In this document: positions 1 through 34,908 of the stretch, one piece after another | Layout of the letters: each line of letters starts with the position of its first letter | Position numbering within the stretch: position 1 is the stretch's first letter | Origin: Lytechinus pictus | Taxonomy: Eukaryota | Length of the DNA stretch: 34,908 bases | Direction of reading: 5' to 3' | NCBI RefSeq assembly: GCF_037042905.1 | Contig: NC_087262.1 | Location: 2,232,001-2,266,908, forward strand | Notes under the pieces: model-generated | Seen by the model: the letters and a program-made list of their open reading frames with translations, nothing else | Databases searched by the model: none | What the model was told of the DNA's origin: nothing | Program-made: the position numbers and the translations under genes

Positions 1-117
1 CTATGGTGTATAGGCCTACTAGTTATCAGTTTGAAATAAAGCAAAGAAAATGGCTGGTCAGAGAAAAGAGAAATCGAGAATTTCCACATCTTTGTTTGCC
101 TCATTTCCTCGCAGCTA

Positions 118-317
118 CACTCTTAACTCCAAGGATTTAAAATGAATAGTGAACAGCCGAATATTAGATTTAGATTTAAACCTTGTTGATTTAAATACAA
201 ATCTAAAAGATTTGAATTTAAATCTTTTGAGATTTAAAAGTTAATCCTTAAGATTTTGAATAAATTCTAAATTCACAGCCGATCTGGATTTATTTCAAAT
301 CTTTGGAATTTAGAGTG
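118..317. mobile_element. MITE with CACT...AGTG termini and TA flanks (EnSpm/CMC-like), copy 1
   Basis: TIR cactcttaactccaaggattt / aaatctttggaatttagagtg; related copy at 10661-10879. Confidence 0.8.
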
Positions 318-899
318 TAAACCTGCGAAAAAGTCAAGACAGCCCCTCAACACCGCCCCTTAAAAAACGATATAATTATAGAGAAGACATGCGGGACCTA
401 GATCAAGTATATCCTTCTAAATAATCATGTAGAGCAACGAGACAACAATATTGATTTCATATTTTCATAACATCGTTACTTAGCCTTATATCCCCAGAGA
501 ATATAAACATGATGGGTCAAGAAGTACATGATCGATATTTCATTTGATTCATAGAAATCAGGACATTTGCAATATTTCTTTGCTGGAGGCCAAGAAACAT
601 TAATAAAACAAACAGAATATACTAAGATATTTTCCAGACACGGGCATTGATCTGTTGATAATAAAGAATAAACATCTCCTGAGTAGATGTGATTTAAAAA
701 GAAAAAAAAAACAGTACGATTTCAAGTCCCATTAAAGGATAAAATGGATTGGAAGTTAGACAGCGTTATCATCTGAATGGATTTATGAAATATATGCATT
801 TGACAGAAAGTGAAAGATAACCGAAATCATTTTCCAAGAATTTGCATGCCTATTAAAAACAATAACTTACTATTATATCCCCCTCCTCCTCCCTCTCTG

Positions 900-1335
900 C
901 TGAAACCCCATCCAATCTTAGTTTAATCACTGGCTGTGTCTGTTGTATTTCTTGTTCGTTACCTATATGTTGTTAACTTGTGCTTGTCGAATCCTGATGT
1001 GTGGTCAGTATTGACATTTTGGGCTAATTTTGTTATTTATTTCAGGAAAAACAATAAGACTATCACTTATATTATTAATATTGTAGGGACCTATAAGAAA
1101 TACAAGCCTTGCTTGTAATTTAGGCTCCACCACTTGTTTTTTTTTCGCAGAAACCCCTCTTATTGTACTTAGTTATTGTTATTTTGTAGACAACCATGTT
1201 CACCTTTTCAACTTTATAAGTAATTCAATCATTATTTGTTTATCATAAATCTAGTTGCCTGATCAATGACGCACTATGTATAGGCCTACATATCATGAAT
1301 GTAGGAGTGGAAACAAATAAATTAAAATGAAATAC
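900..1335 (+). mobile_element. Isolated LINE 3' UTR remnant (left boundary approximate)
   Basis: Carries the same CAAGC-nnn-GCTT hairpin motif (1103-1114) and GTGGAAA..AATAAA end as the two LINE 3' UTRs in this window. Confidence 0.55.
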
Positions 1336-1376
1336 AATTTTCAAAACCCCTCTCTTTATCTTTATTATATTCTTAG

Positions 1377-1533
1377 AGTGGGTGGATCCAAACAGATGAC
1401 GATGAATACATTATAGAGCCACTGGAAGCTGAGGACCAATCAGCGTACAACATGACTGATGGACATCTCCACGTCATGTATAGGAGGCGGGACTTCAGAT
1501 CAGACACGGTTGGATTGGGTGCTGCTAATGGAG
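1377..1533 (+). CDS. ADAMTS3: ADAMTS exon A, pro-domain ([40 protein letters not shown]...)
   Basis: ttag acceptor, gag|gtaaaa donor, 157 nt ending in phase 1; typical ADAMTS pro-domain motifs. Confidence 0.88.
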
Positions 1534-4500
1534 GTAAAACAAGCCCCTCCCGCAGGTCAAGCCCCTCCCATTTAGTCACTTGAAAGCGGGAGGAATAAAT
1601 ACTATACATTTTTCATTCATTGATAGAGTAAGGCTAAAATAGCTAAATGCTGGATTGTGCAGTATTATGTAAATGTTTAATTTGCAAAGACGAATGAATG
1701 AATATATTGCAATGTATAAACGCATTAATTTATTATTTAATGAATGAATGAATGTTCAAATGAAAAAGGGAATAAATGCAGCACGCATACATGGCATATA
1801 TGTATTAATTATGCGTGAATGACTGACGGACAGACTGAATGAATAAATGAACGAATGAATGAATGAATGAACGAACGAATGCATGAATGAGTGAGTGAGT
1901 GAGTGAGTGAGTGAGTGAGTGAATAAGCGAGTGAGTGAGTGGATGAGTGAGTAGATGAATGAATGAATGAACGAACGAATGAACGAACGAATGAATGAAT
2001 TAATTAATTAATCATCGAATGATGAAAAAGTGAATGAATGAATGAAAGAAAGAAAGAATGAATGAATGAATGAATAACTTAATAAAGAAGTAAATGATCC
2101 AATAATGTTTTCCTTCCTAGCATCATTCAGCACCAACCTCGTCAACGACACAACCGCCGACCTTCCGCTGTTCGACGAGGATGACGGTCTCGAACAAGAC
2201 AGTCATCCATCGGGGCATCGTGCGAAGCGACGAACTGGTCGGTACGCGGCAGGGAGACAGAACTACGTCGAGACAATGATCACTGTGGACGCTGCTATGC
2301 ATTCGTTTCATGGGGAGTCAGCAGTCAACATCTACGTCATTACAATGATTCATATCGTAAGATCATCTTCTTGAATTCATATTTTTTCAGAAAGCAGTAA
2401 GATTTTTTTGTATTTTTATCATTGTTTATTCCATTTATTTTAAAGCAAATTAAGTTCAATTGTTCACAAGGTACAATCATGGCCGAACGCAGATATTTTG
2501 GGGGTTTCATGACATTTACTCCGACGATAATTGCTCCGCTGCAAATTCTACACATTAATGGAATGACCGAGTTCAACCCTGGATTTAACACTATACCCTG
2601 TCCTAAACCTAACATATAACCCTATTGCAACCCTAACCCTATATCTTAGACGAAATCAAGCCCAGAGCAAATGTGTCACCATTTTTTTTCCTATGGAAGG
2701 CAAGGCAAGGCAAAGACATTTACATAATGGGAGATTATAACATTAATCTTATTAATACTGACAATAATTACACTCTAAAATTTATTAGCTCATTGCTTTC
2801 ATACTCTTTCCACCCGCATATTAGTAATCCGACACGAATATCAAGTACGTCTAAAACCCTCATTGACAATATCATTTCAAATGTAACTAACAAAAACTTC
2901 ATAAATGGCATAATTTATTCTGACATTTCGGACCATTTACCTATATTTGTTATTTCTAATCAAGCTAAAATTCAACAACATACAAATAAAAACAAAAAAG
3001 AAATGCGCAGAAAAGAAACCCAACGCAACATCGATGCACTAAAAACTGATTTAGCTGAAGAAGATTGGAATGAAGTATTGAACGAAACTAACGCCGATGT
3101 TGCTTATGAAATATTTATTCAAAAACTCTTACATTATTATAACAAAAACATACCTCTTGTAAAAGATAAGGTCCTTAAAAAGAATAAACAACCATGGATC
3201 ACAAAGGGCATTAAACGATCAATATCAACACGGAATAAACTCTATAAGCAAGCTCTAAAAACTCAATGTAAGGTAAAATTTGACAAATACAAAAAATATA
3301 GAAATAAATTGACATCCATTATTCGTCTATCTCGAAAACTGTACTATTCAAAAAATATAGAGGAAAACGCAAATAATGTTACTTTTTTATGGAAAACTGT
3401 CAACGATCTCTTAGGTAAGAAAAAACATGATATTGCAAATAGTTTTAATGTTGATGGTCAAGAAATTACTAACCCAGAAAAAATTTCAAATGCATTCAAT
3501 GATTATTTCACTAATGTAGGTCCCAATCTGGCCTTAAACATTCATGTAAATGATTCACATTTCACTAAATTCCTATCTCCAGCATGTGAAAACTCACTCT
3601 TTTTAAGACCAACTAATGAACTTGAAATAATTAGTATTGTTCAACAACTGAAATCTAGCAAGTCTTGTGGGCATGACGGAATTAGTGTTTATTTGCTTAA
3701 ACAAATTATTCATTACATTGCTCATCCACTATCCAATATATTTAATCTCTCTCTTTCAACAGGCAAATGCCCGGATTCCCTGAAACTCGCAAAAGTAATA
3801 CCAATTTATAAAAAAGAAGATTCCTCCTTAATCAGCAATTACAGGCCCATATCTTTACTACCATCAATATCTAAATTATTGAAAAAATTATTTATAAACG
3901 ACTCTTTACTTTTCTGAAAAACAATGATATTTTTATTCCTAATCAGTTCGGTTTTAGAGAAGGACACTCAACAGATTATGCCTTATTATATATGTACGAC
4001 AAAATTATTGAAGCTTTCACCAGAAAGGAACATTCGATTGGAATTTACATGGATCTTTCGAAAGCTTTCGATACAATCGACCACAAAATATTAATTCATA
4101 AATTAAAGTCATATGGAATAAGGGGACAAGCACTATCCTGGTTTGAAGACTATTTACATAATCGACAACAATACGTACATTTCCAATCTCAAAACTCACA
4201 AAAACAAAATATCAAGTGCGGCGTACCACAGGGATCAATTCTGGGACCCCTACTTTTTATTATCTATATTAATGATATCATAAATTCATCCCCAATTCTA
4301 AATTTCATAATTTTTGCCGACGATACCAGTATTTTCTATTCCCATTCTAATTTAGATACTCTAACTCATATTCTTAATTCAGAACTCTCTAAAATATCCC
4401 AATGGTTTAAAACAAACAAACTTTCACTTAACATAAGCAAAACCAATTTTATACACTTTCGAGAAGCTAATCCACACTTACCAGCTCCCAATTTATCAAT

Positions 4501-7500
4501 TGACGGTTTACCTCTTACTGAAAAGCACTCTACCAAATTCTTGGGAGTAACAATTGACTCCAATCTAACGTGGAATGAACACATACACAATGTACATACA
4601 TCTATATCAAGAAACATAGGAATAATTTACAAATTAAAAGACTTTCTTTCTGAAAAATCTGGAATTCCTTACCACAATACTTAAAACAATGTCCCTCTCT
4701 TAACTCATTCAAATCATCCTTTAAAACATTTATGACACGCAAATACAATTCTGAATAATTTATGCATATATATAAAAAGAGTTCTACGGGTCTTGGTCAA
4801 TTTTCAATTTTCTTGGTAAATTTTTAATTTCTATCTGATCTCATAAACTGTTACATCAGAAAATGAAAAAAGTTAAGTCATAGTATCAAACTTTGCTATC
4901 ATTTCAAGCTGTATCCTGGAACCATTCAATAATTCCTAATTAATACTACCCCACACCCTCATATACCGACACATATACACGCACGCCCACTCTCAACACA
5001 CACACACACTTATACATACACATACAATTTTAAATATACATTTGCACACGCGCACACGTTTGCACATGCACAAACACATGCAAATACGTCAAATGTGCAC
5101 ATAATATCAGGCATACAAGGTTCTTGCATGTAAATATCGTATTAATAATATCTGTTTATAATTATCAATCAATGCTTGATTTGTACTTCGTTCTTTTTTG
5201 TCTATTTCGCTAATACGTTTTGAGGCCGCTACCCTAGTCAAGCACTGCTTATGGTAGCGGTCTCCAGCATTTTTTTTTTCTACTCAACAAAGTACAACTT
5301 ATAATATTGCAAACTAATACTATCTATATACATTTTTGCAAATGAATGATTATTTGTATTTTTTTTTTGTAAAAAGAAATGTATCACTATTTTTTTCTTT
5401 ATGTTGTACATTATGTTTGTTAATTATTTCTGTTGGAAAAATGCTGAAATAAAATCAAATCAAAATCAAAGGCACATAAAGACAATGGCCCGTATTCTGA
5501 ACTCGGGTTTAAATTAAACCCTGGTTTAAAGTTGTGGTTTAACTATGGAGAGCCAGTTGGTGCACAAATCACTAACAGTACACATCCATTATATTAACTC
5601 ATTTGACACTCAAATTGTCTAAGAATGATAACTGAAGTATTCTGATGTATTTTTCTTCATTATGAAAGCAACATGGAACAAAATAGTAAGCATAGGAGAT
5701 TAAATTTTGGCTCCCCATAATTTTAGCTCATAGTTAGACCGTGGTCTAAGTTAAACCTGACTTCAGAATACGGGCCATAGGGGCGCTCTTGTATTATATA
5801 AAGTGAAATTGAAGAATTCGATGCACACTTGGTGAATTTCGTTACAATTTTCAGTAGAAAAAAAAAGTTTTCAAAATTTCGGGGGTGGGGGCAACAGGTA
5901 TACCAGGACCGTGTTTCATAAAATTGTTATTAAGATCATTGGTATAATGAGCCAAACATTATGAGGGGGAGGGGTCAGATATGGCGGATGGAGAAAAATT
6001 AATTATCGATTGTAGCCGTTTCGGAAATGATTATCAGCAATGCAACAGGTATCGGCTAGAAGCTAGATTGGATTTGTATCTTTCCCACTCTTCAGCTCCC
6101 GAAATCGTTTCCCGAAATATACATATAACAAAATGTTAACGTTTATATTTTATACATGACATAATCTTTTCGAAATTCACTCCTCCCGAAAACATGAGCA
6201 CGGGGTGCCCCAATTTATTTTACCACCCTTTTGAATATCACCTCGTTTTGTTAGTATTTCTTATAAAAGTGAAGTTATGTAATTGGAGAAGATACAAAAG
6301 AAATTGGAAACTGAATCTTTAATAAAGTATAAGATTTAAGAGGGAAAGAACTATGGAAATCAGACAAGTGTGTTTGAAATTACAATTTTTCAGGTCTGCA
6401 TAAATTTCGGCTCTGTCACGCTTCGTGCTCGCATTATTGACTCATGTTGTAAAAATGAAGCTAACCTGTAAGGAATACCCAACCCCAAAATAAAAACAAA
6501 TAAAAAAGAAGACACAAATAGCTGTGAGATCTTCGAGCAGCCACTTAACTCCCTCATCACAGAAAACAATGTTGTTTTAGTCACTCCCCCCCCCCCCCCC
6601 CACTCAACCAATAATACCGAATTCTAATCGACGCCCATGAATAATTAGGTATTTGAATCCCTGAGCCTTGCCAGGTGGTGCAATATCCTTTTTCCCCCTT
6701 TTTTAGAGGGGGGGGGGGAGAAGAAAAAGGGTCATCAAAATTGTCGGGGCGCTCTACCCCCCCCCCCCCGGTACAGGGAACGGAAGGGAAAGTTTATTCC
6801 CATACCTTGAAAACCCCACTTTTGTCACTGTAGGTAGGTTTAGATAATTTGCTTTTGTTTGCACAGGTATCTCCATACGAATTAATGTGCTTCTTTTACA
6901 ATTTCGAACTAATATTGAAAAATAAGAATTCGGTTAAAAGAAATGTTTGCGCAGAGCCCCACCCCGCTCTGCGCTGTGATGGACTACCATCGATTGAACG
7001 ATTGTTCCATCTCCAAATATTGTATTTTTCATAGTAAAACTGTGTCATCGTTTTTTTTTATTCGAAAGCTTAAATTTTATGATTTTTTTTTAATATCATT
7101 TAATTATTTTCATTTTGAAAGCATTGACCAGACGAGGGTGTTTGTTACTTTGTTGGTAATTTCTTGATGAATTTAGCCTTTATATTTTCATGATATTGCA
7201 TCAACAACAACAAAAATCGAAAATGAAAATGTGGGTTTACGTTCTTTGTTGCATATTAAACCAAAGTTAATTTCAGTGCCGAATACCACTGGCATTTGTT
7301 TTTGTAACTATGTCCGTGACAACCATTGAAAGATTTCAGTTTATTATGATTTCAGTTTATTATGATTTCAATATAAAAATTCAAAGACAAGCAAGAGAAA
7401 ATGAATAAGAAATATATACAAATACTTACCTAGACACTATATTAGAACCAGATGTTATGTTTTCACAATTAAAAAAAAAGTAATTTGAGGTCGAGTTAGT

Positions 7501-10500
7501 TATTTTTAAGATTAAATGTTATTCTAGTTCAATTTGCTTGGTTAATTATTGGTGATCTGCAGCGACATCCAATGTCATATATGAGTTACTTATTCATGAG
7601 GTCTGTGATGATTTCAGAATCGATTTTTTTTTTTTTTATATGATTATCTCAAGTTTGCAATTATATCTTGTTATCAATTATTTTTTGCTATAATATTTCC
7701 AAAAGGCTTGAAAATTGGAGAAAAAAAATCATTGAGAAATTGAAAAATTAGCCCGGCAGGCAATACTATACGAAAGGTTTAATCCATCTATTTGAGGAAG
7801 AGTAAAACTTATGACATAACATCTTTTTCTAATACAATGGCTTTCTACATCATACACTCCAATAAGTCGACGACATCTTCGATGGTCGGTCGACTAGTGG
7901 GAGGGGTCTGCATACACATGACACCAATGGAGTTAAGCTCAGCGATGTCAGCTTCATCTCCCATCGACTTCAGAACTCGTCCAAGTTGGTATACATCGCT
8001 CATGGTGGATGTGGCCTCATCATCAAGGGCGCACTCAGGAGCGAGGTGAACGAAGTTTTCCTGTAGATTAATAAAAGACACGACAAGAATCACAATCAGT
8101 GTCACTAGCACGCGAGATGAGAGATTAGAAAAGTTTAAAAATTACTAGATAGATCATGTAGATATACTATAAGTCTAAAGACACAATACCCAAGTCTCAA
8201 GCAATATTTTCTAAACAAAGTAGAACCATACTTACATTTCTTTTGTACTTTTCTTTCCTGTCATCAGAAAGTAAATAGAAGAAAGGCTTCGTCCTTGGAG
8301 AGACGAGCCCAAAGTCGATGATCACTGCCTCCCACTGACCAGTCTGGGTCTTCCTTAGGAGGCAGTTGTCGTCCTTGAGGTCGTTCATGAGGTAGCCCAT
8401 CTCATGCATCTGACCCAAGGAGGTGGAGATGCTGTGGGCGAGCTTAAGCCTGAAAAGAAAAGAAGGAATGTCAGTTTCCCATCGGATAATCAAAGAACTT
8501 TAATAGGCATCTTTCAAAAGAATAAATATACCGCGCTTTTCTCAAGAACATTGTCATTATGGCAACTACATGGATAATAAGGCTAGGTAGCCAATCTAAT
8601 CAAATATAGTTACCATTATATTCGTAAGATCAATACCGTTGGCCAGTTATATCACACATGTATAACTTCAGTGATATACGAACAGTTCATGCAGTATGTT
8701 TGGGTGTGAGTTTAACTATTCGACACTGAAATAACATTGAAATTTTGTTCATATTATAAATTTCTAGTCATGCTAATAGAAATTTCAATATATAAAAGTT
8801 ACTCACCATTGCTTTTTAGTCAGATCTAACTCGTCCATACCTCTATCCAATGTCCAAGACTCTCCATTGGTCACGTCACCGATGAACTCCATTGCTAGGC
8901 CTACGTAACCCGGACTTGTCTGGAGACATCACAGGTAGCTTGGAAAGCAGTCATTTCGACCCAAGGTCTCTAAGAGGTCAGCTTCCTCAAGGATGTAGGC
9001 CATCTGTCAAGTTTAACATCATAAGAAGATGTTATCAACTTTCTTCGTTTTAAGATATTTTTTTAAAGGCCCACTACAGAATATTATTCGGAAGATTGAG
9101 TTCACTCGAAACGATCATATCCATTCAAGAGTAGTTCTTGAACTACCCTGGATAAAATATATATAATTCGCCCGTATGGGGATATTTGAGTCAAGGCCTG
9201 GATACATTTAAAGATTGGTGAGCTTATAGAAAATGAGCTTACCTGTCTGTTCATCCCATCAATGTCGGCAGGGAGTTTGAAGTTCTTGACAGCAATGGGC
9301 TCGTTGGTGATCTTATGCCTGTAGAGATGGACAGTACCGCTCATGCCACTGCCCAGGATGACATCATCACCTCCTGGATGGAAGGACTCAAGGTCATCCA
9401 TGCTCCATACTCGGGAGTTGGCTTGGGCAGTGCTCTGGCTCACGGTGGCTACAACCCCACCCACTGATGGTGATCTGCAAAATACAGACATTGACGGTGT
9501 TTAATATATGCATTTTATATCAATTTAAAGATATTCCCTGACAATTATACTACCAACTAAAATTTCAAAGTATATCTGTCATGATATTACTTTGAAAGTC
9601 TTACCGTGGACTAGGAAGAGGTGATGAAACAATAGCCACTGAGCTCTGAACGGCAGGGGTAGAAGAAGTATGGTCGCTGACTTCAAGCACCGAACCACTA
9701 GACTCTGGACTTGGTGTTGGTAATCTATGATTTAGACAGATAGAAATATAATAAACTGGGAACATTTACGACATCTGAGTGGAATTACTAAATAATGAAT
9801 CTACACTTCATTATTTAGTAAACATGGGAGATTTGCTTGCATTAAAATTTTGAAATTATAATAATATATGTTCTGTTCTTGTTGTGTATTTTCGGTTAGA
9901 AAATTTACTCATAGGTTTCAATCTTTTTTATTTTCAATTGAATCTTCAAATAAGCACACATATTATTTGAAAGTGAGTTCTGCCTATAATTATGTTCATC
10001 AGCTTACCCAGTGGGCACAGCTAAGGTGTCAATAGGTGCTATGTCGGGTGTAGTGGTGGGACATGGTGCTAAATCAGGTGTACTAGAGGGAATGGAGGGT
10101 GTAAATGGAGATTCTGATGTAGAAATGGAAGAGGTGTTGTTGTCAGATTCTCCAGTGTCAGAAAGTTCCGAGGAAGATGTTTCGGAGCTAGACTCGGAAG
10201 AGCTGAGGGATTTGATATATATATATATATATATTATCTGATCAATGTCCATGTTGAAAGGTTCTTTCTTTATTATTTCATTTTAATTTTATATTTCTTA
10301 GATATATTTTCAATACATCTTTATTTTAAAAAGGGATTATTTCTTACCAAGAGACACTAGGAGTCTGACTGCTGACAAGAGAAGAAGCAACGGCAGGCTG
10401 AAAAGTCAGATCCTAAAAAAATAGAATATTAACAAATAAAGCTATCCACCAATTCATCGGAAAAGACCTATAATTTTGTTTAAAAAAAATTATGGTAATG

Positions 10501-13500
10501 AATTTGAATTTAAAATAAAAATCGGAGTAGACTTTTTTTTTATGAAGTTTAGTTTTGCCTATCGACTTTTAATTATTGTATGAAGGGAAAAAAAATTCTA
10601 CTTGTAATTATGGGTATAATAATAATGTATATACAGTATTCTATATCGACACCTCGATTACACTCTAAATTCCAAGGATTTAATATAAATCAAGATTGGC
10701 TGTGAATAGGGACCGGTCGAATATCAGATTTAGATTTAAATCTTGCTGATGAAATATAAATCTTAAGGATTTGAATTTAAATCTTTTGAGATTTAATCCT
10801 TAAGATTAATAATAAATCCTCGGCTGATCCCTATTCTCAGCCGATCTGGATTTACTTGAAATCCTCGAAATTTAGAGTGTATGATGACTTTGATAGTAAG
10901 GCAAATATCTACCATGGAAACCTTGGTTTTATTCGGCTGCCAAGTCGTTTTCTGAGGGTAATTCTGTGAAACGGGCATTGGACTCTAATCACGCTATTCG
11001 TTCATTTTATATCTTTACCTGGAGTTGTTGAACAGCGGTGTTTCGCTGTTTCCTAGCCTCGGCTAGCTCCAGCTCCAAGATCTGGATCCTCATGGCTGAG
11101 TCGAGGTGTTTCTGCTCGATGGTCTGAGCCCTCTTCTCAGCAGCCAGCCTCTTCTCCTCGGCCTCGTGAAAACCACGTCTGATGGTGTCGACGAGTTCAT
11201 TGACGCCACCTCCACCAGTCTCTATCACGTCTACGTCAAACTCTGACTCTGATGCCAAGTCCTATGTAAATGATGACAGAAATATACATGTAGATTATAT
11301 GTTTGCGATAGCATTTTATTATGTTACTTCTAATTTCCCCCCTTTTCAACCAAGTCTAATCAAAGAAGAATTAGTCAGCTTTCAGGGGGGCGTTTCATCA
11401 ATATTTCCGTCCGACAAGTTGTCAGATCTGACAACTTTCCTTGATAATGATTGGCCGAGAGTCACTGTTACCATAGTAGCTGTCGGATAAAACAGTACTT
11501 GTCGGATAAAACGTCCGACAAGTCCTTTCATGAAACGCTCCCCAGGTGTCTTCAAGTATAAAAGAAAACGAAACATTACTATCTGGCTTTTTTTTTTTGG
11601 GGGGGGGGGGGTTGGGGGAGGTAGGGTTCTCCCCCCCCCCCTTAACAGATACAAAATTCGTAATAATTATTGTAAAATTATAACCATAACGAATAAAATT
11701 TCAATACAATGTGAGCAATGTTATATCAAAGAATATACCAAACCCTAAACAATATACATACAAGAATCTGTTCCTTAAGTTGAAGTATCTCGGAAGAGTT
11801 CTTTAGGCATTCTGTTAGGAGCTTGCCCGTTAGATGGTTGGCTGGTGGGGACGTCTGAGATGGAAGGGGGATGGTTGGGTCACCGTAAGACCAACACAGC
11901 TTCTGTTGTTATTCATTTAATTGAAGAAATTAATGATAATTATCATTGAGAATAGTATGATTTTGATAATGATGATGACGAACTGATAGCGTCAATAAAT
12001 CACTGTATAGATCAGACGCAGGGGTCTGGGAACGATTTTCTAAGAGGAGGCACTAGTTTGTTTAGAAAAATTAAGTAAATCTTTCATTCATACGTTTATT
12101 CATTCATTATTAACTTATTTATATTTATTCATTTATTTATTTACTTATTAATTAATTAATATATTGATTCATTTATCTAGTTAGTTTTTCATTTATTTTA
12201 ATTTTTGGTTATTATTCATTTATTTCATCATATTATTATTCAATCCTTCTTTCATTCATTTATCCTGTCAACAATTCAAATTTCTATTTAATAAGATAAT
12301 TTAAAATTAAAAGGGACTTCGAATTCAAAAAAGAATAAAGCAATGGGAATTTCGATATTACCCAGTTGTTGTGTTAGGCAATAATATTATTGAGAACGAA
12401 ATTATTGAAGATTGCCAACTACTGAACTCGTATTTTTGTGTAATCCAGAGATAAAAAAAGAATGCTTCAAAATTTAAAGTGTCCGGACACCCCCCCCCCC
12501 ATACTTCTATTATTATTATTTTTTAATACCCTTAAGACATAGTTAATGTTATTCTGTTAGTACCGTATGTGTTCTGTTATTTTTTCTTCTTCATCATTTG
12601 CAATAAACAACCAACAGGGACTTATCATGGCATGGCTTTAATATGGCATAAAAGTGGTAAGAATGACCATGCAAATGATACTTTGAAAATTAGAGATGGA
12701 GGTTAAAAAAGTAAAAACAGATTTAAAAAGCAGGGGTGGCAACGTAAAACAATTTGGGAGCAATGCCTAGCTTTTTTTTCCGTGTAAGTGTTGGGGGTGT
12801 GAGAGGCCTATATAGACCATCGAATTCACTAATTTAGTGATTAGAAAATAGAGTGTGTGCTTACATCCAAGGAGTTCTGAGGAGGACAAGCTGACCCGAT
12901 GCAGGGAAGTGGTCTTCCAAGGACCCAGGGGTGAGGGGAACGAATTCGCCCAGCGCAATACATCGCCAAAAGGTTGTTTCAAGTGATCGAATATAGAAAC
13001 TATGATCTAAACAAAAGGGATAACGGATTAAGGGTAATAAAAGAGATGTAGCATGAATATCTAATTCATTACGGAAAATTTAACCAGTGAAATATGCCTA
13101 ACACTTCCCCAAAATGCATTTTTCACGAGTTCACACGCGATTTCTAGGTCAGCATCACAAGGAATAAGTCACATTTTTTAGGTTAAATAATTGAAAAATT
13201 ACTGCATCAATATTCTTCAAATTTGCTCAGTTCATTCACTGGTATATACTGATAATATACTAACCTGGCGAGATTGAATAAAAGGCTTTGAGAGTTGGAA
13301 ATAGTCGATAATTGCCAAAATAAAATTGACAAGAGTTCTCGTAACGCAAAATTGCAAGAGAATGATGGTTTGTTGACATTAGTTACTAGGGCCAACAAAG
13401 TAGGGAAGTGCGTTAATTATGCAAGCGTTGTTTAACAATAATGCGCTAGTACGAGCGCAACAATTATGCCTAGGCTAGGTATATAATTACTTGCGCTAAT

Positions 13501-16500
13501 TAGGTTATAAAATGCGCATGGCTACTCCCTTTATTACGCAATAAAGTACAAATAATGACGTCACTGAATTATGCTAAGTATGGTGAGACTACCACATATC
13601 GACCACCTCTTTTGAAACCGACCACCTTGCGCGCGTTAAAATTATTGCGTATTACAAACGATACGCGCGGGAGAGTAGGCGCAGTGTCCATAGAAACGGA
13701 AAGAATCAATTTTACGAGATAAAAAGAAGCAACAAAAAGTAAAAATTTAGTAGAATTAATCAAAATTGTATTGACCAGACCCAAACCTCGCTGATTTTCT
13801 TGACTCATTGAATAATTTATTAAATCATCATTCTGTTCAAAACAAAAAGTGTATAATAATGGGAGATTTTAATTATGATCTTTTATCGAGTAATATTAAT
13901 ATTTCCACACATGAATTTTTAGAGACATTCCTCTCTGCTTCCTTCCTGCCACTCATTTCTAAACCCACTAGAATAACCAGAACTTCAGCAACTCTCATTG
14001 ACAACTTCTTTTCAAATATACAGTCAGAGTTTAATGCTGGAATTGTTCTGTCAGATATATCCGATCATTTTCCGATATTTATGCATTACACTGATAAATT
14101 TCAACCAAATAATACCCCCAGTGATTTTGCAAAAAGACGCGTGTTTAGTGACGAAAACATTGATCGTTTGAAGTTAAGCCTTGAGGAAGAAACTTGGCAT
14201 GATGTATTTAATAACGAAGATGTTAATCATTCGTATGATAAATTTATTGACATTTTCATGTCTCACGTAAATCGAAATATTCCTTATTCTACACATAAGT
14301 CTAAAAATTATAAGAAGTCGCCAAGACTTCCTTGGATTACGAATTCGATTCTGCGATCGATAAATCGAAAAAATAGGTTATACTATAAACACTTGTCTAA
14401 ATGTACTGATCAAACAAGGATTCAGTATACCAGTTATAAGAATGTACTTACAAGTGTCATCCGCACAGCAAAAAAGGTATATTATCATGACCAATTTAAT
14501 CGCTGTCAAAATGATCTAAGACGAACATGGAAGATAATAAATTCTACCCTTCACAATGGATCAAAGCATCCCAAGATTACTAAGCTTAGGCATAATAATG
14601 CTATAATTGAGAATACAATTCAAATGGCAAATATTTTTAACAATTATTTTTCCAATGTAGGTTTTAACCTCGCTAGCCATATACCATCAACAGATCACTC
14701 TTTTCATAATTATCTGACTGATAGAAACGAAAGTTCTTTATTTTTCTCTCCTACCTACCCACAAGAAATAATCAAAATCATATATGGGCTGAAATTGAAT
14801 AAGAGTGCAGGATTTGATGGAATCGATAACAACCTTCTGCAAAAAACTATGAATTATATTGTTCATCCTCTCGTTCATATATTCAATCTGTCTTTATCAT
14901 CTGGACATATTCCAGAATCAATGAAAATTTCGAAAATAATTCCGGTTTTCAAAAAGGGTGATAGAGAGCTAACAAATAATTATAGACCCATTTCATTGCT
15001 AACAACTTTGTCCAAAATCCTTGAAAAGTTGGTCCACATTCGTACAACAAATTTCTTTCATAAGCACAATATTCTTTCTAATACTCAATATGGCTTCCGA
15101 GAAAAGAGTAGCACTACTCATGCAATACTTTCTTTAGTTCAAAAGGTAGCTAAAGAAAGTGACCTGTCTTCTAATACGGTTGGTTTGTTCATAGATTTTT
15201 CTAAAGCATTTGATACTGTTGATCACGACATCCTTCTTTTCAAACTTTCTCATTACGGCATTCGGGGAAAACCATTGATATGGTTTAGGAATTATCTTAA
15301 AGGGCGCTCCCAGTTCGTTTCACTTAATGACAATTTCTCTGAACACAAGCCTGTCCTTTGCGGAGTTCCGCAGGGCAGTATTCTGGGTCCACTTTTGTTC
15401 ATAATTTATATAAATGACATTGAAAAGTCGTCTAGGTTACTTCAATTCATTCTTTTTGCTGATGATTCAAATATATTTTTCTCACATCATGATCCAAAAC
15501 AATTGACGCAAATGTTAAATAAAGAACTTAAAAACGTTGCAAATTGGATAAAAGCAAACAAATTATCACTAAACCTTGATAAAACTAGTTATATGCTGTT
15601 TAGTAATAAATTTGAAGCTTTACCAAATGATGTAATTTTTGATGGTACTGTCATCCAAAGGGTCCGATCAACTCGATTCCTTGGGCTAATCATAGATGAC
15701 AAGCTTTCCTGGAAACCGCACGTTGACAATGTCTGCAAAATCATTGCTCGAAATACTGGGATCCTTGGTAAATTAAAACAATTCTTACCACACACTATTA
15801 TGTTATCCTTGTATTCTACATTAATCCTCCCTTACTTAAATTATGGACTTATTGCTTGGGGTAATGCAACAATTTGGCTGATCGATAGACTATTTATATT
15901 GCAAAAAAGAGCTATTCGTGTAATAAATAATGCAGATTTCCGGGCACATACAAATAATCTATTCTTGAAAAATAAAATTCTGAAAATTAAAGAACTGTAC
16001 ACTTTTCAACTTGGACAGTTTATGTTCAAGCTTAATACTAAACAACTACCTATGCCTCTAATTGATATGTTTTTTAAAAATAGTTCGATTCATAGTCACT
16101 TCACACGCCAAGCAAACTCTTTTCATTTACCACTGAACAGAACATCATTTGCTCAAAAAACGTTTATTGTTATGGGTCCTAAGCTATGGAATTCTTTTAC
16201 AATTGATATAAAACAAAGCAATTCTATACAAATGTTCAAAAAACGACTTAAATCATTTCTCCTGAATTATTACTAAATATTTAATTCATCAATTACAAAT
16301 TAAGCCTTCAGTGCTAAGAAGGAAACCTTTAATAATTTGTATACACTATGAGTGATTCGTATATTTTTTAATATGATGCATATGATTTGTATAATAATGT
16401 ATATATTACATAATGTAAATATTGTTATTTGTTTGTTTGTTTGTTTGTTTGTTTTTACAAAAGAGCAATTCAGTTGCTATAAACACGTAATTACAACATT

Positions 16501-19500
16501 AGGGGGGCCTACATTATACAAGCTCTGCTTATCAGTTGGCCCTCCCTCCCTTTCAATTATTTATATTTCGATTTGATAATTGTCTATTGTAATTTTATAA
16601 TTTTTTTGTATGTACTTCAAATGTGATTATATGTTACTATGTCAATTGTATCAAAAATTGTAAATATGAAATTGAAAGTGGAAAATAAAATGATTGAATT
16701 GAATTGAATTGAAAAAAAAAAAAAAAAAAAAAAACACCAAGAAATCCGATAGGGAACTGCTTTAGAACAAATATCCGTCGTCAATCGTCGAATCATGTGC
16801 CGGAGCTCGCAGTGGAAGTAGTGAGACGATAATTTAGCATGTTGACATCAAAGAACTGATTTTGAAGAGTAAAAATATTACGCCACCGTGACAAGAATCG
16901 GCCGTAAACTTAGCGTAACGCGGGTGGTCGGTTTCAAAAGACGGGTGCAAATGAGCAAATGTAAAATCGTCGTATTCGTTGTTCGTCGATATATACGCGG
17001 ATTGAATCGAAGTCGCCGAGCGAAACATGGGAATCTGATCTGCTCAATTTTCTGCACAAATGAGACGAAAACTGGGTAAAATTGATGAATATTTTCGCAG
17101 ATACGATGCTTAGAAGATTAGGTGGTCGATAAGGGGTAGTTCTAACCATACTATGGGCTGATGAAAGCGACTCTCACTGAAAATAGAAATAATATAAAAA
17201 ATGAAATGTCGACTGTTTTATTCTTATTTATTTATTTATTTGTTTGTTTGAAAACAGGGAAGCCCATTCAACAATGCGTTGGTCTCACATGGGGCCCTGT
17301 GACAATGTACATATCATAACATAACAATTATATCATTTATATAGCAACATCATAAGAGAGGCATAAATAAATTAGTAAGTACATGTGAAGGAAATATGGA
17401 AACATACAATTAACAATAAAAGTACAATGATTTAAAAAAGCAGATGACGTGAAAGTATTAAGACGTGTATTGTTACAATTACAATTAGCCAAAATCTGAA
17501 AAATTAAGACTTGCCAAGTTTCAAGAACTCGACGTCTTTTCTTCTGTTTTCTTGTGTTCTGTTGAGTCTTGCGAATTCGGCCAACACTAGGCGCTATTAG
17601 GGCTCTGTAGCCTACAATTTACTGATCGATTATTATGTCTGATTTACTGTATCAATATTGATCATTTTGTGGAATATGTCGTTGACAATAATGTTACAAT
17701 CAGTTGCTAGGTTTTGTGATGGGTGCCCAGGCATTGTGTAATGAAATGATGAGCTATGTCAAGTTTTAATACCTCCAGCCGGCCCACAGGCGTACATATT
17801 GGGGGGAGCTTGGGGCCATGGCCCAAAAAGTTTTCTCAACCAAGAAAAAATGGGAGAAAGGTACGTGATTTCAAGGGAAAAGGCTGAAATGTGATATCTT
17901 TCTCCGGATATCAGTAAAAATCTATCCCAAAGTATATTATTTCATTTTTAACACCTGTTTAAAAAAGTCAAACTTTTAACTTTGTAGATTTGTTTTTTCC
18001 CTATACGCCATGTCGGTCCTTTTGTTTTTTTTTGGGGGGGGGTGTTTGTGTTTTTTCTTTATTTTTTGCTCATTACACTACTGCTTCCAGCAAGTTGTTC
18101 CGGGTAAGATCCGAGGATCACCTTGGAATGAAAGGGAGTTTCAGCGTCTTTATTTACAGCGAGAGCGGTGACATGGATGCCCTTCATTGTTGTGTAATTT
18201 ATGTTGAGGAGCAGGTGCCTATGGAGGTTCCACAGATCTTTGTTTATCCCCAATGAACCCAATGGCGAATCACCAAGAAGCTCTTGACCGAAGACTCCCG
18301 CAGGGGAGCATCTAGTTGCCAGGCAATGCGATTAACATTGGGTAAAATATAGATACCAGTAAATGGACCCATAGCGGTAGGCTATATTTGCCGAGTCCAA
18401 GGTTGTCATGTTACATCTTCAGCAACAGTACTGCATCTGTGTACGGTCGTTAAAGGAGCAGTACGACTTTTCGGTGAGGTCGTTGGACGAGCAGATATAC
18501 GACTTTTCGATGAGGTCATTAAAGGAGCAGTACGACATTTTGGTATGGGCGTATATCGTTAAAAGACCAGTAAGCCTACGACATTTTTGTCGTAGTTTTG
18601 TCATTAAACGAACATCACAAAGATCGTGAAGGGCAAATGACGTTTAAAGGGATCCCCTTCCCCATGTTGTTAGTTGGTTTAAATGAAAGCAGAAGAGAAA
18701 AAGGTCGAGGTGGCGGAAGTTTTTAAAATAGATCGCGAAAGCCATAAAATCCCTTTGAAAATGACCAGTAAGTCCGATATCTTGTCTATACAATCTGGAA
18801 GGAAAAAAAAAACTAGTCTAGACATATGTCTAACGTATTTCATCCCTACGGGAAATATAATAACACTCCTGTATGGGGAGCGTTTTATCAACATTTTTAT
18901 CCGACAAGTTGTCAGATCTGACAACTTTCCTTGATGTTGATTGGCTAAGAAGCAGTGTTACTATGGTAACTGTCGGATAAAATGGGAGAATGTCTGACTA
19001 CTCCTTTCATGAAACGCTCCCCTGAGGAGTGTTTCGTGAAATGGCTTGTCAGACATTTTATCCGACAGTTACCATGGAAACTGTGCTCCTCAGCCAATCA
19101 ACATAAAGGAAATTCGTCAGATCTGACAACTTGTCGGATAAAAATGTTGATGAAACGCTCCCCAGCTAAAAGGAGTAGTCCATAAACGATGTTTGGAGAA
19201 ATTACTTTTCTCTAGTTGGAATTCAGGTTCGTTCCATCTCTATAGTACCATGGACCTACTAGCAAAGGTCCATGATAGTACTAGACTTCCTTTTCAAATG
19301 TACTGATTAGAGTTTTAATGGGAACTGCTAGAGTGTGGCATTGATGGAACAGAGAAATGATCGATCCATAGCCTACATTCCTGGATGTTCTTCGAGGGTG
19401 ATAGCCGCATCAATCAACCTTCCCTGGTGTAGCATCCAAACAGGAGGTGAGAGGGGCGTATCGCTGGAACAAAACAATAAAAAGATAGTAAGGTGTCCGA

Positions 19501-22500
19501 TATAAAAATGTTTCTATGTGCAAGTTCGAAGAAATCGAGGATTTTGGTTTCCTGCGCAAGTCATTCCACTATAATATTACGTGCCTTTTAATGTTATCTT
19601 TCACAGATGAGCGCTACACAAAATATGTCTGCATATATTACTATTATTTTAAATACAGTGAATTCTTCATAAGTCGACTTTCCATTTGTCGAATAATCGA
19701 CTTTTAAACTCAAAGCATCTGGCTGGCTGTCTCGTCAGTTGGCAACACAGCTAGGGTCGCCCCCTTTGAATCTATCCTGAACATACCGTGAATGTTATAA
19801 GAGGAAGGTCATGGTGTATGCTATGAGAAGATAATTACTCTCAAGACGATTTAATTACCCCCTCTCTCTAACACGATGTCATTCGCGTGTGGTGGTTTGC
19901 ATTCCCTGTTAAGGAACGTCTGGTTGACGATAAGAAGAGACGTTCAGAGATTGGTGGTAGGGGTAGTCATGGCAGTGGGGGTAGTGGTGGTGATGGGTTT
20001 GGCATACTGTGGCGTATCGTCCACTTCCAACAAATGAAAATCAATTGCATCACGCAATCAGCATAGGTTATTCCTTCTAGATATTCACCAAACATGTTAA
20101 GGGAGTGAATAATAAGAAAAGAATAGGCATAAACCACGGTCTTTTTATCTATAATTATATTATCTATCATTTTGATAGACTGTTTACTCGCTGTTGTTTA
20201 CAAAATCGAAAGGCGCCAGTTGTGCCATTTCATTGGGTCGACCGTACATAAGGTTTACCTTTCTTCTGTTCAAAGTAAACATTTTTTAACACTAGCGTAC
20301 AGATGGGGTGAAATGGGGCCATGGGCCGCCAAATCTTTCCACGACTAAGGAAAAAAAAAAGAAGTAAGGAAAAGAAAAGGGGTTAAATGTGATATTATTG
20401 TCTTAATATGATTTTTTTTTTTTTTTTTAAAGGTCAAAAATTTTGCTCGCTTGCTCCGTTCTCTCGCAGCTTTTTTTTTTTTGGAGGGAGGGGCGAATTT
20501 GCCTCAAACGCCATGTCTGGCCCCCACCACATTGTTGGCCCATTACGCTATACTGGTATTGTGTTAATGTTTATACTGTATTATAATGTTTGTTTTATGA
20601 TGAGAAGAATATAATAATTTGAACTGAATTGTAGTTTGACCTCAACGATCATCCTTACATGACAATTCGAGAAATATTTCGATTTGTTACCCTTTTATTT
20701 CTATTACTGTATTTTTCAGGTAAACACAGCTTATGATCACCCTTCATTGGAAGCTAACATTCAATTTGTCGTTGTTCGGATTGTACTACTGAACAGGCAG
20801 CAGGTGATTATCCCTTTCAAATACGAAGTGATTCTCCCATTTCTTTTCATAATTTGTGTAAAGTATAGAAAATTTTATTAAACGCAATATCCATTTTTAT
20901 ATTGATATTTAAAAGATCTATGCCCGGTCTTCAAATTCTTGTATTAAAACTGTGTGCATTTGGTAGATGGACAGAATAATATACTATCACATAACTGATT
21001 TCTGTAAATAAACATACAAAAGTATTGTTGGGCTTCTAATTCTAATATCAGAATACTATATTTACAATACTTTTATTGTATATAACATATTTTTCATTTA
21101 AACTTTAAAAGTAATGTAGTAGTATGTAATTATATTTTCCTTGAACATGCTGAAGATTAGGAAATCATTAGTTGTTGGGTAGTGATTATTGATGGTCAAT
21201 ATCATCATTCTTTTTACTTTCTTTCTCCAGTCGAAATACATGGTAGTAGAGAACAACGCTCCAGCCAGTTTGACCAATGTTTGTCGATGGGCAGCTACTC
21301 AGACCACACGTGATGACTCGGCCCCAGAGCATCACGACCATGCCATCTTTATCACCAAAGAAAACTTCGGACCAGCTGGTAGGTATCTTCCACCTCTCCT
21401 TGCTTTAGAAATAAACACAGTATTTCACAGTGTGTTCAAATTGTGTTCATAGTGCGGATTACAACGTGATATCTTCACACTGTAGAAAAGCTCAAATTTA
21501 ACATATTTCGGACTTTTCGCATTTACTACGGGGAAACTCTCTACAACGCACCATTTCCTTTGAAAATGCAAGCCAAATTACAATGGAAAGCTGAGAAGCT
21601 TTTGTCGAAAGTTGGTGGACCGGGGCAGCATCGGAATATCTTGACCATGGACAACGACATATTTGCAATTAACGTCCGGTGCAAGTCTTCGGATGATCTG
21701 CTGTCCCAGTCCACCAACTTTCGACGAAAGCCTCTCAGCTCTCCATTGTGGTTTTAATTGCATTTTTAAAGGAATCGATGCGTTGTAGAGAGTATCTCCG
21801 TAGTAAATGCGAAAACTTCCTGAGAGCACTCTCACGGTAACTGTGTTCCCAGTGTGAATATATCTTTACATTGTTGAAGTTATGCGTTTAAATCATTGTG
21901 GATCATATCTTCAGATACTCCACTACTTGAACATTCTGTGAACACACAGTGAAACAATGATATTTCTCAGCAGGGTTGGGTCCCTTATAAATAGTTGTAA
22001 CATGCAGGCGTATCATTATAGGTTTGACCATGACTTTACAGAGATGTGACTGTTTCATAAATGCATATAGTAGCTCGATAGCAGTTACTTTATCCATTTC
22101 ACATCTCATGACCAATTGAATTCATGACACAGAAACCAAGACCCCTTTTGTTGAGGGTTTCCAAAATTAAAACTGGCCAATTTATGCTATATTAATAGTT
22201 ACACCAATGAAACCGACCTCAATCGAATAGCTTTGACTTTCTTGAGTCGGTTTATGCCAATGCTACTGTGGCATCAAGAAGAGATGAAGTTCAAAACAAG
22301 TAACGAGTGTCGAATCAATGTTAATTTGAACTTTGAAGTTTGGCTCAATGACAGTCAGTTAGCTGCATGACAGTCTTTGTCAGTCAATCCGCATTATTGG
22401 TGGCAGCGGTGGGATGCTAGGAGTAATGATGAAACGAACTGTGATAACTTGGCAAATCTCAAATATTATTTAGCGTTTTTGTTAATATTTGTATTTACAA

Positions 22501-25500
22501 AACAAAAGTCGTGTGAACATATCCAGGATGACTCTGACTCCTGGGGAGCGTTTCATCAACATTTTCATCCGACAAGTTGTCAGATCTGACATCTTTCCTT
22601 GAATTTGATTGGCTGAAAAGCACAGTTACTATGGTTACTGTCGGAAAAATGGGACTTGTCGGATAAAACGTCCGACAAGTCATTTCATGAAACGCTCCCC
22701 TGATATAGGCATAAGATGAATTTCAAATTCAGATCCAAATCAGCGTTTGAAAGTGGGAAATTTTACCGTTTTATAATCCACACTTTCTTTCCCCAAATTT
22801 AAATGGATGTTTTCTACCGGAAGCGGGACAGAGCAATGAACAGAAACAGTGACACTGTCTCCATGAAAATATCATTTGGTCGAGGAAAATGTAACATCAA
22901 TACCTTGAATTGTCAAAGATCAAGTTTATCATCATGACTAAAAGACAGCTGCAATGCCTCGGAAATGAAATATGGTTATCTGGGAATGTCTCTGGAATCT
23001 CCTTGATGTCGTTACAGGGTAGCAATTTAAATTTCATGACAGATTGGTAACCCCCTGCCAGCCCCATAATGGTCAGTCTGACTTTCACAAACAAATGGAC
23101 TATTTCTCCCCATTAAAGTTGTAGGCCCTAAACATCATAAGACGGATCTGGGCTTCTGTAAACGAGCAGATATGTTATTCTATGGAAATGTTGATGCATA
23201 TGCAATGATTGTACTTTCAGAAAAATTCATCTTTGAGTAGTAAGGAAGGGTACGTGCCAAAAGACATGATAGATCTCATTCTATATTTCTTTCAGAGAAA
23301 GACAGCATCCATTTTAAAAAAATACATTAATGAAGGATCGGCGAACCGCTTTAAAATATGAAAACCAATCTGAATTCCTCAAAGATACATTATCTAATAA
23401 TGTAAATATGTTTATATATACAGTGCGTCCCAGAAAAAACGAAACCGAGATTAAGCGATGATTTATCATAACTTAATCACAAATACAATAGACAAATGAC
23501 CTACCAATGTAAAGCTTAGAATCTCCTCTTTCATCTGATATTACTTCGATTATTCCTCCTTCACGCATGAGTGAGCAAAAACAATTTGAAGAAAGGATAC
23601 CAAAAACTCATTTGGCGGGGGTATCTGAATTTTATAAAGAAAATCACATGCCTAAAAAGTTTAATATCTGCTCTTTAATTTGATACCTTAATCACAAAAA
23701 ATGGTCAAGAAGTAAAAAAGTTACGTTCCCTCGAAACAATGCTTGTATTTCCATAATTTCATTAAATAAACGTGTTTTCACCGGTTTCCCACAGAAGCTA
23801 TCGCATGGTTAACAAAAGACTTCATGCATGGCTGATCGTCAACAAAACGGAGTGTCGAGTGGGTTTGAAGGCTAGCCTGTAAAACCTCTTCATTTTGTGA
23901 AATTATTGAAATTCAAGCCTTATTTCAAATAACCAGAACTTTCTTATTTTTAGACCATTTTCTGTAATTGAGGTATCAAATTAAAGAGCAGATATTGAAC
24001 TTTTTAGAAATGTGGTTTTCTTTTTGAAACCCAGATACAGCCCGCCAAATGACTTTTTGGTATCCCCTCTTCAAATTGTTTTTGCTCACTCATGCGTGAA
24101 TGAGAAATAATCTAAGTAATTTCAGATGAAAGAGGAGATTCTAAGCTTTACAATGGTAGGTCATTTGTCTATTGTACTTGTGATTAAGTTATGATAAATC
24201 ATCGATAAATCTCGGTTTCGTTTTTTGTGGGACGCACTCTATATATATATTTATATACGTAAACTAGATCAAGAGTTCTATATTATATACGTTTTAATTA
24301 AAGGAATAAGCATATTTAATCGTTATATCAGAGTATGATAATAAAGTTTTGTTCATGGTTTCAATCTGAAACATTTTTCTCAATAATTATTGACTCGCCA
24401 AAAAAACCATCTGAAAACAAACCTATTAACTCTTCATCTGAACTCGTTTTATACCACAAAACGCGCTTTGTAACCTCTAAAAAAGCACTATAATATCCAG
24501 TAATTACTATCTGATTATTTGTTTTATTTTGAAATCAAAATTTCCATGACTTGTCTCCTACAGGTTACGCTCCTGTTACTGGTATGTGCGCTATCACAAG
24601 AAGCTGCTCTCTAAACAAAGATGAAGGTCTCTTATCGTCATTTGTGATCGCTCATGAGTCGGGTCACGTGTAAGCTTTCATCCTCGTATTCCATCTATAA
24701 TTCCTTAACATAATATATATTTATGTATAAGAATGTCTTTTCAAGTTAACTTAAATTTTGACGATTATGTGATACTAAAACGATTATTATGAATTGTTGT
24801 CCCTGTTAAAGTGCCAAAGTCAGTTCCTGTATATTGTATCTTTTGTAATATTAATTTTTACCCTCAATGCGATATTCCATACTTTCATAGTATCAATATC
24901 ATAGTGCCAATCCCGGTGCCAATATCTAGTCTACAGAATCAATGGCTGTGTATTTTGTGTATATACTTTGATGGCAGATAAATTATAAAGTTTAGTTACT
25001 TTATAAAGTGTATAATATTTTGTTTTAGGAATCGTCAAAGATGTTTTTTTTTTTAGATTTCCTTGTATTTGAACTATTTCCCTGTATAAGATTATACTTT
25101 GACTACCATTATATATTTCTTATAAAATTGAAAGTAAAGAACGACGCATGTACCTAATGTGAAGTTAGGAGAAAGAAAAATCCACACCTATCAGATTTCA
25201 AAACAGTCATTTTACTTTTGTTTAAATCATTTTTCAATTATTATCTTAATTAAACGAAAATTATACAGTCATACATAATTGGCGCTAACTTGATAAATTT
25301 GTTCACAGCTTTTGTAACCTTCGAGAAGTAAACAATTATGGTGTCTACATGGGTACTCTGCAATTTATGGTACAAGTGCATTTCATTTCGGGCATTGTTT
25401 CTGTATAAGAAACGATATAAATCTGTAGTTTAGTTTCATAATATGGAAACGATTATATGAAACTCCATCAAGACACAACGTCTTATTTCAATTCCAATTA

Positions 25501-28500
25501 GTACATTTAAAATCCAGGTCCCACAGCAGGCGGATTTGTAAATAGAGAAAATCAAACGAGCATATTATGCTGTCAAGTCCGTCAGAGTCGTATGTAAAAT
25601 AAGAATGTTTTGACCTTTTAAAGTCTGCAGATGAGTGAGCCGATGATGAAGCACACACTTACTTTTTATTTTGTTATTATTATATGAAATATTATTGTAT
25701 GAAATATTTCAAACAATTTTGTTTTATATGACAATAAGAAAATTATTGATTGATTCATAATCCGTTACAACAATTGAAAATCCACATGTCCACAGTCATG
25801 GCAGTGGAATTAAAAACCATTTGGATTTGTGTGCATTTTAAAGAGGGAAAAATTAAATATTTCGTGTTATAAAGTGCAAGGAATGTGTGACATTGGGGTA
25901 AATCCGTGACGTCATACTGGGGGATAGAAAATAGATCACCCCCCTTGAACAAAATGTTCACTGCTCGGATTAATGCCAGTGGTTTGTGACGTCATCATTT
26001 CTCTTTTTATATAGCACCTGTGTTCTGCATAATTTTTTTTTTTTTTTAAAGGCCAAACTTTAAAAAGCCACAACGTTCTTTATTTCACACCCGACGTTTG
26101 CCGGAACTTTCAGCATCATACCTGTGTATTTTTTTTATTTTTCTCTCTCTCTATACATTCAAATTCGCATGTTCATAAAGTGGGCGTGACCTAAATAGAT
26201 TTTCAATTACCCAAAAGGGCTTCCACTGGGCAATGATATTAAGAAATTCTATGGAGCAAATTGCCCCTGAGATTTAGAAATATTCTTTATTTTACTCATG
26301 TAAACACCACTTTTGTGACTTACCACCATTTTCTGCCCTCCTCCAATCTCATCAAAAGTTTTGGCATGGAGCACGACGGCCAAGGAAACACGTGTGAAGA
26401 TGATGCGTCTCGAGGTTCCATCATGGCGCCCGTCGTTATATCGACCTACATTCACTACTTCTGGTCGAAGTGTAGTCGTATCGAGCTCAACCGATACCTA
26501 TCGTGAGTATCCGATACCTTTAACCCCCTTTCTCTCTTCCTTCCATTCCTCCGTCCGTCTTCTTCTGCTTCTAATCCATAGTTTCGGGATGGAACACGAC
26601 GGCGTCGGCAACACCTGTAAGCGCGACCAGTTACGGGGCTCTATCATGTCGCCGGTCGTCAAGGCCACTTACACCCGGTACTTCTGGTCGGTTTGCAGTC
26701 AGTACGAGCTTCACCGGTATCTCTCGTGAGTAGGTTCTGCTTTGTACATCCGGTTTGCCATATGGATTCGGTTTTACTTTCTTTCGGTTTTCTTGTCATC
26801 CGACTCACCCTCGCATCCGACTTATCCGTTCATCCGACTAGTTTCCTCTTTCAAATTTTATTTTCGTTTTGAGTTTTTCGTTATTTCATTTTCATTTGTG
26901 ATTTTGGAGCATGGTGCTTGGTTTAATGGTATTTTTTTATTTGATTGATCTAACTTGATTCCTAATCTGTTTATCGTTGATCGTTTGTTAGTGTTTGTAA
27001 CCTTGTATATTCGTCTACTTGTATTCAGTGTTGTTTTGTACAATTATATATTCAGTTAAATTTATAGACTCATTTTATCAACTCTTTAAGTGGTTGGTTC
27101 ATTGTTCATAATGTATTGGTTAGAGGAAGACCAAATCAATGGAAAGGTTTTCTGAAGAGCGAATGATTGGTCTGAACGAGGAACGCAATCTTTCGTAGGA
27201 GGGAAACTGACTGCTGTAGTCAGTTTATTGCAGCAATAAATGATGATGATGGAATATGAAAGGTTCTGTGTTAATATCATTTCTCATTCTTTCTTACTCC
27301 CAAGTTTACCTTGCGCTATATCGTTGTATGAAGCAGAAAGTTTTCATTAAACCATGAGGATGTATTATTGTGTGACTCACTTGTTTGTCAAACAAAGTTT
27401 AAGTTTTCTCAACCATTTCATCTCGTGTTCAGTTGGGAAATCATATTAATAAAATATTTACCATAATATTCATTGCGTGTTCTGATGATATTGGATCTTA
27501 CCTGTGGATCGAATTCTATCATTGCCATCCTCGTGTAGACCCTATGTTATCATGTGACTCGTTATTTGTGTTGTGTTGTATTTGGCCGATGTTTGTGTCT
27601 GGTTGTATTTGGTTTTGTTCGGGATTGCTTTCTTCTGACTTTAACAATTCTATGGGAGTGTGTATTTGAGTTTTGTCAGACGTGTATCAATCAGATATGA
27701 TTATTTACGTCTGGGACCGACCTTTAACGTCACCATCCGAAAGACGTGACCAGGGCTCGAACCTCGAACCTTATGCATCAATTTGTAACTTCCCCACATA
27801 GCTTGGATTACAGGCGCACGCCACAACGCCCAGGGAGTGTGCATGTATTGCAAATCAGTAGAACAGTATAACATTGTTTGACAGTTAACAGTATAGACCT
27901 ACATTGAAGGCATCCCTGCTGGAAACCTCAAAGTCACACAGTGTTTTCATCGTGTATTCAGTGTGTTCACACTCACAGTGCATTCATTGTATATTCAGTG
28001 TGTTCACAGCGTGTCCACAGTGTGTTCACCGTATATTCAGTGTTTTCACAGTGTTCATTGTATATTCAGTGTGTTCACTGTATATCCAGTGTGTCCACAG
28101 TGTGTTCACTGTATATTCAGTGTGTTCACAGTGTCTTCATTTATATTCAGTGTGTTCACAACGTGTTCACAGTGTGTTCACTGTATATTCCGTGTGTCCA
28201 CAGCGTGTTCACTGTATATTCAGTGTGTCCACAGTGTTTTCATTGTATATTCAGTGTGTTCACAGCGTGTCCACAGTGTGTTCATTGTATATTCAGTGTG
28301 TTCACAGCGTGTCCACAGTGTGTTCACTGTATATTCAATGTGTTCACAGCGTGTCCACAGTGTGTTCACTGTATATGCAATGTGTTCACAGCGTGTCCAC
28401 AGTGTGTTCACTGTATATTCAGTGTGTTCACAGCGTGTTCACAGTGGCCCGTATTCTAAAGTCGGGTTTAACTTAAACTCAGGATTAAGTATGGATAGCC

Positions 28501-31500
28501 AATTGTTACATAAATCAATAACAGTAGAGATATCATATTTCAGCTCATTTGGCTTTCAAATCATTCATAATTATATAAGAAGTGTAAATGGATGATTGTC
28601 TTCACCATCAATGAATCAGGAAAGAACACAATAAACATAAGAAACATAGAACTTAATAAAAATGTTGACACTTTTGGCTTCCCATAATTTTAGCACAGAG
28701 TTAGACCATGGTCTAAGTTAAACCTGTCTTCAGTGTGTATTCAGTGTGTTCACAGCGTGTCCACAGTGTGTTCACAGTGTATTCATAGTATATTCAGTGT
28801 GTTCACAGCGTATTCATTGTATTAACGGTCTTTTGACAGTGGGACACACAGTATATTCACATTGCGTTTAGTGTTTTTCATAGTGTTTTCAAACTGTGTT
28901 CACAGTGTGTTCATTATGTGTTCACAGTGTGTTCAAATTGTATTCACAGTGACTCCAAATAATGTTCACAGTGTTTTACAATGTGTGCACAGTGTGTCCA
29001 TGTGACGGACTAAATTTAAGTGTATGAATAATTTCACACTTTGGACACAGTGTGTACACATACAGGACTCTGAATATGAGATTTACAATGTTTGATTTTA
29101 GCATTGTAAAAAGAACAGTGTAAAAATGCATGGATTCGCATCATGTTCAACACTGTGAACACACTTTGTGATACACTGTGACACTATGAATTTTTCCACT
29201 AGGGATTAGGCCCGACAAATTTCGTCATTCGTTTTACTTCGTTTCACGGAATATAACAAATATTAATGCATGACAAACACTGGAAGAAATGGAGTTTTAT
29301 TGTACGAACAACATGAGAAATGATTAACATTCACCAGGAACATAACATAGTTATATTTACACTGATTTCCCCCAAATAATATGCATGGTCTGATTGTTGA
29401 AAAGCAAGAACATGAATTGCTGGAAAGTGAAATAATACTACTACTAATAATAACAATAATAATGATGATAATAATGATAATAAAAAACCACGAAGCATAT
29501 CACTTATTCATGAGGATTATATGTTTCCTGTTGTTTCTTTTCACCAATTAACAACATTGATAACATTTACTTTTCTGATAATTGTATAAGCACTTAGAGG
29601 AATCTGAATGTTGAAACGGTTATCCGTACTCACTTTAATTCCTTTTTCTAGTCGGTACTATTGCTTGTGGGATGATCCTTTCGATAGCGGATATCCGGAG
29701 GTCCGGCAGTATCCGGGTCGGCGCTATACAATGGATGAACAATGTCGGTTTGATTTCGGTCACGGCTACCGCACGTGTACCGCGGTAAGTGACAGTTTTT
29801 GGAGGTGAAACCTTTTCAGTGGCAGTTTTGATAATCGGGAATGTGATTTATTCAAATCCTAACAAGCAGAACAATTTCCTTCAGAATTTATATGGGAATA
29901 TACTGTACATGTATAAGTTTTAAGAACATGGATTTCCTTAATCAAAATGTGAGCAAGATTTTTGTTCAGAGTTCATTTGATACGTCTAAAGTTGTGCAAT
30001 TGATCCTTTAGGATTTTCGTAAGGAGAAAAAATTATTGTTACCTATATGCATAAAACTAAAGTTGTTGAGAATATCAATTATGCAGTCGAAGGAATAAAG
30101 ATTATGATATTTGAATAATTTTATGGCAGTCGTTTTAACAATGTTTTAACGTTTCTCAATTTGAATGAAATTCAACAGTTTTATTACAATCCATGTCAAG
30201 AGTTGTGGTGCATGCATCCGACCAGTTACAACTGCCGTACACGTAACGGACCACCACTGGATGGGACCGCCTGTGGTCCGGGCATGGTAAGGTGTAGCTT
30301 ATGGTCACTATACTGAAAGTTCCCCGTGGAATGAAACAAGGCTTATCTTCCGCTCACAAATATAGCTTTAAAAAAGATGTGATAAACTTTATGGCTCCAA
30401 ATATGATGCAGTCAGCTATGTAACTACTCATAGGTGAACATGGTAAAGAAAAGTTAAGGTTATGCTGTGAGCGGAACGTCAAACCCTTATTTCATTTATG
30501 GGCTTAATAATTGCCATTTACTAACCAACTTCTTCATCTTTCATTCTCGCTTTACCCAACCGGAAACAGTTCAATGATTACGACAAATGCGACCAACTGT
30601 GGTGTATGCACTACCGCAAAAGATATGTTTGTCGGACTAAGAAAGGTCCGCCGTTAGACGGCACAGAATGTGGTCCGGGAATGGTAAGAAAATGGTCGGA
30701 TTTCCCGCCTGTCGGATGACGATGTGGAATTTCTTAGGCTCGTGATACAGCAAAAAAAAAGCTCTTCAACATTTTGTTTTACGGGGGTGAATTCTTAGGG
30801 GGGTTTGGGTATCAGAAAATTAAAGAGGAGTTGAACACCTGTACCCCCCCCCTCTGCGTATGCTACTGTATAGGATTATGGGTTTGCTTTCATATTAGAG
30901 GGATTTAAACTAGATCAACACTGTTTCCAGAACATACGTCTTCTGAATACTGATGATGTCATTTTATGAAGATTCTGTATACGATAGTGGTTGGGCTAGT
31001 AGTTGGATTTAATTGTTTCAACCTTTATAATAAAATAGAAAAATATGAAAAATGCTAAAGAAAGATGGGCCAAAATTGTATTACAAAATTGAAAATGAGG
31101 ACGATATAATATATCAGAGTATTTCTTGGTCTACATAAATTGAACCAAGGGAAATCTCTCTTACATTAAGACGATTCCTATTAATGTTCATAAAGTATAT
31201 CGTTCCACCTTATAGAGAAAATGAACTTTATCTTTGTTATCGTTTTTTTGGTTTCTTGCTCATTTAAGTGACACATTGTATATATTAGAACCTTATGTAT
31301 TCATTATTTTAAGAAAGAGAACTTGGCGGGTTAAAATAGTTCCTGGATTCCACATTGTCTCTGATTGGTCGGGTTTCCCTATTGAATTCTGCACGAGAGC
31401 ACCTTGCATAGATCCTTGTGGTTTTGCACATTATCGGAGAAGTACTACATCAGGCAGACTGGAATGAAAATGCAAAATGTATATATTACATTCATTATTT

Positions 31501-34500
31501 ATACATGTCTCCGATTTGTTTAGATGAAACAGAGAAGAGGAAAAAAAGCATGAATATCATTTTGATTATTTCAATTTATGAATAGAGCTTGTAATGAAAT
31601 CGAAATTCCAAGTTGGTATGTTTGTGCATGAAGCTCGTGTCTCGTTTGATGAATTATGCATGAGTTGCATCTCGATATTTCTTGATTTCATATTGCAAAG
31701 AATTGCTGTAAGAGTTGGTCGTTTAAATTAAAATAATAAGCATTGCGTCTTTACCCAACAAAGAACACAAATTATAGCAGCGAATTCGTATGAACAATAC
31801 AAGGTTTTGGCCTAGTTTATCTTTCCTAATTCGGTTTTCTGATGCGCAAACTGACGCTGATTGGGTTAAATTATTAACCAATCGCGTTTGTCATTTCACC
31901 GTGATCCTCATGTCGGTTTGGGAACTAGGTATTTGATGTGTTCGTAATTTCTTTGTCACGATTGCTGTTGCGAATGAACTGTATACATTTCCATTCTTAC
32001 TAATGTATATAACCTTAAAATAAGCAATATTTCGACGATGGATTATTTTGAATTGTACTGTTTACAATCTAAAATGGATTAATTTAAATATTACTATATT
32101 TTCAAACTTTGTTCATCTGCTTTTATAGTAGTCTAGTTCCTTTGTTTGTTTTCTATTCAAATATGGTAGACCTGAATAATTATGTGTGTTTATTTTTTTA
32201 AACAATTTTTTACGTTCATTTTCTTTATGTTTGCATCTTTTCTTGCGTTTCTGCTTATTTGACTGTGTGTGATTTTTTTTTATTGTTCTCATGTTTGGTT
32301 TATTCTATATATTTGTTTATTTTGTTTCAGGCAAAAAATAAACAGGTATAATAACACTATGATAACATATATATAATAAGAATAACATGTATGAGAAGAA
32401 TGATTTTGATGATAATGATGAGGATAATAATAATGATAATAAACTGTGGAGCGTTGTGGCCCAGTGTATTAGTCTTCTGACTTTGAAACAGAGGGTTGTG
32501 GGTTCGAATCCCAGCCATGGCGTAATTTGCTTCATCAAGAAATTCGTCCACATTGTGCTGCACTCAACCCAGGTGAGGTGAATGGGTACCTGGCAGGAAT
32601 TTATTCCTTGAAATGCGTGTGCGCTGTAATCTTAGTAATTACGGCTGCCAAGTTACAGCTGGGGTAATAATATCCAAGTCCTTTGGAAGTGCATAGAGAC
32701 ATTATTCATAATGTGATATGCGCTATACAAGAACTGTATATTATTATTATTATTATTATTATCATTATTAATGATAATGATAGAATAATGAAAATACCAC
32801 CAGCCAGTGATCCGGAATAGCCAAAAGGGTTGTTCTTATTGAAACTTTCTCTCTTATTTGTCGCTGGTTTACAAACATAGTAATAATAAATAAATAAAAC
32901 TTGAAATGGAACAAATTCATTTTGATTCATGACAAGAGCAAATAATAGCTTGTAAATCAATAGGAATCAGCTCAAAGTGTAACCATTATCATGGACTTAT
33001 TCTGACTATCACGATTTCAATATATTGAAATGATTTATTGTTGAAGAAAACCAAGCGTTGAAATTCTCTCGAAAATGCTGGCCGGTAATGAAAATAAATA
33101 ATTCTTACGACATTTTAAGTCGAATTCGTGAGGAATGTTGAGCTAAAAACTAATCTTTGAAGATTCCTACCGGAAGGTTGAGAATATGATAGAATCCTTA
33201 AAAAAAAAAAATATTGCTTCATTTTCAAATCCGTTGCTTTTTTTTTCGAGGGACAAAGTTGCATGAGCCTGGTTTCTGTAGGGTCATGCAATAATCATAC
33301 CGGATTCCTTTAGAAATAATATTCACACATCATTCTGAACAGGTGGTTAATCGATCGGTATCGGTTAATTGTTAGGCTCGCAGATAATTTTTCTTCCCTG
33401 GATTTGAAAAATGAATAATATGCTACTTAAAAAGAAACCAAATTATCACAAATTTAGAAATCTTCTCTGTGGTGGCATAAAGAAATGTGGGATGAATAAC
33501 CCCCCCCCCCCTTCCCTGTACATCCAAAGTTTTTCTTCTTCGCTCCTGCACCCGAACATCTTCTTTGTCCTCTATTTTCCGGCCCTAATTTGAAAAAAAA
33601 TGGCAACACATGATCTGATAAAATCCAAGTATGTCAAACTGCATGTTGGTGAAGCACATAAAATTTGTTCCCATTTTAAACCAAAAAACTTCTTCTTTTA
33701 ACTCCTGTCTGAACAGTGGTGCGTTCAAGGAACTTGTAGGTATTCACAGAATCAGATCGATGGTCATTGGAGCGCGTGGACTGGATGGTCAGAATGTTCA
33801 TATTCGTGTGGTACAGGTACTAAGTACAGGACAAGACAATGCGATAACCCAAGGTAAACGATCATGATTGATTGATTGATCGGTTGGTTGATTGGTTGAA
33901 TGAATGATCAAGTAACTGATTGATTGATTATTTGATTGATTGATTCATTGATTGATTGAATGGCTTGATTGAAAGCTTGAATACTCATTGATTGATTGAT
34001 TGATTGATTGACTAACTTAATAGATAGACTAATTGTTGGTCGATGTGTTGATAGGTTGGTTGGTTGAATGAATGATCAAGTAACTGATTGATTGATTGAT
34101 TGATTAATTGATTGATTGATTGATTGATTCGATGATTTATGGATTAATTAATTGATTGAATGAATGTTTAATTGATTGAGTGAGTAAAATGCTAATTTAT
34201 TGATTAATTGGTAAATTGGTTTACTGACTGTTCAATGGATAAATCAATTGGCTGATTTGTCAATTTTTATCAGATTGATTCTTTGATTTTCCCCATTTAG
34301 ACCCCAATACGGAGGACGGGAGTGCTCAGGTAAAGGCGAGGATGTTAGACTTTGCAATACTCAGGTGTGTAAAGCAACCTTTCTGTTTCATTGCATTTTT
34401 TAGCCACTGCCAATTAGTTTATCTGATGATATGATGACAAACGGTATATATCCATAATACAAAGATGATTGTGAATGGTATGATTATATCTGTTTGAAAT

Positions 34501-34875
34501 AAAAATTATCTCATTAATTAGGTAATTTTATAATATTTTAGAACCATCTACATGCATCTTACATTCAAAGCGGCTTTAAACAAATAATGTTATTGAGATT
34601 TACTCTTGAAAAATATATAATGTATCCTTTTGTACATTTACTATTATATTTGTTGTGTGTTTATCGATTATCTCTGCCGAAATTACAAAATCGTGTGACC
34701 TGTTGTTATTATAGAGAATAACTATAGATCCACGATTGAATTTGATTTCCTTTTTGCTACCAGGAATGTCCAAATGGACCCATTGACAAGCGCGCAGAGC
34801 AGTGTACTAACTTTTTCAGCAATTGGAACTTTATGAATCAGAGACATACCTGGCTGCCATATGAAAACAGAAATA
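1377..34875 (+). CDS. ADAMTS3: ADAMTS2/3/14-like (procollagen N-proteinase family) metalloprotease gene, partial and multi-exon; 5' and 3' ends lie outside the window
   Basis: Phase-compatible GT-AG exons join into: pro-domain (EYIIEP..HVMYRR), furin site RAKR, catalytic domain ([37 protein letters not shown](A/S)P), disintegrin-like ([21 protein letters not shown]), TSP1 ([25 protein letters not shown]) and Cys-rich start (RAEQC..WLPYE). [18 protein letters not shown] and GPPLDGT match the vertebrate ADAMTS2/3/14 subfamily. The symbol is a family-level call. Confidence 0.95.
1738..2075. repeat. (GAAT)n/(GAGT)n/(GAAC)n compound microsatellite
   Basis: Direct inspection. Confidence 0.95.
2121..2356 (+). 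CDS. ADAMTS3: ADAMTS exon B, furin site RAKR and start of the metalloprotease domain ([26 protein letters not shown])
   Basis: cctag acceptor, atc|gtaaga donor; phase 1 to phase 0. Confidence 0.92.
2505..2680. mobile_element. Small element with gacatttactcc/gagcaaatgt ends and internal CCCTAA-like repeats
   Basis: Imperfect terminal inverted match; cctaaacctaac and ccctaacccta inside. Confidence 0.4.
2710..5470 (+). mobile_element. 5'-truncated, disrupted non-LTR retrotransposon (CR1/L2 group): ORF2 APE-RT remnant, 3' UTR and (ATCAA)n tail
   Basis: IMGDYN, PTR..TLIDNI, SDHLP (APE); [29 protein letters not shown] (RT). 1-nt frameshift near 3880; roughly 0.4-kb internal deletion at 4654-4660 judged against the second LINE; stop at 4758; AATAAA followed by an atcaa tail at 5448-5470. 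Confidence 0.93.
5487..5776. mobile_element. MITE with GGCCCGTATTCTGAA TIRs and AT flanks (Harbinger/ISL2EU-like)
   Basis: at|ggcccgtattctgaa ... ttcagaatacgggcc|at; second copy at 28446-28733. Confidence 0.85.
7845..8060 (-). CDS. Kinase last exon: APE, subdomains IX-XI and stop
   Basis: [38 protein letters not shown]; ctacag acceptor, TAG stop. Confidence 0.9.
   Translation of the reverse strand, partial: ENFVHLAPECALDDEATSTMSDVYQLGRVLKSMGDEADIAELNSIGVMCMQTPPTSRPTIEDVVDLLECMM
8236..8449 (-). CDS. Kinase exon: catalytic loop and DFG
   Basis: [30 protein letters not shown]; tttcag acceptor, AAT|GTAAGT donor. Confidence 0.9.
8807..9003 (-). pseudogene. Kinase exon covering alphaC to hinge, carrying the premature TGA
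   Basis: [65 protein letters not shown]; gacag acceptor, GTGAGT donor. Confidence 0.85.
9243..9474 (-). CDS. Kinase exon: Gly-rich loop and VAIK-equivalent lysine
   Basis: [27 protein letters not shown]; tgcag acceptor, CAG|GTAAGC donor. Confidence 0.88.
10661..10879. mobile_element. MITE with CACT...AGTG termini and TA flanks, copy 2 (inside a kinase-gene intron)
   Basis: ta|cactctaaattccaaggattt ... aaatcctcgaaatttagagtg|ta. Confidence 0.8.
11019..11261 (-). CDS. Kinase-gene exon encoding a predicted coiled coil
   Basis: [49 protein letters not shown]; catag acceptor, CAG|GTAAAG donor, 243 nt, phase 0-0. Confidence 0.75.
11386..11542. mobile_element. MITE family with GGGAGCGTTTCAT TIRs and 3-bp CWG TSD (PIF/Harbinger-like), copy 1
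   Basis: cag|gggggcgtttcat ... atgaaacgctccc|cag. Confidence 0.85.
13410..13575. promoter_or_regulatory. Cluster of bZIP-type sites upstream of the kinase gene
   Basis: TTATGCAA 13417-13424, TGCGCATG 13513-13520, TTACGCAA 13534-13541, TGACGTCA 13556-13563; locally CpG-rich. Confidence 0.4.
13775..16733 (+). mobile_element. 5'-truncated non-LTR retrotransposon (CR1/L2 group) with an uninterrupted ORF2 remnant, 3' UTR, (ATTGA)n and poly(A)
   Basis: Open frame from 13775 to 16276 with APE C-terminal half and full RT motifs; tail aataaaatgattgaattgaattgaattg followed by a poly(A) run. Confidence 0.95.
13808..16276 (+). CDS. LINE ORF2 (endonuclease-reverse transcriptase), N-terminally truncated
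   Basis: 822-aa ORF with [45 protein letters not shown] and FLG; no authentic start codon. Confidence 0.9.
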   Translation: MNNLLNHHSVQNKKCIIMGDFNYDLLSSNINISTHEFLETFLSASFLPLISKPTRITRTSATLIDNFFSNIQSEFNAGIVLSDISDHFPIFMHYTDKFQPNNTPSDFAKRRVFSDENIDRLKLSLEEETWHDVFNNEDVNHSYDKFIDIFMSHVNRNIPYSTHKSKNYKKSPRLPWITNSILRSINRKNRLYYKHLSKCTDQTRIQYTSYKNVLTSVIRTAKKVYYHDQFNRCQNDLRRTWKIINSTLHNGSKHPKITKLRHNNAIIENTIQMANIFNNYFSNVGFNLASHIPSTDHSFHNYLTDRNESSLFFSPTYPQEIIKIIYGLKLNKSAGFDGIDNNLLQKTMNYIVHPLVHIFNLSLSSGHIPESMKISKIIPVFKKGDRELTNNYRPISLLTTLSKILEKLVHIRTTNFFHKHNILSNTQYGFREKSSTTHAILSLVQKVAKESDLSSNTVGLFIDFSKAFDTVDHDILLFKLSHYGIRGKPLIWFRNYLKGRSQFVSLNDNFSEHKPVLCGVPQGSILGPLLFIIYINDIEKSSRLLQFILFADDSNIFFSHHDPKQLTQMLNKELKNVANWIKANKLSLNLDKTSYMLFSNKFEALPNDVIFDGTVIQRVRSTRFLGLIIDDKLSWKPHVDNVCKIIARNTGILGKLKQFLPHTIMLSLYSTLILPYLNYGLIAWGNATIWLIDRLFILQKRAIRVINNADFRAHTNNLFLKNKILKIKELYTFQLGQFMFKLNTKQLPMPLIDMFFKNSSIHSHFTRQANSFHLPLNRTSFAQKTFIVMGPKLWNSFTIDIKQSNSIQMFKKRLKSFLLNYY
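18444..18545. repeat. Minisatellite, 3 copies of 33-36 bp
   Basis: ggtcgttaaaggagcagtacgacttttcggtga and two variants. Confidence 0.8.
18876..19162. mobile_element. Two adjacent, oppositely oriented copies of the GGGAGCGTTTCAT MITE (18876-19021 and 19025-19162)
   Basis: Both carry the family TIRs and the internal tccgacaagttgtcagatctgac block; separated by ctg. Confidence 0.82.
20720..20803 (+). CDS. ADAMTS3: ADAMTS exon C ([28 protein letters not shown])
   Basis: tttttcag acceptor, cag|gtgatt donor, 84 nt; continues the catalytic domain after an 18.4-kb intron. Confidence 0.92.
21231..21378 (+). CDS. ADAMTS3: ADAMTS exon D ([37 protein letters not shown])
   Basis: ctccag acceptor, g|gtaggt donor, 148 nt. 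Confidence 0.93.
21510..21820. mobile_element. Palindromic (foldback) MITE
   Basis: Arms ttttcgcatttactacggggaaactctctacaacgca...tcgaaagttggtggac and gtccaccaactttcga...tgcgttgtagagagtatctccgtagtaaatgcgaaaa. Confidence 0.8.
22544..22699. mobile_element. GGGAGCGTTTCAT MITE, copy 4
   Basis: ctg|gggagcgtttcat ... atgaaacgctccc|ctg. Confidence 0.88.
23421..24239. mobile_element. Tc1/mariner-type non-autonomous element with TIRs of about 300 bp, in a (TA)n context
   Basis: ta|cagtgcgtcccagaaaaaacgaaaccgagatt ... aatctcggtttcgttttttgtgggacgcactc|ta; complementarity extends about 300 bp inward. Confidence 0.9.
24564..24669 (+). CDS. ADAMTS3: ADAMTS exon E, containing the HExxH zinc motif ([36 protein letters not shown])
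   Basis: ctacag acceptor, gt|gtaagc donor, 106 nt, phase 1 to phase 2. Not in the supplied ORF track. Confidence 0.95.
25508..26197. mobile_element. Decayed non-autonomous DNA element, possibly TTAA/Kolobok-type
   Basis: Degenerate ends ttaaaatccaggtcccac / gtgggcgtgacctaaat, with internal gtgacgtcat pairs. Confidence 0.35.
26359..26502 (+). CDS. ADAMTS3: ADAMTS exon F1, alternative copy 1: third Zn ligand and Met-turn ([48 protein letters not shown])
   Basis: aaag acceptor, tc|gtgagt donor, 144 nt, phase 2-2. Confidence 0.9.
26582..26725 (+). CDS. ADAMTS3: ADAMTS exon F2, alternative copy 2 ([48 protein letters not shown])
   Basis: catag acceptor after a long pyrimidine tract, tc|gtgagt donor, 144 nt, phase 2-2; paralogous to F1. 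Confidence 0.9.
27561..27834 (-). mobile_element. SINE with 7SL(Alu-domain)-like head, B-box, Deu/Nin-like core and CAA-rich tail
   Basis: Minus strand reads CTGGGCGTTGTGGCGTGCGCCTGTAATCCAAGCTA...GGTTCGAGCCC..GTCTTTCGGATGGTGACGTTAAAGGTCGGTCCC. Confidence 0.7.
27935..28445. repeat. Minisatellite of 9-11-bp subunits in a higher-order unit of about 42 bp
   Basis: Repeating cactgtatatt-cagtgtgtt-cacagcgtgtc-cacagtgtgtt; resumes after 28733. Confidence 0.9.
28446..28733. mobile_element. GGCCCGTATTCT MITE, copy 2, nested in the minisatellite, right TIR truncated
   Basis: Similar to 5487-5776 along its length; ends at aaacctgtcttcag. Confidence 0.8.
29652..29784 (+). CDS. ADAMTS3: ADAMTS exon G ([44 protein letters not shown])
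   Basis: ttctag acceptor, gcg|gtaagt donor, 133 nt, phase 2 to phase 0. Confidence 0.94.
30179..30286 (+). CDS. ADAMTS3: ADAMTS exon H1, alternative copy 1, disintegrin-like ([36 protein letters not shown])
   Basis: caacag acceptor, atg|gtaagg donor, 108 nt, phase 0-0. Not in the ORF track. Confidence 0.88.
30570..30683 (+). CDS. ADAMTS3: ADAMTS exon H2, alternative copy 2 ([38 protein letters not shown])
   Basis: TACTAAC branch point at 30519-30525, aaacag acceptor, atg|gtaaga donor, 114 nt, phase 0-0; paralogous to H1. Confidence 0.9.
32448..32770 (+). mobile_element. tRNA-derived SINE with (TTA)n tail
   Basis: A-box TGGCCCAGTG and B-box GGTTCGAATCCC; core cactcaacccaggtg..aatgggtacc; 3' gcgctatacaagaact followed by (tta)n. 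Confidence 0.85.
33717..33853 (+). CDS. ADAMTS3: ADAMTS exon I, TSP1 repeat ([45 protein letters not shown])
   Basis: gaacag acceptor, ag|gtaaac donor, 137 nt; WxxWxxWxxC motif. Confidence 0.94.
33866..34280. repeat. (ATTG)n microsatellite with an internal duplication
   Basis: ttggttgaatgaatgatcaagtaactgattgattg occurs twice (near 33892 and near 34060). Confidence 0.92.
34301..34364 (+). CDS. ADAMTS3: ADAMTS exon J, end of TSP1 ([21 protein letters not shown])
   Basis: atttag acceptor, cag|gtgtgt donor, 64 nt. Confidence 0.9.
34764..34875 (+). CDS. ADAMTS3: ADAMTS exon K, start of the Cys-rich domain ([37 protein letters not shown])
   Basis: taccag acceptor, a|gtaagt donor, 112 nt. Confidence 0.92.
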
Positions 34876-34908
34876 GTAAGTGATAATAGGAGGACGAAGA
34901 GTAGTACT

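Follow-up and report, generated by a model that had tools for sequence, protein, structure and literature searches.

The analysed window is a stretch of 34,908 nucleotides of the Lytechinus pictus genome (contig NC_087262.1, positions 2,232,001 to 2,266,908 of the forward strand), and all positions below are those of the window unless another sequence is named. The window carries part of an ADAMTS protease gene, coding for residues ~189-665 of the protein, with an 18-kb intron between 2368 and 20720. The L. pictus RefSeq protein XP_063969476.1 equals the window exons exactly, the odd first exon at 18408-18545 included. Within this gene, two neighboring exons (F1 and F2) form a tandem duplicated pair, and a second duplicated pair (H1 and H2) lies in the disintegrin-like domain. 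The features were as follows.

24564-24669, + strand: upstream constitutive exon E, whose 3' end codes for HESGHV, which supplies the catalytic Glu together with zinc histidines 1 and 2
26359-26502, + strand: exon F1, 144 nt, stop-free, with AG before and GTGAGT after
26503-26581, + strand: F1-F2 intron, 79 nt, never seen spliced out alone and crossed by unspliced contigs
26518-26524, + strand: candidate distant branch site CTTTAAC, predicted from the sequence, with 26523 as the branch A, at a distance of 21 nt from the F1 donor
26525-26573, + strand: polypyrimidine tract, about 87% C/T, with UCUU and CUCUCU motifs
26582-26725, + strand: exon F2, 144 nt, stop-free, with AG before and GTGAGT after
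29652-29787, + strand: downstream constitutive exon G, which begins SRYYCLWDD and is joined to F1 or F2
30179-30286, + strand: exon H1, 108 nt, phase 0, used in L. variegatus isoform X3 and present in Diadema
30570-30683, + strand: exon H2, 114 nt, phase 0, used in L. variegatus isoforms X1 and X2 and in the L. pictus model, and present in Diadema

The coordinates of F1 and F2, their splice sites, their open frames and the identity of 33 of 47 residues between their peptides (70%, with 14 differences) were re-derived from the sequence and agreed with an earlier note on this DNA. The flanking joints were also as claimed there, the upstream exon ending at 24669 and the downstream exon starting at 29652. 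The start of exon E is 24564, not 24563, with one G ambiguous at the joint. F1 and F2 are identical in phase, with 2 nt + 1 nt at both ends. A tblastn search of the window with the F1 peptide found F2 at E=1e-21 and otherwise matches at noise level; no third copy was found in the whole window with either peptide as query. Comparison of F1 with F2 gave a dN of 0.23 and saturation at synonymous sites.

The motifs described as kept in both copies, and the loop differences quoted for them, were correct on recheck. F1 and F2 each contain GMEHD (with the third zinc His), the SIM of the Met-turn, the two Cys and the Trp. Exon E with either F exon rebuilds HESGHVFGMEHD, the full metzincin zinc motif, and the motif HExxHxxGxxHD followed by the Met-turn is complete with either one. 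The loop after the third zinc His reads EDDAS in F1 and KRDQL in F2, and the S1' wall of F2 reads PVVKATYTR. By direct count, the net charge is -2 in F1 and +2 in F2. Exon G codes for the end of the catalytic domain, the connector and the start of the disintegrin-like domain.

A search of representative proteins with F1 revealed a 1159-aa protein of Diadema setosum that is 91% identical in the F1 exon, and also a 193-aa fragment with two matches. With the Diadema protein as query, the L. variegatus protein "ADAMTS 3-like isoform X1" was found; the next matches were vertebrate proteins named ADAMTS14 or ADAMTS3, with 58-61% identity over exons E to H. These matches suggest that ADAMTS3 and ADAMTS14 are the closest vertebrate relatives of the urchin gene. 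Its placement with ADAMTS2/3/14 follows the best hits and the NCBI name ADAMTS3-like; a 47-aa tree gave no resolved placement. No Strongylocentrotus orthologue was found in the length range searched. Pfam profiles PF01562, PF01421, PF17771, PF00090, PF19236, PF05986 and PF19030 all matched the L. variegatus orthologue above their cut-offs, and its domains include the propeptide, the disintegrin-like domain (ADAMTS_CR_2), a central TSP1, the Cys-rich domain, the spacer and C-terminal TSP1 repeats. Judged from these matches, the orthologue has a complete ADAMTS domain set (M12B reprolysin-type with thrombospondin repeats). Three other ADAMTS genes of the genome matched F1, and each has one intact copy of the exon.

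Alignment to the structures of ADAMTS-1, -4, -5 and -13 (E values down to 3e-47) placed the F exon on the last ~50 residues of the M (catalytic) domain. From the third zinc His and the loop behind it, the exon extends over the Met-turn and the S1' wall to the final helix of the catalytic domain. In M12B enzymes the aligned region is the divergent part, and it contributes to the wall of the substrate pocket (PMC4885070). Met439 of ADAMTS5, the Met of its Met-turn, is matched by the Met of SIM. The second V of PVV lies opposite Leu443 of ADAMTS5, an S1' residue in contact with the P1' group of an inhibitor (PMC9620172); this V is followed by I-S in F1 and by K-A in F2. The structure-based alignment puts ten of the 14 differences into two loops that surround the Met-turn, and the other four map to the last helix. 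The sites that differ belong to the loop behind the third zinc His, the position following the Met-turn, the wall of S1' and, at the surface, the last helix. It is plausible that the F1 and F2 isoforms differ in primed-side substrate or inhibitor preference, and they probably do.

Word-index searches indicated that about 20 small contig sets hold the exons without most of the intron and flanks. Four runs (X1, X5, X20 and X23) were mapped on positions 24450-27500. This stretch ends before exon G, and the joints from F to G were read from loose ends. A tandem repeat lies at 27937-28997, which the mapped stretch avoids. The contigs of run X1 were identical to the window in F1; they bear GT..AG joints and are therefore RNA-derived. 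The joint 24669->26359 was observed at a depth of 32.6 and the joint 24669->26582 at a depth of 17.7. The loose ends behind 26502 and 26725 share 28 nt, which are the first 28 nt of exon G. All four junctions, from E to F1, E to F2, F1 to G and F2 to G, were present in this run. The joint 26502->26582, which would connect F1 to F2, was not seen in the two contig runs and two raw-read runs, whose coverage was low. Raw reads of X23 gave a single E-to-F2 read at a gene coverage of 1-2x, and those of X20 gave none on the gene. The junction evidence comes mainly from one run (X1), and in assembled contigs rare forms are lost and depth can be estimated only roughly. These results show that both F exons of the tandem pair are spliced to E and to G, which gives two full-length proteases that differ at 14 residues; each mRNA would join E to one of the two and then to G, and their use is probably mutually exclusive. 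The mutually exclusive use proposed earlier is thus supported by the four junctions and by the lack of any F1-to-F2 joint among those seen.

A third form was also present in run X1, namely an unspliced F1-intron-F2 contig at a depth of 11.1. The depth was about 2 in the intron after F2 and 0 in the intron before F1. The depths balance, since the F2 contig has 26.4 and 17.7 + 11.1 comes near this value, and most of the intron-retaining molecules were therefore apparently spliced elsewhere. Rough shares in X1 were about 21 for E-F1-G, about 18 for E-F2-G and about 11 for E-F1-intron-F2. Run X5 carries the two synonymous changes in F1 by which L. variegatus differs from L. pictus. It contained one 458-nt contig in which the preceding exon (D), E and F1 were spliced and the 79-nt intron was retained into F2, and this intron-retaining path was the sole F1 path assembled. 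Word shares among the matches listed suggest that X11, X4, X12, X13 and X14 contain F2 and not F1 and that some other runs contain both. Such differences between runs, which contig dropout affects, are only a hint of regulation.

The pair was compared among echinoids, with the following arrangement.

L. pictus (window): F1 26359-26502, F2 26582-26725, intron 79 nt
L. variegatus: F1 62353-62493, F2 62578-62718, intron 81 nt (tblastn-hit coordinates)
Echinoid of a TARA metagenome scaffold: F1 170-310, F2 392-532, intron 78 nt (tblastn-hit coordinates)
Diadema setosum: one F1-like exon, 91% identical to F1; no F2

In Diadema, neither the 614-nt intron before exon G nor the rest of the 50-kb locus contained a remnant of a second copy. 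Between L. pictus and the TARA echinoid, dS was 0.93, dN 0.046 and omega 0.05 for F1, and the respective values for F2 were 0.49, 0.018 and 0.04. Neither copy is decaying, and both are kept by strong purifying selection. The view of the two exons as a working pair was borne out by this comparison across species, in which both exons were intact in two other echinoids and omega (from the TARA echinoid) was 0.05 and 0.04. In the 47-aa tree, F2 formed a long, well-supported branch inside the echinoderm-like group. AU tests of a duplication older and younger than the Diadema split rejected neither (p values of 0.14 and 0.45). A hand count against a vertebrate outgroup found 5 F2-specific and 2 F1-specific changes, which was not significant. 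F1 is the ancestral-like copy and F2 the divergent copy.

A search for F2-like fragments in a set of 5.8 billion proteins matched the TARA scaffold only, and no further echinoderm was found with the E-F2-G-H2 piece as query. A scan of metagenome contigs gave only relatives of 40-47%, none of them orthologues. P0001, in which both exons seemed to be in frame, was rejected as a gene-calling artefact in which the TGA of the intron is read as Trp.

Conservation and RNA evidence together bear on a reading in which one exon alone matters and the other is a leftover duplicate, spliced as noise or into unproductive RNA. The L. pictus RefSeq model, which uses F2 only, the single F1-like exon of Diadema and the assembly of the F1 path in X5 solely with the intron retained would fit such a reading. 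However, both exons are joined to E and G at similar depth in run X1, omega is about 0.04-0.05 for both over a dS of 0.5-0.9, and L. variegatus RefSeq isoforms exist with each exon. This reading is already largely refuted, and we regard it as very improbable.

The intron between F1 and F2 was examined as the place where exclusion could arise. According to the earlier note, including both exons would keep the frame, and a spliced F1-F2 mRNA would indeed be in frame. NMD therefore cannot remove such an mRNA, and something must block its formation. In the usual order of an intron's 3' end, the branch point is followed by the pyrimidine tract and then by the AG. The F1-F2 intron is 79, 81 and 78 nt long in L. 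pictus, L. variegatus and the TARA echinoid, respectively, and its tract is 83-87% pyrimidine from +22 onward to about -10. From the F1 donor to the F2 acceptor, a sequence scan found no AG. L. pictus and the TARA echinoid share 44 of the last 50 positions of the intron (88%) in a gap-free alignment, whereas in the flanking introns identity is about 75% and gaps and indels are numerous. Folding revealed no unusual RNA structure of the intron region (z = -0.6). Since an intron of 78-81 nt consists almost entirely of a conserved polypyrimidine tract, the F2 branch point is likely to lie near the F1 donor. Its most likely position would be ~16-26 nt from the donor, with the A at +21 in Lytechinus. 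L. variegatus shares the motif CTTTAAC around this A; the TARA echinoid lacks it and has candidate adenines at +16 and +26. At such distances the F1 donor and the F2 branch point would be too close for joint use on the same intron. A limit of ~50 nt between donor and branch point has been described, and distant branch points with a long tract enforce the exclusive use of OGDH exons and fix the intron size (PMC7969005). These features suggest that exclusivity is probably enforced physically, by steric interference at a distant branch point. RNA that holds both exons with the intron kept is what this steric model predicts.

A second candidate, TTCTAAT, has its A at -8 from the F2 acceptor and ~70 nt from the F1 donor, which is a spliceable distance. 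Exclusive use could accordingly be real without being steric. The branch would then form at this proximal TAA, at a distance of 8 nt from the F2 acceptor; competing regulators, for example PTB-type proteins bound to the UCUU/CUCUCU tract, would decide between the exons, and the small intron would be removed slowly or under repression. TTCTAAT fits the branch consensus better than the distal CTTTAAC, its TAA is common to all three species, and the conserved pyrimidine tract has typical PTB-type motifs. Against this, a branch A 8 nt from the AG would have no polypyrimidine tract between the two, and the 50-nt tract lies upstream instead. The AG-free zone is the whole intron, intron length is held at 78-81 nt where neighboring introns change by many indels, and RNA with both exons retains the intron rather than splicing it. 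We consider this non-steric explanation possible but doubtful. The explanation as a whole, with exclusive F1 and F2 exons, a steric basis for their exclusion and a probable difference in substrate or inhibitor preference, is in our judgment likely correct.

Retention of the 79-nt intron has a direct consequence for the message. The TC at the end of F1 and the following GTGA read TCG TGA, which places a stop directly after F1, and this stop is common to L. pictus, L. variegatus and the TARA echinoid. This third RNA product, with the intron kept and a stop after F1, had not been foreseen by the earlier note. Under the steric model, when both exons are recognised the intron would stay and the message would end at the TGA directly after F1. 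The RNA would then be an NMD substrate or code for a protease truncated after the catalytic domain. The truncated form raises the question of a functional output, in which E-F1-intron-F2-G RNA would yield a short protease of propeptide and catalytic domain that ends ...RYLS and is without the disintegrin-like, TSP1, Cys-rich and spacer domains. Such RNA makes up approximately a fifth of the X1 transcripts and is the assembled path in X5, and the stop is kept in all three species. However, the TGA follows automatically from the exon phase and the GTGAGT donor, and its conservation is therefore not independent evidence. A stop well upstream of later exon junctions is the usual signal for NMD, and here it lies >200 nt upstream of them. 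ADAMTS enzymes, moreover, generally require their ancillary domains for substrate recognition (PMC4885070). A functional role of this RNA and its short protease appears unlikely.

The pair H1/H2 extends the question from the catalytic cleft to its surroundings. The H exons align with the disintegrin-like part of ADAMTS13 that holds the V-loop and the hypervariable region, which form exosite 1 adjoining the active-site cleft (PMC4885070). In our reading of the alignment, the H exons would match Arg349/Leu350 of ADAMTS13. The F and H clusters, as two independent sets of exclusive exons, might together act as a splice-encoded specificity switch. It would yield at most four enzymes, in which cleft and exosite match, and the RNA with the retained intron would serve as a regulated off-state. 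F1/F2 would recharge the primed side of the cleft (from -2 to +2, with I to K beside the S1' contact residue), and H1/H2 would exchange the disintegrin-like loops aligned with the ADAMTS13 exosite region. We put this switch forward tentatively, as an idea with somewhat less than an even chance of being right.

The L. variegatus RefSeq isoforms use F1 or F2 and never both, in the following combinations.

L. variegatus isoform X1, XP_041485782.1: F1+H2
L. variegatus isoform X2, XP_041485783.1: F2+H2
L. variegatus isoform X3, XP_041485784.1: F2+H1

Alternative use of F1 and F2 is therefore already in the NCBI automatic annotation of L. variegatus. These models have the same F and H alternatives as described here, but they are automatic predictions, and they carry no description of the exon duplication, the mechanism or the active-site position. 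The L. pictus model XP_063969476.1 has F2+H2 only and is truncated at its 5' end; our analysis corrects this annotation, in which the F1 isoform and 5' exons are missing. Full-text literature searches found no paper on exclusive exons in any ADAMTS or metzincin and no paper on alternative splicing of a sea urchin ADAMTS. Neither ADAMTS nor any metalloprotease is named in the text of a survey of human exclusive exons (PMC5740500). F1/F2 is an undescribed example of a known splicing system, and its location in the active site is unusual.

To our knowledge, exclusive exons that swap part of a catalytic centre are uncommon. The F pair provides a clean natural swap, with 14 residues of the pocket-forming lower subdomain exchanged in an otherwise identical enzyme. 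The F variants, with the H variants, are a ready-made pair or quartet for questions of primed-side specificity and inhibitor sensitivity. For splicing, the pair adds a probable case from an invertebrate deuterostome of the layout known from vertebrate OGDH, in which a distant branch point is combined with a long pyrimidine tract, and here a dead-end product can be seen.

In vertebrates the homologous exon keeps these boundaries, as judged from genomic ORF fragments whose first residues are GMEHD and whose last are RYI or RYL. In the sequences retrieved, vertebrate ADAMTS genes have one copy of this exon per gene, whereas the urchin gene has two. A protein named ADAMTS14 and one named ADAMTS3-like were nearly identical after the Met-turn, and gene duplication therefore did not diversify this site as F1 and F2 do. 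The suggestion that the exon pair is a splicing-based counterpart to the vertebrate ADAMTS2/3/14 paralogues proved to be a weak analogy, because the retrieved paralogues barely differ in this segment.

The F pair was also compared with known steric pairs. Exons 2 and 3 of alpha-tropomyosin and other such pairs share with F1/F2 the tandem duplication, the equal length and phase and the donor-branch proximity, the last as predicted for F1/F2. In a human survey, about 9% of exclusive-exon clusters had a donor-branch distance of <50 bp (PMC5740500). Exons 4a and 4b of vertebrate OGDH are, like F1 and F2, homologous tandem exons around a short, size-restricted intron (PMC7969005). The urchin pair also resembles OGDH in its long pyrimidine tract and in candidate branch adenines that would lie far below the ~50-nt limit from the donor. 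The OGDH layout was shown experimentally, whereas the branch points of F1/F2 are inferred from the sequence. Three further differences were noted: the urchin intron is even shorter (78-81 nt), double inclusion is in frame and cannot be policed by NMD, and the product is a secreted metalloprotease of an echinoderm. In OGDH the two isoforms tune the properties of the enzyme, and by analogy the same may be proposed for F1 and F2.

A second duplicated exon pair, designated H1 and H2, was found in the same ADAMTS gene as the alternatively used active-site exons F1 and F2.

Window 30179-30286, plus strand: H1, 108 nt, phase 0, disintegrin-like domain.
Window 30570-30683, plus strand: H2, 114 nt, phase 0, disintegrin-like domain.

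The two exons shared approximately 66% amino acid identity, and L. variegatus RefSeq isoforms used each of them. Both were also found in Diadema setosum, indicating that the pair is no younger than the Diadema split. Because the intron between H1 and H2 is 283-396 nt long, steric exclusion between them is unlikely.

For the F1/F2 pair, echinoid genomic DNA from an ocean metagenome provided a third species for comparison.

L008 80-661: echinoid genomic DNA, TARA_SAMEA2732765 scaffold_217593.

The 193-aa "protein" called on this scaffold spans F1, the intron, and F2, with an intron TGA translated as Trp, and was rejected as a gene-calling artefact. Comparison of L. pictus with the TARA echinoid revealed that the initial ~70 nt of the intron 3' of F2 (window 26726-26800; GTGAGTAGG..., TTCGGTTTTCTT.TCATCCGACT) were well conserved. 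This segment may be a splicing control element. Further into the same intron, between F2 and the downstream exon G, repeats were observed.

Window 27937-28446 and 28731-28997: imperfect tandem arrays of the 11-nt unit CAGTGTGTTCA.

Higher-order periods of 42 and 84 nt were superimposed on the 11-nt unit, and long spurious ORFs arise from these arrays. In the intron between the upstream exon E and F1, a 33-nt segment (window 25592-25624) showed very high RNA depth, with word depth up to ~3200 in X1, an RNA-derived contig run identical to the window in F1, and raw reads also in the hundreds. The reads continued in both directions into unrelated sequence; the E-F1 intron itself does not appear to be expressed here, and the signal seems to come from an abundant transcript or repeat that is encoded at another locus and shares this short stretch.

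We also examined the L. pictus RefSeq model XP_063969476.1. Its first exon (window 18408-18545) is probably spurious, and two coding exons further upstream (1380-1535 and 2120-2368), which match L. variegatus residues 189-322, were missing from it. The shorter L. pictus entries XP_054773591.1 and XP_054773305.1 of the same cluster look like parts of one gene with XP_063969476.1. The L. pictus annotation contained no F1 isoform. At the L. variegatus locus, a further gene was called on the strand opposite to ADAMTS.

L007 44237-45390, minus strand: called protein-kinase-domain gene, 208 aa, inside the large ADAMTS intron.

Exon-end copies were observed in another ADAMTS gene of the L. pictus genome (L004; G000:C2:52778565-52781696).

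L004 1501-1635: one intact copy of the exon homologous to F1/F2.
L004 ~1716-1829, 1990-2035, and 2231-2308: three partial, degenerate copies of its 3' end, downstream of the intact copy.

The partial copies, one of which carries a stop, comprise only the exon 3' end (WSACxxKSLDDFL-like). They are probably non-functional; the repeated unit seems to span the end of the exon and the beginning of the intron, arrayed in tandem.

Follow-up and report, generated by a model that had tools for sequence, protein, structure and literature searches.

How does a gene that carries two interchangeable exons in a row, each a multiple of three nucleotides long, keep them from being joined to each other? The question is raised by a locus of the sea urchin Lytechinus pictus, where two exon copies, F1 and F2, are separated by an intron of only 79 nt. 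The window (the whole stretch of DNA analysed here) covers 34,908 nt of contig NC_087262.1; all positions below refer to it and all features lie on the + strand. A sequence-only reading of the window had proposed that the 79-nt spacer (26503–26581) enforces the exclusive use of F1 and F2 sterically, with the F2 branch point too close to the F1 donor for the intron to be removed.

The host gene is an ADAMTS2/3/14-like matrix protease (procollagen-N-proteinase-like ADAMTS) of Lytechinus. Its constitutive exon E (24564–24669), upstream of the pair, was delimited from the sequence, the spliced joins 24669>26359 and 24669>26582, and a tblastn match to L. variegatus protein, and it encodes ...VIAHESGHV, which supplies zinc histidines 1 and 2. 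Exon F1 (26359–26502; 144 nt, phase 1) matches positions 143–188 of the 200 in the Reprolysin profile and encodes the third zinc His, the Met-turn and the end of the catalytic domain (...NRYL); it is further supported by the E–F1 join, a loose end running from F1 into G, and RefSeq isoform X1 of L. variegatus. Exon F2 (26582–26725; 144 nt, phase 1; ...HRYL) is likewise supported by the E–F2 join, by a loose end into G, by isoforms X2 and X3 of L. variegatus and by the protein of L. pictus. Downstream follows the constitutive exon G (29652–29784; RYYCLWDDP...), whose start matches the loose ends (TCGGTACTATTGC...) found after 26502 and 26725. The donors are all U2-type, GTGAGTA for both F1 and F2 and GTAAGC for E. 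With 98 of 144 nucleotides and 33 of 47 amino acids identical, F1 and F2 are homologous copies of the active-site exon. As tandem duplicates they exchange the segment with the third zinc ligand, the Met-turn and the loop behind it, and the choice between them probably alters the substrate pocket of the protease for that reason.

Our RNA contigs contained all four joins E–F1, E–F2, F1–G and F2–G. In run X1 the E–F1 join had a depth of 32.6 and the E–F2 join 17.7, and identical loose ends into exon G were present behind 26502 and 26725; the E–F2 join was also found in runs X4 and X23. The F1–F2 join (26502>26582), which under the sequence-only reading should not be frequent, was absent from four RNA runs, at a limited depth at which rare joins could be missed. 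These data comprise two contig sets, from which rare forms are dropped, and one raw-read run at ~1–2x (X23), while run X20 (rRNA-depleted RNA) had zero reads on the gene. Annotation agrees with the RNA: among the L. variegatus RefSeq isoforms, X1 carries F1, X2 and X3 carry F2, and none carries both, and the annotated L. pictus protein carries F2. The sole case of both copies in one protein, among 1.84 billion representative proteins, comes from a genomic scaffold, as a read-through ORF. F1 and F2 are adjacent alternative exons, each joined to common flanks and used either/or; they are mutually exclusive, with no F1–F2 join in the four runs.

The spacer was seen retained, and its splicing-out was not seen in any of these RNA data. 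A contig of run X1 (26473–26611) crosses it at a depth of 11.1, compared with 0–2 for the flanking introns, and in run X4 (L. variegatus-like) a contig spanning 26382–26724 passes through it unbroken and is then spliced to exon G. Intron-retaining RNA was thus assembled in two species. When both exons are selected, the spacer stays in, as indicated by the retained RNA and the missing F1–F2 join. The retained form made up about one fifth of the transcripts in run X1, which shows that exclusivity is leaky and that the spacer does not prevent the selection of both exons. An absent F1–F2 join together with an assembled retained RNA is what an unspliceable intron predicts. We note that retention tells us that the spacer stays in and does not tell us the cause.

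The spacer runs from GTGAGTA to CATAG, and its composition is unusual. Its only AG dinucleotides are at 26506, within the GTGAGT donor, and at 26580, in the acceptor, leaving an AG-free zone of 72 nt. Adenines occur at 26506, 26509, 26514, 26516, 26522, 26523, 26545, 26573, 26574, 26578 and 26580; outside the last 9 nt, all of them lie within 43 nt of the F1 donor, and none of three urchin sequences has an adenine at −18 to −35 from the F2 acceptor. Only two motifs fit yTnAy (yUnAy in RNA). The better candidate is TTAAC (26520–26524), whose A26523 occupies intron position +21, 58 nt short of the 3' end, and the other is CTAAT (26571–26575), whose A26574 precedes the last intron base by only 7 nt. 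Positions 26525–26579 are 87% pyrimidine over 55 nt, and no 55-nt window outside this intron, on either strand of the 34,908 nt, reaches 87% (mean 0.50, sd 0.093). The 3' part (26533–26581, intron +31 to +79) combines a conserved CU-rich tract, in which UCUU and CUCUCU motifs occur, with the F2 3' splice site. The intron therefore has the long polypyrimidine tract and the AG exclusion zone before the F2 acceptor that characterize the steric class. The sequence-only reading had described a spacer with its best branch candidate 21 nt from the F1 donor, about 50 nt of nearly pure pyrimidines, no AG before the F2 acceptor and a second candidate close to the 3' splice site, and each of these features was recovered here, the pyrimidine stretch being the extreme of the window. 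A further adenine, A26545, which that reading did not mention, stands alone but is conserved; it lies in TCCAT (26542–26546) at +43 and −36, does not fit yUnAy and is a weak alternative branch point. In length, the spacer falls far below ~40 other introns sampled in the genome: the next-shortest intron of the same gene is 283 nt, 27 introns of CCT genes span 327–4352 nt, and the actin introns that we read off are ~200 nt or more. The sea-urchin gene-structure paper of Tu et al. 2012 gives no minimal-intron figure.

Because the interval between the F1 donor and the F2 acceptor is free of AG, we infer that the branch point used for E–F2 joining is confined to the 79 nt of the spacer. The adenines at sufficient distance from the acceptor (+7 to +43, the best being TTAAC at +21) would then lie too near the F1 donor, so that U1 snRNP bound there and U2 snRNP at the branch site could not act on the same intron. 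Such a clash would leave F1 able to join only G and F2 able to join only E, making the spacer a splice-proof element between them. Given that all usable adenines are within 43 nt of the F1 donor, we consider steric interference, from a donor too near the branch point, to be the best reading of F1/F2 exclusivity, and we favour it somewhat rather than strongly. The long CU tract would in turn provide the extended polypyrimidine tract needed with a distant branch point, and PTB-type regulators probably also bind it and set the ratio of F1 to F2.

The conserved A26545, at 43 nt from the donor, is an observation that counts against this model, as a donor-to-branch distance of 43 nt is spliceable in flies and worms. 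We know of no donor-to-branch threshold for echinoderms. A minimum of ~50 nt is cited for vertebrates (PMC7969005, PMC5740500), alpha-tropomyosin and OGDH are cases in which distances below ~50 nt prevent splicing (PMC7969005), and ~9% of human clusters of mutually exclusive exons match the short donor-to-branch pattern (PMC5740500). It also speaks against the model that human introns of 43–56 nt are spliceable (10.1101/784868, PMC4675715).

Comparison with other urchins showed that the length of the spacer is held within narrow limits across three sequences: it measures 79 nt in L. pictus and 81 nt in L. variegatus, and a Tara urchin scaffold (L001), which represents a second genus, has 78 nt. 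When the window is compared with the Tara urchin, the 3' 49 nt of the spacer (+31 to +79) are identical at 43 positions (88%), more than at third codon positions in the exons on either side (67–77%), and flanking intron sequence further from the exons is ~51–53% identical. Identity at +9 to +30 is only 29%. TTAAC is not kept in the Tara urchin, where CTTAT (also yUnAy, with its A at +16) occurs instead, and the counterpart of CTAAT is GTAAC. Steric enforcement as first proposed is partly supported, by the either/or joins, the missing F1–F2 join, the retained spacer and the adenines near the donor; A26523 of the best motif is a candidate branch point whose surroundings are poorly conserved. An alternative alignment that would conserve TTAAC by bringing TACCTT into register was rejected, as a shared 6-mer within ±6 nt arose in 14% of composition-preserving shuffles. 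Conservation splits the spacer into a 5' part that is length-constrained and sequence-free and a CU tract that is sequence-constrained. A second intronic block downstream of F2 (TTCGGTTTTCTT.TCATCCGACT...CATCCGACTT; 26783–26825) is identical to the Tara urchin at 38 of 43 positions and is a possible splicing regulator site. The F1/F2 pair was present in only two independent lineages, and Diadema is without F2. JGI metagenome contigs yielded nothing for a degenerate F2 pattern, the F2-containing ORF as a protein query matched only the known Tara scaffold, and a further Tara scaffold (L004) with a single F-type exon was uninformative.

A second question is what becomes of RNAs in which both exons are selected. 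Upon retention of the spacer, the reading frame continues as ...CTA TCG TGA, and the frame-1 ORF ends ...NRYLS followed by the stop (26504–26506). This TGA consists of spacer bases 2–4 and is also present in the Tara urchin scaffold. Double selection would thereby lead from a retained spacer to the TGA and on to nonsense-mediated decay (NMD) or a truncated product, and RNA that includes both copies would be nonsense. The sequence-only reading had argued that NMD cannot police a pair of exons that are both multiples of three. That holds for a spliced F1–F2 product, which stays in frame (144 + 144 nt), but not for the retained double-inclusion RNA, which reads TCG TGA; since it carries this premature stop, we infer that NMD could in principle police double inclusion. 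It is possible, and we put it forward only tentatively, that the spacer is a two-layer fail-safe kept in urchins, in which the length of 78–81 nt and the CU tract bar F1–F2 splicing while GTGAGT in this phase guarantees the stop, so that a pair of in-frame exons would be policed by NMD after all. If this is true, and if other Lytechinus pairs with very short spacers are alike, it would perhaps be how echinoderms in general deal with duplicated exons that stay in frame.

Several other explanations for the unspliced spacer need to be weighed against steric interference. The spacer might stay in for reasons unrelated to distance, such as a PTB-like repressor on the CU tract, or a poor or unusual F2 branch site that functions solely in combination with the E donor and in certain cell states; exclusivity would then be regulated competition and the short length a relic of duplication. 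This account, which we hold to be rather unlikely, draws on the 49-nt CU tract (UCUU, CUCUCU), conserved far beyond the need of U2AF, on the second conserved block downstream of F2, and on the lack of conservation around TTAAC. It also draws on another pair of the same gene, H1/H2 (both multiples of three), which is either/or in the annotation despite an intron of 283 nt with a perfect TACTAAC, so that a too-short intron is not indispensable for exclusivity in this gene. Pairs of this kind are known to be under PTB control (PMC3060452; alpha-actinin as cited in PMC7969005). Repression of the F2 acceptor alone, however, fails to explain RNAs that use the F2 donor yet keep the spacer, the length was held at 78–81 nt while the 5' part diverged freely, and known cases combine repression with a steric block.

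The intron-retaining RNA could also be made on purpose as a third product. It would then act as a reservoir with a detained intron or encode a truncated protease that ends ...NRYLS just after the catalytic domain. We regard this as quite unlikely: any GTGAGT donor read in this phase yields the TGA, the F2 donor has it as well, no annotated isoform ends at it, and a stop that precedes many exon junctions is what NMD targets usually show. The abundance of the retained form in run X1 (11.1 versus 32.6 for F1 and 26.4 for F2), which would fit such a product, is based on depth figures from contigs of one run; the form does recur in two species in otherwise fully spliced RNA, with its stop exactly at the domain border. 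Competing long-range RNA pairing between a docking site and selectors is known for insect Dscam and 14-3-3zeta, and conserved intronic blocks downstream of F2 as well as a purine-rich stretch near 27116–27165, which pairs with the CU tract at −30 kcal/mol, might suggest the spacer as one partner. That role is very improbable, given that the best duplex between the spacer and the flanking introns (−31.1 kcal/mol, RNAduplex) is like shuffled sequence (−29.9 ± 2.3), none of the 25 longest inverted repeats in 24670–29650 involves the spacer and the local fold has z = −0.99; no docking-site or selector elements above shuffled controls were found within 24670–29650. Incompatibility of U2 and U12 spliceosomes at the spacer we practically discount. 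GTATCC (26507–26512) and CCTTTAAC do resemble the U12-type 5' splice site and branch consensus (RTATCCTT / TCCTTAAC), but the branch-like motif lies ~10 nt from GTATCC and 58 nt from the acceptor, when U12 branch sites lie 10–26 nt from it. We rejected the U12-type reading, as the observed joins use U2-type GT..AG sites exactly.

We conclude that the spacer is a new echinoderm case of a known mechanism for either/or exons, and the known picture of how such pairs are controlled is unchanged. It offers a compact, testable echinoderm instance of the steric rule, whose natural read-out is a retained rather than a spliced intron, in embryos that are amenable to minigene and morpholino work.

The closest known systems differ from the urchin pair in instructive ways. 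In alpha-tropomyosin exons 2/3 (Smith & Nadal-Ginard 1989, as related in PMC7969005 and PMC4165533), the branch point lies 177 nt upstream, 41 nt from the upstream donor. Both systems have an alternative pair, a pyrimidine tract with an AG-free zone and exons that are not joined to each other, and the downstream exon's branch point is far from its acceptor and near the upstream donor, here as a candidate only. The tropomyosin intron is longer than the 79 nt of the whole urchin spacer, which belongs to an echinoderm protease and yields a retained by-product. OGDH exons 4a/4b, with distant branch adenines 25–41 nt from the upstream donor and a 'megaPPT' (PMC7969005), share a homologous pair, a narrow range of intron length over evolution and a long pyrimidine tract, which is regulator-bound in OGDH. 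The OGDH intron is 118–131 nt with a mapped four-adenine cluster, whereas the urchin has a candidate motif at +21 and a weak adenine at +43, in a comparison of three sequences. PTB-repressed pairs such as alpha-actinin NM/SM and CaV1.2 8a/8 (PMC3060452; PMC7969005 ref. 36) likewise have a CU-rich tract with UCUU upstream of one exon, and the urchin link to them is confined to motif content. In C. elegans, the intervening introns of egl-15 5B/5A, let-2 9/10, bet-2, gly-5 and gly-6 are too short to excise, and all exons of these clusters are multiples of three (PMC4165533), as are F1 and F2, so that a frameshift cannot police double inclusion. The worm introns, however, measure 14–30 nt, under a minimum of ~40 nt, while the 79 nt of the urchin spacer are below no known minimal intron size, and the argument for the urchin pair therefore rests on the placement of the branch point.

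On the + strand of the window lies a partial ADAMTS metalloprotease gene, whose exon-sized open frames matched the Reprolysin, ADAMTS_CR_2 and TSP_1 profiles in a profile search of the window. The nearest named proteins were 'ADAMTS 3-like' of Lytechinus variegatus, Lytechinus pictus and Diadema setosum, with vertebrate ADAMTS14/3 ranking next, and the F2 peptide exactly matched the L. pictus protein XP_063969476. Exon E (24564–24669; C-terminal end ...HESGHV) is followed on the same strand by F1 (26359–26502) and F2 (26582–26725), both 144 nt and phase 1, and by exon G, which starts at 29652. F1 and F2 are homologous (98/144 nt and 33/47 aa identical), and each aligned to positions 143–188 (of 200) of the Reprolysin profile, a region in which the zinc motif ends (G..HD) and which also contains the Met-turn (SIMAP / SIMSP) and the C-terminal helix. 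The ADAMTS introns also hold non-LTR retrotransposon ORFs (reverse-transcriptase/endonuclease-like long open frames; 2637–4681 and 13775–16273), and a kinase-like gene lies antisense at ~7848–9500 and beyond; L. variegatus has a Pkinase gene in the corresponding position (L003 43737–44890).

RNA from four runs was compared over 24400–27500, the latter end being chosen to avoid a downstream SINE and tandem repeat; because the compared stretch ends there, joins to exon G show as loose ends. In X1 (contigs of organism A, with both F exons identical to the window), E was joined to F1 (24669>26359, depth 32.6) and to F2 (24669>26582, depth 17.7), and an identical 28-letter sequence, TCGGTACTATTGC..., which opens exon G, stood behind both 26502 and 26725. 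Therefore, E-F1-G and E-F2-G both exist. An F1-F2 join (26502>26582) was listed in none of the four runs, an absence that covers non-rare forms only, given that rare forms are lost from contigs and raw depth was about 1–2x. RefSeq models of L. variegatus carry F1 (model X1) or F2 (models X2 and X3) and in no case both. Among 1.84 billion representative proteins, the sole urchin protein with two F-type stretches was the read-through ORF of a genomic scaffold: P0001, from the Tara Oceans urchin scaffold L001, is an artificial F1-intron-F2 fusion with the TGA after F1 read as W, evidently because the gene caller translated this eukaryotic metagenome scaffold with a TGA-reassigned code.

An unbroken X1 contig covered 26473–26611 (depth 11.1). 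Depth in the flanking introns was 0 upstream and 2 downstream, the latter from 26752 onward only; the E-F1 join accounted for the whole F1 depth, and no X1 contig extended beyond the F2 donor into the intron that follows. From these depths, the intron-containing RNAs of X1 are therefore spliced everywhere but at the 79-nt intron, and they make up roughly one-fifth of the gene's X1 transcripts, a rough figure from contig word depths. In X4 (contigs of organism B, whose differences from the window, among them R>Q and an intron longer by two C's, match L. variegatus), one contig spanned 26382–26724 through the intron and onward into exon G. Raw reads of organism B (X23) gave one E-F2 read and two intron-crossing reads; the raw-read run X20 had no reads on the ADAMTS gene.

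Two further transcribed pieces were noted in this stretch. Window 25592–25624 (~33 nt), which forms an inverted repeat with 26054–26085, matched a very abundant RNA with unrelated flanks in all four runs (word depth to ~3200), probably from a repeat or from an abundant transcript whose gene lies elsewhere. An X4 contig over 27112–27203 continued through ...GCAATGATGATG and was then joined to exon G (window 27112–27250; L003 62608–62723), which points to either an additional exon or an alternative 5' end within the F2-G intron. This may be species-specific, because after the ATG repeat L. variegatus has GTATAT whereas the window has GGAATA, with no GT.

The F1-F2 intron (26503–26581, + strand, beginning GTGAGTA) is very short for this genome: within the window, no other intron of the gene is shorter than 283 nt, the introns of CCT chaperonin paralogues measure 327–4352 nt (n = 27), and the actin introns read off are about 200 nt or more. 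The features that the sequence-only reading had listed in it are all present. The intron has AGs only at 26506 (within the donor) and 26580 (the acceptor), yTnAy motifs only as TTAAC (A26523, +21 from the F1 donor, 58 nt from the intron 3' end) and CTAAT (A26574, 7 nt from that end), and between them a tract with 87% pyrimidine over 55 nt, a level that stretches of this length reach nowhere else on either strand of the 34.9-kb window (mean 0.50, sd 0.093). The adenine A26545 (TCCAT; +43 from the F1 donor, -36 from the F2 acceptor end), which it had not listed, is a misfit to yUnAy.

Among other urchins, L. variegatus (L003) has the same F pair with an 81-nt intron (two extra C's), the L. pictus-like run X1 an 80-nt intron (one extra C), and the Tara urchin F1, a 78-nt intron and F2, with exons 85–90% identical; total intron length is thus kept within 78–81 nt. 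Diadema setosum (L002 33727–34482) has one F1-type exon, separated from exon G by a 612-nt intron, and its orthologue showed no F2 match at E<=1e-3. F2 was therefore either gained after the lineage of Diadema had branched off or lost in Diadema, and the F duplication is not common to all echinoids. Window and Tara urchin were 67% and 77% identical at third codon positions of F1 and F2, about 51–53% in flanking intron further from the exons, 29% at intron +9..+30 (contains TTAAC) and 88% at +31..+79. On the last two values, the CU tract is strongly constrained and the part with the proposed branch point free in sequence; the Tara counterpart of that part has another yUnAy motif, CTTAT, with its A at +16. 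A26545 and the TAAY near the 3' end are conserved, as is nearly all sequence around them, and every F1-F2 intron compared lacks an adenine at -18..-35. A TACCTT shared under an alternative alignment was given no weight, such a 6-mer occurring in 14% of shuffles. An intronic block 58–100 nt downstream of the F2 donor (26783–26825; TTCGGTTTTCTT.TCATCCGACT..., with CATCCGACT repeated) was 88% identical to the different urchin genus vs. about 53% for surrounding intron, and is a candidate splicing-regulator site; ATCCGA also occurs just past the F1 donor (26509–26514).

The short spacer had been proposed to exclude joining of F1 and F2 sterically, a reading that the evidence supports in part. We lean towards steric interference as the explanation for the unspliced intron, with a predicted branch-point position. 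Whichever adenine serves as branch point, the argument is the same: the AG-free zone of F2 reaches back to the F1 donor, and the E-to-F2 branch point must therefore lie within the 79 nt, since splicing from a branch point farther upstream would use an earlier AG. The adenines available more than 9 nt from the acceptor all sit within 43 nt of the F1 donor, with the sole good U2-complementary motif at +21; work on alpha-tropomyosin, SV40 small-t and OGDH sets the minimum donor-to-branch spacing at about 50 nt (PMC7969005). Distant branch points require an extended polypyrimidine tract, a role that the conserved CU tract would suit; with its UCUU and CUCUCU motifs, the tract might also provide a platform for PTB-type regulators. 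That the intron is never seen excised, yet persists in RNAs of two species that are otherwise mature, is as the steric model predicts, and the either/or use of F1 and F2 and the lack of an F1-F2 join agree with it. Nonetheless, our preference is only slight, because the branch position is predicted, 43 nt is not clearly below the limit in invertebrates, and retention shows non-removal without fixing its cause.

Repression or poor branch-site quality, acting without a distance effect, is a less probable explanation that draws support from a second duplicated pair in the disintegrin-like (ADAMTS_CR_2) region. H1 (30179–30286, 108 nt) and H2 (30570–30683, 114 nt), both multiples of three, are separated by a 283-nt intron (30287–30569) with a perfect TACTAAC at 30519–30525, 45 nt upstream of H2, and RefSeq isoforms carry H1 or H2; exclusivity without a too-short spacer means that the gene can reach it by other means. 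It seems improbable that the intron-retaining RNA is a purposeful product. Pairing of docking and selector RNA sequences, for which three scans gave nothing above controls, is very unlikely, and U2/U12 incompatibility has next to no probability, every site in use being U2-type.

When the intron is retained, the frame reads ...CTA TCG TGA, with a stop at 26504–26506 that also occurs in the Tara scaffold. What double inclusion actually yields is therefore an RNA whose premature stop precedes later exon junctions by a long way, and not an in-frame F1-F2 protein; such an RNA could in principle be subject to NMD or truncation. The assertion that NMD cannot enforce F1/F2 exclusivity thus holds for a spliced F1-F2 product (144 + 144 nt, in frame) but not for the retained RNA.

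The spacing criterion fits about 9% of the mutually exclusive clusters in humans (PMC5740500), and in C. elegans five clusters have too-short spacers, their exons all being multiples of three (PMC4165533), as in F1/F2. The F1/F2 pair is an echinoderm member of this known class, in which mutually exclusive exons have a distant branch point or too short a spacer for splicing; what it adds is a failure product that keeps the intron and meets a stop at once.

Follow-up and report, generated by a model that had tools for sequence, protein, structure and literature searches.

Mutually exclusive exons such as those of tropomyosin and FGFR2 (IIIb/IIIc) are adjacent homologous exons of near-equal length and identical phase, one of which is used in each transcript; they are ancient and under purifying selection, and their exchange keeps the protein scaffold and swaps surface residues (PMC5740500, PMC9741552, PMC9013439). 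The main text of these three surveys yielded no ADAMTS case. In the ADAMTS family, the disintegrin-like domain of ADAMTS13 carries exosite 1, which consists of the V-loop (residues 324-330) and a hypervariable region with Arg349 and Leu350, and Arg349, at a distance of 26 A from the zinc, contacts Asp1614 of VWF (PMC6706451, PMC4885070). Here we describe two tandem exons, H1 and H2, in the disintegrin-like domain of a predicted ADAMTS gene of the sea urchin Lytechinus pictus. They resemble tropomyosin and FGFR2 in each of the respects listed above, and are very probably mutually exclusive exons that descend from a single 38-codon exon of phase 0-0, duplicated in tandem long ago in a sea urchin ADAMTS2/3/14-like gene.

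The analysed stretch of 34,908 nucleotides (hereafter the window) consists of AT-rich animal DNA; part of an ADAMTS gene lies on its + strand, and retrotransposon ORFs occur in the long introns. A tandem repeat occupies 27889-29000, between the F and H exon pairs. The features relevant to the H pair are the following.

26359-26502, + strand: exon F1, 144 nt, from the third zinc-binding His through the Met-turn.
26582-26725, + strand: exon F2, 144 nt, the second copy, 79 nt downstream of F1.
29652-29784, + strand: exon G, constitutive; closes the catalytic domain and opens the disintegrin-like domain (PF17771 positions 1-25).
30179-30286, + strand: exon H1, 108 nt, 36 aa, preceded by ...caacag and followed by gtaagg.
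30287-30569, + strand: H1-H2 intron, 283 nt, with a GTAAGG donor.
30570-30683, + strand: exon H2, 114 nt, 38 aa, preceded by ...aaacag and followed by gtaaga.
33717-33853, + strand: exon I, constitutive; completes the disintegrin-like domain and begins the central thrombospondin repeat (PF00090).

The first-pass annotation had described H1 and H2 as paralogous phase 0-0 exons of 108 and 114 nt, and this was confirmed exactly, with AG and GT flanking both. Exon G begins in phase 2 and ends in phase 0, with a gtaagt donor that serves H1 and H2 alike, and exon I, which carries the last two cysteines of the disintegrin-like domain, is the acceptor for both. H1 and H2 are of phase 0-0 because G closes on a full codon (29784) and I opens on one (33717). 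The intron between them contains a branch-point-like TACTAAC at 30519-30525. tRNA and Rfam scans of 29500-33900 returned nothing.

The two peptides both matched the Pfam family PF17771 (ADAMTS_CR_2, disintegrin-like) over profile positions 28-61 (E ~1e-8), and they aligned to identical residues of the ADAMTS-4, -5, and -1 crystal chains. The region as a whole matched crystal chains of ADAMTS-5, -1, -4, and -13 (E 1e-12 to 1e-9), and no solved structure from the ADAMTS2/3/14 group was among these crystal-chain matches. Upstream, the F exons match PF01421 and code for GMEHD followed by SIMAP or SIMSP. The full zinc motif HESGHVFGMEHD can be read in proteins of L. variegatus and L. pictus that agree with the exons of the window over the F, G, H, and I segments. 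The ADAMTS hallmark, HExxHxxGxxHD with a Met-turn in a reprolysin (M12B) catalytic domain, was thus found together with the ADAMTS domain order, in which the catalytic domain is followed directly by PF17771 and then by the central thrombospondin type 1 repeat. The window stops within the cysteine-rich region at 34880, and full-length orthologues also have the spacer PF05986 according to precomputed Pfam lists. A profile built from H1 and H2 was scored against 1.8 billion representative proteins, which recovered a full-length Diadema setosum protein (P0002), and a follow-up search over the F-I region returned L. variegatus and Amphiura filiformis proteins named ADAMTS 3-like. The best non-echinoderm matches over F-I were ADAMTS14, ADAMTS3, and ADAMTS2, with 52-55% identity (E ~1e-85). 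Judged from these best matches, the gene is a predicted sea urchin ADAMTS2/3/14-like gene of the procollagen-N-proteinase type.

The H1 and H2 peptides are 67% identical, with 24 invariant columns. When one H peptide was searched against the window with tblastn, the other H exon was the sole match (E 3e-13), and no third copy was found in the window. The two exons use different codons at 17 of the 24 identical residues, which points to an old duplication with selection on the protein, and to neither a chance match nor a recent copy. The invariant scaffold comprises all four cysteines and the segments LWCMH, CRT, GPPLDGT, and CGPGM.

Both exons are conserved in related genomes, the check that had been proposed for the pair at first reading. 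The genomes of L. variegatus, a third urchin (L004), and Diadema setosum each contain the two exons as a tandem pair, H1 before H2, with AG/GTAAG sites; the window and the L. variegatus locus share about 90% DNA identity. Compared with L004, H1 shows 11 nucleotide changes and 0 amino-acid changes, and H2 shows 6 nucleotide changes and 1 amino-acid change. Compared with Diadema, H1 shows 21 nucleotide changes and 2 amino-acid changes, and H2 shows 30 nucleotide changes and 9 amino-acid changes (dN 0.17, dS 2.6). The H1 protein is accordingly identical in L. variegatus and L004 and retains 34 of 36 residues in Diadema. For both copies, dN/dS is far below 1 against L004 and against Diadema, and the splice sites are kept in every species compared. 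These results show that both exons are under strong purifying selection. Since both copies and their splice sites are kept as far as Diadema, the pair is old and predates the Diadema-Lytechinus split. The two lineages probably separated roughly 200-250 My ago.

Use of the two exons was assessed from Logan contigs of three RNA runs (X1, X2, and X6) and from the raw reads of run X21, all mapped on 29500-33900. The G-H1 joint (29783->30178, GT..AG) and the H1-I joint (30285->33716) were recovered in all four runs. Among the raw reads of run X21, 4 crossed G-H1 and 8 crossed H1-I, so that all 12 junction reads belonged to H1, and runs X1 and X6 yielded long contigs of 2.0 and 3.0 kb that pass straight through G-H1-I. 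The G-H2 joint (29783->30569) and the H2-I joint (30682->33716) were recovered in one of the four runs, X2. The H2 contig of this run has 169 nt and a depth of 5.62; it covers H2 in full (114 nt) and extends 28 nt into G and 27 nt into I. An equivalent H1 contig of 163 nt, at a depth of 4.03, lies beside it. Such paired contigs are the bubble expected of two exclusive paths. The k-mer shares agree in most runs with one exon's worth (about 0.17) and in a few with two, as in run X2 (0.35); the share of 0.41 in run X1 is due to an unspliced intron piece at 30387-30550. H1 and H2 are therefore both expressed, each alone, at low read depth, with H1 as the commoner form (major in three of the four runs) and H2 about equal to H1 in one. 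The claim that part of the disintegrin-like domain is encoded by a duplicated exon pair in alternative use thus holds in RNA contigs and reads, which show G-H1-I and, separately, G-H2-I. Neither of the two patterns named in advance as fatal to it, expression of a single H exon or constitutive inclusion of both, was seen across these four low-depth runs.

Two other explanations of the exon pair bear on these data. One of the exons, most plausibly H2, could be decaying or unused, with the RNA contigs and gene models reflecting splicing noise or annotation artefacts. The recovery of H2 in one of four runs, with H1 only in runs X1, X6, and X21, would fit this explanation, as would the single exon's worth of k-mers in most runs. 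We consider it highly improbable, because the reading frame of H2 is open and its AG/GTAAG sites are intact in all four urchin genomes, the comparison with Diadema gives a dN/dS of about 0.07, its abundance in run X2 matches that of H1 with clean joints to G and I, and it retains the TKKGPP motif, which is common to ADAMTS2/3/14-type proteins and present in nearly all relatives. Nor is H1 the dead copy, given its predominance in the RNA and its near-identity in Diadema. The pair could otherwise consist of independent cassette exons, with transcripts containing both or neither at meaningful levels. The lengths of H1 and H2 are multiples of three, so transcripts with both exons or with neither would keep the reading frame and would not be exposed to nonsense-mediated decay; an intron of 283 nt is long enough for splicing, no conserved competing RNA structure was found, and read depth is low. 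At this depth, a minor fraction of double inclusion or double skipping may exist. Against independent cassettes, both exclusive paths were among the joints listed from the four low-depth runs, and neither the H1-H2 joint nor the G-I joint was; a further six joints, weakly supported, fall outside that list. None of 149 protein matches carried two H segments; two of them (P0115 and P0145) scored twice and on reading contained one motif each. In addition, inclusion of both exons duplicates, and omission of both deletes, four disulfide cysteines of a compact domain, and a product of either kind would probably misfold. Independent cassette use is thus unlikely, and mutually exclusive use of H1 and H2 is the reading that we follow below. 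The pair shows the tandem homology and shared phase, the same flanking exons, and the selection on both copies that characterise exclusive exons.

No known device for enforcing exclusivity is evident in the urchin pair from intron length, splice-site type, exon lengths, or the intronic hairpin, and this separates H1 and H2 from classical mutually exclusive exons. The intron between them measures 283-396 nt in urchins, and 283 nt leaves no steric block. Both exons have GTAAG donors and AG acceptors of the U2 type, so a U2/U12 incompatibility does not apply; double inclusion, being in frame, is not policed by nonsense-mediated decay. An inverted repeat at about 30323-30500 could form an intronic hairpin, which folds modestly better than shuffled sequences (z -2.4). 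It was rejected as a conserved looping mechanism, as its arms occur in the two Lytechinus species only and are absent in L004 and Diadema, and no intronic conservation was found beyond the bases next to the splice sites. Exclusivity would likely come from regulated splice-site choice together with loss of misfolded double or null products. With no obvious mechanism of exclusivity, the pair is well suited to studying how splicing is controlled in a non-vertebrate deuterostome.

The differences between H1 and H2 are concentrated in two loops. Of the 14 differing columns, 11 lie in the V-loop and the hypervariable region (Fisher one-sided p 0.009). The V-loop reads YYNP in H1 and NDYDK in H2, the hypervariable loop reads PTSYN in H1 and YRKRYV in H2, and after the next cysteine RN in H1 corresponds to KK in H2. 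H2 had been called much more basic at first reading, and the direction is right: H2 has 7 K+R and 5 D+E (net +2), and H1 has 2 of each (net 0). The basic residues of H2 cluster in the hypervariable loop and its V-loop is acidic; in H1 both loops are neutral. F2 is likewise the more basic member of the F pair, as had been stated, with 6 K+R and 4 D+E versus 4 and 6 in F1.

In an alignment with ADAMTS13 (6QIG), the H exon covers Cys332-Cys360, including Arg349 and Leu350, and most of the preceding V-loop. The positions that differ between H1 and H2 correspond to the L1D and L2D loops of ADAMTS13 and to its residues 350-351. ADAMTS13 belongs to another ADAMTS subfamily and has a fixed exosite, whereas the urchin gene has two spliced versions of this segment. 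The first-pass annotation had proposed that the pair tunes a substrate exosite. The placement of the variable residues at the exosite 1 segments of ADAMTS13 was borne out; for the exosite role itself the support comes by homology. An exosite swap is nevertheless, in our inference, the best reading of the pair. Each mRNA joins G to either H1 or H2 and then to I, and with either exon the frame and the four cysteines of this half of the disintegrin-like domain are kept. The swap would leave the scaffold in place and replace the V-loop and the hypervariable loop, whose ADAMTS13 counterparts lie beside the active-site cleft, and the two isoforms would hold a different substrate or matrix partner in register with the catalytic site. 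Combined with the F1/F2 pair in the catalytic domain, the H pair could give several protease specificities from one gene.

The exchanged loops might instead tune localisation or regulation and leave cleavage unaffected, with the RKR and KK residues of H2 serving as a glycosaminoglycan or matrix anchor, or as an inhibitor or cofactor site. The concentration of K and R in the hypervariable loop of H2 (7 K+R in the exon versus 2 in H1) favours such a role, and so does the fate of the loops in Diadema, where YRKRYV has become PRKKYL and TKK has become SKK with the basic character retained. Polyanion-binding patches typically conserve their charge and not the individual residues. The loop residues of H1, however, are identical in Diadema, that is, they are conserved in identity and not merely in charge. 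In ADAMTS13, the only relative examined with mutational data on these loops, the same segments are a substrate exosite (PMC6706451, PMC4885070). Anchoring and exosite readings are mutually compatible, and we regard a glycosaminoglycan or matrix role as a live alternative of modest probability. The exosite swap remains our preferred reading.

The splicing of the pair is real and of an ordinary kind, and since the L. variegatus models carry both H versions the pair is already annotated. The three RefSeq isoforms of this species are distinguished solely by the choice of F exon, H exon, or both, with H peptides equal to those of the window: isoform X1 (XP_041485782) combines F1 with H2, isoform X2 (XP_041485783) F2 with H2, and isoform X3 (XP_041485784) F2 with H1. 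The L. pictus model has F2 and H2, and the F2 peptide of the window equals that of L. pictus XP_063969476. The Diadema model has a single F exon with H2 and omits H1, although H1 is conserved in the genome. Single-isoform models can thus miss conserved coding exons. The suggestion of up to four isoforms is reasonable, as the L. variegatus models cover three of the four possible pairings of F with H. The suggested coordination of F1 with H1 and of F2 with H2 did not find support: two of the three modelled combinations are mixed, and Diadema has the H pair with one F exon. The latter shows that the F and H switches arose at different times. A search with P0269:470-650 found no transcript-derived protein fragments that phase F with H. 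Full-text literature searches returned no account of how this urchin gene is spliced, and none of an ADAMTS disintegrin-like domain encoded by mutually exclusive exons. The isoforms are on record as automatic RefSeq models only, and tandem-duplicated mutually exclusive exons as a class are well known.

Automatic predictions also hold the nearest counterparts of the pair, and these come without description. In the L. variegatus models the H1 or H2 version is present as in the window, and in the brittle star Amphiura filiformis (XP_072051170/1) an analogous pair is found. Amphiura has its own two H copies, used in its isoforms X2 and X1; the TKK-type copy comes first, which is opposite to the urchin order, and the copies are 59 nt apart, a spacing at which steric exclusion would be possible. 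A sea cucumber and a feather star have a single H exon. In the sea cucumber, another catalytic-domain exon of the ADAMTS2/3/14-like gene is paired, and the F exon is paired only in Lytechinus. A tree of H exons from echinoderms and outgroups (38 columns) had no starred branch and grouped only the urchin H1 copies (92/89), so that it cannot place the brittle star pair as orthologous or not to the urchin pair. An independent origin of the brittle star pair is suggested by its reversed order and by exon ends unlike those of the urchins.

To our knowledge, the exosites of ADAMTS2, ADAMTS3, and ADAMTS14 are poorly defined. The H pair is a natural experiment on ADAMTS specificity, in which only the V-loop and the hypervariable loop vary between isoforms of one catalytic core and scaffold, and an isoform pair kept for so long points to residues that matter in these exosites. 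The vertebrate genes are close to the urchin gene in structure. Vertebrate ADAMTS2, ADAMTS3, and ADAMTS14 have the same domain order, they contain the same 38-codon exon with the same boundaries (genomic ORFs of the form cag|F...GK|gt), and they have a 10-residue motif in common with urchin H2. They differ in how the segment is multiplied: in the retrieved proteins and genomic ORFs, vertebrates have three paralogous genes with one version of the segment each, whereas the urchin has one gene with two H exons and, in Lytechinus, also two F exons. We tentatively suggest, as a possibility that is still more doubtful than probable, that echinoderms diversify a single ADAMTS2/3/14-type protease by repeated independent tandem exon duplications and not by gene duplication, with the H switch as an exosite swap that would re-target one catalytic core to different matrix substrates. 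If true, this would parallel the split into ADAMTS2, ADAMTS3, and ADAMTS14 in vertebrates.

The paired H1 and H2 exons, which code for alternative versions of part of the disintegrin-like domain in the L. pictus ADAMTS2/3/14-like gene, and the F1 and F2 exons of its catalytic domain were compared with other echinoderm loci. The coding features are as follows:

L001:36699-36806, Diadema setosum, H1 ortholog, absent from the RefSeq model
L002:57579-57868, brittle star Amphiura filiformis, H-type exon pair with a 59-nt intron between the copies
Window 26359-26725, F1/F2 pair, 144 nt each, separated by a 79-nt intron
L005:34550-34699 and 35005-35181, sea cucumber ortholog (GCA_037975245.1), tandem exon pair

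The RefSeq protein of D. setosum (XP_072165296) contains the H2 version only. The H1 ortholog is located 396 nt upstream of H2, is identical to the window H1 at 34 of 36 residues, and is perfectly spliceable. In A. filiformis, the two H-type copies each appear in RefSeq models (isoforms X2 and X1), and steric hindrance across the short intron may make the pair mutually exclusive. Additional pieces of the second copy were observed at L002:58254-58298 and 58501-58557. Many repeated fragments of exon I were also present at L002:61148-62292; these could reflect either a genuine tandem array or an error of assembly.

The F1/F2 pair was found in both Lytechinus species, while Diadema has only a single F1-like exon (L001:34731-34868), indicating a more recent origin for the F pair than for the H pair.

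The introns of the window contain the following elements:

30323-30500, long imperfect inverted repeat, occupying most of the H1-H2 intron
32440-32733, interspersed repeat within the H2-I intron
27889-29000, long minisatellite-like tandem repeat between exons F and G
2637-4681 and 13775-16273, two long intronic ORFs of reverse-transcriptase type, both within the ADAMTS gene

The inverted repeat (MFE -66.8 kcal/mol, z -2.4) is common to the window and L. variegatus, and was not found in Diadema or a further urchin contig (L004). A lineage-specific insertion is a likelier explanation for it than a role in splicing. The interspersed repeat reached a summed word depth >100,000 in RNA contigs and raw reads in the thousands on both strands, with numerous variant letters and loose ends; it had no tRNA or Rfam match. 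The tandem repeat, which was kept out of the region used for read mapping, has three open frames that encode Cys/Ser/Val-rich repeats, and the two ORFs are non-LTR retrotransposon-like.

In the sea cucumber ortholog, the H and F exons are each single, and a different exon is duplicated. Its two copies share ~30% protein identity and are used alternatively in RefSeq isoforms X2 and X1. Their counterpart in the window is the catalytic-domain exon at 21186-21449, which is distinct from F and H.

What the first reader, a model, noticed from the sequence alone, without database searches (positions are those of the whole stretch)
30301..30525. G-U-rich intronic RNA stem that would fold the H1 donor next to the H2 branch point
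Seen: nested complementarity across the 283-nt H1-H2 intron. TTCCGCTCACA (30348-30358) pairs with TGTGAGCGGAA (30466-30476) perfectly. TATAGCTTTAA (30361-30371) pairs with TTAAGGTTATG (30454-30464) fully, using 3 G-U pairs. AATGAAACAAGG (30330-30341) pairs with CCTTATTTCATT (30485-30496) with 1 mismatch. Pairing extends more weakly to CCCGTG/TATGGG and ATGGT (30301)/GCCAT (30517). The stem starts about 14 nt after the donor and ends just before a perfect TACTAAC (30519-30525), so the folded donor-to-branch distance is about 20-25 nt, similar to the linear distance in the F pair. The G-U bias on this strand points to selection on RNA. Inference: structure-mediated steric exclusion, so the gene would solve the same problem in two ways.
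Basis: partly seen in the sequence, partly recalled or inferred. Interest (0 to 1): 0.8.

Follow-up and report, generated by a model that had tools for sequence, protein, structure and literature searches.

The report
Conserved RNA hairpin between two alternative exons
In a sea-urchin ADAMTS protease gene, the intron between two exons used one-or-the-other carries a single-copy hairpin whose counterpart, different in sequence but alike in position, also sits in a distantly related urchin, so it probably helps control exon choice, though how is unproven.

Summary
The long-range pairing beats 999 of 1000 composition-matched shuffles.

It is not a genome-wide MITE. The segment and its arms are unique in the 811-Mb genome, whereas the three other strong inverted-repeat windows tested in this 35-kb window are multi-copy repeats.

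RNA contigs and reads show G-H1-I and G-H2-I, never H1-H2. Annotated isoforms agree, so H1 and H2 are mutually exclusive as far as the data reach.

The same exon pair exists in Diadema, a different echinoid order. Its intron is unalignable but has its own about 46-bp hairpin, ranked 2nd of 132 locus windows. The geometry matches: the stem starts 27-36 nt after the H1 donor and ends 67-72 nt before H2.

Within Lytechinus and within Diadema the basal helices are almost unchanged while the apex and loop change freely.

The G-U/strand argument is not significant. The "folded distance" argument is non-specific, because shuffled introns also fold short. Steric exclusion remains an untested candidate mechanism.

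The scan noted a similar stem in another gene of this genome (s1-317534), which I did not check.

Verdict: a probably selected splicing-related RNA structure (about 0.55), mechanism open.

The parts
29653..29784 (+). Upstream constant exon G (disintegrin-like region)
   Evidence: Translation without stops. The donor at 29783/4 is joined to H1 or to H2 in RNA.
30179..30286 (+). Alternative exon H1 (108 nt, 36 aa). It is the commoner form in the runs laid.
   Evidence: Joints G->H1 and H1->I in X1, X2, X4 and X22. 94% identical in protein to Diadema H1.
30287..30569 (+). The 283-nt intron between H1 and H2, GT..AG. No run shows it spliced out on its own.
   Evidence: No 30286->30570 joint is among the listed joints.
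30301..30305 (+). 5' strand of the weak extension helix (ATGGT)
   Evidence: Complementary to 30513-30517. Not in the window's MFE. In L. variegatus it is extended to 7 bp and is in the MFE.
30323..30328 (+). 5' strand of the basal helix (CCCGTG)
   Evidence: Pairs with 30497-30502. Unchanged in L. variegatus.
30330..30341 (+). 5' strand of helix h1
   Evidence: Pairs with 30485-30496, 11 of 12. One change in L. variegatus, A-U to G-U.
30348..30358 (+). 5' strand of helix h2 (perfect 11 bp)
   Evidence: Unchanged in L. variegatus.
30361..30371 (+). 5' strand of the apical helix h3 (11 bp, 3 G-U)
   Evidence: Remodelled in L. variegatus: 6 of 22 nt changed, plus a 16-nt indel next to it.
30372..30453 (+). 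Loop of 82 nt, with small local stems
   Evidence: The loop is 189 nt in D. setosum and about 435 nt in D. antillarum.
30454..30464 (+). 3' strand of helix h3
30466..30476 (+). 3' strand of helix h2
30485..30496 (+). 3' strand of helix h1
30497..30502 (+). 3' strand of the basal helix (TATGGG)
30513..30517 (+). 3' strand of the extension helix (GCCAT)
   Evidence: G30513 is A in L. variegatus, which turns U.G into U-A.
30519..30525 (+). TACTAAC, the likely branch site of H2 (branch A at 30524). An AG-free pyrimidine-rich tract follows up to 30567.
   Evidence: Sequence. Conserved in L. variegatus, absent in Diadema. The branch point has not been mapped.
30570..30683 (+). Alternative exon H2 (114 nt, 38 aa)
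   Evidence: Joints G->H2 and H2->I in X2. Used in NCBI models of L. variegatus X1 and X2, of L. pictus and of both Diadema species.
33717..33854 (+). Downstream constant exon I (start of the first thrombospondin repeat)
   Evidence: Acceptor at 33716/7 in the joints. Translation.

Best explanation
The segment is a single-copy intronic RNA hairpin of about 40 bp in four to five helices. It loops out the middle of the 283-nt intron between the two mutually exclusive exons H1 and H2 of an ADAMTS3-like gene. The urchin is a Lytechinus, most likely L. pictus.

I read it as a maintained cis-element of H1/H2 splice choice. Its base holds the H1 donor (27-36 nt upstream of the stem) and the H2 branch/3' splice-site region (stem end 67-72 nt before H2) together. 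The apex and loop are free to change.

Shown:
- The pairing exists and is unique in the genome.
- H1 and H2 are used exclusively in RNA.
- An equivalent hairpin of unrelated sequence sits in the same intron of Diadema.
- The basal helices are conserved within both genera.

Inferred:
- That it folds in vivo.
- That it acts on splicing.

The most likely mode (about 0.25 absolute) is that the folded intron cannot be spliced as a unit. U1 at the H1 donor and U2 at the H2 branch site are tethered to the same helix end. The region just upstream of the branch site, which U2 snRNP (SF3a/SF3b) needs, abuts the stem. H2 could then be joined only to exon G, and H1 only to exon I.

The next most likely mode (about 0.2) is that the stem simply damps the strong H2 3' splice site and so sets H1 as the default.
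For: Observation and significance:
- The helices are present.
- Only 1 of 1000 shuffles has as good a long-range duplex.
- The window is 2nd of 123 in its locus by z.

Not a repeat:
- BLAST of 30301-30525 against the own genome finds only itself.
- 24-nt arm patterns with up to 3 mismatches give no more hits than reversed controls.
- The same tool finds 1247-1933 candidates for three other top inverted-repeat windows, 21514, 11326 and 18967.
- RNA depth over the hairpin is 0-1.6, against about 1e5 over a nearby SINE-like repeat.

Mutual exclusion:
- Joints G->H1, H1->I, G->H2 and H2->I are seen, and no H1->H2 joint.
- NCBI isoforms carry H1 or H2, never both.
- Both exons are multiples of 3, so NMD cannot police double inclusion.

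Independent lineage:
- The D. setosum H1-H2 intron is 396 nt with no alignable intron sequence.
- It has 46 long-range bp, from +28..+81 to 271..324.
- No shuffle of 200 is as good, and it ranks 2nd of 132 locus windows.

Geometry: the stem-to-exon distances are 36 and 67 nt in the window and 27 and 72 nt in Diadema. The length difference lies in the loop.

Within-genus conservation:
- Lytechinus basal helices show 1 change in 58 nt, and it preserves pairing (permutation p 0.007).
- Diadema outer helices show 0 changes in 50 nt (p 0.006).
- Apical helices, loops and a 246-nt insertion vary.
Against: - There is no strict covariation. The two lineages cannot be aligned, and within genera only two pair-preserving one-sided changes hit the basal helices.
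- The split into basal and apical helices was made after seeing the alignments. With all helices counted, conservation is not significant (p 0.26 and 0.15).
- Contiguous arms are no more conserved than the loop.
- The + strand is hardly more stable than the - strand, so a DNA-level palindrome is not excluded.
- By raw energy the intron ranks only 8 of 123 and 12 of 132.
- There is no structure probing and no mutational data.
- RNA depth is low (8 reads on H1->I in the raw run), so rare double inclusion could be missed.
- For the steric mode specifically, shuffled introns also reach graph distances of 30-50.
- The core stem leaves 36 + 22 = 58 nt of linker. That is at, not below, the roughly 50-nt threshold quoted in PMC7969005.
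- Known 5'ss-to-branch bridging stems help splicing rather than block it.
Confidence: 0.55

Rival explanations
1. It is a neutral inverted repeat. It would be the relic of an old hairpin-forming insertion or a local inverted duplication that drifts in a tolerant intron. The Diadema hairpin would then be an unrelated second accident.
For: - Urchin introns do collect hairpin repeats. At least three multi-copy inverted-repeat elements lie in this 35-kb window.
- A 246-nt element with terminal inverted repeats sits in the very same intron of D. antillarum.
- The size, about 180 nt, is MITE-like.
- There is little strand asymmetry.
- Whole-arm conservation is not elevated.
- Raw-energy ranks are modest.
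Against: - It is single-copy where the same search readily finds repeat families (against 70-72).
- No target-site duplication is evident at the arm ends.
- A strong non-repeat hairpin falling in the same intron in two orders has a joint rank-based chance of roughly 1e-3 to 1e-2.
- The basal helices are conserved within both genera.
- The distances to the splice sites are alike in both lineages.
Confidence: 0.3
2. It is selected, but not as a splice-choice element. It could be a DNA palindrome bound by a factor, a docking platform for a dsRNA-binding protein, or a precursor of a small RNA.
For: - Both strands fold about equally well.
- The basal helices are conserved.
- A 164-nt intron fragment, 30387-30550, persists as a contig in RNA run X1.
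Against: - No Rfam family matches in 29600-33900 at E <= 1.
- The sequence is not conserved between orders, only the pairing and its position relative to the splice sites. That points to an RNA-level role tied to splicing.
- Depth over the arms in RNA is near zero.
- The hairpin is too long and too interrupted for a typical miRNA precursor.
Confidence: 0.1
3. It is chance complementarity in an AT-rich intron.
For: The whole-intron MFE z is only -2.44. Many 10-12-nt inverted matches occur nearby.
Against: Only 1 of 1000 shuffles reaches the long-range duplex energy. The arm5:arm3 duplex is -44.1 kcal/mol against -15.8 +/- 3.2 for shuffled arms, with 0 of 300 as good.
Confidence: 0.03

Closest known systems
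Steric-hindrance mutually exclusive exons (alpha-tropomyosin exons 2/3; OGDH exons 4a/4b with distant branch points 25-46 nt from the 5' splice site, PMC7969005)
   Same: There are two tandem homologous exons and no splicing between them. The logic is that U1 at the upstream donor and U2 at the downstream branch site cannot both assemble. The F1/F2 pair of the same gene (79-nt intron) looks like the classical form.
   Different: Here the linear donor-to-branch distance is 237 nt, and the AG-free zone places the branch site near the 3' end, not near the donor. Proximity would have to be made by a hairpin. I found no described case of that.
Competing docking-site/selector RNA pairings in exon clusters (Dscam exon 6, 14-3-3 xi, srp exon 4 in PMC4691838, ATE1 exons 7a/7b in PMC7797038)
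   Same: Conserved intronic base pairing is associated with a mutually exclusive exon pair.
   Different: In those systems the arms lie in different introns, an exon sits in the loop, and two pairings compete. Here both arms lie in the one intron between the exons, no exon is looped out, and I found no significant competitor.
Stems that bridge the 5' splice site and branch point in long yeast introns, and the adenovirus E1A intron hairpin (Chebli et al. 1989, cited in PMC7969005); the yeast cases are from my own knowledge
   Same: The architecture is the same. A stem loops out the middle of the intron and shortens the operational distance between splicing signals.
   Different: Those stems promote removal of the intron that holds them. 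Here that intron is never seen removed on its own.
MITE-like palindromic repeats of this genome (e.g. window 21514-21815)
   Same: An imperfect inverted repeat of a few hundred bases inside an intron.
   Different: Those have more than 1000 candidate copies. The H1-H2 hairpin has one copy.
Scan note s1-317534: a conserved stem between two mutually exclusive exons of an RBM4/lark-type gene in the same genome
   Same: As described there, it is the same arrangement: a stem inside the intron between two alternative exons, preserved in a distant urchin.
   Different: It is another gene. It is an unchecked AI note, and I did not test it.

Membership tests
Mutually exclusive exon pair | Tandem homologous exons of compatible length and phase | tested here: met
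   H1 is 108 nt and H2 is 114 nt, both in phase 0. Their proteins are 63-66% identical.
Mutually exclusive exon pair | Transcripts contain one or the other exon, not both and not neither | tested here: met
   Joints G-H1-I and G-H2-I only. NCBI isoforms X1-X3 carry a single H exon. Depth is low, so rare double inclusion is not excluded.
Classical steric-hindrance MXE | Branch point of the downstream exon within about 50 nt (linear) of the upstream donor | tested here: not met
   The best branch site, TACTAAC, is 237 nt from the donor. The AG-free zone runs 30472-30567, so no distant branch point is expected.
Docking/selector competing structures | One element that can pair alternatively with two or more selectors in different introns | tested here: not met
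   No significant alternative partner was found. Exon G against the intron gives z about 0 in three species. The H1 and H2 flanks share no homology.
Conserved functional RNA structure | Pairing beyond chance | tested here: met
   Ranks.
Conserved functional RNA structure | Compensatory (two-sided) covariation across species | tested here: inconclusive
   Only close pairs can be aligned. Two one-sided pair-preserving changes hit basal or extension helices. One apparent A-U to G-C change in the apical helix depends on an ambiguous alignment. In Diadema 5 apical pairs are broken.
Conserved functional RNA structure | Structure present in distant orthologues | tested here: met
   An analogous hairpin is present in D. 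setosum and D. antillarum. This is two independent lineages only.
Conserved functional RNA structure | Folding in vivo and an effect of disruption | not testable with these tools
   Needs probing and mutagenesis.
MITE / transposon-derived inverted repeat | Multiple related copies in the genome | tested here: not met
   with positive controls.
MITE / transposon-derived inverted repeat | Target-site duplication flanking the terminal repeats | tested here: not met
   The flanks ..AAAGTTC and CTTAATA.. show no duplication. An old one could have decayed.
Rfam RNA families | Match to a curated covariance model | tested here: not met
   No hit at E <= 1 in 29600-33900.

The most novel reading that the evidence does not exclude
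A stable hairpin turns an otherwise ordinary 283-396-nt intron into one that cannot be spliced as a unit. It would do so by tethering the upstream donor and the downstream branch site to one helix end. That would be a structure-made version of steric hindrance, a further way to enforce mutually exclusive splicing. It would have been kept for more than 200 million years in echinoids, and may be used in other urchin genes (scan note s1-317534).
Probability: 0.22. Interest if true: 0.8.

Novelty: new variant of a known kind. Interest (0 to 1): 0.58.

Why it matters
Double inclusion here would stay in frame, so NMD cannot police it. No rule that could enforce exclusivity by itself (short intron or distant branch point, U2/U12 incompatibility, competing docking/selector pairings) fits this pair. 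It therefore needs some other safeguard.

A maintained hairpin wholly inside the inter-exon intron, with conserved distances to both splice sites, is a concrete candidate that a few minigene mutants could test. If it works as a block, it adds a new mode to the short list of mutual-exclusion mechanisms. It would also show that a stem across an intron can hinder as well as help.

If it only tunes H2 use, it is one more case of structure-regulated alternative splicing, in a phylum where almost none has been described.

For the protein, the choice swaps a cysteine-rich piece of the disintegrin-like module next to the active site.

Tried and rejected
1. Multi-copy MITE: rejected (positive controls 70-72).
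2. G-U/strand bias as evidence of RNA selection: not significant. The asymmetry lies within the locus background.
3. Docking site in exon G pairing with the 3' arm. One duplex (29704-29771 with 30457-30516, -45.2 kcal/mol) beat 299 of 300 shuffles. It was the best of about 12 comparisons, and whole-region tests gave z about 0 in all three species. Dropped.
4. H1 exon 30216-30227 pairing with 30690-30701, just after the H2 donor. It is conserved in L. variegatus but not in Diadema, so it is probably chance or lineage-specific.
5. Homology between the H1 and H2 flanks, prompted by a shared GTGGAAT at +40 of both donors: no better than shuffles.
6. A distant branch point near the H1 donor: excluded by AG dinucleotides throughout the 5' part of the intron.
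7. Known RNA family: none.
8. Folded donor-to-branch distance as a discriminator. It is shorter than shuffles in Lytechinus (4 of 100 and 0 of 100 as short) but not in Diadema (68 of 100 and 28 of 100), and shuffles already give 30-50.
9. More orthologous introns could not be obtained:
   - The H2-ORF search found nothing.
   - The metagenome scan found nothing.
   - Amphiura and Apostichopus proteins are not on record.
   - The S. purpuratus and D. antillarum paralogues have a single H exon.
10. Elevated conservation of whole arms: not found.
Full report
**What the gene is.** The window carries, on the + strand, part of an ADAMTS3-like metalloprotease gene of a sea urchin.
- Open frames give the propeptide, the HESGH active site, two copies of the following exon (F1 and F2), exon G, two copies of the next exon (H1 30179-30286, H2 30570-30683), and the first thrombospondin repeat (exon I from 33717).
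- A 98-aa piece finds a 69%-identical full-length protein of Diadema setosum.
- That protein finds L. variegatus isoforms. Their cluster holds an L. pictus model whose F2 and H2 are 100% identical to the window. The window is therefore a Lytechinus, most likely L. pictus (inference).

**The observation.**
- The MFE of the 283-nt intron contains 40 long-range pairs. They form four helices: 6, 11 of 12, 11 and 11 bp, with 5 G-U in all.
- These enclose an 82-nt loop.
- The fifth helix, ATGGT/GCCAT, is possible but is not in the window's MFE.
- Whole-intron MFE z is -2.44.
- A statistic aimed at what was claimed, the best long-range duplex, gives -53.2 kcal/mol. For 1000 dinucleotide shuffles the mean is -32.9 and the sd 4.7, and 1 of 1000 is as good.

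**Background in real DNA.** I scored all non-overlapping same-size windows of the 35-kb window in the same way.
- The intron ranks 8th of 123 by raw energy and 2nd of 123 by composition-corrected z.
- I tested three of the other top windows, 21514, 11326 and 18967. All are multi-copy repeats, with 1247-1933 first-look candidates and dozens of copies at 85-99% identity. One of them is a 302-nt palindrome with 117-nt arms. A fourth top window (28023) lies in a tandem-repeat tract and was not searched.
- The hairpin segment finds only itself.
- Its arms, searched as 24-nt patterns with up to 3 mismatches, give no more hits than reversed controls.
- RNA depth over it is 0-1.6, while a SINE-like repeat 2 kb away reaches about 1e5.
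Among the strong inverted repeats tested in the window, this is the only one that is not a repeat.

**Are H1 and H2 mutually exclusive?** I laid four RNA runs on 29600-33860.
- G->H1 and H1->I joints appear in all four runs. The raw-read run has 4 and 8 reads.
- G->H2 and H2->I appear in run X2, as a 169-nt contig of depth 5.6 beside the H1 contig of depth 4.0.
- No 30286->30570 joint is listed.
- NCBI models agree. L. variegatus X1 is F1+H2, X2 is F2+H2 and X3 is F2+H1. L. pictus is F2+H2, and both Diadema species use H2. None has both H exons.
- H1 and H2 are 108 and 114 nt, so double inclusion would stay in frame and NMD cannot be the safeguard.
- The likely H2 branch site, TACTAAC, is 237 nt from the H1 donor. 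AG dinucleotides fill the 5' part of the intron. Classical linear steric hindrance or a distant branch point is therefore excluded (threshold of about 50 nt from PMC7969005).

**Close relative.** The L. variegatus intron is 298 nt and about 90% identical.
- As contiguous segments the arms are no better conserved (88-90%) than the loop and flanks (91-92%).
- Helix by helix the picture differs. The basal helices (outer, h1, h2; 58 nt) carry one change, A-U to G-U.
- The extension helix carries one change, U.G to U-A.
- Two further changes next to the extension helix lengthen it to 7 bp in L. variegatus, where it enters the MFE.
- The apical helix h3 has 6 of 22 nt changed and a 16-nt indel beside it.
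- Random placement of blocks of the same sizes gives p = 0.007 for the basal helices and p = 0.26 when h3 is included.
- The split into basal and apical was made after seeing the data.

**Distant relative.** Diadema is in the order Diadematoida and Lytechinus in the Temnopleuroida. The split is more than 200 My old (my own knowledge).
- D. setosum has the same H1/H2 pair (94% and 76% protein identity) but no F2.
- Only exons align between the two loci.
- Its 396-nt H1-H2 intron has its own hairpin of 46 long-range bp. The helices are 13, 11, 8 bp and smaller, running from +28..+81 to 271..324.
- The same statistic gives -70.3 kcal/mol against a shuffle mean of -49.7 and sd of 5.6, with 0 of 200 as good.
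- It ranks 12th of 132 locus windows by raw energy and 2nd of 132 by z.
- This was a single test, with a statistic fixed beforehand, on the only distant orthologue I could obtain.
- The stem starts 27 nt after the donor (36 in the window) and ends 72 nt before H2 (67 in the window). The 113-nt difference in intron length lies almost wholly in the loop (189 against 82 nt).
- In D. antillarum the intron is 644 nt. A 246-nt element with terminal inverted repeats sits in the loop.
- Between the two Diadema species the outer helices (50 nt) have no change (permutation p 0.006). The inner helices lose five pairs, and all helices together give p 0.15.
- Paralogous ADAMTS genes of S. purpuratus and D. 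antillarum have a single H exon.

**What does not hold.**
- The G-U argument. There are 5 G-U against 1 C-A. The + and - strands differ by 1.6-3.6 kcal/mol. This asymmetry is ordinary for the locus in all three species.
- The folded-distance argument. With the donor and branch site kept single-stranded, the ensemble-average graph distance is 31.5 (window), 24.4 (L. variegatus) and 34-40 (D. setosum). Introns with shuffled interiors already give 48.5 +/- 9.8, 51.1 +/- 8.8 and 31-46. A short folded distance is thus a generic property of folded RNA, and in Diadema it is not shorter than chance.
- The core stem leaves 36 + 22 = 58 nt of single-stranded linker, which is at the quoted threshold rather than below it.

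**Mechanism.** The data fit a maintained stem whose base, not its apex, matters, and whose position relative to both splice sites matters.
- Known stems of this architecture (yeast 5'ss-to-branch bridges, the E1A hairpin) shorten operational distances and help removal of their intron. Here that intron is never seen removed on its own.
- I therefore favour, with modest confidence, a blocking role. U1 at the H1 donor and U2 at the H2 branch site are tied to one helix end, and the stem abuts the 20-25 nt upstream of the branch site that U2 snRNP (SF3a/SF3b) needs. H2 could then be used only by exon G's donor, and H1's donor only with exon I.
- A simpler alternative is that the stem damps the strong H2 3' splice site (TACTAAC plus a good pyrimidine tract) and makes H1 the default.
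- I found no competing partner of the docking/selector kind, no Rfam family, and no description of a hairpin-made steric block in the papers searched.
- The scan holds an unchecked note of a similar conserved stem between two alternative exons of another gene in this genome. It is a lead for generality, not support.

**Verdict.**
- Observation: confirmed.
- Interpretation: partly supported. The stem is real, unique and probably selected. The strand-bias and distance arguments are weak. Steric exclusion is untested.
- Rough odds: 0.55 that this is a selected RNA element of H1/H2 splice choice; 0.30 a neutral inverted repeat; 0.10 selected for something else; 0.03 chance.

Noticed in passing
window 32317-32745: A SINE-like element in the H2-I intron has enormous depth (up to about 1.6e5 summed contig depth; about 2600 reads per strand in the raw run) in all four RNA runs, with many variant letters, so it is a very abundant transcribed repeat family. 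ARAGORN finds no tRNA in it and Rfam finds no family.
   Followed up: partly
window 21514-21815: A 302-nt palindromic element with 117-nt arms (86% complementary) and a 68-nt spacer. The genome holds at least 1693 first-look candidates, with copies about 88-91% identical. It is a MITE-like hairpin repeat inside an ADAMTS intron.
   Followed up: partly
window 11326-11608 and 18967-19249: Two more multi-copy repeats with strong internal inverted pairing (1933 and 1247 first-look candidates; copies up to 99% and 92% identical). The first looks very young.
   Followed up: partly
L006 about 56252-56497 (Diadema antillarum): A 246-nt insertion with about 21-nt terminal inverted repeats lies in the loop of the Diadema H1-H2 hairpin. 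It is absent from D. setosum. The loop tolerates a transposon while the stem base stays unchanged.
   Followed up: partly
L002 and L006 (Diadema) versus window 26582-26725: Exon F2, the second copy of the exon after the zinc-binding site, is present in the window and in L. variegatus but absent in both Diadema species. The F pair is therefore younger than the H pair.
   Followed up: partly
L004 31984-32091 and 32187-32303 (S. purpuratus paralogue): The paralogous ADAMTS3 gene of S. purpuratus has a tandem duplicate of the HExxH active-site exon, with only about 95 nt between the copies. This may be another mutually exclusive pair in the family.
   Followed up: no
window 30216-30227 and 30690-30701: Twelve nt inside exon H1 are complementary (11 of 12) to the sequence 7 nt after the H2 donor. 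This is kept in L. variegatus but not in Diadema.
   Followed up: partly
window 30387-30550: RNA run X1 holds a 164-nt contig (depth 2.5, no differences) covering the loop end, the 3' arm and the branch site, but not the exons. It is either unspliced or lariat RNA, or a trace of DNA.
   Followed up: no
window 30202 and 30205: Runs labelled organism B differ from the window by G>A at two third-codon positions of H1, while organism A matches. The runs thus come from two close taxa or populations.
   Followed up: no
window 27900-29000: A long tandem-repeat tract in the F2-G intron gives long spurious open frames on the + strand and a strong self-pairing score.
   Followed up: no
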